This document shows positions 1-64,000 of a DNA stretch of 64,000 nucleotides, in pieces. The translations under genes and the position numbers were made by a program. Each line of letters opens with the position of its first letter. Position 1 is the first letter of the stretch. The stretch is taken from assembly GCA_963795085.1 (NCBI GenBank), contig CAWCFX010000002.1, positions 224,001-288,000 of the forward strand, written 5' to 3'. The notes under the pieces are model-generated. The model had not been told where the DNA came from and searched no databases. It saw only the letters and a program-made list of their open reading frames with translations. This stretch comes from an uncultured Gemmatimonadales bacterium (GTDB taxonomy: Bacteria; Gemmatimonadota; Gemmatimonadetes; Gemmatimonadales; GWC2-71-9).

Positions 1-1
1 C

Positions 2-841
2 GCGCTCGACGTTCCCTTTCTCGCCACCATCAACGGGGAAAGCGGCGAGACCCGGATCTACCGGCGGCAGTCGGCCTCGCCGCTCGGGCGCGCCTGGCAG
101 GAGATCACCGGCGCCATGGCGCTACCCTGGACGGACCTGCCACCGGAAATCCTGGCCGTGCTCGTGTACCCCGATGAACTATTCCAGGTGACCTCGCGGG
201 TGCTGGAGCGGCCGCACTGGCTGGGAGGCCGGCAGGCCGGACGGCCCGGTTTCGATCCGGTCTTCTCCCTGATGCCCACGGCCTGGCGGCGGGCGGACAC
301 GACCCTGGTGCAGGTGGCGGTCTTCGAGGCAACCGCGGGCCGGGGGGTGACGGCGGTCCTCACCGGATATCGCGGCGGCCCCGAGCCCCGGCTGGTGCTG
401 CGCCGCATTGACGAAACCGAAGCATTCGGTTCCCCCCGCGCCCTCGACCGAAACTGGAAGCGGTTCGCCACCTTCGAGCAGCTCCGGGATTCGCTTCGAT
501 CGGTCAACGCGGACGCCGAGCCATCCTCCATCCGGGTGTGGGTGGAGCGGCATGGGCTGGGTGCCTACCAGGTGATCTACGGGGTGGGGCCGGAGCGGCA
601 GCGGTCGGTCGCCTGGGTCAACATCGCGGCGCGGGACAGCCTGGGCGCGGGGCGCACCGTGGTCGAGGCGTGGGAGAACCTGCTGGGTGAATCGGCCCCG
701 CTGCTCTCCGGCGGCTTCACCGGCCGGCTGGGAGAGGCGCGGCAATGGATGGCCATCGCCGATTCGGCGTTCAAGCGGGGGGACTGGAGTGCGTTCGGAC
801 GGGCGTTCGAGGCCCTGCGTGAGGTGCTGAAGCCGGAGTAG
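2..841 (+). CDS. UPF0182 family membrane protein, C-terminal part (5' truncated by window)
   Basis: Frame is open from position 2. ATINGESGETRIY...AW...YPDELFQV and the C-terminal FKRGDWSAFGRAFEAL resemble the UPF0182/COG1615 C-terminus. Confidence 0.65.
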   Translation, partial: ALDVPFLATINGESGETRIYRRQSASPLGRAWQEITGAMALPWTDLPPEILAVLVYPDELFQVTSRVLERPHWLGGRQAGRPGFDPVFSLMPTAWRRADTTLVQVAVFEATAGRGVTAVLTGYRGGPEPRLVLRRIDETEAFGSPRALDRNWKRFATFEQLRDSLRSVNADAEPSSIRVWVERHGLGAYQVIYGVGPERQRSVAWVNIAARDSLGAGRTVVEAWENLLGESAPLLSGGFTGRLGEARQWMAIADSAFKRGDWSAFGRAFEALREVLKPE

Positions 842-950
842 CACGTCCACCGGGAAGCCCGGCAAGGTGGGGAGGCGTGGGTGCCCACTGGTCGGGGCAC
901 CGGTGAGTCCACTACCTTGCTGGCCCGTTGACCTGAACCGTCAGGCTTGC

Positions 951-1886
951 ATGCGAACCGCGGTGATTGCCCTGGGTGGAAACGCGCTGGCCCTGGCCGG
1001 TGAGCCGGCAACGATCACCAATCAGTTCCGGCACACCCGTTCGAGCCTTGCGCCGATCGTGGAACTGGCCCGCGGCGGGTGGGCGATTGCGCTGGTCCAT
1101 GGCAATGGCCCCCAGGTGGGCGACGAGTTGACCCGGAACGAACTGGCAACCGGGGTGGTCGAGCCGCTCCCGCTGGGCGTCCTGGTGGCCTCTACCGCCG
1201 GATGGATCGGCTACATGATCCAGCAGTCACTGCAGAATGCGCTCGCCCGGGCCGGCATCGAGCGCGAGGTCATCACCGTGGTGACCCAGACCATCGTGGA
1301 TCCCGGCGACCCCGCGCTGCGCACCGCGACCAAGCCCATCGGCCATTCCATCCCCGCTGGGCGGCTCGATCGGCTGCAAGCGTCAGGCGCAGCGGTGGGG
1401 AAGGATGGACGCGGCAACTGGAGACGGATGGCGTCGAGCCCGCTGCCGCTGGCGATCGCGGAGGCGGCGCTGGTCAAGCGCCTGGTGCATGACGGGGTCA
1501 TCGTGGTCGCGGGCGGCGGCGGTGGGCCCCCCGTCTATCGCGATCCGCTACTCGGCCTGGAGGGGATCGACGCGGTGGTGGACAAGGATCGGCTGGCCTC
1601 GGTGCTGGCCGGGGCACTCTCCGCCGACGTTCTGATGATCCTCACTGATGTGGACGGAGTGTACCTTGACTATGGCAAGCCGGGGGCCCGCCGGCTGGAT
1701 CGGCTTACCCTGGAGGAGGCGCAAGGCCTGCTCCAGGGCGGCGATCTGGGCAAGGGCAGCATGGAGCCCAAGCTGGAGGCGGCCGCGGCATTCGTAAGGG
1801 GTGGCGGTTCCCGGGCGGTCATCGCCCAGCTGTCCGATGGTCTGGCGGCGCTGGAGGGGCGGGCCGGCACCACGGTGGTCCCCTAG
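951..1886 (+). CDS. arcC: Carbamate kinase
   Basis: VIALGGNAL, HGNGPQVG, TKPIG, AVVDKD and GSMEPK motifs. ATG at 951. Confidence 0.93.
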   Translation: MRTAVIALGGNALALAGEPATITNQFRHTRSSLAPIVELARGGWAIALVHGNGPQVGDELTRNELATGVVEPLPLGVLVASTAGWIGYMIQQSLQNALARAGIEREVITVVTQTIVDPGDPALRTATKPIGHSIPAGRLDRLQASGAAVGKDGRGNWRRMASSPLPLAIAEAALVKRLVHDGVIVVAGGGGGPPVYRDPLLGLEGIDAVVDKDRLASVLAGALSADVLMILTDVDGVYLDYGKPGARRLDRLTLEEAQGLLQGGDLGKGSMEPKLEAAAAFVRGGGSRAVIAQLSDGLAALEGRAGTTVVP

Positions 1887-1934
1887 GGCGGAGTGCCGAG
1901 GGCTGATGTTTTTGGACCCAATCAAGGAGTCAGC

Positions 1935-3074
1935 GTGAATCTTCACGAGTACCAGGGACGGGCGCTGTTCCGCGCGGCGGGTATCCCGATGCCGGACGGC
2001 GATGTGGCGGCGACCCCCAAGGAGGCGGAGAGTATCGCCCGGCGAATCGGCGCTCCGGTGGTCATCAAGGCCCAGGTCCACGCCGGCGGGCGGGGCAAGG
2101 CCGGCGGCGTCAAGGTCGTCACCGATATCACCGAGGTGGAGGATGTGGCGGCCCGGATCCTGGGTCTGAGCATCAAGGGGTTGCCGGTCCAGAAGGTCCT
2201 GGTGGTTCCGGCGGCCGACATCAAGAGCGAGGCCTACGTCGGCCTCATCATGGACCGGGATACCCAGCGCCCGGTCTTCATGGTCAGCTCGGCCGGCGGC
2301 ATCGACATCGAGGAGGTAGCGGCCAGGACGCCGGAAAAGATCACCCGGCTGGCGGTGGATCCGCGCTACGGGCTGCTTCCCCACGAGGCCCAGACCCTGG
2401 CATTCGGCCTCTACCAGGATATCGGGCAGGTGCGGGCCGCCGCGCGGATCATGGAGCAGCTTTACCAGGTCTTCACCGCCAACGGATGCACCCTGGCCGA
2501 GATCAATCCGCTGGTGACGACCCCGGAGGGGAAGATCATCGCGCTCGACGCCAAGGTCTCGATCGACGATAACGAGCTGGACCGGCGCCCCGACCTGGCC
2601 GGGCTCCGGGACGAGTCGGCGGAAGAGCCCAGCGAGGTGATCGCGCGCAAGGCGAACCTGACGTTCATCAAGCTGAACGGCAACGTGGGATGCGTGGTCA
2701 ACGGGGCCGGCCTGGCGATGGCCACCATGGACCTGGTCAAGTACTACGGCGGCGAACCCGCCAACTTCCTGGATATCGGGGGCAGTTCCAATCCCGAAAA
2801 GGTGGTGAGCGCGCTCAAGATCATCACCTCCGACCCCAGCGTGAAGGCCATCCTGTTCAATATCTTCGGCGGGATCACCCGGACCGACGATGTCGCCAAC
2901 GGCATCGTGACGGCCCTCAACCAGTTCAAGGTCACGGTCCCCATCGTGGTGCGGCTGACCGGCACCAACGAGGCCGAGGCGTTCCAGATCCTCAAGGGCA
3001 TCGGCATGACGGCGCTCTCCGACATGGACGAAGCGGTCCAGCAGGTCGTCAAACTGGTGAAGGAGGCGGCGTGA
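1935..3074 (+). CDS. sucC: Succinyl-CoA synthetase beta subunit
   Basis: GTG start after [39 protein letters not shown] and NFLDIGG motifs. Confidence 0.97.
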
Positions 3075-3955
3075 GCATTTTCATCGGCAGGAACACCAGG
3101 CTGGTGGTGCAGGGCATCACCGGCCGGGACGGCAGCTTTCACGCCAGGCAAATGATGGCGTACGGCACCCGGGTCGTGGCGGGGGTGACCCCCGGCAAGG
3201 GCGGCCAGACCTTCGAAGGCACCGTTCCGGTCTTCAATACCATGGCGGACGCGGTCCGCGAGACCGGGGCCGACACCTCGGTCATCTACGTGCCCGCGGC
3301 CGTAGCGGCGGGCGCCATCTACGAGGCGGCCGATGCCGGCATCGGGCTCATCGTGTGCATTACCGAAGGGGTCCCCACCATGGACATGACCCGGGTGATG
3401 CCGTTCATCCGGGAGAAGGGGGCCCGGCTGCTGGGGCCCAACTGTCCCGGGCTGATTACGCCGGGCGAAAGCAAGGTGGGGATCATCCCGGGCAATATCT
3501 GCATGCCGGGCCGGATCGGGCTGGTGTCCCGGAGCGGCACGCTGACCTACGAGGTCGTCAACCAGCTGACCCGGGCCGGTATCGGGCAGAGTACCTGCGT
3601 CGGCATCGGCGGCGACCCCATCATCGGCACCAACTTCATCGACTGCCTGCGCGCGTTCCAGGATGACCCAGACACCGACGCGATCGTGATGATGGGAGAG
3701 ATCGGCGGCACCGATGAGCAGCGCGCCGCCGAATTCGTCACCCGGCAGGTCACCAAGCCGGTGATCGGGTTCATTGCCGGACAGACCGCGCCGCCGGGCC
3801 GCCGGATGGGGCATGCCGGCGCCATCATTTCCGGATCGGCGGGGACCGCCGCCGAGAAGATGGCCGCGTTCGAAGCCGCGGGCATCGCGGTCATGAAACG
3901 GCCGGTGGACGTGGTGCCGCTGCTGAAAGCGAATCTCGAGAAACGCAGGACCTAG
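3071..3955 (+). CDS. sucD: Succinyl-CoA synthetase alpha subunit
   Basis: GTGA overlap with suc[22 protein letters not shown] and RMGHAGA motifs. Confidence 0.97.
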
Positions 3956-4026
3956 CAGAAAACCGGCGAAAGGGGACGCTGACGCGCCTGCTCGCCGACG
4001 ATTCACGCCAATTCACGGAGTATTCA

Positions 4027-4461
4027 GTGACGTCGCAGACCTTGGGAATCATCAAACCGGATGCCGTGGCCTCCGGGAAGGCCGGGCTCATCCTGGCCCA
4101 CCTGGAGAAGGCTGGATTCACGGTGCGGGCGGCGCGGCTGGTCCGGCTCAGCCGGGCCCAGGCCGAGGCGTTCTACGAGGTGCACCGGGGCCGGCCGTTC
4201 TACGGGGAACTGGTGGAGTTCATGTCCAGCGGGCCCTGTATGCCCCTGGCGCTCGAACTGCCCGGTTCCGATGCCGTTGCCCGGATGCGGGCCGCGATCG
4301 GAGCCACCGACCCGGCCGAGGCCGAGGCGGGGACCATCCGGAAGCTGTACGCGGAGTCCAAGGGCCGTAACGCCATTCACGCCAGCGACAGCGACGAGAA
4401 CGCCCGGCGGGAGATCGGCTTCTATTTCAGCGAGAGCGAGCTGGCGGGCCTCTGGACTTGA
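4027..4461 (+). CDS. ndk: Nucleoside diphosphate kinase
   Basis: IIKPDAV, FYEVHRGRPF and NAIHASDS (catalytic His). Confidence 0.96.
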   Translation: MTSQTLGIIKPDAVASGKAGLILAHLEKAGFTVRAARLVRLSRAQAEAFYEVHRGRPFYGELVEFMSSGPCMPLALELPGSDAVARMRAAIGATDPAEAEAGTIRKLYAESKGRNAIHASDSDENARREIGFYFSESELAGLWT

Positions 4462-4580
4462 CGACATTGGAGGTCTTGAGGAACGCTGGGGAAACGATGG
4501 TATGGATGAGGTGGAACTGACCCTCCTTCCGTGCCCTCAATTGCCTCATTTCGCTCAATTCTTTCATTTCCATCGCTCCC
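4462..4580. repeat. Degenerate 9-mer tandem array in an imperfect inverted arrangement
   Basis: Units CCTCAATTG, CCTCATTTC, GCTCAATTC, TTTCATTTC and CATCGCTCC at 4535-4579. A purine-rich, loosely complementary arm lies at 4465-4516. Confidence 0.55.
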
Positions 4581-4590
4581 CCCGCCCGCC

Positions 4591-4619
4591 TTGCTCTAAG
4601 TCTAGGCGTTGGTTAGGTT
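4591..4619 (+). promoter_or_regulatory. Putative sigma70 promoter for yceD-rpmF-plsX-fab, probably leaderless
   Basis: TTGCTC-N17-TAGGTT, ending 8 nt before ATG 4628. No SD. Confidence 0.5.
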
Positions 4620-4627
4620 TGCCCCCT

Positions 4628-5080
4628 ATGTTTGAAGTCGACATTCGGGAGCTGCACCGGGGGCCGGTCGAGACCGTGGGGACGCTGGCCCCGGACGACC
4701 CCGTCTTTGCGGGGTTGGATATCGGGTTGGCGGGTCCGCTGGCGGTCGACGGCCAGTTGCAGGAAACCTCGGACGGCGAGTACTTGTGGCGGGCCACGCT
4801 CTCCGGCTCCGTGCGGAACGAGTGCAGCCGGTGCCTGGCCCCGGTCACCAGCCCGCTGGATATCGACATCAGCGTCATGTTCAGTGCCGACCCCGAGGCG
4901 GCGGATGATCCCAGCGTGTACCCGCTGGCGGAGAGCAGCCGATCCGTGGATATTCGCCCGGCGGTGCGGGAAGAGCTGGCGCTGGTCGCGCCGGGGTTTC
5001 CGCTCTGCCGGGAAGAGTGTGCCGGGCTCTGCCCCAAATGCGGGGCGGACCTGAACGCAGGACCCTGTTCCTGCACCTAA
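4628..5080 (+). CDS. yceD: DUF177/YceD family protein
   Basis: ECSRCL and LCREECAGLCPKCGADLN Cys motifs. Sits in the canonical position upstream of rpmF. Confidence 0.9.
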   Translation: MFEVDIRELHRGPVETVGTLAPDDPVFAGLDIGLAGPLAVDGQLQETSDGEYLWRATLSGSVRNECSRCLAPVTSPLDIDISVMFSADPEAADDPSVYPLAESSRSVDIRPAVREELALVAPGFPLCREECAGLCPKCGADLNAGPCSCT

Positions 5081-5133
5081 CCAGTCCCGCCGCCCTCCCG
5101 GGCGGTGGGAGCGAACGCGAAGACGAGGTTTCC

Positions 5134-5316
5134 ATGGCAGTTCCCAAGAGGCGGACGTCGAAGGCGCGCAAGCGCTCGCGCCGCAGCCACCACTCCGCCG
5201 CCGGGATGGCGACGCAGCCGTGTCCCCGGTGTTCCTCCCCCAAACTCCCGCACCGGGTGTGCGACACCTGCGGGTACTATCGGGGCAAGAAGCTGGTCGA
5301 GGTCGAGGACGCCTGA
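5134..5316 (+). CDS. rpmF: 50S ribosomal protein L32
   Basis: MAVPKRRTSKARKRSRR, CPRC...HRVCDTCGYY. Confidence 0.97.
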   Translation: MAVPKRRTSKARKRSRRSHHSAAGMATQPCPRCSSPKLPHRVCDTCGYYRGKKLVEVEDA

Positions 5317-5318
5317 GG

Positions 5319-6332
5319 GTGATCCGCGTCGCCCTGGACGCCATGGGTGGTGACAACGCCCCCGCCGTGGAAATCGACGGGGCCATGCTGGCCATGAACG
5401 AACTGCCGCCCACCTTTGTCGTCCAGCTGGTGGGGAAGTCCGACGCCATCGAGGCCGAACTGGCGAGATATCCCGGGGTGGACCGAGGCCGCATCGAGAT
5501 TCACGAGGCGCCTGAAGTCATCGGCATGAGCGAGAAACCGCTGAGCGCCATCCGGCAGAAGCGGAAATCCAGCATCGTGATCGGGCTCGGCCTCCAGAAA
5601 GGCGGCCACTCCGACGCGTTCGTGTCGGCCGGCAATACCGGGGCGGTGCTCGCCGCCGGCACCGTCCTGCTGGGGCTGCACGACGGGGTGGAACGCGCCA
5701 CCGTGGCGACCATGTTTCCAACCGCCGACCGGCCCGCGCTGGTCCTCGATGCCGGCGCCAACGTGGACTGTTCGCCGCGGGAGCTGGTCTGCTTCGCACA
5801 CCTGGGCACCGTGTACGTCCGGGACCTCATGGGGCAGCCCAAGCCGGTGGTGGGCCTGCTCAACATCGGCGAGGAAGACGAAAAAGGAAACGCGATCGTC
5901 AAGGAAGCCCACCAGCTGCTCAAGCAGGATGCCCGGCTCAACTACATCGGTAACATCGAGGGGCGTGACATCCTGGTCGGCCACGCCAGGCACGGGCCCG
6001 TGGATGTCATCGTCACCGACGGCTTCGTCGGGAACATCGTGCTCAAGTTCTACGAGTCGGTGGCCCGGATGATTCTCCGGCTGGTCAAGCGGGATGCGCC
6101 GGAAGTCCTCGAGCGCGCCGACATCCGGAAGGTATTCAAGGTCCTCGACTACGCGGAGTACGGGGGGGCGCCGCTCCTCGGCGTCCAGGGGGTCTGCATT
6201 ATCTGCCATGGCAGCTCGACCGCCAGCGCCATCAAGAATGCCATCCGGGTCGCGGTGCAGTCGGTCGAGGCCGGTCTTTCCCAGCATATCGGCGCCGAGT
6301 TCGCCGACCGGGAGGCCGCCAGCTCCGCATGA
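5319..6332 (+). CDS. plsX: Phosphate acyltransferase
   Basis: RVALDAMGGD, SAGNTGA, LDAGAN, TDGFVGN and GGAPLLG motifs. Confidence 0.95.
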   Translation: MIRVALDAMGGDNAPAVEIDGAMLAMNELPPTFVVQLVGKSDAIEAELARYPGVDRGRIEIHEAPEVIGMSEKPLSAIRQKRKSSIVIGLGLQKGGHSDAFVSAGNTGAVLAAGTVLLGLHDGVERATVATMFPTADRPALVLDAGANVDCSPRELVCFAHLGTVYVRDLMGQPKPVVGLLNIGEEDEKGNAIVKEAHQLLKQDARLNYIGNIEGRDILVGHARHGPVDVIVTDGFVGNIVLKFYESVARMILRLVKRDAPEVLERADIRKVFKVLDYAEYGGAPLLGVQGVCIICHGSSTASAIKNAIRVAVQSVEAGLSQHIGAEFADREAASSA

Positions 6333-7322
6333 TTCCCCGTCCTTTCGCCCAGATTACCGGCCTTGGCGTCGCGGTGCCCGAACGGGTGGTGACCAACGCC
6401 GACTTCGAGAAGACCCTGGAGACCTCCGACCAGTGGATCGTCGAGCGCACCGGAATCCGGGAGCGGCGGATCGCCGGGCCCGACCAGTCGCTGGCCAGCC
6501 TGTCCCGGGATGCGGCGATGATCGCGCTGCAACAGGCCGGCCTCACGCCCCTGGACCTGGACGCCATTGTGCTCGGCACCGCCACGCCGGACCGGCTGCT
6601 GCCGGCCACGGCCTGCGACCTCCAGGCGCTGATGGGCGCCGACAATGCCGCCGGCTTCGACATTTCGGCGGCCTGCCCCGGGTTCATCTTCGGGCTGACG
6701 GTGGGCGAGGGGTTAATCGCGGCGGGCCAGTCGCGCCACGTCCTGGTGGTGGGGGCCGAGAAGCTCTCCACGATTACCGACATGACGGACCGGTCCACCG
6801 CGATCCTTTTCGGGGACGGGGCCGGGGCCGCGGTGCTGAGCCGGGGATCCACCAACGGGCGAGGCCTGCTCTCCACGTTCATCAAGTCGGACGGCAAGCT
6901 GGCGCCCCTGCTGTACCGGCCGGGGGGTGGCGCCTGCGACCCGATCAGCGCCAAGGTGGTCCAGGAGCGTACCCACTTCATCAAGATGGCGGGCCGCGAG
7001 GTCTTCAAGGCCGCGGTCCTGGCGATGTCGGAGTCCTGTGACGAGGCGCTCACCCGGGCCGGCATCACCGCCGACGAGATCGACCTGCTGATCCCCCACC
7101 AGGCCAACATCCGCATCATCGAAGCGACCGCCAAACACGCCGGCGTCCCCATGGACAAGGTGATGGTGAACGTGGATCGCTTCGGCAATACCTCGTCCGC
7201 CTCGATCCCCCTGGCGATCGACCAGGCCGTCCGGGAAGGCCGGGTCAAGCCCGGGTCGCCTGCTGCTCCTTGTCGCCTTCGGCGCGGGGTTCACCTGGGG
7301 CAGCGTGGTCGTCCGGTGGTAA
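6329..7322 (+). CDS. fabH: 3-oxoacyl-ACP synthase III, with an apparent +1 frameshift near 7250-7260
   Basis: AACPGF, FGDGAGA, PHQANIRI and GNTSSASIP motifs. The conserved tail LLLLVAFGAGFTWGSVVVRW-stop (TAA 7320-7322) is in a shifted frame. Confidence 0.9.
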
Positions 7323-8252
7323 CGGTTGTCCTCTGTCCCCGGCCAGGGCGCCCAGAAGGTCGGCATGGGCAAGGACCTGGCCGAGCGCTTTCCGGCCGCG
7401 CGGGAAACGTTCGCGGCGATCGACGAAGCCCTCGGGCTTCCGCTCTCCCGCATCATGTGGCAGGGCCCCGAGGATGAGCTGACCCTGACCCACAACGCCC
7501 AGCCGGCGATCCTCGCTCACAGCGCGGCGGTCTTTGCGGTGGTCGCCGGCCAGTTGGGGACGGTCGGCGCGGGCGCCGGCCATAGCCTCGGCGAGTACAG
7601 TGCCTGGATGATGGCCGGCAGCCTGGATGCCGCCAGCGCCGCCCGGCTGGTGCGCCGGCGGGGCCAGTTGATGCTGGAATCCGGCCGGCAGCGTCCCGGC
7701 GCCATGGCCGCGGTGCTGGGCATGGATACGGCGGACGTAGAGGCCGCCTGCATGGAGGCCTCCACGCCGGAGGCCATCGTGGTGGCCGCCAATCTGAATG
7801 CGCCGGACCAGACCGTGATCTCCGGCGACCCGGCGGGCGTGGAGCGGGGCGGGGCCCTCTGCAAGGCGAAGGGCGCCAAGCGGGTCATCCCCCTCAAGGT
7901 CAGCGGGGCGTTTCACTCGCCCCTGATGGCTCCGGCGGTGGACGGCCTGCTGGAAGCGCTGAATAAGGTGGATATCACCGAGGGCCGGTTTCCGGTGATC
8001 GCCAACGCCAGCGGAGAACCGATCCGGAGCGGCACCGATGCCAAGCGCCTCCTGGCCGACCAGCTCACGGCACCGGTGCGGTGGGTGGCGTGCATGCGGG
8101 AGGCCGCCCGGATGGTGCCCGAGGCCCGGTTCGTCGAAATCGGCCCCGGCAACGTGCTGAGCGGGCTGCTCAAGAAGATCGTCCCCGGCGCCGCCAGCGT
8201 CACGCTGGGCACGGCGGACGAAGTCGAACGTTTTCTGGCGACGGCCGCATGA
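7316..8252 (+). CDS. fabD: Malonyl-CoA:ACP transacylase, with an apparent extra C in CCCC 7337-7340
   Basis: PGQGAQ, GHSLGEY and SGAFHS motifs. The natural N-terminus VTVVLCP from GTG 7316 is one base out of frame with GQGAQ. Confidence 0.9.
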
Positions 8253-8989
8253 TCCCGATCGACCTGACCGGCAAGGTCGCCTTCGTGACCGGAAGCACCC
8301 GGGGCATCGGCCACGCGGTGGCCGGCGTGCTCCACGCGGCCGGCGCCCGGGTTGCCGTCGTCGGGCGGGACCCGGCCCGGGCGGCCGAGGTGGCGGCCGC
8401 GATGGGCGAGGGGGCGGCCGGGTTCGGATGCGACGTGCTGGACGCGGCCCAGGTGGAACAGGCCCTCGCCGGCGCGGAGCAGGCTCTGGGCCCCATCGAC
8501 ATCCTGGTCAACAACGCGGGACTGGCCCGGGACAATCTCCTGCTCCGGATGAGCGAGGCCGACTGGGACACGGTGCTCGATGCGAACCTCAAGGGCGCCT
8601 TTCATGCCACCCGGTTCTGCATCCGGGGCATGATGAAGCGCCGAGCCGGCCGGATCATCAACATCACCAGCGTCGTCGGGCTGACCGGCAACAAGGGGCA
8701 GGCCAACTACGCCGCCAGCAAGGCGGGCCTGATCGGGTTTTCCCAGTCGGTGGCCAAGGAGTATGCCAGCCGCAACGTGCTGGTCAACTGCGTGGCCCCC
8801 GGGTTCATCGACACCGACATGACGACCGGCTTGCCCCAGGAAGTAAGGGTGGCAATGTTACAGGGCGTCGCGCTGGAGCGGCCGGGGCGCCCCGAGGACG
8901 TGGCCGGCGCGGTCCTGTTCCTGGCCTCCGACCTGGCGGCCTACATTACGGGGCAGGTGATCGTGGTTGATGGCGGGATGGTGTTCTAG
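8249..8989 (+). CDS. fabG: 3-oxoacyl-ACP reductase
   Basis: VTGSTRGIG, NNAG and YAASK motifs. ATGA overlap with fabD. Confidence 0.95.
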   Translation: MIPIDLTGKVAFVTGSTRGIGHAVAGVLHAAGARVAVVGRDPARAAEVAAAMGEGAAGFGCDVLDAAQVEQALAGAEQALGPIDILVNNAGLARDNLLLRMSEADWDTVLDANLKGAFHATRFCIRGMMKRRAGRIINITSVVGLTGNKGQANYAASKAGLIGFSQSVAKEYASRNVLVNCVAPGFIDTDMTTGLPQEVRVAMLQGVALERPGRPEDVAGAVLFLASDLAAYITGQVIVVDGGMVF

Positions 8990-9026
8990 TACTCAGGTGC
9001 TCGGTGCTGAGTACTCAGCACTGAGT
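8989..9026. repeat. Heptamer-built palindrome between fabG and acpP
   Basis: CTCGGTGCTGA-GTAC-TCAGCACTGAG at 9000-9025, with units GTGCTCG/GTGCTGA. Confidence 0.6.
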
Positions 9027-9051
9027 CTTACCACTCTCTTCCGAGGCAAGC

Positions 9052-9291
9052 ATGAGCGAGATCGAAGAAAAGGTCAAAGACATCATCGTCGAGGAACTGG
9101 GCGTTGAGCGGGAGAAGCTCACCGACTCGGCGAGCTTCATGGAAGATCTCGGCGCCGACAGCCTCGACACCGTCGAACTCGTCATGGCGTTCGAGAAGGA
9201 GTTCGACATCGACATCCCCGACGAAGAAGCGGAAAAGCTCCGCACCGTGGGCGATGCCATGAAGTACCTTCACGAAAAGATCGGAAAGTAA
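9052..9291 (+). CDS. acpP: Acyl carrier protein
   Basis: [17 protein letters not shown]. Confidence 0.97.
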
Positions 9292-9292
9292 G

Positions 9293-10534
9293 TTGCCGCA
9301 ACGTGTCGTCGTCACGGGCCTCGGGCTCGTGACTCCGCTGGGCGTGACCGTCGAGGAGAGTTGGGCCGGCCTGGTGGCCGGACGTTCCGGCGCGGGCCCC
9401 ATTACGAAGTTCGATCCCTCCCGGCTCCAGGTGCGCTTCGCGTGCGAGGTGAAGGGGTTCGATCCGCTCCAGTACATGGACCGCAAGGAGGCCAAGCGGT
9501 ACGACCTCTTCGCCCAGTTCGCGCTGGGCGCGGCTCACCAGGCCGTGACCCAGGCTGGCCTCGAGGGCCGGTTCCCCAATCCGGAACGTACCGGGGTGGT
9601 GATCGGGAGCGGGATCGGAGGCATGGCCACCTTCGAGGAGCAGTGCACGCTCTATCTGCAGAAGGGGCCGGACCGGGTCTCGCCGTTCTTCGTGCCGATG
9701 TTCATCCCCGATATCGCCGCCGGGCTGGTGTCCATCCGGTACGGCCTCCGGGGCCCCAATTTCTGCACCGTGTCCGCCTGCGCCAGTTCGGCCCATGCGA
9801 TCGGCGAATCGTACAAGATGATCCGACACGGCGCCGCCGACGCCATGATCACCGGCGGGTGCGAGGCCGCCATCACCGGACTGGCCATCGCCGGGTTCCA
9901 GAACATGAAGGCCCTCTCCACCCGGAACGACGAGCCCGAAAAAGCCAGCCGCCCGTTCGACAAGGACCGGGATGGCTTCGTGCTCGGCGATGGAGGCGCC
10001 GCGGCGGTGCTGGAGAGCCTGGACCATGCCCGGGCCCGGGGTGCCGCCATCCTGGGCGAGGTGATCGGGTACGGGCTCTCCGGCGATGCCTACCACATCA
10101 CGTCCCCGGCGCCGGAAGGCGAAGGCGCGCAGCGGGCCATGCGGGCCTGCCTGGAAGACGGGGACATCGCGCTCACGGACGTGCAGTACATCAATGCCCA
10201 CGGCACCTCCACCTCCCAGGGCGACATCGCGGAGACCCAGGCGGTCAAGGCGGTCTTTGGCGAACAGGCCCGGAAGCTGGTGTTTGGCTCGACCAAGTCC
10301 ATGACCGGCCATCTGCTGGGTGCCGCGGGCGGTGCCGAGTTTGCCTTCTCGCTGCTGGCGGCGAAGCACGGAGTGATTCCCCCCACGATCAACCAGGACG
10401 TGCCCGACCCGGAGTGCGACCTCGACTCGGCCCCCAACGCGGCCGTCACGCGGGACGTCAAGGTGGCGCTCAGCAATTCCTTCGGGTTTGGCGGCCACAA
10501 CGTGACCCTGGCGGTTCGCCGCTGGGACGAGTGA
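9293..10534 (+). CDS. fabF: 3-oxoacyl-ACP synthase II
   Basis: RVVVTGLG, SACASS, NAHGTST, TGHLLGAAG and SNSFGFGGHN motifs. TTG start. Confidence 0.96.
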   Translation: MPQRVVVTGLGLVTPLGVTVEESWAGLVAGRSGAGPITKFDPSRLQVRFACEVKGFDPLQYMDRKEAKRYDLFAQFALGAAHQAVTQAGLEGRFPNPERTGVVIGSGIGGMATFEEQCTLYLQKGPDRVSPFFVPMFIPDIAAGLVSIRYGLRGPNFCTVSACASSAHAIGESYKMIRHGAADAMITGGCEAAITGLAIAGFQNMKALSTRNDEPEKASRPFDKDRDGFVLGDGGAAAVLESLDHARARGAAILGEVIGYGLSGDAYHITSPAPEGEGAQRAMRACLEDGDIALTDVQYINAHGTSTSQGDIAETQAVKAVFGEQARKLVFGSTKSMTGHLLGAAGGAEFAFSLLAAKHGVIPPTINQDVPDPECDLDSAPNAAVTRDVKVALSNSFGFGGHNVTLAVRRWDE

Positions 10535-10536
10535 CC

Positions 10537-10710
10537 ATGCCCCTTGCCGCCCTGCTGCAGGGCGGCCCCCCCCCGGGGCCGGACATCTGCTACCTCCTCG
10601 GGTTCTGCCAGACTTCCTCCGGCGTGGCCAGTCCTTCCAACCTCATGTTCCTGGCCTTCGCACTGGTGCTGGCCGGCGTCGTGGTCCGCCGGACGACCCG
10701 CCGCAAGTAA
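10537..10710 (+). CDS. Small (57 aa) single-TM protein with basic C-tail
   Basis: ATG 2 nt after the fabF stop. MPLAALLQGGPPPGPDICYLLGFCQ...LMFLAFALVLAGVVVRRTTRRK. Confidence 0.55.
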   Translation: MPLAALLQGGPPPGPDICYLLGFCQTSSGVASPSNLMFLAFALVLAGVVVRRTTRRK

Positions 10711-10797
10711 TCCCCTACCGGTGCGGTGCCGCCCGGTTCCAGGGCGGTGCGCAGGGAACCATTCCGTTTCAGCTCGGCGAGACTCGTCCTGGGGCGC

Positions 10798-10824
10798 GCA
10801 ACCAATCCGGCGCGCCGCGCGTCT
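10798..10824 (+). promoter_or_regulatory. Putative ECF-sigma promoter
   Basis: GCAACC-N16-CGTCT (AAC/CGT ECF pattern) upstream of a GAGG SD and ATG 10854. Confidence 0.4.
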
Positions 10825-10853
10825 GACTGCCCGAACTTCCACTTCGAGGTCGC

Positions 10854-10955
10854 ATGGTCCGTTGCCGGAGTCCGGCCGTGGGTCTGGTGTTGCTCATGGC
10901 TGCCTGTTCCGCGGGCTCGGTTCGTACCGATCCGGCAGGCGCCTGCGTGCAGTAG
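10854..10955 (+). CDS. Tiny (33 aa) lipoprotein-signal ORF or truncated remnant
   Basis: GAGGT SD. MVRCRSPAVGLVLLMAAC-SAGSVRTDPAGACVQ, with lipobox-like MAAC. Confidence 0.35.
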   Translation: MVRCRSPAVGLVLLMAACSAGSVRTDPAGACVQ

Positions 10956-11028
10956 TCCGGACCAGGCGCGGAATCGGAGAACCGGGCGGTATCGTGCCGC
11001 CGGCCCTCCTGGCGCCGCGCGTGGCCAC

Positions 11029-11952
11029 CTAGTTCCCCAGGTTGCGCCGCAGGTCGCCCAGGTTCAGGAGGGGGGTCCCGCCGTCCGTCGGCACCATGAT
11101 GACGAGGTTGCTGGAGCCCCGCATGTCGTGCAGGACTTCCAGGTACTGCTTCATCAGGGCTTCCGGCGTCAGGGTGAGATTCAGCAGCTTCTGCTGCTCC
11201 GACTGGAGCCGCGCCACTTCCACCCGGTGCCGCTCGGTCTGGATCTGCTGTTCCTGGGCGATCTTGTTGTTGATGGCCTGGACCACCTGGGGCGGCGGCT
11301 GCAGGTCCCTGAGGAAGAACGCGGTCACCTCGGCGATCTTGAACGCCGTGCCGCCGGCCCGGGGTTGGGTGATGAGCGCCGAGTCCACCTGCGCCTGCAT
11401 GGCCTCGGCGATCAGGGCGCGCTGGTTCAGGTTGTTGACCGAGAACTGGCCCATCGCGTCCCGCACACCCTGCCGGATCGCGTTCCGAACGATACTGTGA
11501 ATCTGCTCCTCCCCGCCGATCTCGGTAAAGATATTGGGGGCGTCCTGGGGGTTGATCTGCCACCGCAGGCCGGCGTCGATGGTCATGCCCATCTGCTCGC
11601 TGGAAAGGGCCGCGATCTCCTCGACCTGGTCGCCCGCGGCCGGGTACTGCTCCTCCCGGGTGGAGTAGATCTCCACCTCGGACCAGGGTTCCACCAGCCG
11701 GATCCCGGGGTGCAGCGGGGCCGCGGAGACCTTGCCGAAGGCGTGCTTCACGCCGACCTGGCCGGCGTCGATGATGCGTACCGTGGACCCCACCAGCAGG
11801 AAGGCGGCCAGGATGATGAACCCGGTCGCCACCGCTCGCAGGATCGAAGCAGCGGGCTTGGGGCCGCCCGACCCGCCCTTGAGCCCGGCCACCGCGGTCA
11901 TCATCAGGAACGCAGCCACGAGGAGTACCACGCCCATTACGAGCCTGCCCAT
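11029..11952 (-). CDS. SPFH/prohibitin (band 7) membrane protein
   Basis: Two N-terminal TM helices, IDAGQVGV...FGKV...PGIRLVEPW, LRDLQPPPQVVQAINNK and a coiled-coil tail. Confidence 0.85.
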   Translation of the reverse strand: MGRLVMGVVLLVAAFLMMTAVAGLKGGSGGPKPAASILRAVATGFIILAAFLLVGSTVRIIDAGQVGVKHAFGKVSAAPLHPGIRLVEPWSEVEIYSTREEQYPAAGDQVEEIAALSSEQMGMTIDAGLRWQINPQDAPNIFTEIGGEEQIHSIVRNAIRQGVRDAMGQFSVNNLNQRALIAEAMQAQVDSALITQPRAGGTAFKIAEVTAFFLRDLQPPPQVVQAINNKIAQEQQIQTERHRVEVARLQSEQQKLLNLTLTPEALMKQYLEVLHDMRGSSNLVIMVPTDGGTPLLNLGDLRRNLGN

Positions 11953-12025
11953 GCGCTACCTCAATGTGGAGGGAAGGCTGTAATATACCCCGACCCCATC
12001 CTTCTACCTTCCCCGAGCGGACCCC

Positions 12026-12355
12026 ATGGCACACCTCTCCAAGTCCCTGGTCTTTGCCGGCATCAAGGGCCACGTCGTCGCGCTGGACCGGCTGAGCGGC
12101 GGCGAGATATGGCGCGCCAAGCTCAAGAGCACCGGCTTCGTCAACCTCTCCACCGATGGCCGGGCGCTCTACGCCGCCACGGCGGGAGAGGTTTACTGCC
12201 TGGACCCGGTGACTGGCGCGATTCTCTGGACCAACCCGATGAAAAGGCTGGGACTTGGCCTGGTCAGCCTGCTGGCGGGATCCGGGGACAACGGAATGGT
12301 GCTGGGCGCGGCCGCGGCCGAGGCCCAGGCGCGGCAGGCGGCAGCGGCCGGCTAG
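12026..12355 (+). CDS. Small PQQ-like beta-propeller repeat protein
   Basis: Two repeats, VVALDRLSGGEIW and VYCLDPVTGAILW. Confidence 0.7.
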   Translation: MAHLSKSLVFAGIKGHVVALDRLSGGEIWRAKLKSTGFVNLSTDGRALYAATAGEVYCLDPVTGAILWTNPMKRLGLGLVSLLAGSGDNGMVLGAAAAEAQARQAAAAG

Positions 12356-13530
12356 TTGACGACGAAGATGCCGGCGCGGCCACCGAGGCCGTCATCGGCG
12401 CCGGGCAGGCCAGGAGGTACGATCCAGGGACCACCATTGATGCGGATGTTCAGGTGATGGAGGCCGGGGTCGATCCAGGCGCGGTACCGCCAGGTCGCGT
12501 CGCCATTCGGCACCAGGGGCACCGGCGCCCATGCCGTGAAATCGCCCATCAGTTCGACCGTCGCGGCCAGCGGGACCCGCAGCAGAAGGAGCGTGGTGCC
12601 GGATTCGCCTTCCGTGACGACGAAGGATGACTCGCCCGCCGAGGGCCGCCGGGGCGCCACCTCGGGGGCGGGGCCGGTCGCTCCCAGCCCCAGCCGGAGC
12701 GAGAGGGTGGTAAACGCGCCGCTCGGCAGGCCCGACACGAGATCCACCGGGAACTGCCCGCTGCTGGCCACCAGGGCCAGGCGGGGATGGATCTGGTATT
12801 GTCCCTGCAGGTACCACGAGGTCACCCGGAGGACGCGTCCGATTCGCCGGCCGGCGCCGCCTTCCAGCGCCAGTTTCCCGCGAGACCAGCCGACCGTTGC
12901 CTCCAGATCCGTGTAGTGATCGGGCAGGGTGCGCCGGCTGGGGCCGCCAACGCCGAGGGAATCGCGGGGTGAACTGATGCCGGTTTCCGTTCCCGGGGCA
13001 ACCAGGCCGGTGCGCTTGAGCCAGAGTCCCAGGTCCAACTGGCCAATCCGGTTCCAGCCTCCCATCTCGAGCCGCGAAAGCGGCTGGGTTCCCTCCCGGG
13101 AAAACGTCCGGCCGGTCCCGGCCTCCAGCGCGAACCCCCGGGCGGCGGACCCGGCCTCCAGGCGCGCGAGACCCAGCAAGCCGCCGGCTCCCTGGCTCCA
13201 CCTGGTGCGGCTCCAGGCGCCCTCGAATCCAGCCCGGACCTGGACCCACCCAAACCGGTAACCGGTTTGCCCGTGAGCTCGGCCGGTACTCTGCCAGCCC
13301 CGGTCACTGTGGCCCGCGTAGTCGCCTACGGCGGCCAGACGAAACCAGTCCCCGGAAAAGTGGACGGACGGCGCCAGACGGAGTGCCCCCCACGGGGCCT
13401 CGGCCCCCATCCGCACCGACCCGGAACCGGCATCGATATGGCCCCCGAGCTGGGCCTGCGCGGGCTCGCCGAAGGCCAGCGCCCCGACCATGACCATCCC
13501 CAGGGCAGCCGGACAGGGCCGGGCCGTCAT
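12352..13530 (-). CDS. Secreted/outer-membrane beta-rich protein with C-terminal CBM48/AMPK-type glycogen-binding domain
   Basis: Signal peptide AQA-Q. Alternating aromatic/Gly strands, Pro linker, then VELMGDFTAW...W...PGLHHLNIRINGGPW. Confidence 0.7.
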   Translation of the reverse strand: MTARPCPAALGMVMVGALAFGEPAQAQLGGHIDAGSGSVRMGAEAPWGALRLAPSVHFSGDWFRLAAVGDYAGHSDRGWQSTGRAHGQTGYRFGWVQVRAGFEGAWSRTRWSQGAGGLLGLARLEAGSAARGFALEAGTGRTFSREGTQPLSRLEMGGWNRIGQLDLGLWLKRTGLVAPGTETGISSPRDSLGVGGPSRRTLPDHYTDLEATVGWSRGKLALEGGAGRRIGRVLRVTSWYLQGQYQIHPRLALVASSGQFPVDLVSGLPSGAFTTLSLRLGLGATGPAPEVAPRRPSAGESSFVVTEGESGTTLLLLRVPLAATVELMGDFTAWAPVPLVPNGDATWRYRAWIDPGLHHLNIRINGGPWIVPPGLPGADDGLGGRAGIFVVN

Positions 13531-13895
13531 GGGGTGGCACCGATGGTCAGTGTCACGGTCGGAAAGCGATCGAGCCGGGTCGGCTCAACTATCCGGCTCT
13601 CCACGAACCGGGCCACCGCGTCGCTACCCACGGCATACACGAAAAGGAGGATGCCGTCCCCTGGCCGCTGTCCCGGAACCGTGTCGATTCCCAGCGTTCC
13701 GCCCGCTTCGACACGTCGGTTCTCGGGGATCACGCCGAGTTGGGGCGCCGGATCCACGACTGGTCCCGATACTGCCGGGAGCGCCAGGACGACCAGGGTA
13801 CTGGGCGACCGGTTGAGCACTGTCAGGATGTCGCTGGGCCCGGTGGACGTGCAGGCGGCGAGCAACGAGAGCAACAGCAGCGGTAAGCGAGTCAT
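13527..13895 (-). CDS. Hypothetical lipoprotein
   Basis: MTRLPLLLLSLLAAC lipobox. ATGA overlaps on both sides. Confidence 0.7.
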   Translation of the reverse strand: MTRLPLLLLSLLAACTSTGPSDILTVLNRSPSTLVVLALPAVSGPVVDPAPQLGVIPENRRVEAGGTLGIDTVPGQRPGDGILLFVYAVGSDAVARFVESRIVEPTRLDRFPTVTLTIGATP

Positions 13896-14416
13896 GGCCG
13901 GGACCTTTCCATCTGGCGCTGCTTGAGCCGGAGGAACTCGGCATCAGGCGCCTGGCTCCTGGCCAGGTCAAGGATGGACGCGGTGGCGGCTTCCGCCCGG
14001 AGTCCCAGGCCGACGAGGTCCGCCAGAACGGCAAGGGGGACGTCGAGGTTCCCCGTTCGTGCACGGCGCAGGCTGGTCAGCGCCGCGGGGTCGGCGCCCG
14101 CGCCCAGGGCGGCGGCGCCGGCCACCAGCTCGGCCGGGCGGGACGCGGCGCCCAGCGCGTCGCGGGCGGTGCCCAGCCGTGCCCCCAGGGCCCGGACTGC
14201 CGCCACGATGCGCTCCCCCGAGGCGCCCTTGCTGGAACCTTCGAGGGCCTTGAGCACCAGCGGCTCGACCGGGAGACCCGCCAGCCGGCTGGAATCGATC
14301 ACCCCGGTGACCGTCTCCAGGGTCACCGGGTCCAGGCGACCTTCGAGGCGAGCGTCCTGGGCGGCCGCCGGGGCGGCGGCGAACGAGGCGCAGAGCAGGA
14401 CTGCGAGAGTCTTCAT
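13892..14416 (-). CDS. Hypothetical secreted alpha-helical protein
   Basis: Signal peptide ending AAA-Q. GLPVEPLVLKALEG motif. ATGA overlaps. Confidence 0.7.
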   Translation of the reverse strand: MKTLAVLLCASFAAAPAAAQDARLEGRLDPVTLETVTGVIDSSRLAGLPVEPLVLKALEGSSKGASGERIVAAVRALGARLGTARDALGAASRPAELVAGAAALGAGADPAALTSLRRARTGNLDVPLAVLADLVGLGLRAEAATASILDLARSQAPDAEFLRLKQRQMERSRP

Positions 14417-14907
14417 GAGCGCGCCGGAGGAATGGTGATCACCGAAGTCGGCTGGTCGAAATCCTCACCGATCGCATGGGGGAGGGCCGGATCGGCCACC
14501 CAGCGGGTGCCATCGACTACGAAGGTGAACTGATACCGGCCCGGCGGCAATGGGAGGATGGCTTCCCATCGCCCGGTGGCCGTCGTGCGGCGGAGGGGGG
14601 TTGCCAGCGGGTCCCAGTTGTTGAAATCGCCAACTACGCTTACCCGGCTGGCCTCCGGTGCCTCGAGGGCAAACGGCACACCGCCCGGGGGGCGGCCGGG
14701 GGTCCGAACCAGGAGCAGGGCCAGGGCGGCCATGCCGGCGGCCAGGGCTCCTCCCGCCCAGACCCAGGTCCGCGGGCGGGACTGCGACCCGGGCCGGGCG
14801 ATTGCCGTCATGACCCGGTCCCGCAGGGCCGGGTCGAGGGGCACCGGCTCACGCAGGTTCCGGGCGATGGCCTGGATCAGCTGATCCTCGTGTTCATCAC
14901 CGGTCAT
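14413..14907 (-). CDS. Putative anti-sigma factor: single TM plus CBM48/isoamylase early-set domain
   Basis: Short N-terminal helix, TM WVWAGGALAAGMAALALLLV, then APEASRVSVVGDFNNWD...PPGRYQFTFVVDGTRWVADP. Overlaps the sigma stop codon. Confidence 0.8.
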   Translation of the reverse strand: MTGDEHEDQLIQAIARNLREPVPLDPALRDRVMTAIARPGSQSRPRTWVWAGGALAAGMAALALLLVRTPGRPPGGVPFALEAPEASRVSVVGDFNNWDPLATPLRRTTATGRWEAILPLPPGRYQFTFVVDGTRWVADPALPHAIGEDFDQPTSVITIPPARS

Positions 14908-15466
14908 GATACACCTCGCCGAGCTGGGCGCGCAGCCGTTCACAGGCACGCTTGACCCGCATCTTGAGGGCGGGAATGCTGGCGCCCAGGATGGGTGCCA
15001 TCTCTTCGTAACTCATCTCATCGACGTACTTGAGGAGAAAGGCCTCGCGCTGCTCCGGCACGAGGTGGGCCAGCGCACGCTGAATTTCTTCCCGCCAGGC
15101 GGCATCGTCCACTGGCGACCCCCGGGCGGCCAGGTGGGCTTCCCTGTCCACGTCCACGGACTGACCGCGCCGCTTCCGGATGCCGTGGGCCGTGCGGCAG
15201 CGATTGACGAGGATCCGGAAGAGCCAGGCCCCGAATCGTTCGGGCTCCGCGCACTGGCCAAGGAAGCGATACCCCCGGATGAAGGTGTCCTGGAGGGCAT
15301 CCTCGGCCTCCTGCCAGTCTCCCAGCAGGTGCGCCGCATACCGGCCAAACCGGTCGCGGTAGCGGTCCATCAGTGCGCCGTACGCCGTTAGGTCTCCGGC
15401 CCGTACCCGGCCCACGAGGGCGGCATCGCCGTCAATCACAGGAGGGAGACTCGGGGAAATCGTCAC
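14897..15466 (-). CDS. ECF RNA polymerase sigma factor
   Basis: DAALV...GDLTAYGALMDRY, AEDALQDTF, FGAWLFRILVNRC, QREAFLLKYVDEMSYEEMA. Confidence 0.92.
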   Translation of the reverse strand: MTISPSLPPVIDGDAALVGRVRAGDLTAYGALMDRYRDRFGRYAAHLLGDWQEAEDALQDTFIRGYRFLGQCAEPERFGAWLFRILVNRCRTAHGIRKRRGQSVDVDREAHLAARGSPVDDAAWREEIQRALAHLVPEQREAFLLKYVDEMSYEEMAPILGASIPALKMRVKRACERLRAQLGEVYHDR

Positions 15467-15506
15467 GGGTCACATGGCGGCGCTCAGGGGGATCGGGTGG
15501 CGGCGG

Positions 15507-15533
15507 TGACGTGAGGCGGGCCGCCGGGGTCAT
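15507..15533 (-). promoter_or_regulatory. Candidate autoregulatory ECF promoter
   Basis: Minus-strand ATGACC-N16-CGTCA about 40 nt upstream of the sigma GTG. Confidence 0.3.
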
Positions 15534-15573
15534 TACCGCAGAGGTCCTGCAACGGTTTCAGCGAAGGAGACGC

Positions 15574-16011
15574 ATGGGTGCAGCACGGCTACACCGGGTG
15601 GCGGCCATCGCGGTGGTCCTGGCCGCCACCGCCTGCGGGGCGCCCACCTCCCCAGGGGGGCCGACAGCGGCGGGCGGCCTGATTACCCTCCGCACCGACA
15701 CGACCGAGTACCGGGACGGCGGGCTGGTGGGGCTGGCGATCCGGAATAACGGGGGTGAGGGCCTGTCCTACAACGCCTGCCTCCGGACCCTGGAGAGGTG
15801 GGTTGATACCATGTGGGTGGCGATGCCGCCATCGCTCCGGCTCTGTACCCGGGAGGTGAACCGGGTGCTCCCGGGGGCCGCCCGGACCGACTCCACGGCG
15901 CTCGACCCGGGCCTGGACCTCGGGGAGTACCGCCTGCTGCTGGTGTTGACGCCGGAGCTTCGGGATATCGCCCTGATCGCGACCAGCAATTCCTTTTTCA
16001 TCATTCCCTGA
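15574..16011 (+). CDS. Hypothetical lipoprotein with Ig-like domain
   Basis: AAGGAG SD, lipobox ATAC, beta-rich body with a Cys pair. Confidence 0.7.
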   Translation: MGAARLHRVAAIAVVLAATACGAPTSPGGPTAAGGLITLRTDTTEYRDGGLVGLAIRNNGGEGLSYNACLRTLERWVDTMWVAMPPSLRLCTREVNRVLPGAARTDSTALDPGLDLGEYRLLLVLTPELRDIALIATSNSFFIIP

Positions 16012-16032
16012 CGCAAGGATGAGGAAATCCTC

Positions 16033-17070
16033 ATGAGATACCGCCTGATTGCCACGACACTGCTGGCCGCTCTGTGGGTGGGAGCGTGCGACAACAAGAT
16101 CGCCGACCCGCTTCCTGGCGAGACCGCCATGATCCGCCTGGTCCACGGGGCTGCATCGCCGGGCGCACTCGACTTGCGGGTGGATGGCGCCGCGGTCCTG
16201 GCCAGCGTGGCCGCGACCCAGATCTCGAGCTACGCGGAGGTGGCCGCGGGGACCCGGACAGTCAGCGTAACCCTGGCGGGCTCCAGCCAGGTCCTGTTGA
16301 CGCGGCAGATATCTCTGGCTGCGGACGGCGAGTACACCGTCCTGGTGTCCGGCACACCAGGGTCGCCCGAGTGGATGATTGCCTCGGACACGGCATTCAT
16401 CCCGCTGGCGGGAAAGGCAAAGATCCGGGTCCTGCACGCCGCCCGCCAGGCGCCTCCCCTGGACGTGTACCTGACGACCCCGGGGGCCGACCTGGCGACC
16501 TCGTTCAAGCTGGTCGAGCCGTTTGCGTTCAACGTGAATGACACCGCGTACTTCCCCGGGTTTGCGGAGCGCGATCCGGGCGACTGGCAGATGCGGTTCA
16601 CAGCGGATGGAACGACCGACGTGGTCCTCGACACCGGCCCCTTTGCGGCGGGGGCGGGAAAGGTGATCACCGTGATCCTGTCCCACGATGGCGGGAATGC
16701 CCTGGTGGCCCGGATCGTGGATGAAACTCCCGGTACAACGCCCCAGCGAGTGGCCATCCGGGTGAACCACGCGGCACCGGCGGTGCCCAATGTCGCGCTT
16801 CACCTCACGGACCCGGGGGCGGACCTGAACCTCCCTCATCTCACGATTTCGCCGTTCAACTATGGGGTGGACAGCAGTACCGTGACGTTCATGCTGCCGC
16901 CGAACAACCAGAACAGCCTGGACTTCGAGGTGCGCTTCACCGAGATCGGCACCCTGAACCTGCTCGCTTCCTCGGGGGCGGTCTCGGCGCCGGTGAATGC
17001 GAGCAAGCTGGTCACCCTGCGGCCGGCCCAGGGCGGCGGCCTGGAGGTGGTCGTGACGGACGCGCCCTGA
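16033..17070 (+). CDS. DUF4397-domain lipoprotein
   Basis: Lipobox VGAC. Three repeats: IRLVHGAASPGALDL, IRVLHAARQAPPLDVYL, IRVNHAAPAVPNV. Confidence 0.8.
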   Translation: MRYRLIATTLLAALWVGACDNKIADPLPGETAMIRLVHGAASPGALDLRVDGAAVLASVAATQISSYAEVAAGTRTVSVTLAGSSQVLLTRQISLAADGEYTVLVSGTPGSPEWMIASDTAFIPLAGKAKIRVLHAARQAPPLDVYLTTPGADLATSFKLVEPFAFNVNDTAYFPGFAERDPGDWQMRFTADGTTDVVLDTGPFAAGAGKVITVILSHDGGNALVARIVDETPGTTPQRVAIRVNHAAPAVPNVALHLTDPGADLNLPHLTISPFNYGVDSSTVTFMLPPNNQNSLDFEVRFTEIGTLNLLASSGAVSAPVNASKLVTLRPAQGGGLEVVVTDAP

Positions 17071-17114
17071 GCATTCATCTGGCCGGGAGGCGCGGTTATA
17101 TTACGCCCGCGTTT

Positions 17115-17202
17115 GGACGGGTGGCCGAGTGGCTTAAGGCGCACGCCTGGAAAGCGTGTGGGGGTCTCAAGCCCCTCGCGGGTTCGAATCCCGCCCTGTC
17201 CG
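17115..17202 (+). tRNA. tRNA-Ser(GGA), long variable arm, CCA not encoded
   Basis: Acceptor stem GGACGGG/CCTGTCC, D-arm TGGCCGAGTGG, anticodon loop CTGGAAA, T-loop GGTTCGAATCC, discriminator G. A -10-like TATATT lies at 17097-17102. Confidence 0.95.
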
Positions 17203-17229
17203 TCGGGTCCTGCCTCCGCGGGTGAATCC

Positions 17230-17257
17230 TTGTTCCGCCCGGTATCGTACCTAGATT
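17230..17257 (+). promoter_or_regulatory. Putative sigma70 promoter of the copper operon (leaderless start)
   Basis: TTGTTC-N16-TAGATT, ending 6 nt before ATG 17264. No SD. Confidence 0.45.
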
Positions 17258-17263
17258 CCTGTC

Positions 17264-17614
17264 ATGTCCTCCCGGTCCCTTCGATCCCGGATCGCAGCCC
17301 TGGTGCTGCTGCTCGCCTCCCCCGGCCTGGCCGGGGTGGCGCTTGCCGCGGCCCATCCATGTCCGGACCAGGCACCCTGGACCGTCGAGCCGGGCGATCA
17401 TCACCACGCCCCGGCTCCGGCGGAGCAGCATGATTGCCATTGCATCGGCAGTTGCCAGACCGCCGTCCCGGCCCCGATTCCTGCTACGGGGGACGTGCTC
17501 ACCCCGGTCGAACCCGTCGAAGCGGTCGTCCCCCGCTTTGAGGCCGGGAGCCGCATCCATCCGGTCCAGCCTCGCCACCGCCTTCCTCCCGCTACCGCAC
17601 CTCCCCAGCTCTAA
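17264..17614 (+). CDS. Secreted Cys/His-rich leader protein with Pro-rich C-terminus (CruR/CutF/DUF2946-like uORF)
   Basis: Signal peptide, HPC, HHH, HDCHCIGSC and C-terminal RHRLPPATAPPQL. Directly upstream of a TonB-dependent receptor. Confidence 0.75.
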   Translation: MSSRSLRSRIAALVLLLASPGLAGVALAAAHPCPDQAPWTVEPGDHHHAPAPAEQHDCHCIGSCQTAVPAPIPATGDVLTPVEPVEAVVPRFEAGSRIHPVQPRHRLPPATAPPQL

Positions 17615-17703
17615 CGGCAGCGCGGTTCGCCGCGCCTGATGTGCCCCGCCACCGGCGGGGCGCATCGACATGACCATTGCCTTGGAGCCTTCATCTTGGG
17701 GAG
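17601..17703 (+). promoter_or_regulatory. Predicted SD-sequestering RNA structure
   Basis: CTCCCCA (17601-17607) is the exact reverse complement of TGGGGAG (17697-17703, the receptor SD). Two hairpins are nested between them: GCGCGG-TTCG-CCGCGC (17620-17635) and a 13-bp stem at 17638-17666. Confidence 0.6.
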
Positions 17704-17707
17704 CATC

Positions 17708-20008
17708 ATGCATGCACGTGGCATTGTTATGACGGGCCTGCTGGCCGGACTGGTTTCCGCGTCCGCCCAGGCCCAGAACGGAAGTATCAGCGGGACCGTG
17801 ACCGGAGCGGTGAGCGGCCAGGTCATCGCGGGGGCTACCGTGTCCGTGGCGGGATCCGCCCGGAGCGTCGCGACCGACCGGGTGGGACACTATCGCCTCG
17901 CCGGCGTCGCGCCGGGCCGATTGGTCCTCGATGTCCGGCAACCCGGGTATGACCCGGTGCGCCGCGAGGTGGATCTCGCGATAGACCAGGTGATGGTCCA
18001 GAACTTCGTGCTGAGCGCGGCGGCGACCGAGCTCGCCGCCCTGACGGTGATCGGTTCCCGCAGCGACCTGCAGGAGACCCGGCAACGGCTGGACCAGGTC
18101 CCCGGCGGGGTGGACCTGGTGTCCGCCGAGGAGATTCAGTCGACCCGCCAGGCCAATCTGCGAGACGTGCTCAGGATGACGCCGGGAGTCTTCGTGCAGC
18201 CGCGGTTCGGGGCCGCCGACGAGAGCCAGATCAGCATCCGGGGCTCCGGGCTTCGAAACAATTTCCACGCGCGGGGCGTCAATCTGCTGGTCAACGGGAT
18301 GCCCTACCGCAATGCCGACGGGTTCACCGACTTCGAGTCGCTGGAGCTGCTCAACACCGAGGCCATCGAGGTGTACAAGGGCGCCAACGCGCTCCGCTAC
18401 GGCGGGTCCACCATGGGCGGTGCCATCAACCTGCACACCCGGACCGGCTACACGTCCCCGGGGCTCTCGGTGACCGCCGAGGGCGGAAGCTTCGGATTCC
18501 TCAAGGCCCAGGTGGCGGCCGGAGGTGTCAGCGGCGGCTTCAACTATTTCGCCAGCTACGCCCGCACCGAGCTGGAAGGCTTCCGGGACTACAACGTGCA
18601 GGGACGCGACCGGGTCAATGCCCACGCCGGCTATGTTCTGACGCCCTCGACCGATCTGCGGGCCTTTTACTTCTTTGCCCGGGTGAATGAGCAGCTACCC
18701 GGCGCGTTGACGGCGACGGAATTCGCCGCGGATCCGACCCAGGCCAACGCCGGCAACCGCGCCGGCCGCTGGGGACGGGACTACGACCTGCACCACCTCG
18801 GGCTCCAGCTCCGCAGCCAGCCGGGCGCCAACCAGCGGCTGGAGATCAACCCGTACTTCCAGTACCGGGATATCGATCACCCGATTTTCCGGGTCATCGC
18901 CCAGGTCAGCCGCGACTACGGCGCCGAGATCCGCTACGAGAATGCGAACCCCATCGGGGGACGGACCAACCGCTTCGTGCTGGGGGTGCAGCCCGCGTTC
19001 ATGCGCCTGGACAACCGCCAGTTCGACAACCAGGCCGGCCAGCATGGGTCGCTCCGGAAGGACCAGGAGGACGGGGTCCAGGCGCTCGCGGTGTACGCCG
19101 AGAACATGCTGGGCCTGACTTCCCGGCTCTCCCTGGTGCTGGGGGCCCGGTTCGATTACTCGACTCGCAAGACCGAGGATTTCTTTCTTTCGGACGGCGA
19201 CCAGTCCGACGAACGCACCTACCAGCCGCTCAGCCCCAAGGTGGGGGTCCTCTATGTCATGGACGGCGACGGGCAGGTGTTTGCCAACGTGAGCCGGTCC
19301 TTCGAGCCGCCGCTCCTGCTGGAACTCAACAGCCTGACGGTGCCGGGGTTCATCGACCTCGAGGGGCAGGACGCGCTCCAGTTCGAGGTGGGGACCCGGG
19401 GCCGGTTCGGCGGATTCCGCTGGGACCTCTCGCTCTATGACGTCGAGATCCGCAACGAGATTCTGAACGTGAACGTGGAACCGTTCCCCGGCGCCGGGTT
19501 CACGGTGCCCACCTACCGGAACGCGGCGAAGACCAGACACTACGGCATCGAGGCCGGGGCCCAGTACGGCATCCCAGGCCCGCTCCTCACCGCCGGCCAT
19601 GGCGGCGACGGACTGCTGCTCCAGGCAGCCTACACGTTCGGCCACTTCACCTACGTTGAGGACGGGGCGTTCGGCGGCAACGACATCCCGGGCGCGCCCC
19701 GGCACGTGGTGAACGCCGAAGCCAAATACGTTCACCCCTCCGGTTTCTCCCTGGCCCCGAGCGTGGAGTGGGCACCGACGTCGTACTTTGTGAACAGCGA
19801 GAACACCGAGACCAACCGGGGCTGGATCAACCTTGGTCTCCGGGCCGAGTGGGCCCTGCCGGGGCCGGGGCTCACGATCTTCGCTGCCGGGCAGAACCTG
19901 ACCGACACCCGCCGTTCCCCCTCGGTCCAGGTGGACAATGCCGCCGGCCGTTTCTACGAGCCGATGGATGGCCGGTCCTATTACATCGGCCTGCGGTGGG
20001 GCCGGTAA
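17708..20008 (+). CDS. TonB-dependent receptor with N-terminal carboxypeptidase-regulatory-like domain
   Basis: Signal AQA-Q, GSISGTV domain, plug motifs ISIRGSG, LLVNGMP and IEVYKGANALRYG, C-terminal GRSYYIGLRW. Confidence 0.93.
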   Translation: MHARGIVMTGLLAGLVSASAQAQNGSISGTVTGAVSGQVIAGATVSVAGSARSVATDRVGHYRLAGVAPGRLVLDVRQPGYDPVRREVDLAIDQVMVQNFVLSAAATELAALTVIGSRSDLQETRQRLDQVPGGVDLVSAEEIQSTRQANLRDVLRMTPGVFVQPRFGAADESQISIRGSGLRNNFHARGVNLLVNGMPYRNADGFTDFESLELLNTEAIEVYKGANALRYGGSTMGGAINLHTRTGYTSPGLSVTAEGGSFGFLKAQVAAGGVSGGFNYFASYARTELEGFRDYNVQGRDRVNAHAGYVLTPSTDLRAFYFFARVNEQLPGALTATEFAADPTQANAGNRAGRWGRDYDLHHLGLQLRSQPGANQRLEINPYFQYRDIDHPIFRVIAQVSRDYGAEIRYENANPIGGRTNRFVLGVQPAFMRLDNRQFDNQAGQHGSLRKDQEDGVQALAVYAENMLGLTSRLSLVLGARFDYSTRKTEDFFLSDGDQSDERTYQPLSPKVGVLYVMDGDGQVFANVSRSFEPPLLLELNSLTVPGFIDLEGQDALQFEVGTRGRFGGFRWDLSLYDVEIRNEILNVNVEPFPGAGFTVPTYRNAAKTRHYGIEAGAQYGIPGPLLTAGHGGDGLLLQAAYTFGHFTYVEDGAFGGNDIPGAPRHVVNAEAKYVHPSGFSLAPSVEWAPTSYFVNSENTETNRGWINLGLRAEWALPGPGLTIFAAGQNLTDTRRSPSVQVDNAAGRFYEPMDGRSYYIGLRWGR

Positions 20009-20076
20009 TGGCGGTGCCCCGGACCGGTGCCTGGCAGTATAAATTGCAACCTGGGGTCGTCCCGGGGAGGTCTTCC

Positions 20077-21390
20077 ATGAGATGGCAGGCAGTAGCGTTT
20101 TCAATGGCGTTGCTCGCTGGGTGCAACGGAGACGCGCCGCGCGCCGGGCTGGCGAGCGTGATGCTCCCGGTTCCGGCCGGCGGGGCAGAGACGGCGGATG
20201 CCGCGCTGGCCCGCGACCCGGAAACTGGCGATGTCCTGCTCAGCTGGGTCGGCGGCGATAGCGCGGGCTGGGCGCTCTATTTCGCCCGGAGCGGAGACGA
20301 GGGTCAGACCTGGGAATCCGCGACCGCGGTGACGGCGCCGGGTCTCGACCTGCGGCCCACCGGAGAATCCTCCCCCCGGCTGGTTCCCGCGGCCGGGGGC
20401 AGGGTCGCCCTGGTATGGACCCGGAGCGTCCCGGTGCCCGGGCAGCGGTGGCCGGCGACCGAGATCAGGATCGCCCGGTCCCTGGATGGCGGCGCCACCT
20501 GGTCGCCCCCGCTCACCCTGAACGACGACAGCGCCGGCACGCCGGCGGGGCACCAGTTCCAGGGGGCGGCCTGGCAGGGCGACTCGGGGCTGGTGGTGAG
20601 CTGGCTGGACGAGCGGAAGGGCGCAGCGGAGCGAGTGCTCGGCGGGACCAGCCCGACAGCAGGGGACCCGACCGATGAGCCGGACGCGGTCATCGTCACG
20701 GCCTTTTCACCCGACTTCGGGCGCACCTGGGGCCAGTCGAATGAACTCCTGTGGGGACAGGTCTGTCCCTGCTGCCGGGTGACGCTGGCGCGCCACCCCG
20801 ATGGATCGGTGATCAGCGCGTGGCGAAAACACTATCCCGGGAACATCCGGGACGTGGTGACAGCACCAGTGGCGCCCGGCCTGCGAAGCGAGCCGGTCCG
20901 GGTCAACCAGGACAACTGGGTGTATCCCGGCTGTCCCTATACCGGACCGGGTATCGCCGTGGGCCACGATGGGGCCAGGCATGTGGTCTGGTACATGGGG
21001 AAGGAGGGCGCCGCGGGGGTCTATTATCAAAGAGTGGACCAGGGCGGGTCGCCGGCCGATCCACCCCTGGCGTTAATACGGGCCCAGACCTTGCCATCGG
21101 CCCATACCACGGTCGCCGCGTTGCCCGGCGGACGCGCCCTGGCGGCCTACGACCAGACCGGGACGGGAGACCGGGCGGTCGGCCTGTCCTTGATTGGGGC
21201 CAGCCGGGATGTCCTCGAGCAGCACACCATTGCCGGCTCGGAAGGCGGGCAATATCCCCAGGTGCTGTCGGTCGGGCCCGGACGGGCCCTGGTTGCCTGG
21301 GTCGGCCGCAGCGGCGAACGACGCGCCGTGCGCCTGGCGGCGATAACTTTCAACGCTTCAGAGGGATCCGCAGTGGCCCTCAGGGACTAG
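20077..21390 (+). CDS. BNR/Asp-box (sialidase-like) beta-propeller lipoprotein with CPCC motif
   Basis: Lipobox LAGC. Asp boxes SGDEGQTW, SLDGGATW and SPDFGRTW. VCPCCR and GCPYTGP motifs. Confidence 0.8.
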   Translation: MRWQAVAFSMALLAGCNGDAPRAGLASVMLPVPAGGAETADAALARDPETGDVLLSWVGGDSAGWALYFARSGDEGQTWESATAVTAPGLDLRPTGESSPRLVPAAGGRVALVWTRSVPVPGQRWPATEIRIARSLDGGATWSPPLTLNDDSAGTPAGHQFQGAAWQGDSGLVVSWLDERKGAAERVLGGTSPTAGDPTDEPDAVIVTAFSPDFGRTWGQSNELLWGQVCPCCRVTLARHPDGSVISAWRKHYPGNIRDVVTAPVAPGLRSEPVRVNQDNWVYPGCPYTGPGIAVGHDGARHVVWYMGKEGAAGVYYQRVDQGGSPADPPLALIRAQTLPSAHTTVAALPGGRALAAYDQTGTGDRAVGLSLIGASRDVLEQHTIAGSEGGQYPQVLSVGPGRALVAWVGRSGERRAVRLAAITFNASEGSAVALRD

Positions 21391-21394
21391 CATC

Positions 21395-21790
21395 ATGCGA
21401 CTCCGAGTACCGCGATCGGCGCTGGCCATGGCGGCAGCCGTCCTGCTGTTTCCGGCCGCGTTTCATCTCCGGCTGGTCAAGAGCCTCCCCGGCGACGGCG
21501 ATGTGCTATCCTCCGCGCCGCCCGAAATCCAGCTGTGGTTCAGCCAGAAGCCCGAGATGGGACTGACCACTATCCGCCTGCTGCGTCCGGACAGTTCGAA
21601 AGTGGAGACCGGCCCGGTGGCGCCGGCCGACGACTCCCTGGCCGTCAAGGCGAAAATCGGCAGCGCGCTTGTCCCCGGCCGTTACACCGTCACCTGGAAG
21701 ACGGCTTCCCGGGACGGCCACGTGGTCCGGGGCAGCTATGATTTCATGGTGGTGCCCGGCCCCCCGGCGAGGAAGCAATCGGGCCCCTGA
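21395..21790 (+). CDS. copC: Periplasmic copper-binding protein CopC
   Basis: Signal peptide then HLRLVKSLP. IQLWFSQ and YTVTWKTASRDGHVVRGSYDF motifs. Confidence 0.9.
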   Translation: MRLRVPRSALAMAAAVLLFPAAFHLRLVKSLPGDGDVLSSAPPEIQLWFSQKPEMGLTTIRLLRPDSSKVETGPVAPADDSLAVKAKIGSALVPGRYTVTWKTASRDGHVVRGSYDFMVVPGPPARKQSGP

Positions 21791-22689
21791 TGGACCTGCT
21801 GCTGCCCGTCGCCCGGTGGATCGGCTCCCTCGGTCTCGCGGGCCTGGTGGGAGCGGCGACCTTTCAGGCCATTATCCGACTCCGGCTGGCCCGGCACCAT
21901 TCTGCCGCCGCGCCCCGGCTCATTGGGCGGGCCCGGGCCGGGGCCTTCATCTCCCTCCTGCTCATTCTCGCATCGCTGGCGCTCAAGCTGCTGGGCCAAC
22001 TGCAGGCACTGGTGGACCCGGGTGAGGCCGTTACCCGCGAGCTGTTTGATCTTGCGGTCCTCCAGTCTTCCTGGGGACACAGCTGGCGTATCCAGGCCGG
22101 TGTCGCGGTGGCGGCGCTGGCCGGTGTGCTCCTGCTACGGAACACCTGGGCCCTGGTGGTGTTCGCGGTGGCGGCGGTGGCGGTCGCACCGCTCACCGGC
22201 CATGCGGTGGAGCACCCGTGGGGCAGGGACGTCGGGATCGCCCTGCACGGGTTCCATGCCCTCGGCGCCGGCGTCTGGCTGGGCACTCTCGCGATGGTGC
22301 TGGGCGGTGGGTACGCCGGGACGCGCGCGCTCCCGGAGGAGGACCGTCACCGGCTGATCGCCGACCTGGTGCACGCTTACTCGCCGGTGGCGCTCACCGG
22401 GGTGGCCGTGATCATCGCGGCGGGCCTCGCGATGACCTGGACATACGTGGATCCGCTCTCCGGGCTCTGGAGTACCGGATACGGCCGGGTCCTGCTGCTC
22501 AAGATCGTGCTGCTGGCCGGCACTGCAGGGCTCGGCGCCTACAACTGGAGGCGGGTCCGTCCCCGGTTGGGGGAGGCCGCCAGCAGTGCCCAGCTCTATC
22601 GTTCGGCCACGCTGGAACTGGTGCTGGGCGCGCTGGTGCTGGGCGCCACCGCCGTACTGGTGGCCATGGCCGCGCCGGGACTGGAATAA
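21790..22689 (+). CDS. copD: Inner-membrane copper import protein CopD
   Basis: Multi-TM. LTGHA, HALGAGVWLG, TGYGRVLLLKI and LGAYNW motifs. Coupled to copC. Confidence 0.88.
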   Translation: MDLLLPVARWIGSLGLAGLVGAATFQAIIRLRLARHHSAAAPRLIGRARAGAFISLLLILASLALKLLGQLQALVDPGEAVTRELFDLAVLQSSWGHSWRIQAGVAVAALAGVLLLRNTWALVVFAVAAVAVAPLTGHAVEHPWGRDVGIALHGFHALGAGVWLGTLAMVLGGGYAGTRALPEEDRHRLIADLVHAYSPVALTGVAVIIAAGLAMTWTYVDPLSGLWSTGYGRVLLLKIVLLAGTAGLGAYNWRRVRPRLGEAASSAQLYRSATLELVLGALVLGATAVLVAMAAPGLE

Positions 22690-22701
22690 GACGTTGCTCG
22701 G

Positions 22702-22730
22702 TTGATTTGGCCCGGGCACCGCACTACTTT
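22702..22730 (+). promoter_or_regulatory. Putative sigma70 promoter of pyrRBC
   Basis: TTGATT-N17-TACTTT, ending 9 nt before ATG 22740. Confidence 0.55.
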
Positions 22731-22739
22731 CCCGCCCCG

Positions 22740-23276
22740 ATGCCCTCCCGCACCCCTCTCCTGGACGACCGCGCGATCAGCCGCGCACTCACCCGCATGG
22801 CTTCCGAGATCGTCGAACGCTGCCAGGGAATCGAAGGCCTCGTGCTGGTGGGAATCCAGCGCCGGGGCGTCGAGCTGGCGGACCGGCTGGCCCGGCAGAT
22901 CGAGGCCTCGGAAGGCGGGGCAGTGCAGCGGGGCAAGCTCGACATTACCCTCTATCGCGACGATCTCCAGGCGGTGGGTCCCCGCCCGGTGGTGGGCGAG
23001 ACCCGGCTGCCGGCCAACCTGGACGGCACCACGGTCGTGATCGTGGACGACGTGCTCTACACCGGGCGCACGATCCGCGCCGCGCTGGACGAGTTTGCCG
23101 ATTTCGGGCGGCCCCGGCGGATCCTGCTCTGCGTCCTGATCGACCGGGGCGGCCGGGAACTGCCGATTCACGCCGACATCGTCGGAACCACCATCAACAC
23201 CAGTCCCCGGGATCGCGTCGATGTCCTTGTCAGCGAACTCGATGGCCGCGACGCCGTTGAACTTGTCCGCGACTGA
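22740..23276 (+). CDS. pyrR: Bifunctional pyr regulator/uracil phosphoribosyltransferase
   Basis: [36 protein letters not shown] and DRGGRELPI motifs. Confidence 0.95.
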
Positions 23277-24234
23277 ACCGGCGGTGCCCACCCTGGGCAA
23301 GGACCTGGTCGGGCTGGAACCGCTCAGCGCGGACCAGATCCGCCTGATCCTCGATACCGCCGAACCCTTCAAGGAAGTGAGCGAGCGCCCGATCAAGAAA
23401 GTCCCGGCGCTCCGCGGCAAGACCATTGTCAACCTCTTCTTCGAAGCCTCCACCCGGACCCGGATCTCCTTCGAGTTTGCCGAGAAGCGGCTGTCCGCCG
23501 ACACGGTCAACGTGGCCGCGTCCGGCTCGTCGGTCAGCAAGGGGGAGACGCTGGTGGACACGGCGCGCAATCTGGAGGCGATGCGGATCGACATGGTGGT
23601 GATCCGGCACGGCTCGTCCGGGTCCGCCCAGTTCCTGGGCGACCGGATCCGCTCCAACGTGGTGAACGCCGGCGACGGCAAGCACGAGCACCCGACCCAG
23701 GGACTCCTCGATATCCTCACGCTGCGCGACAATTTCGGGAAGATCGAGGGCCTCAAGGTCGCTATCTGCGGGGACGTACTCCACAGCCGGGTGGCGCGGA
23801 GCAATATCTGGGGCCTCACCAAGCTGGGGGCCGAAGTGGCCGTCTGCGGTCCGGCCAGCCTGATGCCGCGCGACATCGAAGCCCTCGGCGTTACCATCAT
23901 CCCCCACATCGAAGACGCCATCCAGTGGGCCGATGCGCTCAATATTCTTCGTCTTCAGCTGGAGCGGATGAACGCCGGCTTCATTCCCTCGCTGCGGGAG
24001 TACAACCGGGTCTTCGGGGTCACCCGCGAGCGGCTGGAGCGGGCCCCCAAAGACCTGATCATCATGCATCCGGGCCCCATGAACCGCGGGGTTGAAATCG
24101 ACAGCGACGTCGCCGATGGCCCCCACAGCGTCATCCTGCCCCAGGTCACCAACGGCGTCGCGGTCCGGATGGCGGTGCTCTATCTGCTGGCCGGCGGGTC
24201 GCCCACGTGGGCCAGCGAGGGAGGCGAGCGGTGA
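23263..24234 (+). CDS. pyrB: Aspartate carbamoyltransferase catalytic subunit (start uncertain)
   Basis: [20 protein letters not shown] and [11 protein letters not shown] motifs. Confidence 0.95.
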
Positions 24235-25517
24235 GCACGATTCTCCTGCGGGGCGGGCGGGTGGTGGATCCCTCGCAGAACCTCGACCGGGTCTCCGATG
24301 TGCTGGTGGTGAACGGCAAGGTGGAGTCGGTCGCCGAGCGGCTGGCCGCACCGGATGGCGCCAACGTGATCGACGTGGCCGGCCGGGTCGTCGCCCCGGG
24401 GCTGATTGACCTCCACGTGCATTTCCGGGAGCCTGGCCAGGAGGACCTGGAGACCGTGGCCACCGGCGCGATGGCCGCCGTGGCGGGCGGCTTCACCTCG
24501 GTCTGCGCGATGCCGAATACCGATCCCGTCACCGATAACCAGGCCGCCATCGGGTTCATCGTCCGGCAGGCGCAGCGGGCGGCCCGGGCCCGGGTCTATC
24601 CGATCGGGGCGATTACCCTGGGCCAGCGGGGCGACAAGCTCGCCGAGTTCGGCGAGATGGTGGGCGCCGGCGCGGTCGCGGTGAGCGACGATGGCAAGCC
24701 GGTGGTCTCCAGCCACATGATGCGCACCGCGCTGGAGTACGCCAGGACCTTTGGCATCCCGGTGGCGGATCACTGTGAAGAGCCGTCACTCGCCCAGGGC
24801 GGCGTCATGCACGAAGGTATCGTGTCCACCCGGCTCGGCCTCAAGGGGATTCCCGCCGCCGCGGAAGAAATCATGGTCGCGCGTGATGTCATCCTCGCCG
24901 AGCTCACCGGCGGACACGTACACCTCTGCCACATGTCCACCCGGGGGTCGGTCGAAATTATCCGGCGGGCCAAGGAGAAGGGGCTCCGGGTGACGGCGGA
25001 GGCGACGCCGCACCACTTCTCCCTGACCCATGAGCGGTGCGAGGGCTACGACACCAACGCCAAGATGAACCCGCCGCTGCGCGAGGCCGCCGACCGGGAG
25101 GCGATTCGCCAGGGCCTCAAGGATGGCACCCTGGACGTGATTTCGACCGATCACGCGCCCCACCACTACGATGCCAAGGAACGCGAGTTTGACGATGCGC
25201 CCAACGGCATTATCGGGCTGGAGACCTCGCTGGGCCTGGCCCTGACCGAGCTGGTCCACACCGGGCTCCTCACCCTCCCGCAGCTGATCGCCCGGATGAG
25301 CACCGATGCGGCCCGCATTTTCAGGCTGCCGGGGGGGACTCTGCGGAAGGGGTCGCCGGCCGATATCGTGATTATCGATCCGGACCGGAAATGGACGGTG
25401 CGCCCGGAAGAATCCTTCAGCAAGAGCCGCAATACCCCGTTTGCGGGGGCCGAGTTGAAGGGCAGGGCGGTCTCCACCATCGTGCGGGGCAGCGTGGTTT
25501 TCGACCTGGGCGATTGA
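24231..25517 (+). CDS. pyrC: Dihydroorotase
   Basis: [21 protein letters not shown] and TDHAPH motifs. GTGA overlap with pyrB. Confidence 0.94.
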
Positions 25518-25586
25518 GCGAAACCAGCCTTCTATATACATTTAGCCCATCCCGGCATCGCCTTCTCACAGAGGGACGCCTCGCTC

Positions 25587-26615
25587 ATGGGCAAGAATTC
25601 ACGCGCTGACGATCCTATCGTTCGCCTCCTGCAGGACCGCCAGCAGTATGCGACCTGGCTGTCCCGGCTGGACGCGACCGCCGATACCGCCCCCGAAACG
25701 GTCCGCGGGAAGATCCGCGCGGACTACCAGGCCCGGCTTGATCAGGTCATCGAAGAGTTGCGGAGCCACGCCGACGGTCTGGCCCAGCAACTGGACCGGC
25801 ACCGGGAGACCCGCGCGGAATTGCAGACCCGGGAGGCGCAGGCCAAGGAGATCATGTCGGAGGCGGAGGTGCGCCACGCGGTAGGGGAGTATACCGACGC
25901 CAAGTGGCAGCAGATCCGGGGAGAAGCCCAGAAAAACCTGGTGGCCATCCGGGAAGAACTGGCCTCGCTCTCGGAGGAAATCGCCGAGCTGGAGAAGGTG
26001 CAACAGATGATCTCCGCACCGGCGATGCCGGAATCCGTTCCCGTGCCGGCGCCGGCGCCGCCCGCGCCCATGGCCGCGGTTGCCCCGGAACCGGAAACCC
26101 AGGTGACCGGGGCAGAAGAATCTCTTCTCCCCCATCTCTCGGCCGGGGAGCCCGAGCCGCCCGCTCCCGAACCGACGGCGCCGCCGGAATTCCCCGCACC
26201 GACCCTTCCGGTTTCCCCGCGGGCGGAGGCGGAAACGCCCTCGGCGCCCGCTCGCCCGCCCCGTCCTAAGGACGCGGCCCAGGCGGGCCGGACCCTCTGG
26301 TTTCCATCGGTCAAAGATGAGGAGGTCAACAGCGGGGTGGACGAACTGGCCTTTCTCAAGTCGGTGAGCGAGGACGAGAAGACCGGGCCCAGTGCCCGGC
26401 GGGCCAGCGGCGGAGTTCCGCGTCCTCCCCTCGAGGCGTCGGCGCCTGCCCCGGTGCCGGCTCCTTCATCGAGCCCATCCAATACCGGGCTGGAGAGTGG
26501 CCGTCCCAGCACCTCGACCGGGGCGCGCACTCTCAAGTGCGGCGAATGCGGGACCATGAACCGGCCCACGGAGTGGTATTGCGAGCGCTGCGGGGCGGAG
26601 CTGGCGGACTTGTGA
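25587..26615 (+). CDS. Hypothetical protein: coiled coil, Pro-rich linker, C-terminal zinc ribbon
   Basis: Heptad-rich N-terminus, PAPAP/PEPPAPEP linker, CGECGTMNRPTEWYCERCG. Confidence 0.8.
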   Translation: MGKNSRADDPIVRLLQDRQQYATWLSRLDATADTAPETVRGKIRADYQARLDQVIEELRSHADGLAQQLDRHRETRAELQTREAQAKEIMSEAEVRHAVGEYTDAKWQQIRGEAQKNLVAIREELASLSEEIAELEKVQQMISAPAMPESVPVPAPAPPAPMAAVAPEPETQVTGAEESLLPHLSAGEPEPPAPEPTAPPEFPAPTLPVSPRAEAETPSAPARPPRPKDAAQAGRTLWFPSVKDEEVNSGVDELAFLKSVSEDEKTGPSARRASGGVPRPPLEASAPAPVPAPSSSPSNTGLESGRPSTSTGARTLKCGECGTMNRPTEWYCERCGAELADL

Positions 26616-26794
26616 CAAGGGGGCAAGAGGGTAAGGGGGCCAGGGGGCAAGACGGGTGGGGGCAAATCAAGGAGCCCAATTACAGAACAAGGGCGAGACC
26701 TTTCGGTTCTCGCCCTTCTTGATGGCATGGTCCTCGTCCCCCGGCTTGTGGGCCCGTTGCCCCCTTTGCCCCCTAGCCCACTTGCCCCCTCTTG
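26616..26794. repeat. Inverted pair of octamer (CAAGGGGG-like) tandem arrays around a terminator
   Basis: Plus strand 26616-26655: CAAGGGGG CAAGAGGG TAAGGGGG CCAGGGGG CAAGACGG. A related array on the minus strand at 26752-26794 overlaps the rpsT stop. Confidence 0.7.
26689..26720. terminator. Probable bidirectional intrinsic terminator
   Basis: AAGGGCGAGA...TCTCGCCCTT stem between convergent genes. Confidence 0.7.
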
Positions 26795-27030
26795 ATTGCC
26801 TTGGCCAGGCGGCTCTTCTGGCGGGCGGCGGTGTTCCGGTGGAGCAGGTTTTTCCGGCCGGCCCGGTCCAGCAGTTTTTCGGCATCGCGGTAGGCGACGG
26901 CGGCGGCCTCGCCGGACGCGGCCCGCACCTTCTTCAGGGCGGTCTTCAACTGGCTGCGCTGCTGGCGATTGGCGGCGGTGGCCTTTCGGGACTGGCGCAT
27001 CCGCTTCTTGGCAGACTTGATCCTCGGCAC
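26773..27030 (-). CDS. rpsT: 30S ribosomal protein S20
   Basis: PRIKSAKKRMRQ and LHRNTAARQKSRL. Confidence 0.96.
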   Translation of the reverse strand: MPRIKSAKKRMRQSRKATAANRQQRSQLKTALKKVRAASGEAAAVAYRDAEKLLDRAGRKNLLHRNTAARQKSRLAKAIKRGQVG

Positions 27031-27254
27031 GGCGTTCCTCGACTGGGTGGCAGATCGGTAATTGCGAGCCGGGAAGAATAGGCAGGAGAGGGAGTTAGGA
27101 CAAGGGGCCCCGGGCCGGGCGCGGCGCAGCTGTGGCCCCTTGCCTCCCGGCCCCCGGGACCACGGGCCCCCTTTTTTCCGCTGGCCTCCGAGTGGTCTCC
27201 CCGATTAGTTTTCGCCATCCATTCACGCGGGATCCATCCCCTGCATCTCCTCTC

Positions 27255-28001
27255 GTGACCCAGCTCGACGTCCCTGCCGCCGCGGTGGGAAGTGAATCTG
27301 GTTTTGTGGTCCAGTTGGATTCGTTCAACGGGCCGCTCGATCTTCTCCTGCACCTGTTGCGGGAGGAGCAGATTGACATCGCGGACATTCCCATCGCCCG
27401 GATCGCCGACCAGTTTCTGCTGGTGATTCACGACCTGGGGCTGAACCAGGCCGCGGACTACCTTGACATGGCGGGCCGGCTGCTCCGGCTCAAGGTGCAG
27501 ATGCTGTTGCCCCGGCGCCTGGAGGACGAGGGCTGGGAGGATCCCCGGCACGAGCTGGTGCGCCGGCTCCTCGAGTACCAGCAGATCCGGGAAATCGTCA
27601 CCTGGATGGAGCGGGCCGTGGACCGGCGGGCGGCGCAGTATGTCCGCGGCTACCTGCCGGCGCCGGCCGAGCTGCCGCCGGCCCCGCTGACCTTCGACCT
27701 GCTGGAAATGCTGCAAGCGGTCGAGCGGGTGATCGCCGCCATTCCGTCGCCGGTGCTGCACCGGGTGGTGGCGCGACCGCTCAACGTCGAAGGGGCGACG
27801 CTTCGCATCGAGGCCCTCCTCCTGGACCGGGAGGAATTTGGCTGGCTCGAGGCGCTGGGCCCCCAGCCGACTATCGCCGACGTTCTCTCCACCTTCCTCG
27901 CGCTGCTGGAACTGGCCCGGCGGGGACGGCTCAACCTTGTCCAACCGGCTCCTTTCGCGCCGATGGTGATCCGCCGTGAATCCGCTCGTCCAACTGATTG
28001 A
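27255..28001 (+). CDS. scpA: Segregation/condensation protein A (start approximate)
   Basis: FNGPLDLLLHL, LVRRLLEYQ and FLALLEL motifs. Confidence 0.93.
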   Translation: MTQLDVPAAAVGSESGFVVQLDSFNGPLDLLLHLLREEQIDIADIPIARIADQFLLVIHDLGLNQAADYLDMAGRLLRLKVQMLLPRRLEDEGWEDPRHELVRRLLEYQQIREIVTWMERAVDRRAAQYVRGYLPAPAELPPAPLTFDLLEMLQAVERVIAAIPSPVLHRVVARPLNVEGATLRIEALLLDREEFGWLEALGPQPTIADVLSTFLALLELARRGRLNLVQPAPFAPMVIRRESARPTD

Positions 28002-28566
28002 AGCCGCCCTGTTCTCGGCGGCCCGCCCTCTCACCGTCGAGGAGCTGCAGACCCTGGAGCAGGATGCCAGCCTGGCGGACGTGCGCCAGGCCCTGGAGCA
28101 GCTGCGGGAGCTCTACGATTTCAACCAGCATGGCATCGAGGTCGTGGAACTGGCCGGCGGGTACCAGATCGTGACCCGGCCCCACTTCGCCGCCGCGCTG
28201 GAGCGGGCCCAGTTCGCCATCCGCACGCCCAGGATCACCGGGGCCGCGATGGAGACGCTGGCCGTGATCGCCTACCGGCAGCCGGTGGGCCGGGCCGAGA
28301 TCGAGGAAATTCGCGGCGTCTCGGCGGCGGGGGTGCTGCGGACCCTGCAGGAGCGGGGACTGATCGAGGTGGTGGGACGGGGCGAGGAACTGGGCCGGCC
28401 GCTGCTCTACGGCACCACGCCGCTCTTCCTGGAAACGCTGGGGCTGCGGGACCTGACCGACCTGCCCCGCTCGGAGGAGCTGACGATCGCGCTGCAGCCC
28501 CACAAGCCGGAAGAACCGGAGGCCGGTGAGGACGAGGCCGCCGCCTACGTGCCTGCCGAATCATGA
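27976..28566 (+). CDS. scpB: Segregation/condensation protein B
   Basis: IEAALFS, ETLAVIAYRQPV and GRPLLYGTT motifs. Confidence 0.95.
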   Translation: MNPLVQLIEAALFSAARPLTVEELQTLEQDASLADVRQALEQLRELYDFNQHGIEVVELAGGYQIVTRPHFAAALERAQFAIRTPRITGAAMETLAVIAYRQPVGRAEIEEIRGVSAAGVLRTLQERGLIEVVGRGEELGRPLLYGTTPLFLETLGLRDLTDLPRSEELTIALQPHKPEEPEAGEDEAAAYVPAES

Positions 28567-29291
28567 GCGAAATGCGCTTGCAGCGCGCGCTCGCGCGGGC
28601 CGGGATCGCCTCGCGCCGCGCCGCGGAGAAACTGATCGTGGAGGGCCGCGTACGGGTGGATGGCAAGGTGGCGGAGCTGGGTTCCAAGGTGGATCCCGAC
28701 CGGCAATCCATCACGGTGGCCGGCCGCAAAGTCCGGGTGCAGCCGCGCCGCTGGCTCGCTTTTCACAAGCCGCTGGGAATCGTCACCACGGCCGACGACG
28801 AAGCGGGCCGGCGCACCGTGTTCGACTTCATTCCCGACGCCGCCGGCCTGACCTATGTAGGCCGCCTCGACGTCATGACCACCGGGCTCCTCCTGCTCAC
28901 CACCGACGGGGAAGCCGTGCACCGGCTGACCCATCCGAAATACCGGATCAACCGGCGCTACTCGGTGCTGGTGCATGGCAGGCCCACCGATGAAGTCGCT
29001 GCCGCGGTTCGCCAGACGATCAAAGTGGACGAGCGCGAGGTCGTGACCCAGCGGGTGCAGGTGAAGCCCGGAAAGGACGGTCGCAGTATCATCGACCTCA
29101 CCCTGGCGGAGGGCCGGAACCGCGTCGTGCGGAAATGGTGCGAGGCGATGGGGCTCAAGGTCGAGCGGCTGGCCCGGCTCTCCTACGGGCCGGTCCGGCT
29201 TGGCGACCTTCCCGCCGGCCGCTACCGGCCGCTCACGCCGGCGGAGGAATCGGCGCTTTACAAGGCCATCAAGCTGAAAAGCGAGGATTAA
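28563..29291 (+). CDS. rluB: rRNA pseudouridine synthase (RluB/RsuA family)
   Basis: S4 domain RLQRALARAGIASRR, GRLDVMTTGLLLLT and EGRNR. scpAB-rluB synteny. Confidence 0.85.
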   Translation: MSEMRLQRALARAGIASRRAAEKLIVEGRVRVDGKVAELGSKVDPDRQSITVAGRKVRVQPRRWLAFHKPLGIVTTADDEAGRRTVFDFIPDAAGLTYVGRLDVMTTGLLLLTTDGEAVHRLTHPKYRINRRYSVLVHGRPTDEVAAAVRQTIKVDEREVVTQRVQVKPGKDGRSIIDLTLAEGRNRVVRKWCEAMGLKVERLARLSYGPVRLGDLPAGRYRPLTPAEESALYKAIKLKSED

Positions 29292-29311
29292 TAGATGAGG
29301 ATGCAGTCCCG

Positions 29312-30289
29312 ATGACGGCCCCGCCCTCCGCCAGGCCCACCGATACCGGCCCCACCCAGGCGGCTGTCAGCGAAGTGGCCCGCCGGGTGGTGGGGCAGGA
29401 TACCATGGTGGAGCGGCTCCTGGTGGGCCTCCTCACCGGGGGCCATGTGCTGCTCGAAGGCGTCCCCGGGCTCGCCAAGACGCTGGCCGTCCGCACACTG
29501 GCGGAGATCATCGACGCCTCGTTCTCCCGGATCCAGTTCACGCCCGACCTGCTCCCGGCGGACCTGATCGGGACCATGATCTTCGACCAGAAAACCCAGG
29601 ACTTCCGGGTCAAGAAGGGACCCCTCTTCGCCCAGATCATCCTGGCCGACGAAATCAACCGGGCGCCCGCCAAGGTGCAGGCCGCCCTGCTGGAAGCGAT
29701 GCAGGAGCACCAGGTCACCATCGGCGGCACCACCTACCGCCTCGAGGAGCCCTTCCTGGTGCTGGCCACCCAGAACCCGATCGAGAGCGAGGGGACCTAC
29801 CCGCTGCCGGAAGCGCAGCTCGACCGGTTCATGCTGAAAGTGCGGGTCGGCTACCCCTCCCGCGACGAAGAGCGGGAAGTGCTCATCCGGATGAGCGGTG
29901 GCACCGACATTCCGGTGCGCCGGATCCTGGACACCGCCACCATCCTGGCATCCCGGAAAACCGTGGCGGGCCTCTACATGGACCAGAAGGTGGTGGACTA
30001 CATCGTGGACGTGGTCCGGGCCACCCGCGACCCGGCCCTCGTGGGCGCGACCGACCTCAAGCCGCTGATCGCGTTCGGCGCCTCGCCCCGGGCGTCCATC
30101 GCGCTGGCCCAGGCAGCCCGGGCCCACGCCTTCCTCCGGGGGCGGAATTACGTGGTCCCCGAGGACGTCAAGGCGCTGGCGCCCGACGTCCTGCGACACC
30201 GGATCGTGCTCACCTTCGAGGCAGAGGCGGAGGACACCGACACCGACGGGATCGTCTCGCGCCTGCTCGACGCGGTGAAGGTACCCTAG
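29312..30289 (+). CDS. moxR: MoxR family AAA+ ATPase
   Basis: LEGVPGLAKT, RIQFTPDLLPAD, ADEINRAPAK and YPLPEAQLDRF motifs. Confidence 0.93.
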   Translation: MTAPPSARPTDTGPTQAAVSEVARRVVGQDTMVERLLVGLLTGGHVLLEGVPGLAKTLAVRTLAEIIDASFSRIQFTPDLLPADLIGTMIFDQKTQDFRVKKGPLFAQIILADEINRAPAKVQAALLEAMQEHQVTIGGTTYRLEEPFLVLATQNPIESEGTYPLPEAQLDRFMLKVRVGYPSRDEEREVLIRMSGGTDIPVRRILDTATILASRKTVAGLYMDQKVVDYIVDVVRATRDPALVGATDLKPLIAFGASPRASIALAQAARAHAFLRGRNYVVPEDVKALAPDVLRHRIVLTFEAEAEDTDTDGIVSRLLDAVKVP

Positions 30290-30290
30290 G

Positions 30291-30347
30291 GCAGAGTGCA
30301 GAGAGCAGAGTGCAGAGGCACTCTGCACTCTGCTCTCCAGACTCTGC
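30291..30347. repeat. AGAGTGC-heptamer palindrome
   Basis: Perfect 17-bp stem GAGAGCAGAGTGCAGAG (30301-30317) / CTCTGCACTCTGCTCTC (30321-30337), extended by GCAGAGT/ACTCTGC. Confidence 0.85.
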
Positions 30348-30360
30348 ACTTTGGACTCCG

Positions 30361-31248
30361 ATGCCAGTCATCTCTCCTGAAGTTCTCAAGCAGGTCAAGC
30401 AGATCGAGTTGCGTACCCGCGGCCTGGTTTCCTCGCTCTTTGCCGGCGAGTACCGGTCGGTGTTCCGGGGGCAGGGCATGGAGTTCGCCGAAGTCCGCGC
30501 CTACGAACAGGGGGACGATTTCCGCGCCATCGACTGGAACGTCTCCGCCCGTCTCGCCAGTCCCTACGTCAAGACCTTTACGGAAGAACGCGAGCTGACG
30601 CTGATGCTGCTGGTGGACCAGTCCGGGTCGACCCGGTTTGGGGAACCCCGCACCAAGGCGGCGCTCGCGGTCGAGGTGGCGGCGGTCCTGGCGCTGGCCG
30701 CGGCCCGGCACAACGACCGGGTCGGCGCCCTGCTCTTCGCCGACCAGGTGGAGCAGGTGATTCCTCCGGCCAAGGGGCGCCGCCACGCGCTCCGGGTCAT
30801 TCGCGATCTGGTGGCCTTCGCGCCGGCGGGCCGGCGCACCAACCTGGCCACCAGCCTGCTCTATGCGGCGGAACTGCTCTGGCACCGGAGCATCGTGGTG
30901 GTGCTTTCCGACTTTTTTGCCGCGGGCTGGGAAGGTCCGCTCCGCCGGCTCGCCGCCCGGCACGAGGTCGTCGCCATCACGGTGGACGATCCCCGGGAAC
31001 AGCAGCTTCCCGATGCCGGGTGGATCGAGTTGGATGATGCGGAAACCGGCCGCCGGGTGCTGGTGGACGCGGGCAACCCGGCCGTCCGGGCCCGGGTCAA
31101 GATGAACGCCGAGAAGCGGCGCGCGGACCGGCACCGGAGCCTCACCACGGCCGGGGTAGACCACATCGCGCTGGCCACCGACCGCGATTACACCCTTCCG
31201 CTGCATCGCGCCTTCGCCATGCGCGCCCGGCGGCTTCACCGCGGATGA
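30361..31248 (+). CDS. DUF58 domain protein
   Basis: GEYRSVFRGQGMEFAEVRAY, IDWNVSAR and EERELT motifs. Confidence 0.92.
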   Translation: MPVISPEVLKQVKQIELRTRGLVSSLFAGEYRSVFRGQGMEFAEVRAYEQGDDFRAIDWNVSARLASPYVKTFTEERELTLMLLVDQSGSTRFGEPRTKAALAVEVAAVLALAAARHNDRVGALLFADQVEQVIPPAKGRRHALRVIRDLVAFAPAGRRTNLATSLLYAAELLWHRSIVVVLSDFFAAGWEGPLRRLAARHEVVAITVDDPREQQLPDAGWIELDDAETGRRVLVDAGNPAVRARVKMNAEKRRADRHRSLTTAGVDHIALATDRDYTLPLHRAFAMRARRLHRG

Positions 31249-32066
31249 TGCTCCTGCTCCTGCTGATGCTGCAGCAGTCGCCCGGCCCCGCCACGGTCGG
31301 GGACACGCTCTGGGCCAGCCGTTCGCTCACGCTATCGCCCGGCGACCGGGTCCGTCCCGCCGCCTGGGAGCTGGACGGGGTGGTCCAGCTGCTGGGGCGG
31401 CCGGTCACCCTGGTCAGCGGGAACCGGGCGCTGGTTCGCTATCCGCTGGTGGCGTGGGAGGCGGGCAGCCATGTCCTCGATGTTCCGGGGCCCATCGTGA
31501 CCAGGGCCAGCGGAGCGGAGGATACGCTCGGATCGCACACCGTCACGTTCATTGTGCGCAGCGTCCTGCCCTCCGGGGTTCCCGACTCCCAGCTCGCGGT
31601 TCAACCGCCCGCGTTTCCGGTGCTGCGCGGGTTCCGCTCTCTCCTTCCCGCGCTGGTGCTGACGGCGGCCGGCGCCCTGCTGCTGGTTCCGCTCCACTGG
31701 TGGTGGCGGCGGCGGGGCCGGCCGGCGGCGGTGGCGAGGGCCGCCGGTGACCCGGAGGGTCCGCCGGAGGACATGGTGCGCCGCTGGGCCGATGCCGGCG
31801 AACGCCGGACCGTCGCGGGTATCGCCGCGCTCCGCCTCCGCGAGGCCATCGCCGAGTCGCTCCCCGCGGCCCACCCGGCCCTCGACACCGGCGCGGTGCT
31901 CGCCCTCGTGGAACGGGAGCGTCCCGACTGGCCCCGCGATGACCTGCGGGAAGCGCTGGAAAGTCTCGACGGCCTTCGCTTCGCCCCGTCCCGCGCCGGC
32001 AGCGCATTCGACCTCTATCAGCGGAGCCTTCAGCTGGCCGCGCAGGTGCGAGGAGGACGCCGGTGA
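31245..32066 (+). CDS. Hypothetical single-TM protein of the MoxR/Bat operon
   Basis: TVGD beta domain, TM followed by WWWRRR, helical tail. Coupled overlaps. Confidence 0.7.
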   Translation: MMLLLLLMLQQSPGPATVGDTLWASRSLTLSPGDRVRPAAWELDGVVQLLGRPVTLVSGNRALVRYPLVAWEAGSHVLDVPGPIVTRASGAEDTLGSHTVTFIVRSVLPSGVPDSQLAVQPPAFPVLRGFRSLLPALVLTAAGALLLVPLHWWWRRRGRPAAVARAAGDPEGPPEDMVRRWADAGERRTVAGIAALRLREAIAESLPAAHPALDTGAVLALVERERPDWPRDDLREALESLDGLRFAPSRAGSAFDLYQRSLQLAAQVRGGRR

Positions 32067-33037
32067 GTTTCGCCCGCCCCTGGCTCTTGCTCCTGCTGCT
32101 CAGCATTCCGTTCTGGTTCTGGTATCGGCGCCGGAGGCGGGCCACCGGGGCGGTGTACAGCGACGTGTCCCTGGTCGAGGGCGCCGGCCGGGGCGCCTGG
32201 GTGCTGCTGTTGCCGCCGGCCCTGCGGGCCCTGGCCCTGGCCCTGTGGATCGTGGCGGCGGCCGGTCCCCGCGCCGGCGGCACTACCATCGAGCAGAAGA
32301 AGGAGGGCATCTCGATCGTCGTGGCCATCGACATCTCCAGCAGCATGCTGGCCGAGGATTTTGCGCCCAGCAACCGGTTCGAGGTCGCCAAGGCGCAGGC
32401 GGCGGCATTCATCCGGGCCCGGGACGCCGACCGCATCGGGCTGGTGGTGTTCGCGGGGGAAGCGCTCACCCAGGTTCCCCTGACCGTCGACTATGCCGTG
32501 CTGGAGCGGGCCGTCATGGACCTGCGCATGGGCATGCTCGAGGACGGTACCGCGATCGGCAGCGGGCTGGCCACCGCGCTCAACCGGCTCCGGCTGGTGC
32601 CCGACCGCTCCAAGGTCATCCTGCTGCTCACCGACGGGGAGAACAACCGGGGCACCATCGATCCCCGGACCGCCGCGGCCGCGGCTACCGCTCTCGGGGT
32701 CAAGGTGTACACCATCGGTGTCGGCACCGAGGGCGAGGCGCCTATTCCCACGGGCCGCGGGGTGACCGGGTTCCGCTACGAGATCCTGCCGGTGCGGATT
32801 GACGAGAAATTGCTGCAGGAGATCGCCCAGCAGACCGGCGGGCGGTATTTCCGGGCCAAGGACAGCGAGGCGCTGAGCCGGATCTTTCAGCAGATCGACC
32901 AGCTGGAAAAAACCCCGATCCAGGTCACCAGCTATACCAGCTTCGAAGAAATGGTCCGTCCGTTTATCCTGGCCGGGCTGCTGGCCCTGGCGGCGGAGCT
33001 GCTGCTGACGGCCACCGTCGCGGTGCGGGTGCCATGA
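32063..33037 (+). CDS. VWA domain protein, BatA-like
   Basis: FARPWLLLLLL, MIDAS DISSSM, GTAIG and LLTDGENN motifs. Confidence 0.9.
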   Translation: MSFARPWLLLLLLSIPFWFWYRRRRRATGAVYSDVSLVEGAGRGAWVLLLPPALRALALALWIVAAAGPRAGGTTIEQKKEGISIVVAIDISSSMLAEDFAPSNRFEVAKAQAAAFIRARDADRIGLVVFAGEALTQVPLTVDYAVLERAVMDLRMGMLEDGTAIGSGLATALNRLRLVPDRSKVILLLTDGENNRGTIDPRTAAAAATALGVKVYTIGVGTEGEAPIPTGRGVTGFRYEILPVRIDEKLLQEIAQQTGGRYFRAKDSEALSRIFQQIDQLEKTPIQVTSYTSFEEMVRPFILAGLLALAAELLLTATVAVRVP

Positions 33038-34659
33038 CCTTCGATTCGCCCCTGCTGCTGGTCCTGGCCCCCTTCCTGGGCGTGCTCGCCGGCCTGGTCG
33101 CCTGGCGCGCCCGGTCCCGGCGAATCCGCCACGCCCGGGCGTGGTCGGCCGACGCCGAGGCCAAGGCCCGGGGCTACGGCCGGGGCGTTCCCCTGGTCCT
33201 GGGACTGGTGGTGCTGGCGGCCGTCGTCGCCCTCGCCGGGCCGCGGGGCGGGCGGGGCGAGGTGACCGCGAAGACCCAGGCATTGAGCGTGGTCTTCGCG
33301 ATCGACATCAGCCGATCCATGCTGGCGGAGGACGCGGCGCCCAACCGGCTGGACCGCGCCATCCGGGAAGCCCGCCGGCTGGCGCAGGACCTCGAGGGCG
33401 ACCGGATCGGGCTGATCGCGTTCGCCGGACGCTCCTACATTCTCGCGCCCTTGACGATCGACGTCGGCGCGATCAACCTGTTTCTGGATGCCCTCGATCC
33501 GGACCTCGCCAGCCAGGGCGGCACCAGCCTGGCGTCAGTGCTGGCGCAGGCGCGCGGCCTGCTCAGCGCCAGCGAAGAAGGCGCCGACCGGGTGCTGGTG
33601 GTGTTCACCGACGGCGAATCGCATGACTCGACCCCGGAAGCGTTGACCGAGGCCCGGGCCCTTGGGGAAGCGGGAATTCGTCTGGTGCTGGTGAGCGAGG
33701 GCGGCACCACCCCGGTGCGAATCCCCCTCCGCGATTCGGCGAAGAACCTGCTGGAGTACAAGCTGGACGAGACCGGGCGGCCGGTCATGACCAGTCGCCG
33801 GGACGCCATCCTCCGGGACGTCGCCGAGGCCGCCGAAGGCACTGTCGTCTCGGCGGAACTGCCGGACCAGGCCGGCGCGGTGCGCGACCTGCTCGATGCA
33901 TTCAAGCGAGCACCGACGGCATCCACGCAGTCGAGCAGCACCATTCCCCGAGGGTGGATTCCCATCCTGGGGGCGGCCCTGCTGCTCCTCGGCCACACGC
34001 TGACCCGGCGGCAGGCGTCGCTCATCGTCCTGGCCGGCCTCGCGGTGCTGGCCCGGCCCGCCGCGGCGCAACGCCCCTCGCCGGGCGAGCGGGCCCTGGA
34101 AGAGGGAAAGCCGGACCAGGCGGCGGCCCGCTTTCTCCGGGAGACCGGACGCAGCGCCAGCGATACGGCCTGGTATAACGCCGGCACCGCCGCCCTGGAG
34201 GCGGGCAACCTCGAGGTGGCCCGCCGGGCGCTGGGCGAGGCGGCCAAGTCTCCCGATCCGGATTTGCGGTACCGTGCGCTGTACAACCTGGGCGTGGCGT
34301 CGCTGCTGGCTTCCCGGACCGCGGGCGAGGAAAAAGACGCTTTGCTCGGCGAGGCGCAACGCGCGCTTCGCGATGCGCTGTTGCTGCAGCCGGCATCGGA
34401 ACGCGCCAAGTGGAACCTGGAATTGACCAACCGGCAGAAGCCGCCATCGTCCGGCGGCGGCAACACGCCGCCCCAGCAGGGCGGCGGGGGCGGGGGGGCG
34501 CCGGACAACCCCGGCAGCGAGGTGGACGCGCCCTCGTCGCTCTCCCGGCGGGAAGCCGAGCAGATCCTCGGCTCGGTCGAGCGGGAAGAGCGGCAGACCC
34601 GGGCGCGGCGGGCCCAGCGGGACCGGTCCGGCTCGGCGGGCACCGGGCGGGACTGGTGA
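33034..34659 (+). CDS. VWA plus TPR protein (BatB-BatC-like fusion)
   Basis: DISRSM and FTDGE, then TPR motifs WYNAG, YNLG and AKWNLEL. C-terminal ...RDW. Confidence 0.85.
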   Translation: MTFDSPLLLVLAPFLGVLAGLVAWRARSRRIRHARAWSADAEAKARGYGRGVPLVLGLVVLAAVVALAGPRGGRGEVTAKTQALSVVFAIDISRSMLAEDAAPNRLDRAIREARRLAQDLEGDRIGLIAFAGRSYILAPLTIDVGAINLFLDALDPDLASQGGTSLASVLAQARGLLSASEEGADRVLVVFTDGESHDSTPEALTEARALGEAGIRLVLVSEGGTTPVRIPLRDSAKNLLEYKLDETGRPVMTSRRDAILRDVAEAAEGTVVSAELPDQAGAVRDLLDAFKRAPTASTQSSSTIPRGWIPILGAALLLLGHTLTRRQASLIVLAGLAVLARPAAAQRPSPGERALEEGKPDQAAARFLRETGRSASDTAWYNAGTAALEAGNLEVARRALGEAAKSPDPDLRYRALYNLGVASLLASRTAGEEKDALLGEAQRALRDALLLQPASERAKWNLELTNRQKPPSSGGGNTPPQQGGGGGGAPDNPGSEVDAPSSLSRREAEQILGSVEREERQTRARRAQRDRSGSAGTGRDW

Positions 34660-36992
34660 TCACCCTCCTGGTGGGGTTGCTGCTGCCGCAGCAGGCGCCC
34701 TCGATCCAGGCCGGGATGACGGCCGACTTCACCCGCATTCCGATGGGCGGGGAGGTCGTCGTCACGGTGCGGACCCGGAGCGCATCCACCGATGCCATCC
34801 ATATATCGTTGCCGCCCTTCGCCGGGCTGGAGCTGGTCGCCCGGAGCGAGCGCAGCGAAGTCTCCGCGGGCAATCCCCCGGGACGATCGACGGTGCTGGA
34901 ACTCCGGCTCCGCGGATCCATGCCGGGCAAGTGGCGGGTGGGGCCCGCCACGATCCGGCAGGGCAGCACCCTGCAGGAAGTCGATCCGATCGAGATCGAA
35001 GTCACCGGCGGGAGCGGATCCGCCACCGCGTCGGCGTCGTCCATCGCCCCGCAGGTGCAGCGGCTGCTCGCCCAGTCGCGCCCGCCCAGCACCGGGGCGG
35101 ATGCGTCGGTGGCCATCATCCTCTCCAGCCCGCGGGCCTTTGTCGGGGAACAGGTGGACGTAGTGACCGCTGCGTGGTTTCCGCGCGAACTCCGGCTCCA
35201 GCTGCGCCGGCCGCCCACGGTGCAGACCCCGTCTATTGACGGGGTCTACAGTTACCCGCAGCGCTCCCCCAGCGGCATCGCGGCGAGCCGCCAGGTGGAT
35301 GGCCGCTGGTTTGACCTTTTCGTGGTGCACCAGGTGGTGTTCCCGCTGACGCCGGGCCGCATCCGGGTGCCGCCGGCGACGCTGCATTACAGCGTGCCGC
35401 TCGCGTTCCAGTTCTTCAGCCAGGAGGAGCGGTATGCGGTGCGCAGCGAAGCGGTATCGCTGGAGGTCGCGCCGCTGCCGCGGGAAGGCCGCCCGGCGGC
35501 CTTCACCGGCGGGGTGGGCCACGGGCTGACGATCGAGCGATCGCTGAGTCCGGGCTCGGGCCGGGCCGGCGAACCATTCGCGGTCGATATCGTGGTACGG
35601 GGAGAGGGCAACGTCCCGCTGTGGCCGCCGCCGGAACTGGCGTGGCCCGGCCATGTCCGCGCGTATGGCGAGAACGTGGCGGACGCGATCGAGAATTCGG
35701 GCGGCCGGCTGGGCGGCGCCAAGACCTTCCGCTACCTCGTCATTCCTGATTCGGCGCGGACCGTCGGCCTCCCCGCCCTGGTGTACACCTATTTCGATCC
35801 CCTGGCGCGGCAATACGTGTCTGCCCAGGCGCCGCCGGTGAGCTACCTGGTGACGGCCGCCGCGGAGGCGGCGGTCTCCCGGGCTACGCCGGCCCGGCTG
35901 GCCACCGGCCGGAGGCCGGCCCTGGGATCGCGGATCCTGGCGGCCCTGCCACCGTGGTTGATGGCCGTTCTCCTGGCGCTGCCGCTGGTGCTGGTACTGT
36001 TGCGCCGTCCGCCCGGCGCGCCGCGCCGCCGCGAGCCGCCATCGCGCACGGCCGACCCGATGGCCCAGGCGGAAGCGGACCTCGCACGCGCGCTCACCGC
36101 GCTGGTGCCCCAGCTTCCCGACCTGGAGGGCCAGGACCTGGAGACCTCGCTCCGTGCCGTGGGGATCGAGACGGACACCGCGCGGCAGGCGGTCCGTCTC
36201 CGCGAGCGGGTGCGCGCCGCGCGCTATGGGCCGGGGTCGGAACCGGACCGCAAGCGCCTGCTGGCCGAAGCCCGGGCCCTGACGGACCGGCTTGCGCCGG
36301 TAAGCGGTGCGGACCGGGCCCGCCGGACCATCACCGCGGGCCTGGCGCTTCTCGTCGTGGGCACCGTTGCGGCGGGAGCCCAGACGCTGCCCCCCGAGCA
36401 GCTGTATGAGCGGGGCGCCCTCACCGCCGCCGCTGCGGGGTTTGCCCAGCGGGTTCAGCTGGATCCCGAGGTCCCGGCGCACTGGTTCAACCTGGGACTC
36501 ACCCGTTTCCGGCTGGGTGATGCGGGCGTTGCGCTCGCGGCCTGGACCCGGGCCAAACGGCTGGCCCCGCGTGACCCCGCGGTGCGCCGGGCCCTCAAGC
36601 TGGTTCCGGTGCCGGAATCACGGTCCGCGCGGGCGCTCTGGGCATCGCCGCTGACACCGCCAGAATTACTGCTCTTGGCGGGGTCGCTGTGGATCCTGGG
36701 GTGGGCCGGGTATGCGTGGACCCGCCGCCGCCGCTGGCTGGCGGTGGTGATCGGGGGGCTGGTGGCCGGCGCGGCCGCCCACGGAGTGACCCTCTGGTAC
36801 CGGCGGCCCCTGGCAATCGTCACCGGTGACAACGCGATCGCGCTCTCTCCCCACGAACTGGCGCCCGCCGCGGCCGCGGTCCAGACCGGCAGCGTCGTCA
36901 CCATCGTGGACCGGGCCCGCGGGTGGGCCATGGTGCGGGAATCCGGCGGGCGGGTGGGCTGGCTCCCCCAGGAAGCGGTGGAGGAACTCTGA
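34656..36992 (+). CDS. BatD-like protein fused to TPR/SH3 (BatE-like) region
   Basis: GTG 34656. FVGEQV, FTGGVG and GEGNV, then TPR HWFNLG and an SH3-like GWAMVR...VGWLP. Confidence 0.78.
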   Translation: MITLLVGLLLPQQAPSIQAGMTADFTRIPMGGEVVVTVRTRSASTDAIHISLPPFAGLELVARSERSEVSAGNPPGRSTVLELRLRGSMPGKWRVGPATIRQGSTLQEVDPIEIEVTGGSGSATASASSIAPQVQRLLAQSRPPSTGADASVAIILSSPRAFVGEQVDVVTAAWFPRELRLQLRRPPTVQTPSIDGVYSYPQRSPSGIAASRQVDGRWFDLFVVHQVVFPLTPGRIRVPPATLHYSVPLAFQFFSQEERYAVRSEAVSLEVAPLPREGRPAAFTGGVGHGLTIERSLSPGSGRAGEPFAVDIVVRGEGNVPLWPPPELAWPGHVRAYGENVADAIENSGGRLGGAKTFRYLVIPDSARTVGLPALVYTYFDPLARQYVSAQAPPVSYLVTAAAEAAVSRATPARLATGRRPALGSRILAALPPWLMAVLLALPLVLVLLRRPPGAPRRREPPSRTADPMAQAEADLARALTALVPQLPDLEGQDLETSLRAVGIETDTARQAVRLRERVRAARYGPGSEPDRKRLLAEARALTDRLAPVSGADRARRTITAGLALLVVGTVAAGAQTLPPEQLYERGALTAAAAGFAQRVQLDPEVPAHWFNLGLTRFRLGDAGVALAAWTRAKRLAPRDPAVRRALKLVPVPESRSARALWASPLTPPELLLLAGSLWILGWAGYAWTRRRRWLAVVIGGLVAGAAAHGVTLWYRRPLAIVTGDNAIALSPHELAPAAAAVQTGSVVTIVDRARGWAMVRESGGRVGWLPQEAVEEL

Positions 36993-38698
36993 TGCCGCGG
37001 CGCATCGCGATTCTCCCGGATGCCGTGGCCGACCAGATCGCCGCCGGCGAGGTGGTGGAACGGCCGGCCTCGGTGGTGAAGGAACTGGTCGAGAACGCGC
37101 TCGATGCCGGCGCGACCCGGGTCCGGGTGGAGCTGGAGAACGGCGGCAAGACCCGGATCGACGTGAGCGACGACGGCTGGGGGATGGGGCGGGAGGATGC
37201 CGTGCTGGCGCTGGACCGGCACGCGACCAGCAAGATCACGACGGCGGCCGACCTGGTCGGGGTGGCGACGTTCGGGTTCCGGGGCGAGGCGCTCCCGTCC
37301 ATCGCATCGGTCTCCCGCCTGGAGCTGGTGACGGCGGAGGAGGAAGGCAGCGGTACCCGGCTCACGGCGGCCGGCGGGCGGCTCGACACGGTGGAAGCGG
37401 CGGCGCGCCAGCGGGGCACCACCGTTTCGGTTCGCACGCTCTTCTACAACACGCCGGCCCGCCGCAAATTTCTCCGCTCGGTGTCCAGCGAGTCCCGGGC
37501 GGCGTATGAGGCGGTGGCGACGCTGGCGCTGGCCCACCCGGAGGCCGGGTTCGACCTGCTGCTGGACGGACGGTCCCGGCTCACCGTTCCCGGCGGGCAG
37601 ACCCTGGAAGAGCGGGTGGCCGGCGTATGGGGACGCGATATCGCGGGCACCCTGGTCCCGGTCGAGTTTGCGGCGGGGAGCTTCCGGATCACCGGCTATA
37701 TCCAGCGGCCGGCCGATGCCCAGCCGACCGGACGGCGGACCCAGCTGTTCATCAACACCCGGCCGTTTCGCGATCCATTCCTGGTTCGCGCGGCGGAGGC
37801 GGGCTACCGCTCGGCGATCGCCCCCGGCGACCGGCCCTCGCTGTTGCTCATGATCGAAGCGCCGGCCGGCGAGATCGACGTCAACGTGCATCCCGCCAAG
37901 CTGGAAGTACGGTTTCGCGACCGCATCGGCGCGGAGAAGACCGTGGAGGACGCGGTGCGGCATGGCCTGGCTGACCTGGTGGCGGCCGCGTCCATCGGGT
38001 CCTGGCAGGGCGCCGCATCCAGCTGGGTCGGCATGCCGGCGCGCGCCGCGGGGGCGCCTGCGTTCGGGGACGACCTGTTCGCGCCGCCGGCCGCTCCGGG
38101 GAGCGGCGGAGCGGAGCCGGTGGAGCCCGTGCTTCCCGCGCTCACCCAGTTGTTTGATACCTATATCGTGTACGAAGTGCCCCAGGCATGGGTCATCGTG
38201 GACCAGCACTCGGCGCACGAACGAGTGCTCTATGAGCGCACGATGGCGCAGTTGACCGGGTCGCCGGTCGCCGCACAGCGGCTGTTGCTGCCGGTGCCGC
38301 TGGAGCTGACCGACGAGGAACTCGACGTCCTCGAGCATGCCCGCCCCATGCTGGCGCAGGTCGGCTTCGAGGTGACATCGCTGGGCGGCCGCACCGTCAT
38401 GCTCCAGACGGTTCCGCACCCGCATCCCCGGTTCGACGCGGCCCGCTGTTTCAAAGAGATGGTGGCGGACCTGGCCCGGGGCCGCTTTGGCGGGTGGAAG
38501 AACGCGCTGGAGCGGTTCGCCGCCACCTATGCCTGCCGGGCCGCCGTCATGGCGGGTGAGAAGCTGGACCCGAGCGAAATGCGCGAGCTGATCATCCGCC
38601 TGATGGCCTGCACCCTTCCGCCCCATGACGTGCATGGCCGGGCCACCATGGTGCAGTTGCCGAGGGAAGAGCTGGAGCGCCGGTTCGGCCGGCGGTGA
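36992..38698 (+). CDS. mutL: DNA mismatch repair endonuclease
   Basis: QIAAGEVVERPASVVKELVEN, GFRGEAL, DVNVHPAK, DQHSAHER and HGR motifs. Confidence 0.96.
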   Translation: MPRRIAILPDAVADQIAAGEVVERPASVVKELVENALDAGATRVRVELENGGKTRIDVSDDGWGMGREDAVLALDRHATSKITTAADLVGVATFGFRGEALPSIASVSRLELVTAEEEGSGTRLTAAGGRLDTVEAAARQRGTTVSVRTLFYNTPARRKFLRSVSSESRAAYEAVATLALAHPEAGFDLLLDGRSRLTVPGGQTLEERVAGVWGRDIAGTLVPVEFAAGSFRITGYIQRPADAQPTGRRTQLFINTRPFRDPFLVRAAEAGYRSAIAPGDRPSLLLMIEAPAGEIDVNVHPAKLEVRFRDRIGAEKTVEDAVRHGLADLVAAASIGSWQGAASSWVGMPARAAGAPAFGDDLFAPPAAPGSGGAEPVEPVLPALTQLFDTYIVYEVPQAWVIVDQHSAHERVLYERTMAQLTGSPVAAQRLLLPVPLELTDEELDVLEHARPMLAQVGFEVTSLGGRTVMLQTVPHPHPRFDAARCFKEMVADLARGRFGGWKNALERFAATYACRAAVMAGEKLDPSEMRELIIRLMACTLPPHDVHGRATMVQLPREELERRFGRR

Positions 38699-38745
38699 TG
38701 CCACCACACGCGCCCTCCCTGGGGAGACGGGATCACTCTTTGCGC

Positions 38746-39684
38746 ATGCCAGCAGCGAAGCCCGACCGCCGCCTGGTCCCGGTGCTCTGCGGCCCGACCG
38801 CGGTCGGCAAGACCGCGGTGGCGCTGGCGCTGGCCGCCACCTGGGAGATGGAAGTCGTCTCCGCCGACAGCCGGCAGATCTACCGGAACCTCGACATCGG
38901 CACCGCCAAGCCGACCCGGAAAGAGCGGCACCGGCTACCGCACCATGGACTCGACCTGGTCGCGCCGGGCGAGCGCTACAGCGCCGGCCGCTTCGCCCGG
39001 GATGCCGCGGGCTGGATCCGGGACCTGCGCCTCCGGGAGAAGACGCCGGTGGTGGTGGGAGGCACCGGGCTCTATATCCGCGCCCTCGCCGACGGCCTCT
39101 TCAAGGAACCGGCGCTCGACCCGGACCGCCGCCGTGAGCTGGAACGGTGGACCGGCGCGCTGGAAGACGGAGAACTGGTCCGGTGGGCTACCCGGCTGGA
39201 TCCGGGATTTCGAGGCGGGGGGCGGCAGCGGGCCCAGCGAGCCATCGAGGTGGCCCTGCTGACGGGGCGGGCCCTGTCGCACTGGCAGCAAGCCGCCCGC
39301 ACCGGCGGCGCCATCCGGCCCTGGTACGTGGTGCTCACGGTCCCCCGCCCGATCCTGCATCAGCGGATTCTCCGCCGCTCGAAAGAGATGGTGCAGCGCG
39401 GCGTGATCGAAGAAGTCGCCGCGGTGCTGGCCGAGGGCGTGGCCCAGGACGCACCGGGGCTCGACGCCATCGGGATGCGGGAGGCGGTGGCCTACCTCCA
39501 GGGCCGCTTGGAGCGTGAAGCAGTGGCCGAGACCATTGCCACCAGCACCCGCCAGTACGCCAAGCGGCAGGAGACCTGGTTTCGTCACCAGTTGAGCGGA
39601 CCGGTTCTCACCCTGGATGCCACCCGTGCGCCGGACCAGGTGGCCGCGGAGATCGCCGGCGCGTGGGCGGAGCGTCATGGGTGA
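38746..39684 (+). CDS. miaA: tRNA dimethylallyltransferase (start uncertain)
   Basis: GPTAVGKT, ADSRQIY, GGTGLY and TRQYAKRQETW motifs. Confidence 0.95.
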   Translation: MPAAKPDRRLVPVLCGPTAVGKTAVALALAATWEMEVVSADSRQIYRNLDIGTAKPTRKERHRLPHHGLDLVAPGERYSAGRFARDAAGWIRDLRLREKTPVVVGGTGLYIRALADGLFKEPALDPDRRRELERWTGALEDGELVRWATRLDPGFRGGGRQRAQRAIEVALLTGRALSHWQQAARTGGAIRPWYVVLTVPRPILHQRILRRSKEMVQRGVIEEVAAVLAEGVAQDAPGLDAIGMREAVAYLQGRLEREAVAETIATSTRQYAKRQETWFRHQLSGPVLTLDATRAPDQVAAEIAGAWAERHG

Positions 39685-39685
39685 G

Positions 39686-39714
39686 TGGACATTCCCGGCA
39701 GGCCCGGCTATCGT
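39686..39714 (+). promoter_or_regulatory. Putative sigma70 promoter for bshA
   Basis: TGGACA-N17-TATCGT. Confidence 0.5.
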
Positions 39715-39727
39715 GCGCGGCCGTGGG

Positions 39728-39769
39728 AGAGTGCAGAGTGCAGAGTGCAGAGTGCAGAGTGCAGAGTGC
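39728..39769 (+). repeat. Perfect tandem repeat (AGAGTGC)x6
   Basis: Six exact heptamer copies between miaA and bshA. Confidence 0.95.
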
Positions 39770-39804
39770 AGTGAAGTGGTGAGCGGCCTTCAGCCAGGAA
39801 CTCC

Positions 39805-40941
39805 ATGCGCATTGGCATCACCTGTTATCCGACCTATGGCGGTTCCGGCGCTGTGGCCACCGAGTTGGGGCTGGAGCTGGCCCGCCGCGGGCACGAGGTG
39901 CATTTCATCACCTATGCTTCGCCGTTCCGCCTCCGCGGCTACGCGGAGCGGGTGTATTTCCACGAAGTGGACACCCGGATGGGGCGGTACCCGCTGTTCG
40001 ACCACTTCCCGTACACCCTGGCGCTGGCCTCCAAGCAGCACGAGGTCGCGCTGCGCGAGCGGCTGGATATTCTCCACGTGCACTACGCGATCCCCCACGC
40101 CACCACCGCCTACCTCGCGCGGGAGATGCTGGATGGGGAATTGCCGCTCAAGGTCATCACCACCCTGCACGGCACCGACATTACCCTGGTGGGGCAGGAA
40201 CAGAACTTCTACGCGATCACCAAGTTTTCCATCGAGCGGTCCGACCAGGTGACGGCGGTGTCCCACTACCTCAAGGACGAGACCTACCGGGCCTTCGGCT
40301 GTGAAAGCTGCCACCTGCGGATGATTCCCAACTTCGTCAATCTCCAGGAATATTTTCCGGTGTCGCCGAGCACCGCCGGCGATTGCCGCGGCTCGGTGGC
40401 CCCGGCGGGGCACAAGGTGGTCTGTCACGTCTCCAACTTCCGGGAGGTCAAGCGGGTCAAGGACGTGATCCGCATCTTCACGCGGATCCGTCGCGCGATG
40501 CCCGCGACCCTGTTGATGATCGGCGACGGGCCGGACCGGGAAGAGGCCGAGCAGGAGGCGCGGGAGCTGGAAGTGGCCGCCGATGTCCGCTTCCTGGGAC
40601 GGATCGACCGGGTCGCAAACCTGCTACAGGCGACCGACCTGTTCCTGCTGCCATCACAGACCGAGTCATTCGGCCTGGCTGCCCTGGAGGCCATGGCCTG
40701 CGGCGCCCCGGTGGTGGCGAGCCGGGCCGGCGGCCTCCCCGAAGTGATCGACGACGCGGTCTCCGGAATCCTCGAGCCGGTCGGCTCGGTGGAAGCGATG
40801 GGCCGCCGCGCGGTGGAGCTGCTCCGCAACGCCCCGGCCCACGCCGCCATGCGGGAGGCGGCCATCGCCAAGGCGGGCCAGTACTCCGCGGACATCGTCG
40901 TCCCGATGTACGAAGCGCTGTACCGCGAGTTCGCGGAGTAG
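39805..40941 (+). CDS. bshA: N-acetyl-alpha-D-glucosaminyl L-malate synthase (bacillithiol)
   Basis: MRIGITCYPTYGGSG, HVHYAIPHA, TTLHGTDITLVG, HVSNFREVKR and ESFGLAALEAM motifs. Confidence 0.92.
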   Translation: MRIGITCYPTYGGSGAVATELGLELARRGHEVHFITYASPFRLRGYAERVYFHEVDTRMGRYPLFDHFPYTLALASKQHEVALRERLDILHVHYAIPHATTAYLAREMLDGELPLKVITTLHGTDITLVGQEQNFYAITKFSIERSDQVTAVSHYLKDETYRAFGCESCHLRMIPNFVNLQEYFPVSPSTAGDCRGSVAPAGHKVVCHVSNFREVKRVKDVIRIFTRIRRAMPATLLMIGDGPDREEAEQEARELEVAADVRFLGRIDRVANLLQATDLFLLPSQTESFGLAALEAMACGAPVVASRAGGLPEVIDDAVSGILEPVGSVEAMGRRAVELLRNAPAHAAMREAAIAKAGQYSADIVVPMYEALYREFAE

Positions 40942-40947
40942 CGTCCC

Positions 40948-41745
40948 ATGGACGATCTGTACAAGGCGGTCATCCTCGGGCTGGTGGAAGGTGCCACCGA
41001 GTTCATCCCGGTCTCCTCTACCGGGCACCTGATCATTGCGAGCGAGTGGCTGGGGTTTATCGGCGAGCGGGCCAAGACCTTCGAGATCTTCATCCAGTTG
41101 GGCGCCATTCTTTCTATCGTATGGCTGTACCGCACCACCTTCGCCGGGCTGCTGGCCGGCTGGTCGCAGGCCGGGCCCCGCCGCCTGGTGGTGAACCTGG
41201 CCATCGCCTTCCTCCCGGCTGCCATCGTCGGCCTCCTCCTGCATGACTGGATCAAGGCTCACCTGTTCAACCCGGTGACGGTAGCGGTCGCCCTGGTCGC
41301 CGGGGGCATCCTGATCCTGGTGATCGAGGGGCTGAAGCCGCCCGTACGGGTGGAGGCGACCGAGGACATTCCCTATGGCACGGCCCTCGGGGTCGGCCTG
41401 GCGCAGGTGCTCTCGCTCTTTCCGGGCGTGTCCCGCTCCGGCGCCACCATCATGGGCGGCTACGCCCTGGGGCTTTCCCGGAAGGCAGCCACCGAGTTCT
41501 CCTTTTTCCTGGCCGTGCCGGTCATGTTCGCGGCGACGCTCTTCGACCTCTACGGCAGCCGGGATGTGCTGACCCTGGCCGATGGGCCGCTCTTCGCCAC
41601 CGGGTTCGCGGTGTCCTTCATTTCGGCCCTGATCGTAGTAAAGGCATTCCTCGGGTTCGTCGCCCGTCGCAGCTTTGCCGTCTTCGCCTGGTACCGGATC
41701 GTATTCGGTGGGCTGCTGCTGGCCTGGTTCGGGTGGGCGGCCTAG
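40948..41745 (+). CDS. uppP: Undecaprenyl-diphosphate phosphatase
   Basis: GLVEGATEFIPVSSTGH, PGVSRSGAT and ATEFSFFLA motifs. Confidence 0.95.
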   Translation: MDDLYKAVILGLVEGATEFIPVSSTGHLIIASEWLGFIGERAKTFEIFIQLGAILSIVWLYRTTFAGLLAGWSQAGPRRLVVNLAIAFLPAAIVGLLLHDWIKAHLFNPVTVAVALVAGGILILVIEGLKPPVRVEATEDIPYGTALGVGLAQVLSLFPGVSRSGATIMGGYALGLSRKAATEFSFFLAVPVMFAATLFDLYGSRDVLTLADGPLFATGFAVSFISALIVVKAFLGFVARRSFAVFAWYRIVFGGLLLAWFGWAA

Positions 41746-41761
41746 CCGGCCTGGTCCGCAG

Positions 41762-42478
41762 ATGACCGGCCCCGCGATTCACCGCTATTTCGAGGTCAGT
41801 TCCACCCTCGACGTGCTGCATGAGCTGGCCGGCCGGGGTGCGCCCCACGGCACGGTGGTCGTCGCCGGGGAGCAACGGGAGGGCCGGGGCACCCGGGGGC
41901 GCACCTGGTACTCGCCCCCCGGCGGGCTCTGGTATAGCATCCTGTATCGCCGGGTGGCCGAAAGCGCGCTGGAGCAGTTGAGTCTGCGCATCGGCCTTGG
42001 CGCGGTCCGGGCGGTGGAGTCGGTGGCCGGCGGGGTACGGCTGGGACTCAAGTGGCCCAACGACCTGATGCTGGGCGAGCGAAAGCTGGGGGGGATCCTC
42101 GGCGAGGCGCGCTGGCAGGGCGCCAGGCTGGCGTGGGTAGTCGTCGGCATCGGGATCAACGTCCAGAACCCGGTTCCCACCGACATGGCCAGCACCGCGG
42201 TGTCGCTGGCCGACCAGGTCCCGGGGCTGGCGCCCGGCGACCTCGTCCTGCCCCTCACGACGATGTTGCGGGAGATTTCGCAGGAGCGGGTCGGGCTCGA
42301 CGCGGGAGAATTGGCCGAGTTTCGCGGACGGGACTGGCTCATGGGGCGGCGGCTCACGGAACCGGTGCCGGGAATCGCGCGGGGGATCCGGCCCGACGGG
42401 GCGCTGCTGGTCGAGCAGGCCGACGGCAGCACCCTGCCGGTGCGGGCCGGCCAGCCGGGCCTGGCAAGCCCCGCCTGA
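41762..42478 (+). CDS. birA: Biotin-protein ligase without an HTH domain
   Basis: QREGRGTRGRTW, LKWPND, KLGGIL and GIGIN motifs. Confidence 0.9.
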   Translation: MTGPAIHRYFEVSSTLDVLHELAGRGAPHGTVVVAGEQREGRGTRGRTWYSPPGGLWYSILYRRVAESALEQLSLRIGLGAVRAVESVAGGVRLGLKWPNDLMLGERKLGGILGEARWQGARLAWVVVGIGINVQNPVPTDMASTAVSLADQVPGLAPGDLVLPLTTMLREISQERVGLDAGELAEFRGRDWLMGRRLTEPVPGIARGIRPDGALLVEQADGSTLPVRAGQPGLASPA

Positions 42479-42525
42479 AGCCATCGCCGCCGACCCATCA
42501 CGCTGCATCTACGCCGGGATCTCTC

Positions 42526-43305
42526 ATGCTGCTCGCGCTCGACATCGGCAATTCGGAAATCACGGTGGGGCTGTTTCGGGGCGAGAGCCTGGCCGCCCAC
42601 TGGCGGCTCACCACCAACCCCGACCGGACTTCGGACGAGTGGGGCAGTGCCATCGGCGCGTTCCTGCTCCAGGCCGGTCACTCGCCCAACGAGGTTCGGG
42701 CCTGCTGCCTGGCCTCGGTGGCGCCCCAGGTGACTCAGAGCGTGGTGAGCGGGCTGGAGGTCCTGACCGGCGTGCGGCCCGTCACCATTACCCCCCGGAC
42801 GCCGCTGCCGATCCGGCTCGATGTCGATGAACCGATGAGCGTGGGCGCCGACCGGATTGTCAATGCGCTGGCCGCGCTGGCCCGGTTCGAGCACGATACG
42901 GTCGTCGTGGACTTCGGGACGGCCACCACCTTCGATTGCGTCACCGCGGACGGCCGTTTCATCGGCGGCGCCATCATGCCCGGCCTGCGTACCTCCGCGG
43001 ACCAGTTGACCCGCCGGGCCGCCAAACTCCCCGCCACGGAACTGGCCCCGCCGGAACGGGCCATCGGGCGCCGCACCGAGGACTGCATTCGGGCCGGTGT
43101 GCTCTATGGAGCCGCCGACTCGGTGGATGGCATGATCACCCGGATTCGCCGCGAATGGCCTGGCGGCGCGGTCCCCAAGGTCGTCGCCACCGGAGGCCTG
43201 GCGCCCATTGTCACCCCCTTCACCAGCCTGGTGGACGCGGTGGATCCCGACCTGACCCTCCGCGGCCTGCGGATCGCGGCCCGCCATCTGAACCTGGAAT
43301 GGTGA
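42526..43305 (+). CDS. coaX: Type III pantothenate kinase
   Basis: LDIGNS, VGADRI, DFGTATT and ATGG motifs. Confidence 0.94.
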   Translation: MLLALDIGNSEITVGLFRGESLAAHWRLTTNPDRTSDEWGSAIGAFLLQAGHSPNEVRACCLASVAPQVTQSVVSGLEVLTGVRPVTITPRTPLPIRLDVDEPMSVGADRIVNALAALARFEHDTVVVDFGTATTFDCVTADGRFIGGAIMPGLRTSADQLTRRAAKLPATELAPPERAIGRRTEDCIRAGVLYGAADSVDGMITRIRREWPGGAVPKVVATGGLAPIVTPFTSLVDAVDPDLTLRGLRIAARHLNLEW

Positions 43306-44240
43306 CGTATCCCGCCTGGGCTCTCGCCAGCCCGGCGCGGCGGTGGGCCTACCGGCTCCTGGGTCCCGCCCTTTCCTATTTCCTGCACCTGCGCCCCGCC
43401 GAATGGCCGATCATGGCCGGGCATACGCTCCTCGGCTACCTCCTCGCCACCGGCTGGCCGGGCGCCACCCAGGCATGGGCATGGAGACAGGGCCTGCTGG
43501 GACTGGCGCTGTGGGTGGTGTGCCTCAACGGCGGGACGCTCGCCATCAATTCCGCGTTCGACAAGGATGAAGGGGACGTCGGCTATCTTCGCCGGCCGCC
43601 GCCGCCCCCGCGATATCTCCTCGCCGTGGGTCTGGGCCTGATGGCTGCGGGGCAGGGGCTGGCCTTTCTGTTGCCGCGGGAGTTTGCCTGGGCGTACGGC
43701 GTCTGCTTCCTGCTCTCGGTCGCCTACTCGGTGCCGCCGCTCCGGCTCAAGGCGGTGGCCGGCGCCGACCTGCTCATCAACATGTGGGGCTTCGGGACCC
43801 TGACGCCCTACGCCGGCTGGGCGGCCACCGGCCTCCCGCTGCCGGCCTGGGGCCTCCTGGTCCTGCTGGCCTTCGCCCCTCTGTTCGCGGCCCTCTATCC
43901 GCTCACCCAGCTCTACCAGTTCGACGAAGACCAGCGGCGGGGCGACCGCACCCTCGCTCTCCGCCTGGGCATGGGACGGAGCCTCGATGTCGCGCTGGCC
44001 ATGACCCTGGTCGCGTTCGCGCTCCTGGGGTGGGCCGGCCGGAGTGCGGGCTGGGACTCGGGGGACGGCGGGCGGTGGTCCCTGCTCGCCTTCGCCCTGC
44101 TGCTCTGGCTGGTGATCCTGCTGCCGTGGCGGAGCCGGTTCCGCCGGCTCTCCCCAGGTGAGCACCAGCACGGCATGTATCGCGCACTCGGCGCCTGGGC
44201 GGTGACGGACGTGGCGGTGCTGCTGGCCTTCGGGCTCTAG
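43299..44240 (+). CDS. UbiA family prenyltransferase
   Basis: LRPAEW, NSAFDKDEGD, YSVPPLRLK and QLYQFDEDQRRGDRT motifs. Multi-TM. Confidence 0.8.
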   Translation: MVTYPAWALASPARRWAYRLLGPALSYFLHLRPAEWPIMAGHTLLGYLLATGWPGATQAWAWRQGLLGLALWVVCLNGGTLAINSAFDKDEGDVGYLRRPPPPPRYLLAVGLGLMAAGQGLAFLLPREFAWAYGVCFLLSVAYSVPPLRLKAVAGADLLINMWGFGTLTPYAGWAATGLPLPAWGLLVLLAFAPLFAALYPLTQLYQFDEDQRRGDRTLALRLGMGRSLDVALAMTLVAFALLGWAGRSAGWDSGDGGRWSLLAFALLLWLVILLPWRSRFRRLSPGEHQHGMYRALGAWAVTDVAVLLAFGL

Positions 44241-44353
44241 CCCGCCAGACCTACCCGCAAGCCGCTGCTCTGGTTATCGTTAAGCCGCTTGGCCCGACTC
44301 CGTCGGTGCGCGCCGCCGACCTCCATTTCTCGTCGCCCCTAGCCCCTGAGGCC

Positions 44354-44977
44354 ATGACCAGCGCTGCTGCGGCTCACTCCGACCGAATCGACATTCCCCG
44401 GGTTGTCCGGCTGGCGATCGTGCTGGGCATCATCCAGACCGTCATCGTCGCGCTCTTCGCCGTGGTTACCCGCCTGTTCGACGGGCCGGTCGAGAAGGCC
44501 CTCGAGGCGGTCCTGCTGGTGATCGGGCTGGCCGCGACCATCCTGCTGCCGGGTCTCTGGACCCGGGCCCGCACCATCGACGGGATCGCCGCGGCGGCCG
44601 GGATCGGCCTCAGCGCCACGGTCGTGTTCCTTCTGCTGGACGTGGCGCTGTTGCAGCCGCTGGGCGCCTACACGTTCCGGTGGCGCGATATCGGCGGCGG
44701 CAGCAACTGGTGGTACCACCCGGTCTGGTGGATGGCCGGGACGTATCTCGCCTGGATGGGCGCGTTTATCCTGGCCAATCAGACCGCCCGGCGCGGGCAG
44801 CCCTCGGTGGCCGGCCTCGCCATGCTGGTGGTCATCGCCGCGCTGGTCCTCGGCGCCCTGGCCACGCTGGTCCATTTCCCCGGCGCCGGCTGGAACATCC
44901 CGACTTTCGGCATTGCCGTCCTGCCTGCGCTGGCGGTGGCGACCGCGGTCAGCGGGCTGGGAGCGCGGCGGCCGTGA
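44354..44977 (+). CDS. Hypothetical multi-pass membrane protein
   Basis: About six hydrophobic segments and a GGGSNWWYHPVWW loop. Confidence 0.75.
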   Translation: MTSAAAAHSDRIDIPRVVRLAIVLGIIQTVIVALFAVVTRLFDGPVEKALEAVLLVIGLAATILLPGLWTRARTIDGIAAAAGIGLSATVVFLLLDVALLQPLGAYTFRWRDIGGGSNWWYHPVWWMAGTYLAWMGAFILANQTARRGQPSVAGLAMLVVIAALVLGALATLVHFPGAGWNIPTFGIAVLPALAVATAVSGLGARRP

Positions 44978-44981
44978 GCCG

Positions 44982-45296
44982 ATGCGGATAGCCCGGTTTC
45001 TCGCCCGGCTGGTCGGTTGGCTGCTCACGCCGCTCATCGCGTGGGCAGCTTCGTTTATCGGCGCCCTCTTCGGGGCGTTCCTGGCCAGGACCATCACCTC
45101 GCCCGGTGTCGGTATCGCGGTGACGCTGCTCTGCGGCGCGATCGCCGGACTGGGAACCCTGGGCCTGGTGATTCACTACCTGCGCCGCTCGCCCAAGCTG
45201 CGACAGGCGCTCCATGTCACCGAGGATGCGATCCCGGATACGTCCGAGTTTCTGGCCGACGACGTGCCCTCCTCGCCGCCGGGGCAGGGATCGTGA
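44982..45296 (+). CDS. Hypothetical two-TM protein
   Basis: MRIARFLARLVGWLLTP, two TM segments, acidic tail. Confidence 0.65.
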   Translation: MRIARFLARLVGWLLTPLIAWAASFIGALFGAFLARTITSPGVGIAVTLLCGAIAGLGTLGLVIHYLRRSPKLRQALHVTEDAIPDTSEFLADDVPSSPPGQGS

Positions 45297-45658
45297 AGAC
45301 CAGCGTCGCCATCCTGGGAATCCTGACCGCCTGCGGCGGTGACCCGGCACCGGCGCGGTCGGAGCGCCCGGCGCCGCCCGTGCCGATGGACAGCCTGGTC
45401 CTGACGACGGGAGACGGCACCGAGATCTGGTTCGCCGGAGCCATGCACGACTCCGCCGCCTCCGGAGAACCCTGCGTCGCCCACGCGGTGCAGATTCGCC
45501 GCGATGGCCACACCACGCCGGTGCCCCTGTTCTATGCCACCGAAGCACCGACCGTTCACGACGACAGCACCATCCGGGCAACGCTCGTGAGGCACTGCGC
45601 TCCCGCCGGGACCTACCTGGTCCATCTCGGGACCGGCCAGCCGGAGCGGGTCGAGTGA
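45293..45658 (+). CDS. Hypothetical lipoprotein
   Basis: GTG start, lipobox LTAC, one further Cys pair. GTGA overlaps. Confidence 0.65.
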   Translation: MKTSVAILGILTACGGDPAPARSERPAPPVPMDSLVLTTGDGTEIWFAGAMHDSAASGEPCVAHAVQIRRDGHTTPVPLFYATEAPTVHDDSTIRATLVRHCAPAGTYLVHLGTGQPERVE

Positions 45659-46632
45659 CCCGGGCCCGCGTGGTTCTGTTCGTCCTGCTGGCCGCCCTGG
45701 CGGGCCCGCGGCACCTTGCTGGCCAGGGCGTCATCGTCGAGGTCGGCCGGATGTTCTCCAGCCCGGACTGGACCACCTATCGGGTCGGGTTCACCCAGCC
45801 GCTCGCGGGCGCGCTGGGCTATACCCTCTATGGCGTACATGCGGGAGAAGCAGGGTCCGGCGGCCGGGGACTCTGGGGCCCGGGCGCCGATCTCACCGTT
45901 TTTCGCGGCGGAGTGCCGGGGCCCTATCTCGCGGCGGGACTCTCCGGCGGACTGGCCACCGGCGACGGCAATCAGTTCTGGGGCTCCTGGTCGGCGGGGA
46001 TGGGATACGAACTGCGGCCGGCCGGCCCTTTCTCATTGGGGGCCGAAGGGCGCTGGCGGGAACTGGAGTATGCCAGTGGCCGGGGCGGCGTGGAGATCGC
46101 GCTCCGGATTGGCGTCGAGTTCGGCGGGGGTCGCTCTGCCCCGGTTCCCACCCGCCCGGCCCCCGCGCCGACAGCCGGGAGTTCGGCTCCGATTCCGCTC
46201 CGCACTACGGTCGAACGCTCCGGAGTCCCCGCCGAGCGGGCCGGGACGGTCACCTCCGTGCTGGAGACCGCGCTGGAGGCCATGGGCACGCCCTACAAGT
46301 GGGGCGGGTCCGGCGAGGCCGATGGCGGGTTCGATTGTTCCGGCCTCATCCAGTATGCCTACGGTCAGCACGGCATCGCGCTGCCGCGGCGCAGCGCCGA
46401 CCAGGCGGGGCAGGGGAGCCGGGTGGACAAGCGGCTGGATGCCCTGCGGCCCGGTGATATCCTGACCTTCAGCAACGGCGGCGGGAGGGTTACCCATGTG
46501 GGACTGTACCTGGGCGATGGCCGGTTCATCCACAGCGCCAACGATGGTGTCCAGGTCAGCCTCCTCAGCGCCGACGATCCCTACGGCCGCTGGTGGTGGC
46601 GCCGGTGGGTGGGAGCCCGGCGGGTGGTCTAG
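45655..46632 (+). CDS. NlpC/P60 (C40) peptidase with N-terminal OM beta-barrel-like domain
   Basis: GTPYKWGG, FDCSGLI and HVGLYLGDGRFIHS. N-terminal amphipathic strands ending IGVEF, then a Pro linker. Confidence 0.85.
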   Translation: MTRARVVLFVLLAALAGPRHLAGQGVIVEVGRMFSSPDWTTYRVGFTQPLAGALGYTLYGVHAGEAGSGGRGLWGPGADLTVFRGGVPGPYLAAGLSGGLATGDGNQFWGSWSAGMGYELRPAGPFSLGAEGRWRELEYASGRGGVEIALRIGVEFGGGRSAPVPTRPAPAPTAGSSAPIPLRTTVERSGVPAERAGTVTSVLETALEAMGTPYKWGGSGEADGGFDCSGLIQYAYGQHGIALPRRSADQAGQGSRVDKRLDALRPGDILTFSNGGGRVTHVGLYLGDGRFIHSANDGVQVSLLSADDPYGRWWWRRWVGARRVV

Positions 46633-47654
46633 TGGCGGTGGTCGTGGCTCTCGCCGCGCGCCTCCAGGGACGCGAGGTCTTGCAGGTACACCGGGTCTTC
46701 CGGGTCAATGTCCGGGAGACTGGAGAGATCATCAGGCGCGAAGAGACCCACCATGTGGGCCATGCCGCCGTTACGCAGGGTTTCCCCGCTGGGATTGTCG
46801 TACTCGGCCGTGACCCGGTAGCGGTGCCCCGCGCGCAGTTTGATCCCGGCTCCGCGGATGCCGAAGAGGCGCCGGCCCATGCCGCTCACGTTGCCCTTCC
46901 GATCCACCTTCGGCTCCACCCGGGTGATGATCTTGCCTGACTCGGCGTCCTCCAGCCGGACCACGACCCCATAGTTGTGCAGGTGCCCGCTCACGGCCAG
47001 CAGCCGACCGCCGGTGGGCAGCGTGAATTCGTGCGACTGAGTCGAGCGGCCGGGCGGAATATTGAAGGTGTTCGTGCCGCCCACGGTCAGGTTCACGTCC
47101 ATGTACAGCGGGAGGACGCTCAGCGGCCGCGGGTTCTGGTTCCGGGGAATCCACTTCATCGTAAGCCGGAGGCGCACCCCCTCGAGGTCCATCCCGGTAT
47201 CGTTGTGCCAGGCCACATAGAGGCCCATGCGGGTGTCTTGGGCAAAGGGCACCCCGATGGAACGGGGCACCGAGGCATCCTCGGTTTCGGCCCCCGCCCC
47301 GAAGACCCGCTCCGCCATGGAATACAGCAGCTGCCGACGGTCAAAATTCAGAATCACCACGTGGTGCATCAGGTGCCGGGGCAGCGGGCGGCCGTCCCGG
47401 TCCATCACCTCGAAGCGAAACCCGCGGAGCCAGCCGTCCACCGGCCAGCGAAACCGTTCCACCGGCGTGTCGTGGGTGGACCCGTGGTCCATCATGCCTT
47501 CGGGCGAAGCGGGCATGGATGGCAGGCGAAAGGGGCCGGTCGTCACCACGAGTTCATGGCGCGACGAGTCAATCCGAACTGTCGTGGTGGGATCACCCGA
47601 GCCGCCCTGTGGGGAGGCGGCGCCGGCGAGGCCCAATATCAGGGGCAACAGCAT
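46629..47654 (-). CDS. Secreted PHM/DBH-like copper monooxygenase-fold protein
   Basis: H97-H98...H150 and H224-x-H226...M298 ligand pattern. YDN precedes the Met. Confidence 0.65.
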   Translation of the reverse strand: MLLPLILGLAGAASPQGGSGDPTTTVRIDSSRHELVVTTGPFRLPSMPASPEGMMDHGSTHDTPVERFRWPVDGWLRGFRFEVMDRDGRPLPRHLMHHVVILNFDRRQLLYSMAERVFGAGAETEDASVPRSIGVPFAQDTRMGLYVAWHNDTGMDLEGVRLRLTMKWIPRNQNPRPLSVLPLYMDVNLTVGGTNTFNIPPGRSTQSHEFTLPTGGRLLAVSGHLHNYGVVVRLEDAESGKIITRVEPKVDRKGNVSGMGRRLFGIRGAGIKLRAGHRYRVTAEYDNPSGETLRNGGMAHMVGLFAPDDLSSLPDIDPEDPVYLQDLASLEARGESHDHRH

Positions 47655-47715
47655 GCTACACTCCCCGGGGTTGAATGAGCGCTTTCGATTATCTTCAGGT
47701 CCATCCTAATCTCCC

Positions 47716-48582
47716 ATGACACTCCTCAAAGTCAACCCGCACGGTCACTTGCGCTGCGCCACCGACCTCATGCTCGTCTGCCTGGCCACGCTCGGTGTCC
47801 CAGCTACGTCCAGGGCGCAGGATCGGTTTTTCCCCGATGTTGCGTCCTTCGAGCTCCCCATCGCCGCACCCCGGCCGGCGGCCTTTTCGGGCCGGATCAT
47901 CAAGGAATCCATCGGGGACGACGCCTTCGGCGATGAAGTGGAAGCGGATGTCGGCATCGGCGAGAATTTTCCGATACTGGCAGTACGGCGGGGGCGGCGG
48001 CCGGTGACGCTGGGGTTCGGGGTCGTGGCGAGTGGCCGCTTCAGCCTGGACGACTCCCGCACCGCGCTGATCAGCAACGACTGGCAGGTGGGGTTCACCC
48101 TGCATGCCGATCTGGCGCCTTGGGAGCTGGCGCTCGAGGCGTATCACGAGAGCAGCCACCTCGGCGACGAATACATCCAGCGGTTTGGCGCCAGCCGGCT
48201 GGACTGGACCCGCGAGGTGGTGGCCCTCTGGGCCGGGTACCGCACCGGCGGGCTCCGGTTCATGGGGTCGGTGGGGAATGCCGTGGTGGACGAGCTTGGA
48301 CTGTCGCCCTGGCTTGGACAGGCCGGGGTGGACTACCGGGCCGGCCGGGTGTCACCGCTGGGCCTGGCGGCCCAGCCGCTCCTCGGGATCTACGTCGCCG
48401 GCGGCTCGGCGACCGGCTGGCGGCTCAGCACCTCCGCCAAGCTGGGTCTGGCATTCTCGGGCGCCCGTGTGGGAAGGGAGCTACGCCTGTCGCTGGTGGG
48501 CCACGATGGCCTCTCCACCCAGCGCCAATTCTACCGGTCCCGGAGCCGGTATGTGGGTATGGAAATTGAGTTTCAACTGTAA
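47716..48582 (+). CDS. DUF1207-like outer membrane protein
   Basis: YHESSHLGDEY motif, beta-strand pattern, C-terminal IEFQL. Confidence 0.65.
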   Translation: MTLLKVNPHGHLRCATDLMLVCLATLGVPATSRAQDRFFPDVASFELPIAAPRPAAFSGRIIKESIGDDAFGDEVEADVGIGENFPILAVRRGRRPVTLGFGVVASGRFSLDDSRTALISNDWQVGFTLHADLAPWELALEAYHESSHLGDEYIQRFGASRLDWTREVVALWAGYRTGGLRFMGSVGNAVVDELGLSPWLGQAGVDYRAGRVSPLGLAAQPLLGIYVAGGSATGWRLSTSAKLGLAFSGARVGRELRLSLVGHDGLSTQRQFYRSRSRYVGMEIEFQL

Positions 48583-48688
48583 GAAATGCGGGCAAAGGGC
48601 CACGGGGGAAGAGGGATAGGGGGGCGGCCCTCTCTATTGACAGGCCTTCGGCCAAGCGGCACCTTCTGGCACCCTGATTCCGGAACCC

Positions 48689-51600
48689 ATGAGATCTCTG
48701 CGCTGGGCCAGCCTTTCGGCGTGCCTCAGGATCGCCGCCGTATGTGTGCTTCCGTTCCTGCTGGCCACCTGCGGGGAGGACAACCCGTCGGGCCCCTCGG
48801 GGAGTCCTGTCGTGGGGCGGATGGAGTTCGTGTCCGGCCCGATCCTGTCGGGCGGTTTTTTTGGGCCCAACCTGCCGATTGACCGGGTCCATGTCGTCAT
48901 TGTGCGGCCTCCCAGCACCATCGTCAAGGACACCAGCAGGGCCTTCAATCCCAACGCCAACCAGCTTCGCCTCGACCTGCCGATCCTGCTTCGGGCGGCC
49001 GCCGAATCCTTGGACGTCACGCTGGAGTTGTTGAGCGGTACGACCGTGCTGTTCAGCGGCACCAGCCGGCTGGAGGCGCGGAGCGGCCCGCCGTCCACCA
49101 CGCCGCCACCCGCCATTCCGCTCGTCTTCATCGGGCCGGGTTCCGACCTGGCCAGCCTCCTGCTGGAACCGGTGGACAGCACCCTGACCCAGGGCGACAG
49201 CCTGAGCATGCGCGTCTCGGCTACCGACATTAGCCAGGCGCCGGTGCCGTCGTTCTATGTCGGGTGGAGCTCGAGCGACACGACCGTCGCGACGGTAAAC
49301 GGGGCAGGCGTGGTGCGGGGCAGGGTCCCGCGAGGCATGGTCTATATCCGGGCCCGGTCACCCGCCACGCTCCAGGCTCCCACCGGGGTGGTGGAGAGCA
49401 CCACAGTTTCGCTGACCCCGGCCCCGGCCAGCCTGCTCAAGACCGCAGGAGACAATCAGGGCGCCCCGGTCAACTCGCTGCTGCCCCAGCTGCTGGAGGT
49501 CGAGGTCCGGGGTTCGGACAACCTGCCGGTGGCGGGGGTTACGGTGGCCTTTGCCGCGCTGAGCCCGGGGGCCATCGTGGACAGCGCCACGGCCACGACC
49601 GACCAGGCCGGCCGGGCCCGCACGGGTGCTACCCTGGGCGGGACCGTCGGAGTCCAGACCTTTACGGCCACGGTGGCCGGACTGCCGGTCGCGACCTTCA
49701 CGGCCACCGCCTCGTCGGCGCCGGCGCCGACCTGGACGGGTGCGGTCTCGACCGACTGGCACACACCCGCCAACTGGAACCTGGGCTTTGTCCCTGCCTC
49801 GGCTGACAGCGTGACCATTCCCGCGGGGCCGGCCAACCAGCCGGTCGTGTCGGTCAGCAACGCCACCACCGGAGCCCTGCTCAACAACGGGACGATCACC
49901 CTCAGCGGCAGCGCCGCCATCACGGCCTTCGGCAACGTGCGGGGCAGCGGGACGATCACCGGCGGCGGCAACGCCGTCCTGGCGATGCCGCTGGCCGGCA
50001 CCATGCTGGACCTTTCGTCGGTTCCCAACGTGTTCATCAGCGCGGCGGTCACCCTGGGACGCACGGTGAACGTCACCGGGCAGCTGAACATCGGCAGCTC
50101 GGGCTCCCTGGCGTTCGCTAACCATACCGCGAACGTGTCGAGTTCGTTCTCCACCACCGGGGCCGCCACCATCGTCATGACCAGTCCCACCGACTCGCTC
50201 AAGGTCCAGGGTTCCGTCCTGTTCGACGGCGGCAACACCCTGGGGCTGATCACCAGCGGGGTGATCTTCGTGCGGGGCGACTTCACCCAGGGCGCCACTA
50301 CCTCGGCCCGGAGCTACGCTCCGACCGGCAACCATCTCGTCGTGCTCAACGGCACCAGCACCCAGGATATCGCGTTTGCCACACCCGGGGCGGCCGGTTC
50401 CAACTTCGAGACCGTGGTCCTGGCCAACCCGTCAGGCAACATCCACCTGCTGAGCGACATCTTCCAGGCGGGGCCGGTTGCCTTTGCGCCCGGCGTGCCC
50501 CGGATCGTCCACGGCAACGGGCACACCCTGTTCACCGCGGAACTGCTGGCGAACAATGCCACGCTGGACGACCTGCTCGTGGTGGCGAACAACGTCCAGA
50601 TCACCCAGTTCGACAGCATCACGTTCACCAACTACTCGCCGTCCGCGACGCCGCTGACGATCCTGCATCCCGGCGCGGCCACGCCATTCGTCTTCAACAA
50701 CCTGGTCTTCACGGTGACGCCGACGACCGGGTTCTACATGAGCGTGACCGACAACGCCGCCGACGCCAACACCCTGACCATCGAGATGGTGAACCCCACG
50801 CCGGGAGCCCCGGGCGGGTTGGTGCAGACCGCGGGCGGGGCGGTGGTCAACTGGCCCGCCGTGACGCCGGGAGCGCGGGACTGGACTGGTGCCGTTTCTA
50901 CCGATTGGTCCAACCCGGCCAACTGGAATCCGGCCCTCGTCCCGACCGGCCTCGACGATGTCACCATTACCCCGGCGACGAACCAGCCGGTGCTGACGGC
51001 TGCGTCGGCCGCCAACAGCGTGGTGATCTCCGGGCTGGGCGCCAGCCTGACCATTGGCGGACGGACCCTGACGGTGAACAGCCTGATCACCCACACCGAC
51101 GGGCTGCTGGTGATGACCAACCCGGCGGACCTGGTGGTGGTCAACGGCCCCGCGACGTTCCAGGGCGGCGATCAGACCGGCCTCCTGAGCGCCGGTGAGC
51201 TGCGGGTGGACGGGGATTTCAACCAGCAGCAGCAGACCACCAACAATAGTTTCGTGGCCAGCGGCTCCCACCGCACGGTCCTCACCGGCTCGATTCTCCA
51301 GGGTGTGCGGTTCTGCTGTTCCGCGGGAGCGTCGGGCTTCCGGAACCTGGACCTCTCGGGCTCCGCCGGTATCAATTACCAGTTCTCCGGGAACGGGGTC
51401 CAGGTCTTCGACACCCTGATCGCGCAGGTCGGCGCCGGCCCGGCGCCGCTGCTGTACGCCCTGGGCAACACACTGACCGCCGCACGCCTGCGAGTGGACA
51501 AGCTGATCGTGGACCGGGGGACACTGGTCCTGAATGAAGGCGGTGTCCCGGCCACCCAGCAGTTCAACAACGTCACGTTTCAGAACTATCTCACGTCCCA

Positions 51601-54600
51601 GACCCAGTTCTCCATCGTGGCGCCGGGCGGCAGCCCCCGTACGTTGACGTTCTTCAACCTGCACTTCCAACTCCTGAGCACCGGCAACACCGGCCGCTAC
51701 ATCAATGTGAGCGCGCCCAGTGGCACGCTGATCGTGGATCTCCCGGGGGCCACCCCGGCGGGGGGCAACGGCCCGGCGTTCACCGCCACCTCGGGCGCGG
51801 TCACGGTGAACTGGCCGTCGGGTCCCTCCCCGGCCACCATCTGGACCGGTGCCGTCTCCACCGATTGGTCGGACCCGGCCAACTGGACTACCAACGCGGT
51901 CCCCACCTTCGTGGACAGCGTGGAAATTCCGGCGGGGGGTAACCAGCCGACGCTCACCGGGGCGTCCCAGGCCGGCATCCTCGTCCTGGCGAATGGGACC
52001 CTGACCATGAACGGGCAGTCGCTGGCCGTCGGAGGGAACTTCTATTCCACCGGCTCCGGGCGCCTGGTTATGACCAACCCGGCAGACGGCATCAGCATCG
52101 GCGGCAACGCGACCTTCGACGGGGCCAACCAGCTCGGCTTCCTGACCGACGGCGCCATGATCCTGCTGGGCGACCTCACCCAGCTCGCGACCAACAGCCC
52201 CGACAGCTACCACCCGTCCGGCACCCATGCCCTGTTCCTGGCGGGGACCGCGAACCAGACCATCACCTTTGCCACGCCCGGACTGGTCCCCGGCTCCTCC
52301 CACCTCCAGGAGGTGGTCTGGAACGCCTCGGCCCCGCTCACGCTGGGCAGCGATGTCTACGCCCATGGGAGCTTCTTGAAGGGCAACTCCACCAGCGAGA
52401 CCATCGCCGGCGCCGGCCGGTTGTTGTCGGTGGCCTCCTTCAGCAATGCACAGGGCACCATCACCTTCGATGGGGTCCGGCTGGAGGTGATCCAGCCGGC
52501 GGCGATCCCGATCGCCCTGGACGATCTCTCATTCATCAACCAGGCGCCGGACGTGGTGCAGCTGCGGATCGACCATCCCGGCCAGGGCTTCCCGTTCACC
52601 TTCAACGACCTCAGTTTCGGCACCGTGCCGACCACGGGACTGTATCTCCAGGCGACCGACCTGAACCCGACGGACGGCCAACCGCTGATGATCGACCTGG
52701 TCAATCCCTCGCCGGGCACCGATGGCGGCTTTATCCAGGCCCTGGGCGGCGCGGTGATCAACTGGCCTGCGGCGGGCGGCGGCGGTAGTGCAATCTGGAC
52801 CGGGGCAGTGGACGACAACTGGAACGATCCGGGGAACTGGCAGGGCGGCAATGTGCCCAACCCGGGCGACGATATCCTCCTTCCGGCCGGCATGCCGAAC
52901 TATCCCGGGCTGGCGAGCAACGAAGTGGTCGGTAACATGGTGGTGGAGCCGGGAGCGCTGTTGGATTTCGTGGATGCCACCCTGGAGGTCCAGGGCGACC
53001 TCACCGGCGGCGGTTCGATGACCAATGGCGGTCCTGAGATGACCGGCACCGGAGTCACCCTCGAGATGGCCGACCTGGGCAACCTTGTGATCAGCGGCTT
53101 CGTTACCCTCACTGCCGATCTCGTGGTGAGCGGAAACATCCTCATTCAGGGGGCGCCGGCTCACTTCGATATCAACGGGTTCGATCTGGGCGTAGGTAAT
53201 GATTTCGTCACCACGACCCTCGGAACCTTCCAGATGACCACCGGCGGCGGGAGCATTGATGTTGGGGGGAGTGCCGTGTTCGAAGGCGGCCCGGAGAATG
53301 GGCTGCTGACCCAGGGCACCCTGTCGGTCAAGGGCAACTTCACCCAGGGCAATTCGAGCAGCCCAAACAGCTTCCGGGCCAACGGGTTGGTGGTGGTGCT
53401 GGATGGAACCGCCCAGCAGACCGTCACCTTTTCCGACTCGCTGCTCAGCTTCTTCGATGACCTGGACCTGGACAATACCACCGGCGGCATCCTGATGGCC
53501 TCGCTGGTTCGCCTGAACGGGAACTTGGCCATCGCCGCCGGGGTGAACGTCACGGCGGTCGATGCAACCGCGAGTGGCGACGGGTTCGATGTTCTCGGCG
53601 GGGTGTTCGCGTCGAGCGGCAGCACGCTGGCGGTTGGCCGGCTCTATCTCGTGGGCAGTATGTCGATGGCCGGCACCTGGAATACGGCGTCGGTCATCTT
53701 CCAGGGCACCGGCCAGACGGCCCCGGTGCTGCCCTACAACCAGGTGTACGTACAGACGGGGGACGTGACCTTCGCCGGCGGGGCGGTGGGGATGAGCTCC
53801 CTGGTAGTCTCCTCGGGGGTTCTGAACCTCGGAGGCCGTACCACGGTCAACGGGGACGTCTTCGTGACCGGGGGCACCCTGAAACCGAACGGCCGCACCC
53901 TCGCCATCGTGGGAGCGCTGAATCTCCAGGCCACCGGCACCCTGACCATGCAGAACCCGTTGGACTCGGTCCTTGTGAACGGGTTTGCCGGGTTCGGCGG
54001 GGGAAGCACCGTCGGCCTGTTGACCAACGGAGTCATCCAGGTGGGCGGCAGCTTTACCCAGTCGTCCGGGACCAGTGCCACCAGTTTTGCCGCCAGCGGC
54101 AGCCACAAGACCATCGTGGGCGCCGGGGCCGTACGGGTGCTGAATTTCGCCACCCCGGGGAGCGGGGGCGCCGGTTCTCATTTCGGCAACCTCGACGTCA
54201 CCCTGGCGAGCGGCGGACTCACCCTGACCAATGACATCGTGGTGGACGGCACACTCATCGCCACGCCGACGGGCACGGCGCCTACGATTACCGGCGGGGT
54301 CAGCGCCCGCAAAGTGACGGCGATGGCGCTGGGGGTGTCCCGGGGCTCGGGTACCAGTCTGGTCTTCGACAATGCCCCACTGGTCGTCAACGAGCAGGGG
54401 ACCATCCGCTTCCAGACCTTTGACCGGGCCGCCTTCCAGGGCTTCCCCACCGGCGCCACCTCGGCGATCCTGATGGACCTGACCCTCGCCGGCACCAGTG
54501 TCACCCCGCGGCCACTCACCTTTACCGCCCCGACGGTGCAGACCTCGCTCGGCAGTGGGGGACTCTACGCCCGGCTGGTCAGCAGCAACGGGCCGCTGGC

Positions 54601-54706
54601 GGTCACGGTGACCATCAGCGGGTCCAACGATCCGACCGGCGGTCCGTCGCGGAGCAACCCGTCCTTCGGGAACACGGTGAACGGGGCCCGGATTGTGTGG
54701 CAATAG
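48689..54706 (+). CDS. Giant (2005 aa) surface lipoprotein with Ig-like domains and repeated beta-helix-like modules
   Basis: Lipobox LATC, WSSSDTTVATV (Big_2-like), GDNQ...TTDQAGRA (Big_1-like), four WTGAV..W..P.NW repeats. Confidence 0.85.
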   Translation: MRSLRWASLSACLRIAAVCVLPFLLATCGEDNPSGPSGSPVVGRMEFVSGPILSGGFFGPNLPIDRVHVVIVRPPSTIVKDTSRAFNPNANQLRLDLPILLRAAAESLDVTLELLSGTTVLFSGTSRLEARSGPPSTTPPPAIPLVFIGPGSDLASLLLEPVDSTLTQGDSLSMRVSATDISQAPVPSFYVGWSSSDTTVATVNGAGVVRGRVPRGMVYIRARSPATLQAPTGVVESTTVSLTPAPASLLKTAGDNQGAPVNSLLPQLLEVEVRGSDNLPVAGVTVAFAALSPGAIVDSATATTDQAGRARTGATLGGTVGVQTFTATVAGLPVATFTATASSAPAPTWTGAVSTDWHTPANWNLGFVPASADSVTIPAGPANQPVVSVSNATTGALLNNGTITLSGSAAITAFGNVRGSGTITGGGNAVLAMPLAGTMLDLSSVPNVFISAAVTLGRTVNVTGQLNIGSSGSLAFANHTANVSSSFSTTGAATIVMTSPTDSLKVQGSVLFDGGNTLGLITSGVIFVRGDFTQGATTSARSYAPTGNHLVVLNGTSTQDIAFATPGAAGSNFETVVLANPSGNIHLLSDIFQAGPVAFAPGVPRIVHGNGHTLFTAELLANNATLDDLLVVANNVQITQFDSITFTNYSPSATPLTILHPGAATPFVFNNLVFTVTPTTGFYMSVTDNAADANTLTIEMVNPTPGAPGGLVQTAGGAVVNWPAVTPGARDWTGAVSTDWSNPANWNPALVPTGLDDVTITPATNQPVLTAASAANSVVISGLGASLTIGGRTLTVNSLITHTDGLLVMTNPADLVVVNGPATFQGGDQTGLLSAGELRVDGDFNQQQQTTNNSFVASGSHRTVLTGSILQGVRFCCSAGASGFRNLDLSGSAGINYQFSGNGVQVFDTLIAQVGAGPAPLLYALGNTLTAARLRVDKLIVDRGTLVLNEGGVPATQQFNNVTFQNYLTSQTQFSIVAPGGSPRTLTFFNLHFQLLSTGNTGRYINVSAPSGTLIVDLPGATPAGGNGPAFTATSGAVTVNWPSGPSPATIWTGAVSTDWSDPANWTTNAVPTFVDSVEIPAGGNQPTLTGASQAGILVLANGTLTMNGQSLAVGGNFYSTGSGRLVMTNPADGISIGGNATFDGANQLGFLTDGAMILLGDLTQLATNSPDSYHPSGTHALFLAGTANQTITFATPGLVPGSSHLQEVVWNASAPLTLGSDVYAHGSFLKGNSTSETIAGAGRLLSVASFSNAQGTITFDGVRLEVIQPAAIPIALDDLSFINQAPDVVQLRIDHPGQGFPFTFNDLSFGTVPTTGLYLQATDLNPTDGQPLMIDLVNPSPGTDGGFIQALGGAVINWPAAGGGGSAIWTGAVDDNWNDPGNWQGGNVPNPGDDILLPAGMPNYPGLASNEVVGNMVVEPGALLDFVDATLEVQGDLTGGGSMTNGGPEMTGTGVTLEMADLGNLVISGFVTLTADLVVSGNILIQGAPAHFDINGFDLGVGNDFVTTTLGTFQMTTGGGSIDVGGSAVFEGGPENGLLTQGTLSVKGNFTQGNSSSPNSFRANGLVVVLDGTAQQTVTFSDSLLSFFDDLDLDNTTGGILMASLVRLNGNLAIAAGVNVTAVDATASGDGFDVLGGVFASSGSTLAVGRLYLVGSMSMAGTWNTASVIFQGTGQTAPVLPYNQVYVQTGDVTFAGGAVGMSSLVVSSGVLNLGGRTTVNGDVFVTGGTLKPNGRTLAIVGALNLQATGTLTMQNPLDSVLVNGFAGFGGGSTVGLLTNGVIQVGGSFTQSSGTSATSFAASGSHKTIVGAGAVRVLNFATPGSGGAGSHFGNLDVTLASGGLTLTNDIVVDGTLIATPTGTAPTITGGVSARKVTAMALGVSRGSGTSLVFDNAPLVVNEQGTIRFQTFDRAAFQGFPTGATSAILMDLTLAGTSVTPRPLTFTAPTVQTSLGSGGLYARLVSSNGPLAVTVTISGSNDPTGGPSRSNPSFGNTVNGARIVWQ

Positions 54707-54707
54707 G

Positions 54708-54741
54708 AGTGAGAAGTGCGAGGTGAGATTGAAAGGTGAGA
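54708..54741 (+). repeat. Degenerate heptamer array after the stop codon
   Basis: AGTGAGA AGTGCGA GGTGAGA (TTGAAA) GGTGAGA. Confidence 0.55.
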
Positions 54742-54827
54742 ACTCCCGCCGCGGCTGGTGATCCACGCCACGGAGCGGGAGAACCGTAGGAGCGACTCTT
54801 CCAGGGAACCTCAACCAGGAAGGGCCC

Positions 54828-55172
54828 ATGGCAGCCACGAAGTCCACCCGAAAGAAGTCCGCCCGTAAGAAATCCACGCGATCGACCTCCACCCGCAAGA
54901 AGTCCTCATCCGGTCGCCGTTACGGCAAGGCGGCATCCAAGCGGGTGGAAAGTGCCATGCGCCGCCGGAAGAAGGGCACCCTCCGCTCCGGGAAGGGCGG
55001 CAAGGGCGGCAAGGTGAAGAGCCGGAAGCAGGCCATCGCCATCGGCCTCTCGGAGGCCCGGAAGAAGGGCGCCAAGGTCCCCCGGAAAAAGGCAAGCAGC
55101 CGGAAATCCAGCGCCCGGAGCCGGGCCTCGTCCTCCCGGAAGAAGAGCTCGGGCCAGCGTTCCCCCCGGTAA
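54828..55172 (+). CDS. Highly basic DUF6496-like protein
   Basis: KVKSRKQAIAIGLSEARKKGAKVP core flanked by K/R/S-rich tails. Confidence 0.8.
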   Translation: MAATKSTRKKSARKKSTRSTSTRKKSSSGRRYGKAASKRVESAMRRRKKGTLRSGKGGKGGKVKSRKQAIAIGLSEARKKGAKVPRKKASSRKSSARSRASSSRKKSSGQRSPR

Positions 55173-55242
55173 TCCGGGTCCCCTTGTCGAATCCCCCGGC
55201 GCGATTAGCGTTGGGGGAGTCCTTTTTCCCGGATCCCGCGCG

Positions 55243-55416
55243 ATGACCAAAGCCGACGACAAGAAACTCCAGGCCCTGGCCCGGAAGAACGCCGCCAAGA
55301 TCGTGAAGCCCAAGGACGGGGTGACCCCCAAGTACGACGACACGCTCCGCATCAAAAAGGAAGAGGAAAAAGACGCCCGAGGCCTCTTCAAGGAAATGAA
55401 GAAGCGCGAGTTCTAG
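55243..55416 (+). CDS. Small (57 aa) charged hypothetical protein, absent from the ORF track
   Basis: MTKADDKKLQALARKNAAKIVKPKDGVTPKYDDTLRIKKEEEKDARGLFKEMKKREF, with strong GC3 codon bias. Confidence 0.75.
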   Translation: MTKADDKKLQALARKNAAKIVKPKDGVTPKYDDTLRIKKEEEKDARGLFKEMKKREF

Positions 55417-55422
55417 GCCCCC

Positions 55423-55449
55423 TTGGCACTCCCCCTCCCCGAGTGCTTG
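55423..55449 (+). promoter_or_regulatory. CIRCE element 1 (HrcA operator)
   Basis: TTGGCACTC-N9-GAGTGCTTG, overlapping the -35 TTGACA at 55447-55452. Confidence 0.85.
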
Positions 55450-55474
55450 ACAGCAGCGATCCCCGCATTAGTTT
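55447..55474 (+). promoter_or_regulatory. groESL sigma70 promoter
   Basis: TTGACA-N16-TAGTTT between the two CIRCE elements. Confidence 0.6.
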
Positions 55475-55481
55475 TGGCCCA

Positions 55482-55508
55482 TTAGCACTCCACCCCTTGG
55501 AGTGCTTG
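55482..55508 (+). promoter_or_regulatory. CIRCE element 2 (HrcA operator)
   Basis: TTAGCACTC-N9-GAGTGCTTG. Confidence 0.9.
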
Positions 55509-55561
55509 TACTCGCAAATCATTTATCAACAATCACTTACTGCTCTGGTAGGAGGTCGCAC

Positions 55562-57606
<2,045 letters not shown>

Positions 57607-57620
57607 TCCATTACCGCGAG

Positions 57621-57656
57621 AACCCCTCTCCACGTTCAGTGGAGGGGGGTTTTTCG
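57621..57656 (+). terminator. Intrinsic terminator after groEL
   Basis: AACCCCTCTCCAC-GTTCA-GTGGAGGGGGGTT followed by a T run. Confidence 0.85.
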
Positions 57657-57682
57657 TTTCTCACCGGTATACTTTCCTCCCA

Positions 57683-58528
57683 ATGAACCTTCCCGGGGGC
57701 TGGACCCTCCCCGCACGTGCCGCACGCCAGGCGCTCACCCTCCTCGGGCGGGCCGCCGGCCGCCCCGACCTCGGCCACGTGCTGCCCGATTTCCTCGTCC
57801 TCGGCGCCATGAAGGCCGGCACCACCACCCTCTTCGCCGCCCTCACCGCGCACCCCCACGTGATCCGCTCCCGCCGCCGGGAGATCCACTTCTTCGGCAG
57901 CCGGTTCCACCGGGGCGTCGCCTGGTACCGCCGCCACTTTCCTACCGGGTGGGAGCTTCGCCGCTACGGCGCCATCACGGGCGAAGGCTCCACCTCCTAC
58001 CTTGCCAACCGGGACGCTCCGGAATGGATCCGGCAGGTCGTCCCCGGGGCAAGAATGGTGGCCCTGCTGCGCGACCCGGTGGACCGGGCGATCTCCAACT
58101 ACTTCCATGAGCTGCGGACCGGCCGGGAGACCCGGCCCATCGAAGCGGCACTCGGGTCCGGCCCGGAACGGGCCCTCGCGGCGGGGAGCGAGGACGACCG
58201 CATGGATATCTTCAGCTACCGCCGGCGCGGCCACTATGCCGAGCAACTGGAGCGCTACCGGGCGGTGTTTCCCGCCGGCCAGCTGCTGGTACTGCGAAGC
58301 GAGTCGCTCTTCGCCGAGCCCGCGGGGGTCATCGGACAGGTGGCGGCGTTCCTCCGCGTGGATCCGGCGCTGCTGCCTGCCCACACGCCACCCCAGAACC
58401 TGGGCGGCTATGACCCGGCACAGGTCCCCGCCGGCATCTTCGAACGGCTGGCCAGGTACTTTGCCCCCCACAACGAGCGGCTGTACCAGGTAGTCGGGGC
58501 CGACTGGGGTTGGCGTCGCCCGGGATGA
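57683..58528 (+). CDS. PAPS-dependent sulfotransferase (Sulfotransfer_1/3 type)
   Basis: PDFLVLGAMKAGTTTL (5'-PSB), EIHFF and LRDPVDRAISNY (3'-PB). Confidence 0.88.
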   Translation: MNLPGGWTLPARAARQALTLLGRAAGRPDLGHVLPDFLVLGAMKAGTTTLFAALTAHPHVIRSRRREIHFFGSRFHRGVAWYRRHFPTGWELRRYGAITGEGSTSYLANRDAPEWIRQVVPGARMVALLRDPVDRAISNYFHELRTGRETRPIEAALGSGPERALAAGSEDDRMDIFSYRRRGHYAEQLERYRAVFPAGQLLVLRSESLFAEPAGVIGQVAAFLRVDPALLPAHTPPQNLGGYDPAQVPAGIFERLARYFAPHNERLYQVVGADWGWRRPG

Positions 58529-58566
58529 CCTTATTTTCCGGGTTCATCAAGGGAGGCGGGACAACC

Positions 58567-58956
58567 GTGAGAGTTCTGAGCATGATTCTGTTCGCGCTGG
58601 GTGCCGTCGCGGCGCCGGCTGCGGCCCAGCGCGCGGCCCCCGGCGTCATCGGGACCTGGACATTCGACCTCCGCCAGGGCGGTAAGCCGGAGGGCCCCCG
58701 TACGGTGATCGTGCGCGAGGACTCCAGCGCCAGCTACGGCGAAGAAACGGTGCGCTGGCGGATCCAGGGCGACAGCCTCTGGCTGGCGGTGGGCGGGGAA
58801 TGGATGGTCTATGGGTTCCGGGTTCGCGGCAAGCGCCTCACTCTGTCCGGCGGCGACCTGCCGGACCCGATCACGTTCGACAAGACCGGCCCGCCCACGC
58901 CACGGCCGGCCAATGTCCCCGTCCCGAGGGATCCAGGAAAACGGAGTGTTTTCTAA
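58567..58956 (+). CDS. Hypothetical secreted small beta protein (lipocalin-like)
   Basis: GGAGG SD, signal AAA-Q, VIGTW motif. Confidence 0.65.
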   Translation: MRVLSMILFALGAVAAPAAAQRAAPGVIGTWTFDLRQGGKPEGPRTVIVREDSSASYGEETVRWRIQGDSLWLAVGGEWMVYGFRVRGKRLTLSGGDLPDPITFDKTGPPTPRPANVPVPRDPGKRSVF

Positions 58957-59013
58957 CCTCCCATGGTGTTCTCCGCTCGCCGCCCCACAATTCACCTTTC
59001 TCCGGAGCCGTGT

Positions 59014-59406
59014 ATGAGAATCCCGATGGTGCTCTTGAGCCTCGTCATGGTGGCCGTTGTGCTCGCCTGCAGCAAGGGCGACAAGGGTGAAGTCGCCGGT
59101 GGAAATCACGGTAACGACGCCGGCACCGCCTCGACAGATGGAGACGTGGCGGACTTTGTCGCCGCCTGCACCGCATCGAGCAATCTCCCTGGCCCGACCT
59201 GCGAGTGTGCCGGCCGTAAAGCGAAGGCGCAGCTCTCCGCCAAGGGCTACGAGTTCCTGGTGGCCAGCCTGCGGAATGATGCAGAACGGACCACCCAGCT
59301 GCGGGGAGAATTGACGGTCGAGGAAGCCATGACTGCAGGGACGTTCATGGTGCGGGGACCCGCCGAATGTGCCCGGGAACGGGCCGGAACCCCCGACTCG
59401 ATGTAG
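59014..59406 (+). CDS. Hypothetical lipoprotein with Cys motif
   Basis: Lipobox VLAC. FVAAC...CEC...C. Confidence 0.7.
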   Translation: MRIPMVLLSLVMVAVVLACSKGDKGEVAGGNHGNDAGTASTDGDVADFVAACTASSNLPGPTCECAGRKAKAQLSAKGYEFLVASLRNDAERTTQLRGELTVEEAMTAGTFMVRGPAECARERAGTPDSM

Positions 59407-59444
59407 CCCCCGTCGCCTTCGAGACTCTCAGCAGACAGGCACGC

Positions 59445-60362
59445 ATGACGTTCGGCCGGCTCAAACAGCAGGAAGGCCTCTGGACCCGCCTCAAGAAACT
59501 GGCGCTCACCGACGTGGGCGCGCTGGTGCGGAAGCTCAACGCCGCCGACCTCGAGGCGATGGAGCGGCTGCTCATCGAGTCCGACTTCGGGGTTCCCGCC
59601 ACCCTCGACCTGGTCGAAGCGCTGGAAAGCGAATGGCGCCGGGGGAAGCTCAAGAACGAAGGCGACCTTCGGGCCGCGATGATAGACCGGATCACCGCAT
59701 TGCTGGCCGCTCCCGGAGAGCCGGGGGCAATCGCACGTGCCGCCAGCGGGCCGACGGTGGTGCTCGTGGTCGGGGTGAACGGCACCGGCAAGACCACCTC
59801 AGTCGCCAAGCTGGCCCACCGCCTGACCCGGGAAGGTCGCCGAATCATTCTCGCCGCCGCCGACACCTACCGGGCCGGCGCCATAGCCCAGCTGGAGACC
59901 TGGGCCGGCCGGCTCAAATTGCCGGTGGTCTCCGGCGCCTCGGGCGGGGACCCGGCGGCGGTGGCCTTCGACGCACTGGAAGCCGCCACCGCCCGCGGCG
60001 CCGACACGGTCCTGATCGATACCGCGGGGCGGCTCCACACCCAGGAGGGCCTGATGGAAGAACTGGCCAAGGTCAACCGGGTCATCGCCCGGCGGGCGCC
60101 GGGCGCGCCGCACGAGACGCTGCTGGTGCTGGACGGGACGGTCGGCCAGAACGCGGTGCAACAGGGCAAGCTCTTCGCCCAGGCGGTCACCCCCACCGGG
60201 CTCATCGTCACCAAGCTTGATGGCACGGCGCGGGGCGGGGCCGTGGTGGCGCTCCGGCGGGAGCTGGCGTTGCCGGTACGCTTCATCGGGACTGGAGAGG
60301 GGCTCGACGACCTGCGGCCCTTCGACGCCCGGGCCTTCGCGGAAGGGTTGCTGGACTCGTGA
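59445..60362 (+). CDS. ftsY: SRP receptor FtsY (NG domains only)
   Basis: GVNGTGKTT, DTYRAGA, DTAGRL and TKLDGTARGG motifs. Confidence 0.95.
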   Translation: MTFGRLKQQEGLWTRLKKLALTDVGALVRKLNAADLEAMERLLIESDFGVPATLDLVEALESEWRRGKLKNEGDLRAAMIDRITALLAAPGEPGAIARAASGPTVVLVVGVNGTGKTTSVAKLAHRLTREGRRIILAAADTYRAGAIAQLETWAGRLKLPVVSGASGGDPAAVAFDALEAATARGADTVLIDTAGRLHTQEGLMEELAKVNRVIARRAPGAPHETLLVLDGTVGQNAVQQGKLFAQAVTPTGLIVTKLDGTARGGAVVALRRELALPVRFIGTGEGLDDLRPFDARAFAEGLLDS

Positions 60363-60408
60363 TGCGGCCGGCAGGGAGGTTGCGCGGGATCCAGGCCACC
60401 GTGATGTC

Positions 60409-62481
60409 GTGCTGCGCCTAGACACGCCCATCAAGTTCCTCAAGGGCGTAGGCGAGCGCCGCGCCGAGGCGTTCCGCCGGCTCAACATCGAAACCGCGCG
60501 GGACCTGCTCTGGCACCTGCCGCGGCGCTACCTCGACGCCTCCACGATCACCCCGCTCGCGGACGCCCGGGTGGGCGAGGAGCGCTCCTGCCTGGGCCGG
60601 GTGGTGGCGAAGCGGGTCATGCCCACCCGCCGCGGGCTTCGGATGTTCCGGGCGGTGCTCCGGGACGGGAGCGGGGTCCTGGAATGTGTCTGGCCGGGCC
60701 AGCCTTTTCTCGACCGGGTAATCCGGGAGGGCCAGCTGTTGCTGGTGACCGGCCCCATCCGGTTCTACCACGGCCGCCAGATGAGTCCCCGCGAGTTCAT
60801 CGTACTGAGCGAGGACTCGGCCGATGGCGACACTGACGATCCGGGGGCGGCGGGCCGGGTGCTGCCGATCTATCCGGCCACCGAGGGGCTGAGCCACAAG
60901 ATCATCCGGTCACTGGTCAAGCAGCACCTGGAGAGCCTGATCGCTCTCTCCCGGGATCCGGTCTCCCCCGAGCTGACCCGGGACCTGGGCCTTCCCGACC
61001 TGGCAACCGCCTTGCGCGCCGTTCACCATCCCGCCACGCTGGAAGATGCGGAGCAGGGCCGCCGGCGGCTGGCCTTCGATGAGCTGTTCGACCTGCAGGT
61101 GATGCTGGCGCGGGCCCGCGCGGTCGCGAAGCGGCATCGGAGCGGCATCGCGTTCGAGATAAAGCGGACCCTCACCACCGATCTCAAGAAGGCGCTTCCC
61201 TGGCCGCTCACCGACGACCAGAAGAAAGCGCTCCGCGAGATCACCGACGACATGACGTCCACGGAGCGGATGCACCGGCTGCTGATGGGCGATGTGGGCA
61301 CCGGCAAAACCGTGGTGGCGCTCTTCGGCATGCTGCTGGCGGTGGAGAACGATTTCCAGGCCGCGCTTATGGCCCCCACCGAGTTACTGGCGGAGCAGCA
61401 TGCCGCCACCCTCGCGAAGTTGCTGGCCCCGCTCGGCATCCTCCCCGAAGTATTACTGGGGCGGCAGACGGCGTCCGAGAAGGCGGATCGCCGGGTGCGG
61501 CTGGCGCAGGGCGGAGCCCGGCTGGTGGTGGGGACCCACGCCCTCATGCAGGAGTCCGTCACGTTCAAGCGGCTGGGGCTGGTGGTGATTGACGAGCAGC
61601 ATCGCTTCGGCGTGGAGCAGCGGGCGGCGCTGATCGGCAAGGGAGCCGCGCCGGACGTACTTCTCCTGTCGGCGACACCGATTCCCCGGTCTCTCGCGCT
61701 TACTCTTTATGGCGACCTGGACGTCTCCACGCTGCGGCAGCGCCCACCGGGCCGCCAGGAGATCACGACCACGGTGCGGGGGCCGGCCTACCGTGAGCGG
61801 GCCTTCGAGTTTGTGCGGGCTGAGTGCGCCGCGGGCCGCCAGGCGTATATCGTCTTTCCGGTCATCGAGGAGTCGGAACAGACCGATCTCCGGGCGGCGA
61901 CCACAATGGCCACCCAGCTGGCGGCGAAATGGCCGGAGCTGGCGGTGGGCCTGGTGCACGGACGGCTCAAGAACGACGAGCGGGACCGGGTCATGCGGCG
62001 GTTCCGGGCCGGCGAGATCCACGCCCTGGTCGCCACTACCGTGATCGAGGTCGGTATTGACGTGCCCAACGCGACCACGATGGTCATCGAGCACCCGGAG
62101 CGGTTCGGGCTGGCCCAGCTGCACCAGTTGCGGGGCCGGGTGGGCCGGGGGAGCGAGCTGAGTCACTGCATCCTGCTGGCGCCGGGCCGGGTCCCGCCCC
62201 GGCTCAAGGCCTTTGCCGCCACCACTGACGGGTTCAAGATTGCCGAGCTGGACCTGGCGGAGCGGGGCATGGGGGACCTGATCGGGGCCCGGCAGGCGGG
62301 CGGGTTCGAAGTCCGCCACGCCCGGCTTCCCGAGGACGCCGAGCTGCTGGAACGAGCGCGCAGCAAGGCATCGGCCGTCATCGAGGCCGATCCGGCATTG
62401 CAGCGTCCGGCTCACCAGGGGATCCGGGAGCGCGCGCTGGCCCGGTTTCCCCGCGCGGTCGAACTGTTTCGCGTCGGATAA
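60409..62481 (+). CDS. recG: ATP-dependent DNA helicase RecG (start approximate)
   Basis: LKGVG, GDVGTGKT, DEQHRFGV, ATPIPRS and QLHQLRGRVGRG motifs. Confidence 0.96.
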   Translation: MLRLDTPIKFLKGVGERRAEAFRRLNIETARDLLWHLPRRYLDASTITPLADARVGEERSCLGRVVAKRVMPTRRGLRMFRAVLRDGSGVLECVWPGQPFLDRVIREGQLLLVTGPIRFYHGRQMSPREFIVLSEDSADGDTDDPGAAGRVLPIYPATEGLSHKIIRSLVKQHLESLIALSRDPVSPELTRDLGLPDLATALRAVHHPATLEDAEQGRRRLAFDELFDLQVMLARARAVAKRHRSGIAFEIKRTLTTDLKKALPWPLTDDQKKALREITDDMTSTERMHRLLMGDVGTGKTVVALFGMLLAVENDFQAALMAPTELLAEQHAATLAKLLAPLGILPEVLLGRQTASEKADRRVRLAQGGARLVVGTHALMQESVTFKRLGLVVIDEQHRFGVEQRAALIGKGAAPDVLLLSATPIPRSLALTLYGDLDVSTLRQRPPGRQEITTTVRGPAYRERAFEFVRAECAAGRQAYIVFPVIEESEQTDLRAATTMATQLAAKWPELAVGLVHGRLKNDERDRVMRRFRAGEIHALVATTVIEVGIDVPNATTMVIEHPERFGLAQLHQLRGRVGRGSELSHCILLAPGRVPPRLKAFAATTDGFKIAELDLAERGMGDLIGARQAGGFEVRHARLPEDAELLERARSKASAVIEADPALQRPAHQGIRERALARFPRAVELFRVG

Positions 62482-62484
62482 GCC

Positions 62485-62510
62485 GGAACCTGGGCGGCCA
62501 GACGCGCGTA
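62485..62510 (+). promoter_or_regulatory. Putative ECF-sigma promoter
   Basis: GGAACC-N16-CGTA about 45 nt upstream of ATG 62556. Confidence 0.45.
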
Positions 62511-62555
62511 GGTACGGCGTCCCGGCCGTCCCACCATTCAACGAGGTCCTGACCC

Positions 62556-63644
62556 ATGATCCCCATGCGACTGGCACCGCTCGCCCTGGCCCTGGTCTCC
62601 GGGTGCGCTTCCGCGGCGGGTGGCCAGGGGGCCCCCCCTGCGATGGCGGTCCCCGCCGGGGAGCCCCAGGTGCTCTACGTCGCCAACCAGGGGGCCGCCC
62701 GCATTACCCGCATCGACATGCGGACCAACACCGTGCTGGACACGGTCAACCTCGAGCGATTGGGCTTCGCGCCCAATGCCTCGCCCCATGACATCGCGGT
62801 CGAGCCGGACGGCAGCTACTGGTACGTGTCGCTGATCGCAGAAGGCAAGGTCGTCAAGCTGGACCGGAACAACCGGGTGGTCGGCGCCGCCGCCATGGAG
62901 GTGCCGGGCATGATGCACCTGCACCCCTCCAACGGCAAACTGTATGTCACCCGCTCCAGTTCCGCGGTCAATCCGCCCACCCGCATCGGGATCATCGACC
63001 GGGCCACCATGGCCATTGACGAGCTGGACGTCTTCGTGCCCCGGCCCCACGCCATCGGCCTGGACCACCATGGCATCTTTGCCTACGTGGGCAGCCTGGG
63101 CGAGAACCGGATCGCGGTGGTGAACACCCAGACCGATGAAGTGACCCTCAGCAGCATTGACGGGCCGACCCACGCCATCGTCCAGTTTGCCATGGCCCAT
63201 GACGGGTCCTCCATGGCCGCGTCGGCGCAGCTGACCGGCCAGGTCCTGTTCTTTGACATCGGGTCCGCACCGCGCGTCTCTCTCAGCGGCGCCACCCCGG
63301 TCAACGCCCAGCCCTGGCACCCGGTGTACAGCCGTGACGGCACCCGGCTCTACGTCGGCAACTACGCGGCGAACACGGTCACCATCATGGACGCGGCCAC
63401 TCGCCAGGTCACCCGCGTCGTGAGCGGCGAAGGACTCGCCGAGCCCTACGTGGCCTACGTGTCCCCGGACGACCGCTATCTCTACGTATCCAACCGGAAC
63501 CTCAAGGGGACGTTTGTATCCCGGACCAATCCCGGCCAGCCGGTGGGCACCGTGGTCGTGATTGACACCGGCAGCGGCGCCATCGTGAAGGTCATCGAGG
63601 TGCCGGCCTCTCCGACCGGCATGTCCTCCCGGTTCGGGCATTGA
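62556..63644 (+). CDS. YncE/YVTN-type beta-propeller lipoprotein
   Basis: Lipobox VSGC. Repeats LYVAN, PHDIAV.PDG, LYVGN and SPDDRYLYVSN. Confidence 0.85.
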   Translation: MIPMRLAPLALALVSGCASAAGGQGAPPAMAVPAGEPQVLYVANQGAARITRIDMRTNTVLDTVNLERLGFAPNASPHDIAVEPDGSYWYVSLIAEGKVVKLDRNNRVVGAAAMEVPGMMHLHPSNGKLYVTRSSSAVNPPTRIGIIDRATMAIDELDVFVPRPHAIGLDHHGIFAYVGSLGENRIAVVNTQTDEVTLSSIDGPTHAIVQFAMAHDGSSMAASAQLTGQVLFFDIGSAPRVSLSGATPVNAQPWHPVYSRDGTRLYVGNYAANTVTIMDAATRQVTRVVSGEGLAEPYVAYVSPDDRYLYVSNRNLKGTFVSRTNPGQPVGTVVVIDTGSGAIVKVIEVPASPTGMSSRFGH

Positions 63645-63664
63645 GGCCGACGGGGCGCTTCCTC

Positions 63665-64000
63665 GTGATCCGCGGGTGGCTGCTGCCGGCCGGCCTGGCG
63701 CTCGTGGGCTGCGCGCCGGCCCTCTCCCAGGGGGCCCCGTCCCGAACGGGGTACCTCCGGGTCACCGACAGCATCGAAGTGTACGATTCCGCCGGAGGCC
63801 GGGTCGCGCATCCCTTTACCGGCGGCTTCAACGTCCCCCGTCCCCAGTTTGCCGACATTGACGGCGACGGCGATGCCGACCTCTTCATCCAGGAGCGCAC
63901 CGGGGAAGTCAGCTTCTTCGAGCGGACCGGCACCGGCCCGAACCCGGTGTACGCCTGGCGGACCGACCGGTACCAGGGCCTCGAAGTGGGCGAGTGGTTT
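63665..64000 (+). CDS. FG-GAP/VCBS repeat lipoprotein (3' truncated by window)
   Basis: GTG start, lipobox LVGC, HPFTGGFNVPRPQFADIDGDGDADLF. Confidence 0.75.
   Translation, partial: MIRGWLLPAGLALVGCAPALSQGAPSRTGYLRVTDSIEVYDSAGGRVAHPFTGGFNVPRPQFADIDGDGDADLFIQERTGEVSFFERTGTGPNPVYAWRTDRYQGLEVGEWF

Follow-up and report, generated by a model that had tools for sequence, protein, structure and literature searches.

A candidate metal-sensing stalling leader of Gemmatimonadota with a TAPP ending, predicted to mask the start of a TonB-dependent receptor gene

Our analysis of a 64,000-nt stretch of DNA from an uncultured Gemmatimonadales bacterium (GCA_963795085.1 CAWCFX010000002.1:224001-288000; hereafter, the window) reveals a leader ORF, at 17264–17614 on the + strand, that is probably of the metal-sensing, ribosome-stalling kind, with the stalled ribosome unmasking translation of the receptor encoded downstream. 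The leader belongs to an unannotated family that comprises 139 clusters at 50% identity and is present in 130 of the 301 Gemmatimonadota genomes searched. Judged from sequence, the family is best read as an Arg-less cousin of the copper-sensing ribosome-stalling leaders CruR and CutF.

The leader ORF (uORF) runs from ATG to TAA and encodes 116 residues, comprising a signal peptide, HPCP, HHH, CxCxGxC, a 46-residue spacer, and LPPATAPPQL immediately before the stop codon; the signal peptide, the HPC/HHH/HDCHCIGSC motifs, and the ending read as claimed in the original prediction. Specifically, residues 1–30 (17264–17353; this and all other features described are on the + strand) form a putative export signal, with a basic N-terminus followed by a hydrophobic core, for which a Sec-type exported protein is the best reading; H31-P-C33-P34 is at 17354–17365; H46-H-H48 and H56-D-C58 follow; C58-H-C60-I-G-S-C64, a candidate metal-binding site that contains a CxxxC of CutF type (C60-C64), is at 17435–17455; the spacer is at 17456–17593; and L107-P-P-A-T-A-P-P114, a candidate arrest module, is at 17582–17605, with APP codons GCA CCU CCC at 17597–17605. 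The C-terminus of the protein is RHRLPPATAPPQL. AlphaFold2 with a 141-sequence input predicts helices only at residues 4–17 and 20–30, i.e., in the signal peptide, and no fold beyond it, and a search of PDB sequences with the leader protein gave no match. A tRNA-Ser(GGA) gene (17114–17204; ARAGORN; Rfam tRNA, 57.7 bits) ends 59 nt before the leader ORF begins, and 5 of 20 further loci scanned have the same tRNA gene 5′ of their leader; it may be co-transcribed with the leader or may mark the promoter region.

Conservation across the family (139 cluster representatives, 141 aligned sequences, and 149 proteins examined for motifs) is concentrated in a shared plan: signal peptide, HPCP, His-rich stretch, CxCxGxC, length-fixed spacer, and LPPxTAPP, usually followed by two residues. 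Mean column identity across the 141 sequences is 17%; C58, C60, P108, P113, and P114 are invariant, and H31, C33, G62, C64, and A112 each reach a conservation of 90% or more. The HxC[PA] motif is present in 119 of 149 proteins, and CxCxxxC together with [AGP]PP within the last 12 residues is present in 132 of 149. CXXC is absent at the Cys site, which instead has CxCxGxC (C58, C60, C64), and the ending is TAPP in 109 of the 132 proteins, with Asn, His, Ile, Leu, or Ala at the Arg-equivalent position of the remainder and Arg in 0/132. The substitutions of CxCxxxC for CxxC and of TAPP for RAPP that had been read from this one ORF, and the conservation of its Cys motif and LPxxxAPP anticipated in homologues, thus extend to the cluster representatives. 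PP is followed by exactly two residues in 98 of 132 proteins, and generally by two or three. The Cys-to-APP spacer is 43–48 residues (mode 46, 132 proteins; 44–48 with sd 0.9, n = 104), whereas the N-terminal gap is 13–66 residues (sd 7.8). With its variable sequence and fixed length, the spacer appears to act as a ruler, its length being kept and its sequence free.

Among named Atlas clusters, the closest to the family is DUF2946, for which the Pfam profile (PF11162) has a gathering score of 23.7 bits. The window leader scores 9.1 bits (E 2.9; residues 15–114 on profile positions 8–117 of 117), and all 141 members stay below the cut-off. The best score is 21.5 bits for the 129 members scanned singly (best E 0.008 for the 12 A1 sequences), and 63 of 141 members give full-length, sub-threshold matches at E ≤ 10 that always reach the profile end, as predicted for this comparison. 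Alignment of the family by hhalign with 11 Gemmatimonadota proteins of canonical CxxC...RAPP type gave probabilities of 7.5% (local) and 21% (global), and homology of the family to DUF2946 is not demonstrable.

In overall length and in how its parts are ordered, as in spacer length and neighbouring genes, the family matches leaders of CruR/CutF type. Compared with known classes, the window leader has the Cys-to-xAPP spacing, predicted export signal, and first place in a TonB/copper operon of the CruR family, and lacks its CXXC, its C-terminal RAPP, and a score above its HMM cut-off. By the operational definition of Ozturk et al. (2023; available part of PMC9973294), CutF-like proteins are shorter than 150 aa, have a signal peptide and a Cys/His metal site, and carry PP among their final 15 residues. 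These are filters that the window leader passes: with 116 aa, CxCxxxC plus His, and PP at residues 113–114 of 116, it fits each of them, and it has, by prediction, the short intergenic region and Shine-Dalgarno-shielding mRNA structure of that class. The R-A-P(/G) core of RAPP-type leaders is interrupted by Thr111 at the Arg position, and the genes that follow encode a TonB receptor, a BNR-like protein, CopC, and CopD, rather than Sec/YidC localisation factors.

Pfam agrees with the order of genes originally described on this strand: a TonB-dependent outer-membrane receptor (17708–20008; Plug, 7.8e-21; barrel, 6.1e-43; N-terminal CarboxypepD_reg, 1.3e-17), a BNR_2-like lipoprotein with lipobox LAGC and CPCC (20077–21390), the periplasmic copper-binding protein CopC (21395–21790; E 7.7e-21), and the inner-membrane copper protein CopD (21790–22689; E 2.3e-22), the CopD start overlapping the CopC stop. 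The receptor ORF spans 17639–20008; its start is most likely the ATG at 17708, after GGGGAG at 17698–17703, rather than the first ATG at 17639, which gives an intergenic region of 93 nt. In the lipoprotein, C230-P-C232-C233-R and G-C286-P are invariant in an alignment of 11 homologues. Against NCBIfam, the receptor reaches no equivalog and matches no copper-specific receptor model, and CopC and CopD score below the cut-offs of copper_CopC (61 versus 95 bits) and copper_CopD (95.4 versus 195 bits). The operon looks like an uptake-type system, and hints at specificity for copper.

The same neighbourhood recurs in relatives, as a gene-neighbourhood search had been expected to find: TonB-dependent receptors account for 25 of 33 ORFs downstream of family leaders, and other copies adjoin genes for CopC, CopD, SCO1, PCuAC, CtaG, AhpC/TSA, and di-haem peroxidase. 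A complete import chain with CopC and CopD is seen in this genome; across the phylum, the core consists of the leader, the receptor, and the BNR-like protein (11/20 wide loci). CopC/CopD follow the receptor in a minority of loci, and in a same-genus relative CopC is seen before the contig ends.

The predicted mRNA fold places the end of the uORF on the start of the receptor gene. In the MFE structure (-71.2 kcal/mol, z -5.81), a masking strand at 17591–17614, comprising codons A110-T-A-P-P-Q-L-stop, pairs with the receptor translation-initiation region at 17682–17722, i.e., with 17682–17688, the Shine-Dalgarno sequence UGGGGAG at 17697–17703, and codons 2–5, leaving the AUG (17708–17710) in a loop. 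In particular, the Shine-Dalgarno sequence is predicted to pair with 17601–17607, in the PP-Q-L-stop codon region. Two G+C-rich hairpins (17620–17635 and 17637–17667) sit inside the long-range helix; no U tract follows them, no terminator-like site is present, and the intergenic region matches no Rfam family.

In a pairing test of 32 loci, for which the start codons of downstream genes were picked by hand, the mean probability that the Shine-Dalgarno sequence pairs with the terminal 33 nt of the uORF is 0.45, with values >0.3 in 22/32 loci, as compared to 0.24 (9/32 loci) in a shuffled-motif control and 0.18 (6/32 loci) in a control with another uORF segment swapped in; Wilcoxon p values for this test overstate the support, since the loci are related. 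Some pairing is expected, because the Shine-Dalgarno sequence is purine-rich and Pro/Ala codons are C-rich, and the shuffled control still gives 0.24. The MFE structures of 25 of 32 loci contain such helices of 6 bp or longer, formed from differing sequences; those of the other 7 do not. These thermodynamic predictions suggest that the uORF end masks the receptor start, recurrently in relatives.

Codon choice at the same site is under selection. In 70 loci, with other codons of the same uORFs as reference, the Ala of APP is GCU/GCA in 31 of 45 cases, versus 22% of remaining Ala codons, and the first Pro is CCU/CCA in 43 of 70, versus 18%. Both residues thus strongly favor rare A/U-ending codons, indicating codon-level selection at Ala-Pro; this preference and the masking helix go beyond the original prediction.

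We infer that a ribosome reading the last codons of the uORF would pause on LPPxTAPP, most likely once Pro113 occupies the P site and Pro114 the A site and two codons are left before the stop, such that CxCxGxC, 46 residues back, would be just out of the exit tunnel. The paused ribosome would cover the strand that otherwise pairs with the receptor Shine-Dalgarno sequence and first codons, and would thereby open the receptor start site; upon termination and departure of the ribosome, the helix would re-form and shut it. Metal bound by the nascent chain at its Cys/His motifs would change the dwell time and so set how strongly the operon, from the receptor to CopD, is translated. Given the uptake-like character of this operon, copper would most likely shorten the pause and turn the operon down, as in CruR.

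The nature of the pause is constrained by the Arg position. In the available parts of reports on ApcA, ApdA, ApdP, and SecM, the Arg of RAP tolerates no replacement, all 19 substitutions relieving arrest, and the Arg of RAPP/RAGP peptides makes five hydrogen bonds to 23S rRNA (PMC12992588, PMC10951233). With Thr at this position here, an arrest of RAPP type therefore cannot be assumed, and the fallback, by analogy to CutF, would be a diprolyl pause that is weaker and sensitive to EF-P, for which this genome carries two genes.

The absence of Arg also counts in favor of plain translational coupling, in which the uORF simply encodes a small copper-binding protein of the periplasm, any finishing ribosome opens the receptor gene, and the nascent chain neither senses metal nor undergoes regulated arrest. 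The masking helix by itself would suffice for such coupling, and conserved, exported HPCP, His, and Cys motifs fit a metal-binding protein. We nevertheless consider it unlikely, as no fold is predicted past the signal peptide, a binding protein has no need of a spacer kept in length and not in sequence, and neither the placement of conserved LPPxTAPP two to three residues before the stop nor the selection of rare codons at Ala-Pro is expected of it.

Transcriptional attenuation, in which a paused ribosome blocks Rho and its release permits Rho termination in the intergenic region, has been demonstrated, in the accessible part of PMC9426467, for CruR-BfrG, which among relatives linked to a receptor is the closest. 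Rho is encoded in this genome (691 bits), an intrinsic terminator is absent, and attenuation might act jointly with Shine-Dalgarno masking. However, the intergenic region lies almost wholly in the two hairpins and has no C-over-G excess (C 33, G 31), and would therefore be a poor Rho loading site; it is also shorter than that of cruR-bfrG, and attenuation gives no role to the recurrent Shine-Dalgarno pairing. We regard it, too, as quite improbable. A ribosome-independent role of the C-terminus as a protein-level signal, whether it directs sorting or processing or docks onto the receptor, BNR protein, or CopC, would fit the amino-acid-level conservation of the ending and its LPxT, which we take to resemble sortase-type motifs, but is very improbable: there is no hydrophobic anchor or charged tail in the few residues past PP, codon bias and fixed Cys distance are left unexplained, and the same plan with RAPP is, in what is available on CruR, an experimentally defined ribosome-arrest element.

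As a candidate metal-sensing stalling leader, the window protein most resembles CruR (Bp2923) of Bordetella pertussis, the DUF2946 leader of cruR-bfrG-bp2921. In the sections available of Roy et al. (PMC9426467), CruR is likewise a small exported protein, encoded first in its operon with a TonB-dependent receptor directly downstream, predicted unstructured, and with xAPP two to three residues from the C-terminus; its CXXC-to-RAPP distance is 45 residues (±1–2), matching the 46 here, and addition of five residues abolishes control. Operons of its homologues contain CopC, SCO1, PCuAC, AhpC/TSA, and MbnH-like genes, the same repertoire that neighbours our family, and in silico evidence supports the predicted CruR-analogous switch in another lineage. 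The window leader differs in having CxCxGxC for CXXC, Thr for Arg, an extra invariant LPP, an extra N-terminal HPCP, a folded 93-nt intergenic region versus 162 nt, predicted Shine-Dalgarno masking versus Rho, and rare codons at Ala-Pro versus frequent codons at RAPP.

CutF of Rhodobacter capsulatus, as described in the available parts of PMC9973294 and bioRxiv 10.1101/2025.02.05.636593, shares a Sec signal, CxxxC, a C-terminal Pro repeat without Arg, and a short intergenic mRNA structure that shields the next Shine-Dalgarno sequence until a stalled ribosome opens it (predicted here); in the window, the masking strand lies within the leader's own final codons. CutF ends in PPP, is induced by copper, and precedes an oxidase that detoxifies this metal, and an opposite sign is therefore expected for TAPP before an uptake-type receptor. 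ApdA, ApdP, ApcA, and SecM, on the excerpts available, are also small secreted proteins with an x-A-P-P ending near the C-terminus, encoded 5′ of the regulated gene, and SecM likewise unmasks a downstream Shine-Dalgarno sequence; their regulated genes serve protein localisation rather than metal uptake, and they retain Arg. Canonical CxxC...RAPP (DUF2946-type) genes of Gemmatimonadota (L120–L133) are present in 22/301 genomes (9 over the cut-off), versus 130/301 for the TAPP family; they encode proteins of the same length, with a spacer of 43–46 and two to six residues after PP, and in the global profile alignment, which is collinear, their two Cys fall opposite C58 and C64, their Arg opposite Thr, and their APP opposite APP.

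The 116-residue leader ORF (17264-17614, + strand) encodes a basic and hydrophobic N-terminus, followed by H31-P-C33-P, H46-H-H48, and H56-D-C58-H-C60-I-G-S-C64, and ends in R-H-R-L-P-P-A-T-A-P-P-Q-L; re-reading of the sequence showed that the original prediction, a candidate metal-sensing ribosome-arrest leader, had its coordinates and motifs right. Downstream, on the same strand, lie genes for a TonB-dependent receptor (CarboxypepD_reg, Plug, and barrel domains), a BNR_2-like lipoprotein bearing CPCC (20077-21390), CopC (21395-21790), and CopD (21790-22689). CopC and CopD take part in copper import. For the receptor, ATG 17708 is the likeliest start: GGGGAG is located five bases 5′, a signal peptide follows, and the N-terminus resembles that of a same-genus homologue. 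This start leaves an intergenic region of 93 nt. On the other side, 59 nt upstream of the leader and on the same strand, is tRNA-Ser(GGA) (17114-17204), which is also directly 5′ of the leader in 5 of 20 other loci scanned (L004, L023, L025, L031, and L034); a database homologue, P0010, has an N-terminal extension resembling a translated tRNA 3′ half. A DUF4397 lipoprotein-like gene (16033-17070, E 2.1e-34) precedes the tRNA and has no evident tie to the operon.

The leader matches no Pfam or NCBIfam family above cut-off. A word-indexed search returned 11 proteins with 48-59% identity to it, in which M1, H31-P-C-P, A-P-W, H46, H56, C58, C60, G62, C64, and R-L-P-P-A-T-A-P-P are invariant, and searching 1.84 billion representatives with a profile returned 139 proteins at E <= 0.001 (53 at 1e-10), nearly all of 115-140 residues and with the match stopping one or two residues short of the C-terminus. 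The conservation expected of a leader of this kind is present in this family, here the TAPP family: both CxCxxxC and an [AGP]PP within the last 12 residues are kept in 132 of the 149 proteins examined, and although mean column identity in a 141-sequence alignment is 17%, C58, C60, P108, P113, and P114 are invariant. In particular, among the 132 motif-bearing proteins, TAPP is present in 109 and LPP four residues before it in 89, with exactly two residues after PP in 98 and three in 24. Counted from the last Cys to the residue that precedes APP, the spacer is 44-48 residues long (sd 0.9, n=104), and the stretch from HxC to CxC is 13-66 residues long (sd 7.8, n=104). AlphaFold2 on the family alignment predicts helices in the signal peptide only, and no PDB chain matches the family profile at E <= 10. 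Three readings of the product were rejected: a sortase-like ending (no anchor follows the motif), a methanobactin-type RiPP (a Pfam scan of neighbouring ORFs found no MbnB/MbnC-type families), and a metallochaperone (AlphaFold2 predicts no fold).

All named records of the family are from Gemmatimonadota or Gemmatimonadales and are annotated as hypothetical proteins without a Pfam domain. The family profile matches (E <= 0.001) in 130 of 301 Gemmatimonadota genomes, including two unpublished ones (G099 and G212) on which alone no claim hangs; some genomes contain two to four copies, and the window's genome contains one. Profile scans of genome contigs and of metagenome contigs confirmed at least two and at least five loci, respectively.

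Comparison with DUF2946 (PF11162), the family of the known copper-sensing stalling leader CruR, yielded recurrent full-length-type matches, all below cut-off. Specifically, the leader scores 9.1 bits against a cut-off of 23.7, with residues 15-114 on profile positions 8-117 of 117; sub-threshold matches occur in 63 of 141 members, with no second family recurring; and no member of the 141 reaches the cut-off, the best score being 21.5 bits. Clusters named DUF2946 are nearest to the leader in a language-model atlas (score 0.95, a lead only). In the same 301 genomes, PF11162 gives 22 matches, 9 above cut-off, and the proteins so found are canonical, combining CxxC and RAPP with a 43-46-residue spacer; these canonical leaders (loci L120-L133) share the phylum with the TAPP family but are rarer (22 versus 130 of 301 genomes). 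Alignment of the TAPP family with 11 canonical CxxC...RAPP proteins by hhalign was not significant (probability 7.5% local, 21% global); in the global alignment, which is collinear, C58 and C64 are placed over the two Cys, Thr over Arg, and APP over APP. As the profile-profile result is not significant and no member exceeds the PF11162 cut-off, homology is unproven; the two groups share one architecture and geometry.

The original prediction placed the leader at the head of copper-uptake genes, and a gene-neighbourhood search bears this out: TonB-type domains (Plug and/or CarboxypepD_reg) are encoded by the next ORF in 25 of 33 loci besides the window, and copper genes adjoin other copies. The distance from the leader stop to the next ORF on its strand is 9-208 nt across 34 non-redundant loci. 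The other informative next ORFs are non-receptor genes, encoding two Phenol_MetA_deg-type outer-membrane barrels and one Asp/Arg beta-hydroxylase (L042, L043, and L049), and one AhpC/TSA redoxin; four of the 33 are uninformative, with the ORF called in the wrong frame in L023, L025, and L050 and ending after 78 residues in L002, and a spurious minus-strand match in L025 was left out of the count. Leader copies are adjoined by CopC (L062), by CopD proteins (L067 and L078), by a redoxin-SCO1-PCuAC-CtaG cluster (L074), and by a di-haem peroxidase (L075). Two copies lie close by in some genomes: L078 has them in tandem before one receptor, while each copy heads its own unit in L067 (a CopD protein; a receptor-BNR pair) and L074 (the redoxin-SCO1-PCuAC-CtaG cluster; a receptor).

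The order leader, receptor, BNR_2-like gene recurs in 11 of 20 loci with ~9 kb of downstream sequence, and a same-genus contig again has leader, receptor, BNR with CPCC, and CopC in that order. In the window, CopD is followed at 22700-25517 by pyrR-, pyrB-, and pyrC-like ORFs, judged by translation. In several of the 11 loci a phosphoribosyltransferase gene like this pyrR-like one directly follows the BNR gene, and CopC and CopD therefore look inserted into a conserved leader-receptor-BNR-pyr order. The BNR_2-like lipoprotein is a candidate for the receptor's copper-handling partner; its C-P-C-C-R (C230, C232, and C233) and G-C286-P are invariant in 11 homologues of 29-50% identity, and its nearest atlas clusters are annotated as sialidase or BNR proteins from several phyla.

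The RNA spanning the leader's end and the receptor start (17590-17725) is predicted to fold at -71.2 kcal/mol, compared with -50.3 +/- 3.6 for shuffles (z = -5.81). In the predicted fold, CUCCCCA at 17601-17607 (the Pro113-Pro114-Gln115 codons) pairs with the receptor Shine-Dalgarno sequence UGGGGAG at 17697-17703, 17608-17614 (Gln-Leu-stop) pairs with 17682-17688, and 17591-17599 pairs with receptor codons 2-5, the long-range helix enclosing two G+C hairpins. In 32 loci, for which downstream starts were hand-picked by the strength of the ribosome-binding site and by N-termini resembling signal peptides, the mean probability of pairing between the Shine-Dalgarno window and the final 33 nt of the uORF is 0.45 (>0.3 in 22 loci), compared with 0.12 for the far longer intergenic region, 0.24 (9/32 loci) when the motif is shuffled, and 0.18 (6/32 loci) when another uORF segment is swapped in; as the loci are related, Wilcoxon p values of 1e-4 and 2e-5 are too optimistic. 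The minimum-free-energy helix between uORF end and start region has at least 6 bp in 25 of the 32 loci and 1-2 bp in 2, and is absent in 5; these helices differ in sequence and often take in the UGA stop. A scan of 16900-18000 found no intrinsic terminator and no promoter consensus, and Rfam on 17000-17800 (E <= 1) gave the tRNA alone above threshold and no known leader or riboswitch.

Codon usage is biased at the same site. In 70 non-redundant loci, GCU or GCA encodes the Ala of APP in 31 of 45 cases (69%), whereas A or U is the last base in 22% of 613 other Ala codons of these uORFs. CCU or CCA encodes the first Pro of APP in 43 of 70 (61%), versus 18% of 436 Pro codons elsewhere, and for the second Pro CCC (36) and CCG (18) predominate. 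These A/U-ending Ala and first-Pro codons are rare codons, and the site lies at 17597-17602 in the window. The bias points to selection at the proposed stall site, acting on nucleotides (e.g., Shine-Dalgarno pairing) or on decoding tRNAs.

The best-supported reading is that the ORF encodes a CruR/CutF-like leader peptide. As an alternative to a stall, leader and receptor could be joined by plain translational coupling, with the leader product a functional periplasmic copper protein; we regard this as unlikely. The genome encodes two EF-P proteins (C1:1036055-1036606 and C6:788040-788588, both above the NCBIfam cut-off) and two proteins of Rho type (C6:492915-494153 and C4:394091-395272), one a true Rho (691 bits) and the other Rho-like (443 bits, below cut-off), so that an EF-P-sensitive pause and a Rho route are both possible. 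Rho-dependent attenuation in the style of CruR appears quite unlikely: the 93-nt intergenic region is predicted to be fully structured, contains 33 C and 31 G, and would thus be a poor Rho loading site. That the C-terminus is conserved as a protein-level sorting or docking signal is very improbable.

On the stalling-leader reading, the ribosome would, given the usual footprint, cover the entire masking strand (17591-17614) when Pro113 occupies its P site. Since the operon resembles an uptake chain, copper would be expected to shorten the pause and thereby lower expression. The main objection to arrest is that the leader has Thr where the arrest peptides ApcA, ApdA, ApdP, and SecM have Arg, any substitution of which is reported to abolish arrest (PMC12992588; PMC10951233). 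Any pause must therefore use other contacts, candidates being the invariant LPP, the strongly conserved Thr and Ala, or an EF-P-sensitive diprolyl pause. We tentatively suggest, as a possibility short of an even chance, that LPPxTAPP is a separate, Arg-independent arrest module combining two spaced diprolyl units with particular tRNAs, the latter because GCW-CCW codons are selected, and that its stall codons double as the anti-Shine-Dalgarno strand, so that nascent peptide, decoding tRNAs, and mRNA helix would form one integrated copper switch for outer-membrane copper uptake across Gemmatimonadota. A motif without the Arg considered indispensable for RAPP arrests is a natural test case for arrest achieved in another way, and start-site masking by stall codons, combined with the preference for rare codons, is a design open to direct mutagenesis.

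The leader is well explained as a real, conserved, and unannotated variant of a known switch type. Nearly half of the Gemmatimonadota genomes searched carry it, and Pfam and NCBIfam leave all members as hypothetical proteins; the receptor and the CPCC-bearing lipoprotein are flagged as candidate copper-uptake components. A full-text literature search found nothing joining "Gemmatimonad" with "arrest peptide", DUF2946, or CruR, and, by titles and abstracts, nothing that looks related for "Gemmatimonad" with "cutf". "Gemmatimon" is absent from the accessible portions of the main texts and supplements of PMC9426467 and PMC9973294, the large lists of the latter possibly holding isolated members. 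CruR homologues are, according to Roy et al., mostly from Proteobacteria, with a few in Planctomycetes, Firmicutes, and Deinococcus (PMC9426467). The principle that an exported nascent peptide senses metal and stalls its own ribosome would, on the stalling-leader reading, reach a poorly studied soil phylum.

New beyond the already published stalling-leader principle are the motif without Arg, the double use of stall codons as masking strand, and the signature of rare codons. In CruR, stalling on RAPP lasts until copper, sensed by way of CXXC, relieves it and Rho terminates (PMC9426467); in CutF, copper binding to CxxxC brings about stalling on PPP, and the stalled ribosome melts a stem-loop in which the cutO Shine-Dalgarno sequence is hidden (PMC9973294; bioRxiv 10.1101/2025.02.05.636593). 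The partner genes of TAPP-family loci are the same as those given for CruR homologues by Roy et al. (TBDT, ScoC, PCuAC, CopC, MbnPH-like, and AhpC_TSA; PMC9426467). The leader resembles CruR in its spacer geometry and in having a TonB receptor as partner, and resembles CutF in its proline ending without Arg, its CxxxC, and its predicted masking of a Shine-Dalgarno sequence.

Follow-up and report, generated by a model that had tools for sequence, protein, structure and literature searches.

The upstream open reading frame (uORF) at positions 17264 to 17614 (+ strand) of the window, by which we denote the complete stretch of 64,000 nucleotides analyzed here, encodes a protein of 116 aa that, judged by its translation, profile matches and motif spacing, matches the copper regulators CruR and CutF in its build (signal peptide, CxCxxxC, approximately 46 residues, xAPP near the stop). 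The terminal codons of this uORF are predicted to pair with the downstream TonB-dependent receptor gene's Shine-Dalgarno sequence (SD). Our preferred reading, held tentatively and at slightly less than an even chance, is a copper-responsive regulator of the CruR/CutF kind, whose terminal codons would form a stem that hides the receptor SD and whose pausing would open it. The in silico evidence comprises the pairing itself, its recurrence in related loci, the fit of the two strands to each other, the codon bias, the architecture of the protein and the gene context.

The protein (P0001) consists of an export signal (residues 1–30; judged by eye, three arginines followed by a hydrophobic stretch of 20 residues), the motif HPCP (31–34), the cysteine motif CHCIGSC (58–64), and a C-terminal part with 46 poorly conserved residues, the motif LPPATAPP (107–114) and the residues QL ahead of the stop codon. 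The codons of the CxCxxxC motif (C58 to C64; 17435 to 17455, + strand) mark a putative copper-binding site. The motif lacks CXXC and contains CxxxC as in CutF, and all three cysteines (C58, C60, C64) are invariant among 36 aligned relatives. A copper-binding role may be expected by analogy with the published mutagenesis of CruR (PMC9426467) and CutF (PMC9973294). LPPATAPP is encoded by CTT CCT CCC GCT ACC GCA CCT CCC (17582 to 17605, + strand), a conserved C-terminal proline motif and putative pause site in which P113 would occupy the P site and P114 the A site, an assignment that follows the CruR toeprint (PMC12992588).

A profile of the uORF family has matches in 97 of 401 genomes of the order, and the databases hold proteins that are 52–59% identical to the uORF protein. 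The ORF is a conserved 116-aa gene of CruR/CutF-like build, and for this reason the idea that the "leader" of the sequence-only reading is a short leader peptide is rejected. Two metagenome scans for relatives returned none, and a scan of genome contigs returned one locus, in a Gemmatimonadota MAG. The family is invisible to current domain models. Domain search assigns no Pfam or NCBIfam family to P0001, 43 database relatives of the family profile are all free of Pfam domains, and P0001 gives no match to PF11162 (DUF2946/CruR) at E ≤ 0.1; the sole match to PF11162 in the whole genome at E ≤ 10 is weak and located elsewhere (C1:66020, 13.5 bits). Alignment of the family (36 sequences) with eight PF11162-matching Gemmatimonadota proteins of the CxxC...RAPP type by hhalign yields a probability of 9% over 4 aligned columns.

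The distance between CxCxxxC and xAPP, scored on 63 of 71 loci (the remaining 8 have a variant cysteine motif), is 46 residues in the window, 44–48 in all 63 loci with both motifs, and exactly 46 in 36 of them. Since this length is kept while the intervening sequence is not conserved, it suggests a co-translational ruler rather than a folded protein. Published analogues of the uORF protein are predicted to be short-lived, poorly ordered sensors. At the xAPP position the 63 loci have TAPP (40), NGPP (5), IGPP (5), HAPP (4) or other motifs (9); the first residue is T, H, N, I, Q or V, and arginine is found in none of the 63. The motif ends 1–5 residues ahead of the stop codon in 57 of 63 loci, and TAPP of the window lies two residues ahead of it. 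All rule-based filters for CutF-like proteins retain the window protein: it is shorter than 150 aa (116), has PP within the last 15 residues (113–114 of 116), a signal peptide and a Cys/His site, and is followed by a same-strand gene within 1000 nt, here after a spacer of 93 nt.

This downstream gene (P0002; 17708 to 20008, + strand) encodes a TonB-dependent receptor of 766 aa with signal peptide, CarboxypepD_reg, Plug and barrel, its start at 17708 being chosen on the basis of SD and signal peptide. The remaining putative operon (20009 to 22689, + strand) consists of a BNR-repeat-like protein (end at 21390, start not fixed), CopC (21395–21790) and CopD (21790–22689). We describe the locus as a putative copper-uptake operon headed by the uORF; its gene order is the same as the synteny reported, in the published account, for cruR homologues (PMC9426467). 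Among 47 related loci the downstream gene is of the TonB-receptor type in 39 and encodes MbnP in 4, and the spacer between uORF and next gene measures 51–156 nt across 24 hand-checked loci.

Within the window locus, the sequence CTCCCCA (17601–17607, in the codons CCT CCC CAG of P113, P114 and Q115) is the exact reverse complement of TGGGGAG (17697–17703), which lies five bases ahead of the receptor ATG at 17708 and includes the SD GGAG (17700–17703). Both segments are located as the sequence-only reading had it, and the two hairpins it placed between them, GCGCGG-TTCG-CCGCGC and a 13-bp stem, are both present in the fold. Hairpin 1 (17620 to 17635, + strand) has a G+C stem of 6 bp with a UUCG loop and begins 6 nt past the stop codon. 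Hairpin 2 (17637 to 17667, + strand) has a G+C stem of 13–14 bp (17638–17650 with 17654–17666, a 14th U-G pair being possible), a 3-nt loop and no U tract behind it. Both are enclosed in a three-way junction by a closing stem. Its 5' strand (17599 to 17619, + strand) consists of the anti-SD CUCCCCA (17601–17607), GCUCUAA including the stop codon (17608–17614), and GGCA (17616–17619); its 3' strand (17678 to 17703, + strand) consists of UGCC (17678–17681), UUGGAGC (17682–17688), an 8-nt bulge (17689–17696), and UGGGGAG (17697–17703). These segments pair in the minimum free energy (MFE) structure of 17570–17730 (17601–17607/17697–17703; 17608–17614/17682–17688; 17616–17619/17678–17681), whose energy of −73.5 kcal/mol (z = −4.39) is reached by 0 of 200 shuffled sequences. 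The expectation that the pairing occurs in low-energy folds thus holds beyond the MFE: the probability that the SD pairs with 17599–17614 is 0.90, 0.98, 0.99 and 0.99 in four unconstrained windows of 161 to 587 nt. An Rfam scan of 16500–18500 (E ≤ 1) returned tRNA only and left the spacer empty, and a scan of 16900–18000 for promoters and terminators gave 0 and 0; neither hairpin is therefore a canonical intrinsic terminator. As each hairpin is unique in the 3.9-Mb genome, a repeat element is ruled out as well.

We note that the window locus alone is not significant. An exact 7-mer match within approximately 150 nt upstream is expected by chance for roughly 1% of genes, and when 200 random ORF ends of the same genome are fused to the window spacer, 18% match the native end in how well they pair with the SD. 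Counted over both strands of the 64-kb window, the 7-mer itself has 9 occurrences, versus 16 expected from shuffles. The caveat of the sequence-only reading, that a 7-nt match can arise by chance, is thus justified for the single locus and is countered by recurrence: support for the pairing comes from related loci.

Pairing was scored in 47 loci (33 of the window's own family and 14 of a sister family; 24 of 71 loci with unclear downstream start were excluded), with start codons assigned semi-automatically in 23 and checked by hand in 24. Pairing between the SD window and the terminal 45 nt of the uORF reaches P ≥ 0.6 in 28 of the 47 loci (23 of 33 in the own family, 5 of 14 in the sister family), versus 18 of 277 crude same-strand gene pairs of the window genome with spacers of 50–170 nt; in 19 loci the value is below 0.6. 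Random ORF ends fused to 24 of the spacers reach a mean of 0.23, versus 0.60 for native ends. When the terminal 30 nt of the uORF are paired with the 35 nt that precede the start codon, native strands have a duplex energy of −21.2 and swapped strands one of −18.0, the window ranks 5th of 47, and 0 of 2000 strand-swap permutations match the native mean, although related loci are not independent, so that permutation and binomial-type contrasts such as these overstate significance. When uORF ends are exchanged between loci and the complete ensemble is evaluated, pairing drops weakly from 0.60 to 0.52; of the two contrasts, the duplex energies thus give the clearer sign of locus-specific covariation. 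Swapped ends pair almost as well, and most of the effect is therefore generic: a C-rich, proline-coding end meets a G-rich SD. Of 33 related loci, 22 have a hairpin of at least 5 bp that begins no more than 10 nt past the stop codon; the closing stem varies in register between loci, and the spacers do not align. The same layout is also seen in three bona fide DUF2946 loci (L092, L094 and L100), which hints that it reaches beyond the TAPP clade.

The codon stretch of LPPATAPP is G-poor and enriched in rare A/U-ending codons. For example, the first proline of APP is encoded by CCA or CCT in 20 of 24 loci, compared to 20% for the first proline of Pro-Pro and 10% for all prolines in the genome, and its alanine by GCA or GCT in 16 of 24 loci, compared to 21% for alanine before proline. 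These choices yield the strings CUCC, CUCCAC and CCUCC. When the last 15 codons of the window uORF are recoded synonymously, only one of 30 variants pairs as well as the native sequence, and in 20 of 47 loci the native end outperforms 27 or more of its 30 recodings, versus 8 of 60 control pairs. If the number of G per codon is kept, the advantage shrinks (native 0.545 versus 0.443; only 8 of 47 loci in the top class; 8 of 25 recodings of the window as good as native). The codon bias is therefore largely a depletion of G, which fits a Rho-loading site equally well. The last 60 nt of the uORF form a C>G bubble (mean C 0.48–0.55, mean G 0.15–0.26 in 33 loci; 12 C and 2 G, then 11 C and 2 G, in the final two 20-nt bins of the window uORF), and the domain Rho_RNA_bind is found twice in the genome, both times above the cut-off. 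Much of the comparative signal is thus also compatible with a Rho-loading site that, as in CruR, is rich in C and poor in G.

A ribosome paused at APP was represented by a footprint of −12 to +16 on P113. With this mask the long-range helix is gone from the predicted fold, and the cost of opening the ribosome-binding site falls from 12.1–14.4 to 6.1–8.6 kcal/mol, a drop of 3.5–8.3 kcal/mol. The effect of masking that the sequence-only reading had anticipated is hence found for the helix and the opening cost; the SD itself is still approximately 70% paired, in a weaker local hairpin. The footprint of a terminating ribosome (17597–17625) gives 7.5–8.8 kcal/mol, compared to 6.1–8.6 for the paused one. 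Among the 47 loci, only 21 show a saving of 3 kcal/mol or more in opening cost when a footprint is placed.

In the preferred reading, the last codons (A112, P113, P114, Q, L and stop) would supply the 5' side of an interrupted stem, approximately 18 bp in length, which would close the three-way junction around the two G+C hairpins and bury the receptor SD 93 nt downstream. A ribosome on the Pro-Pro codons, with its footprint extending past the stop codon, would block the stem, and a second ribosome could then load at 17697–17710. A ribosome that finishes and departs fast would let the stem re-form and switch off translation of the receptor, and the untranslated message might then also be terminated by Rho. 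The dwell time on TAPP would presumably be set by the nascent chain: CxCxxxC, 46 residues upstream, would be positioned just beyond the exit tunnel, at a place where copper could bind to it or export could pull on it. For an uptake operon the expected sign would be ON at low copper, as for CruR. Pausing at TAPP, sensing of copper and the sign of the response are what we infer here, and any pause at TAPP would more likely be of the weaker, EF-P-sensitive Pro-Pro type. Overall, the mechanism put forward in the sequence-only reading is borne out in part. The SD-sequestering helix, its recurrence and the strand fit speak for it, whereas a TAPP without arginine, the remaining local pairing of the SD under the mask, and a Rho-loading site that would equally explain much of the signal speak against it.

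Transcription attenuation of the CruR type, acting alone, is rather unlikely but is the closest competitor in terms of precedent, as it is the published mechanism of the nearest analogue, which has the same order of uORF and TonB-dependent transporter across a structured spacer of 162 nt (PMC9426467). According to this explanation, the C-rich, G-poor last ~60 nt would be a Rho-loading site covered by the ribosome that dwells on TAPP; its dwelling would let RNA polymerase paused at the intergenic hairpins continue, its departure would let Rho terminate before the receptor gene, and the match to the SD would be a by-product of proline codons and G depletion. The C>G bubble, the two Rho_RNA_bind domains, the loss of most of the native advantage under G-preserving recoding, and the nearly native ensemble pairing of swapped uORF ends all agree with it, whereas a bubble of 60 nt is short for a Rho-loading site, and neither the locus-specific strand fit (0 of 2000 permutations) nor the fact that in 28 of 47 loci the complementary segment coincides exactly with the SD is explained. 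Attenuation and SD masking are not exclusive, since hiding the SD would in itself leave the message open to Rho.

We consider it improbable that the locus is an ordinary operon, in which a working periplasmic copper-binding protein or chaperone is followed by hairpins that stabilize or process the mRNA, with plain translational coupling and neither sensing nor pausing. Such an operon would hardly require a Cys-to-xAPP length of 44–48 residues across non-conserved sequence, which points to a co-translational ruler, nor a motif 1–5 residues from the stop codon in 57 of 63 loci, a hallmark of CruR/CutF regulators. In its favor, a terminating ribosome opens the stem about as well as a paused one (see the opening costs above), TAPP lacks the arginine essential for arrest (PMC12992588), and the proline-rich end of CutF alone gave no stall in a LepB reporter, according to the published report (PMC9973294). 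Chance complementarity without any function at the RNA level is highly improbable: the per-gene match rate in G+C-rich DNA and the fraction of random ORF ends that pair equally well with the window spacer would allow it at a single locus, but the recurrence of the pairing across genera, the mutual fit of the strands, the biased codons at the motif and the large contrast with control gene pairs speak against it.

In SecM, MifM and VemP, the regulator ORF contributes its 3' end to the sequestering stem. As is proposed for the window locus, a ribosome arrested close to the end of an upstream ORF for an exported protein breaks up a structure that masks the SD downstream (PMC9973294); these regulators differ in that they sense secretion activity and not metal, have unrelated arrest sequences, and use a local stem. 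The proposed release of the SD would follow the same logic as already described for CutF and the SecM-type regulators (PMC9973294). CruR (Bp2923) of Bordetella pertussis, a DUF2946 protein that acts by Rho-dependent termination (Roy et al. 2022, PMC9426467), combines CXXC and RAPP, with 45 residues between them (conserved within 1–2) and RAPP, whose arginine is essential in CruR too, approximately 3 residues from the C-terminus. The window protein resembles CruR as a small exported protein, first in a copper-related operon and separated by a long G+C-rich spacer from the TonB-dependent transporter that comes next, with a cysteine motif ~45 residues before an xAPP that lies few residues from the stop, and with MbnP and CopC among the neighbors. 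It differs in having CxCxxxC and TAPP, in its lack of a PF11162 match and the profile-profile probability of 9%, and in the predicted long-range stem that links stall site and SD. Gemmatimonadota are not mentioned in the main text or in three supplement files of the CruR paper (PMC9426467).

In CutF of Rhodobacter capsulatus, a stall melts an RNA structure that shields the SD (Ozturk et al. 2023, PMC9973294; bioRxiv 10.1101/2025.02.05.636593), the anti-SD CTTC is part of a local intergenic stem-loop, and the target is a multicopper oxidase for detoxification, induced by copper (PMC9973294). The window protein shares with CutF the Sec signal, CxxxC and a proline-rich C-terminus, and the window as well as 28 of 47 relatives share, in silico, an RNA structure that shields the downstream SD within reach of a stalled ribosome. 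Different from CutF, the anti-SD of the window is formed by Pro-Pro, Gln, Leu and stop codons, the stem bridges two hairpins over a distance of 93 nt, and an uptake receptor is the target. Small exported proteins with a C-terminal xAPP close to the stop codon also include ApdA, ApdP and ApcA, whose RAPP/RGPP arrest occurs with Pro-Pro in the P and A sites and requires arginine, as all 19 substitutions abolish it (Fujiwara et al. 2025, PMC12992588). The window family differs from them in never having this arginine. RAPP/RGPP arrest peptides are reportedly also treated by Morici et al. 2024.

The field of copper control by nascent-chain sensors is young: two examples have been studied, CruR (2022) and CutF (2023 and 2025), with two different read-outs. 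The window locus adds a phylum with almost no genetics and a sequence family that is missed by current profiles yet preserves the ruler of 45–46 residues from metal site to pause site, which seems to be what truly defines the mechanism. The predicted long-range stem offers a testable route by which a stalled ribosome may govern an SD approximately 100 nt away, which published work deemed unlikely: the authors of the CruR study regard a long spacer as incompatible with coupling (PMC9426467), and the authors of the CutF study expect stall-driven melting for short spacers only (PMC9973294). A broader, more doubtful reading is that of a Pfam-invisible clade of copper-sensing TAPP/CxCxxxC uORFs in Gemmatimonadota, present in about a quarter of the sampled genomes of the order, whose pause codons would double as anti-SD and whose two or three hairpins would compact a spacer of 90–140 nt such that the stalled ribosome neighbors the receptor start. 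If this is true, long spacers would be compatible with stall-controlled translation, against the argument of the CruR and CutF authors, and the SD-shielding and Rho models would be unified. If the stem is merely a by-product of a Rho-loading site, the locus would still extend the CruR mode to a non-RAPP motif.

The 116-aa uORF (17264–17614, + strand), the first gene of the copper-related operon, was labelled a leader in the sequence-only reading. The label is wrong: the uORF is a conserved gene of the phylum Gemmatimonadota, and a profile built on six relatives detects its family in 97 of the 401 genomes sampled from its order (52 of 186, 44 of 187 and 0 of 27 genomes in the order's three families). 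The product consists of a basic N-terminus and a hydrophobic stretch (both judged by eye), the motifs HPCP and CHCIGSC, and a C-terminal LPPATAPP, ending in RLPPATAPPQL. Pfam and NCBIfam searches gave no family for it, and its 43 database relatives are all unnamed, with a Pfam domain in none. Downstream follow a TonB-dependent receptor (ATG at 17708, + strand; 766 aa with signal peptide, CarboxypepD_reg, Plug and barrel domains), a BNR-like protein, CopC and CopD. Of 47 related loci, 39 have a gene of the TonB-receptor type following the uORF and 4 have MbnP; 2 others carry a Phenol_MetA_deg channel there, and in the last 2 the gene could not be assigned. The next gene thus differs among relatives, indicating that the regulator moves with several copper-related cargo genes. 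Loci with another type of gene next include L043 and L044 (Phenol_MetA_deg-type outer-membrane channel) and L060, L063, L071 and L078 (MbnP). On contig G030:C69 the small ORF occurs in two tandem copies (L002 and L015); about 100 nt after the first lies the second homologue, not a receptor, and the contig ends there.

Upstream of the uORF the window carries an ECF-type sigma factor gene (14897–15466, − strand), a DUF4397 protein gene (16033–17070, + strand) and, directly after the latter, a tRNA-Ser(GGA) (17114–17204) that stops 60 nt short of the uORF start. A promoter-like site was not found between tRNA and uORF. In L002 and L003, MsrP/MsrQ-like genes (translations read by eye) precede the locus instead of the tRNA, hence the upstream context is not conserved. 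No Shine-Dalgarno sequence (SD) is visible for the uORF at 17245–17263, and the 19 nt preceding its ATG are comparatively A/T-rich (tacctagattcctgtc). Low-level translation has been reported for CruR.

Judged by its anatomy, the locus would work like the copper-responsive uORFs CruR of Bordetella pertussis and CutF of Rhodobacter capsulatus. In CruR, a DUF2946 protein encoded at the head of a TonB-transporter operon, 45 residues separate CXXC from RAPP. Rho has no access to the mRNA while a ribosome is stalled at RAPP, and copper lifts this stall (Roy et al. 2022, PMC9426467). CutF has been described by Ozturk et al. 2023 (PMC9973294) and in their 2025 preprint. The uORF family shares the build, that is, a Cys motif, a conserved distance and a C-terminal xAPP, but has CxCxxxC and TAPP where CruR has CXXC and RAPP. 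The last Cys of CxCxxxC lies 44–48 residues from xAPP in 63 of 63 loci with both motifs (8 of 71 loci with a variant Cys motif were excluded), and exactly 46 residues away in 36 of them and in the window uORF, whereas the intervening sequence is not conserved. In 57 of the 63 loci, xAPP lies 1–5 residues from the stop. The tetrad is TAPP in 40 of 63 and another non-Arg form in the rest, never RAPP; the Arg is essential for RAPP arrest by mutagenesis, and the arrest product of CruR is lost with R139A (PMC12992588). PF11162 (DUF2946) does not match the window uORF even at E<=10. It matches above cut-off in 9 of 301 genomes of the phylum, and these proteins are separate paralogues with a true CxxC...RAPP; profile-profile comparison of the uORF family with them gave 9% probability, and homology is thus not supported. 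The uORF product falls under the rule-based definition of CutF-like proteins and fails the DUF2946 sequence tests.

The bona fide DUF2946-type paralogues at L092, L094, L100 and also L091, from other Gemmatimonadota, end in RSRAPPLPISL and precede a gene resembling an ABC-transporter ATPase. Over 10–12 nt their last codons, CUUCCCAUCUCUC, complement GAGAGAUGGAA, which immediately precedes the ATG of that gene. Predicted pairing of SD and ORF end is 0.83–0.98 in L092, L094 and L100, and the stop region of L091 pairs with GGAUUCAGGAG at 0.50; 3 of 9 DUF2946-type loci reach 0.6.

At the window locus, CTCCCCA (17601–17607, in the uORF codons CCT CCC CAG) is, as had been pointed out, the exact reverse complement of TGGGGAG (17697–17703), five bases 5' of the receptor ATG. 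Both proposed intervening hairpins were recovered: GCGCGG-UUCG-CCGCGC at 17620–17635, and a 13–14-bp G+C stem at 17637–17667. A UUCG tetraloop on a hairpin right after the stop also occurs in L034 and L036 (other genera), with different stem sequences. The minimum-energy fold of 17570–17730 (−73.5 kcal/mol, z −4.39; 0 of 200 shuffles fold as well) includes the anticipated pairing within a longer stem that has interruptions and closes a three-way junction: 17601–17607 with 17697–17703, 17608–17614 (stop included) with 17682–17688, and 17616–17619 with 17678–17681. The ensemble probability that the SD pairs with 17599–17614 is 0.90–0.99 over four context sizes up to 587 nt.

The pairing recurs in many, though not all, of the related loci. 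We folded 47 of 71 loci with the small ORF (24 with hand-set starts and 23 with semi-automatic starts judged sound; L029 of genome G105 counted throughout) from stop−45 to start+20, the score being the probability, averaged over positions −14 to −5, of pairing with the uORF's last 45 nt; 24 loci with an unclear downstream start or no long ORF after had been left out before computing. Because the related loci are not independent, all contrasts (pairing, permutation, recoding) overstate significance. Pairing reaches at least 0.6 in 28 of 47 loci (17 of 24 with hand-set starts; 23 of 33 in the window's family and 5 of 14 in the sister family), whereas among 277 crude same-strand gene pairs from this genome, with spacers of 50–170 nt, 18 do so. 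Random ORF ends joined to the 24 spacers give a mean of 0.23. Ends swapped between family members still pair at 0.52 versus 0.60 for native ends, so the effect is mostly common to the family's C-rich end. By duplex energy, each locus's two strands fit their own partner better than a swapped one: the average is −21.2 kcal/mol for native pairs and −18.0 kcal/mol for swapped ones, the native mean is attained in 0 of 2000 permutations, and the own partner has a mean rank of 13.2 versus 24 expected (window, rank 5 of 47). The spacers hold 1–4 strong hairpins each, the first beginning at most 10 nt past the stop in 22 of 33 loci, and these would put stop and start close in space.

Codon choice at the APP motif is unusual. 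Of 24 loci, 20 encode the first Pro as CCA or CCT (20% genome-wide for the first Pro of Pro-Pro) and 16 the Ala as GCA or GCT (21% for Ala before Pro), while CTT encodes the Leu of LPP in 8 loci (4.8% genome-wide). When the ends are recoded synonymously following genome codon usage, pairing drops from 0.545 to 0.361; in 20 of 47 loci, versus 8 of 60 control pairs, the native end outdoes 27 or more of the 30 recodings. If each codon's G count is kept, recoded ends pair at 0.443, the top class comprises 8 of 47 loci only, and the window is matched by 8 of 25 recodings; the narrowed gap implies that the codon bias is mostly G depletion.

An assumed ribosome footprint spanning −12 to +16 relative to the P-site codon, taken to be P113, covers the entire 5' strand. 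The long-range stem is then gone, and the cost of opening 17695–17713 falls from 12.1–14.4 to 6.1–8.6 kcal/mol. A terminating ribosome has nearly the same effect (7.5–8.8 kcal/mol). Averaged over the 47 loci, the footprint brings the opening cost down from 12.1 to 8.8 kcal/mol; the drop is 3 kcal/mol or more in 21 loci. In the CruR toeprint the two Pro codons occupy the P and A sites (PMC12992588). The proposal that a paused ribosome frees the SD therefore stands for the loss of the long-range stem and the lower opening cost, but not fully for the release itself, as under the mask a weaker local hairpin keeps the SD paired at about 70%. The mechanism as a whole is partly supported: its pairing and its logic stand, with published precedent; the leader label, the strength of a pause without Arg and the extent of SD release weigh against it.

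We tentatively favour, as the likeliest reading though at slightly less than even chance, a copper-responsive uORF akin to CruR and CutF. The codons of its pause site and its stop would double as the anti-SD strand of the long-range stem, ribosome dwell time on TAPP would set how long the receptor SD stays open, and Rho may act on the closed message. Its main rival, pure CruR-type Rho attenuation with incidental SD pairing, we regard as rather unlikely. Over its last 60 nt the uORF is richer in C than in G (a C>G bubble; C 0.48–0.55, G 0.15–0.26), a feature also described for the Rho-loading site of cruR, and the genome has two ORFs with a Rho RNA-binding domain above the Pfam cut-off (G000:C6:493065-493286 and G000:C4:395105-395269). 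The CruR and CutF groups have argued from long spacers against control of a downstream SD by a stalled ribosome (PMC9426467, PMC9973294). Plain translational coupling together with a working periplasmic protein seems distinctly improbable. For this locus taken by itself, chance complementarity could account for the match, since the 7-mer is no rarity (the window has 9 copies, 16 being expected) and 18% of 200 random ORF ends of this genome pair with the SD as well as the native end; given at the same time the recurrence among relatives, we consider it very improbable.

This kind of system is already known (2022–2025). Among the 12 best-ranked of 2,274 matches, a literature search found no paper pairing CruR or CutF with Gemmatimonadota; the CutF main text and the examined CruR and CutF supplements do not name the phylum, and figures and other supplements may list members. 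What is new is a family from Gemmatimonadota, missed by the DUF2946 profile, that keeps the 45–46-residue ruler, with TAPP in place of RAPP and an anti-SD within the pause and stop codons, acting, as predicted, across about 93 nt of hairpins.
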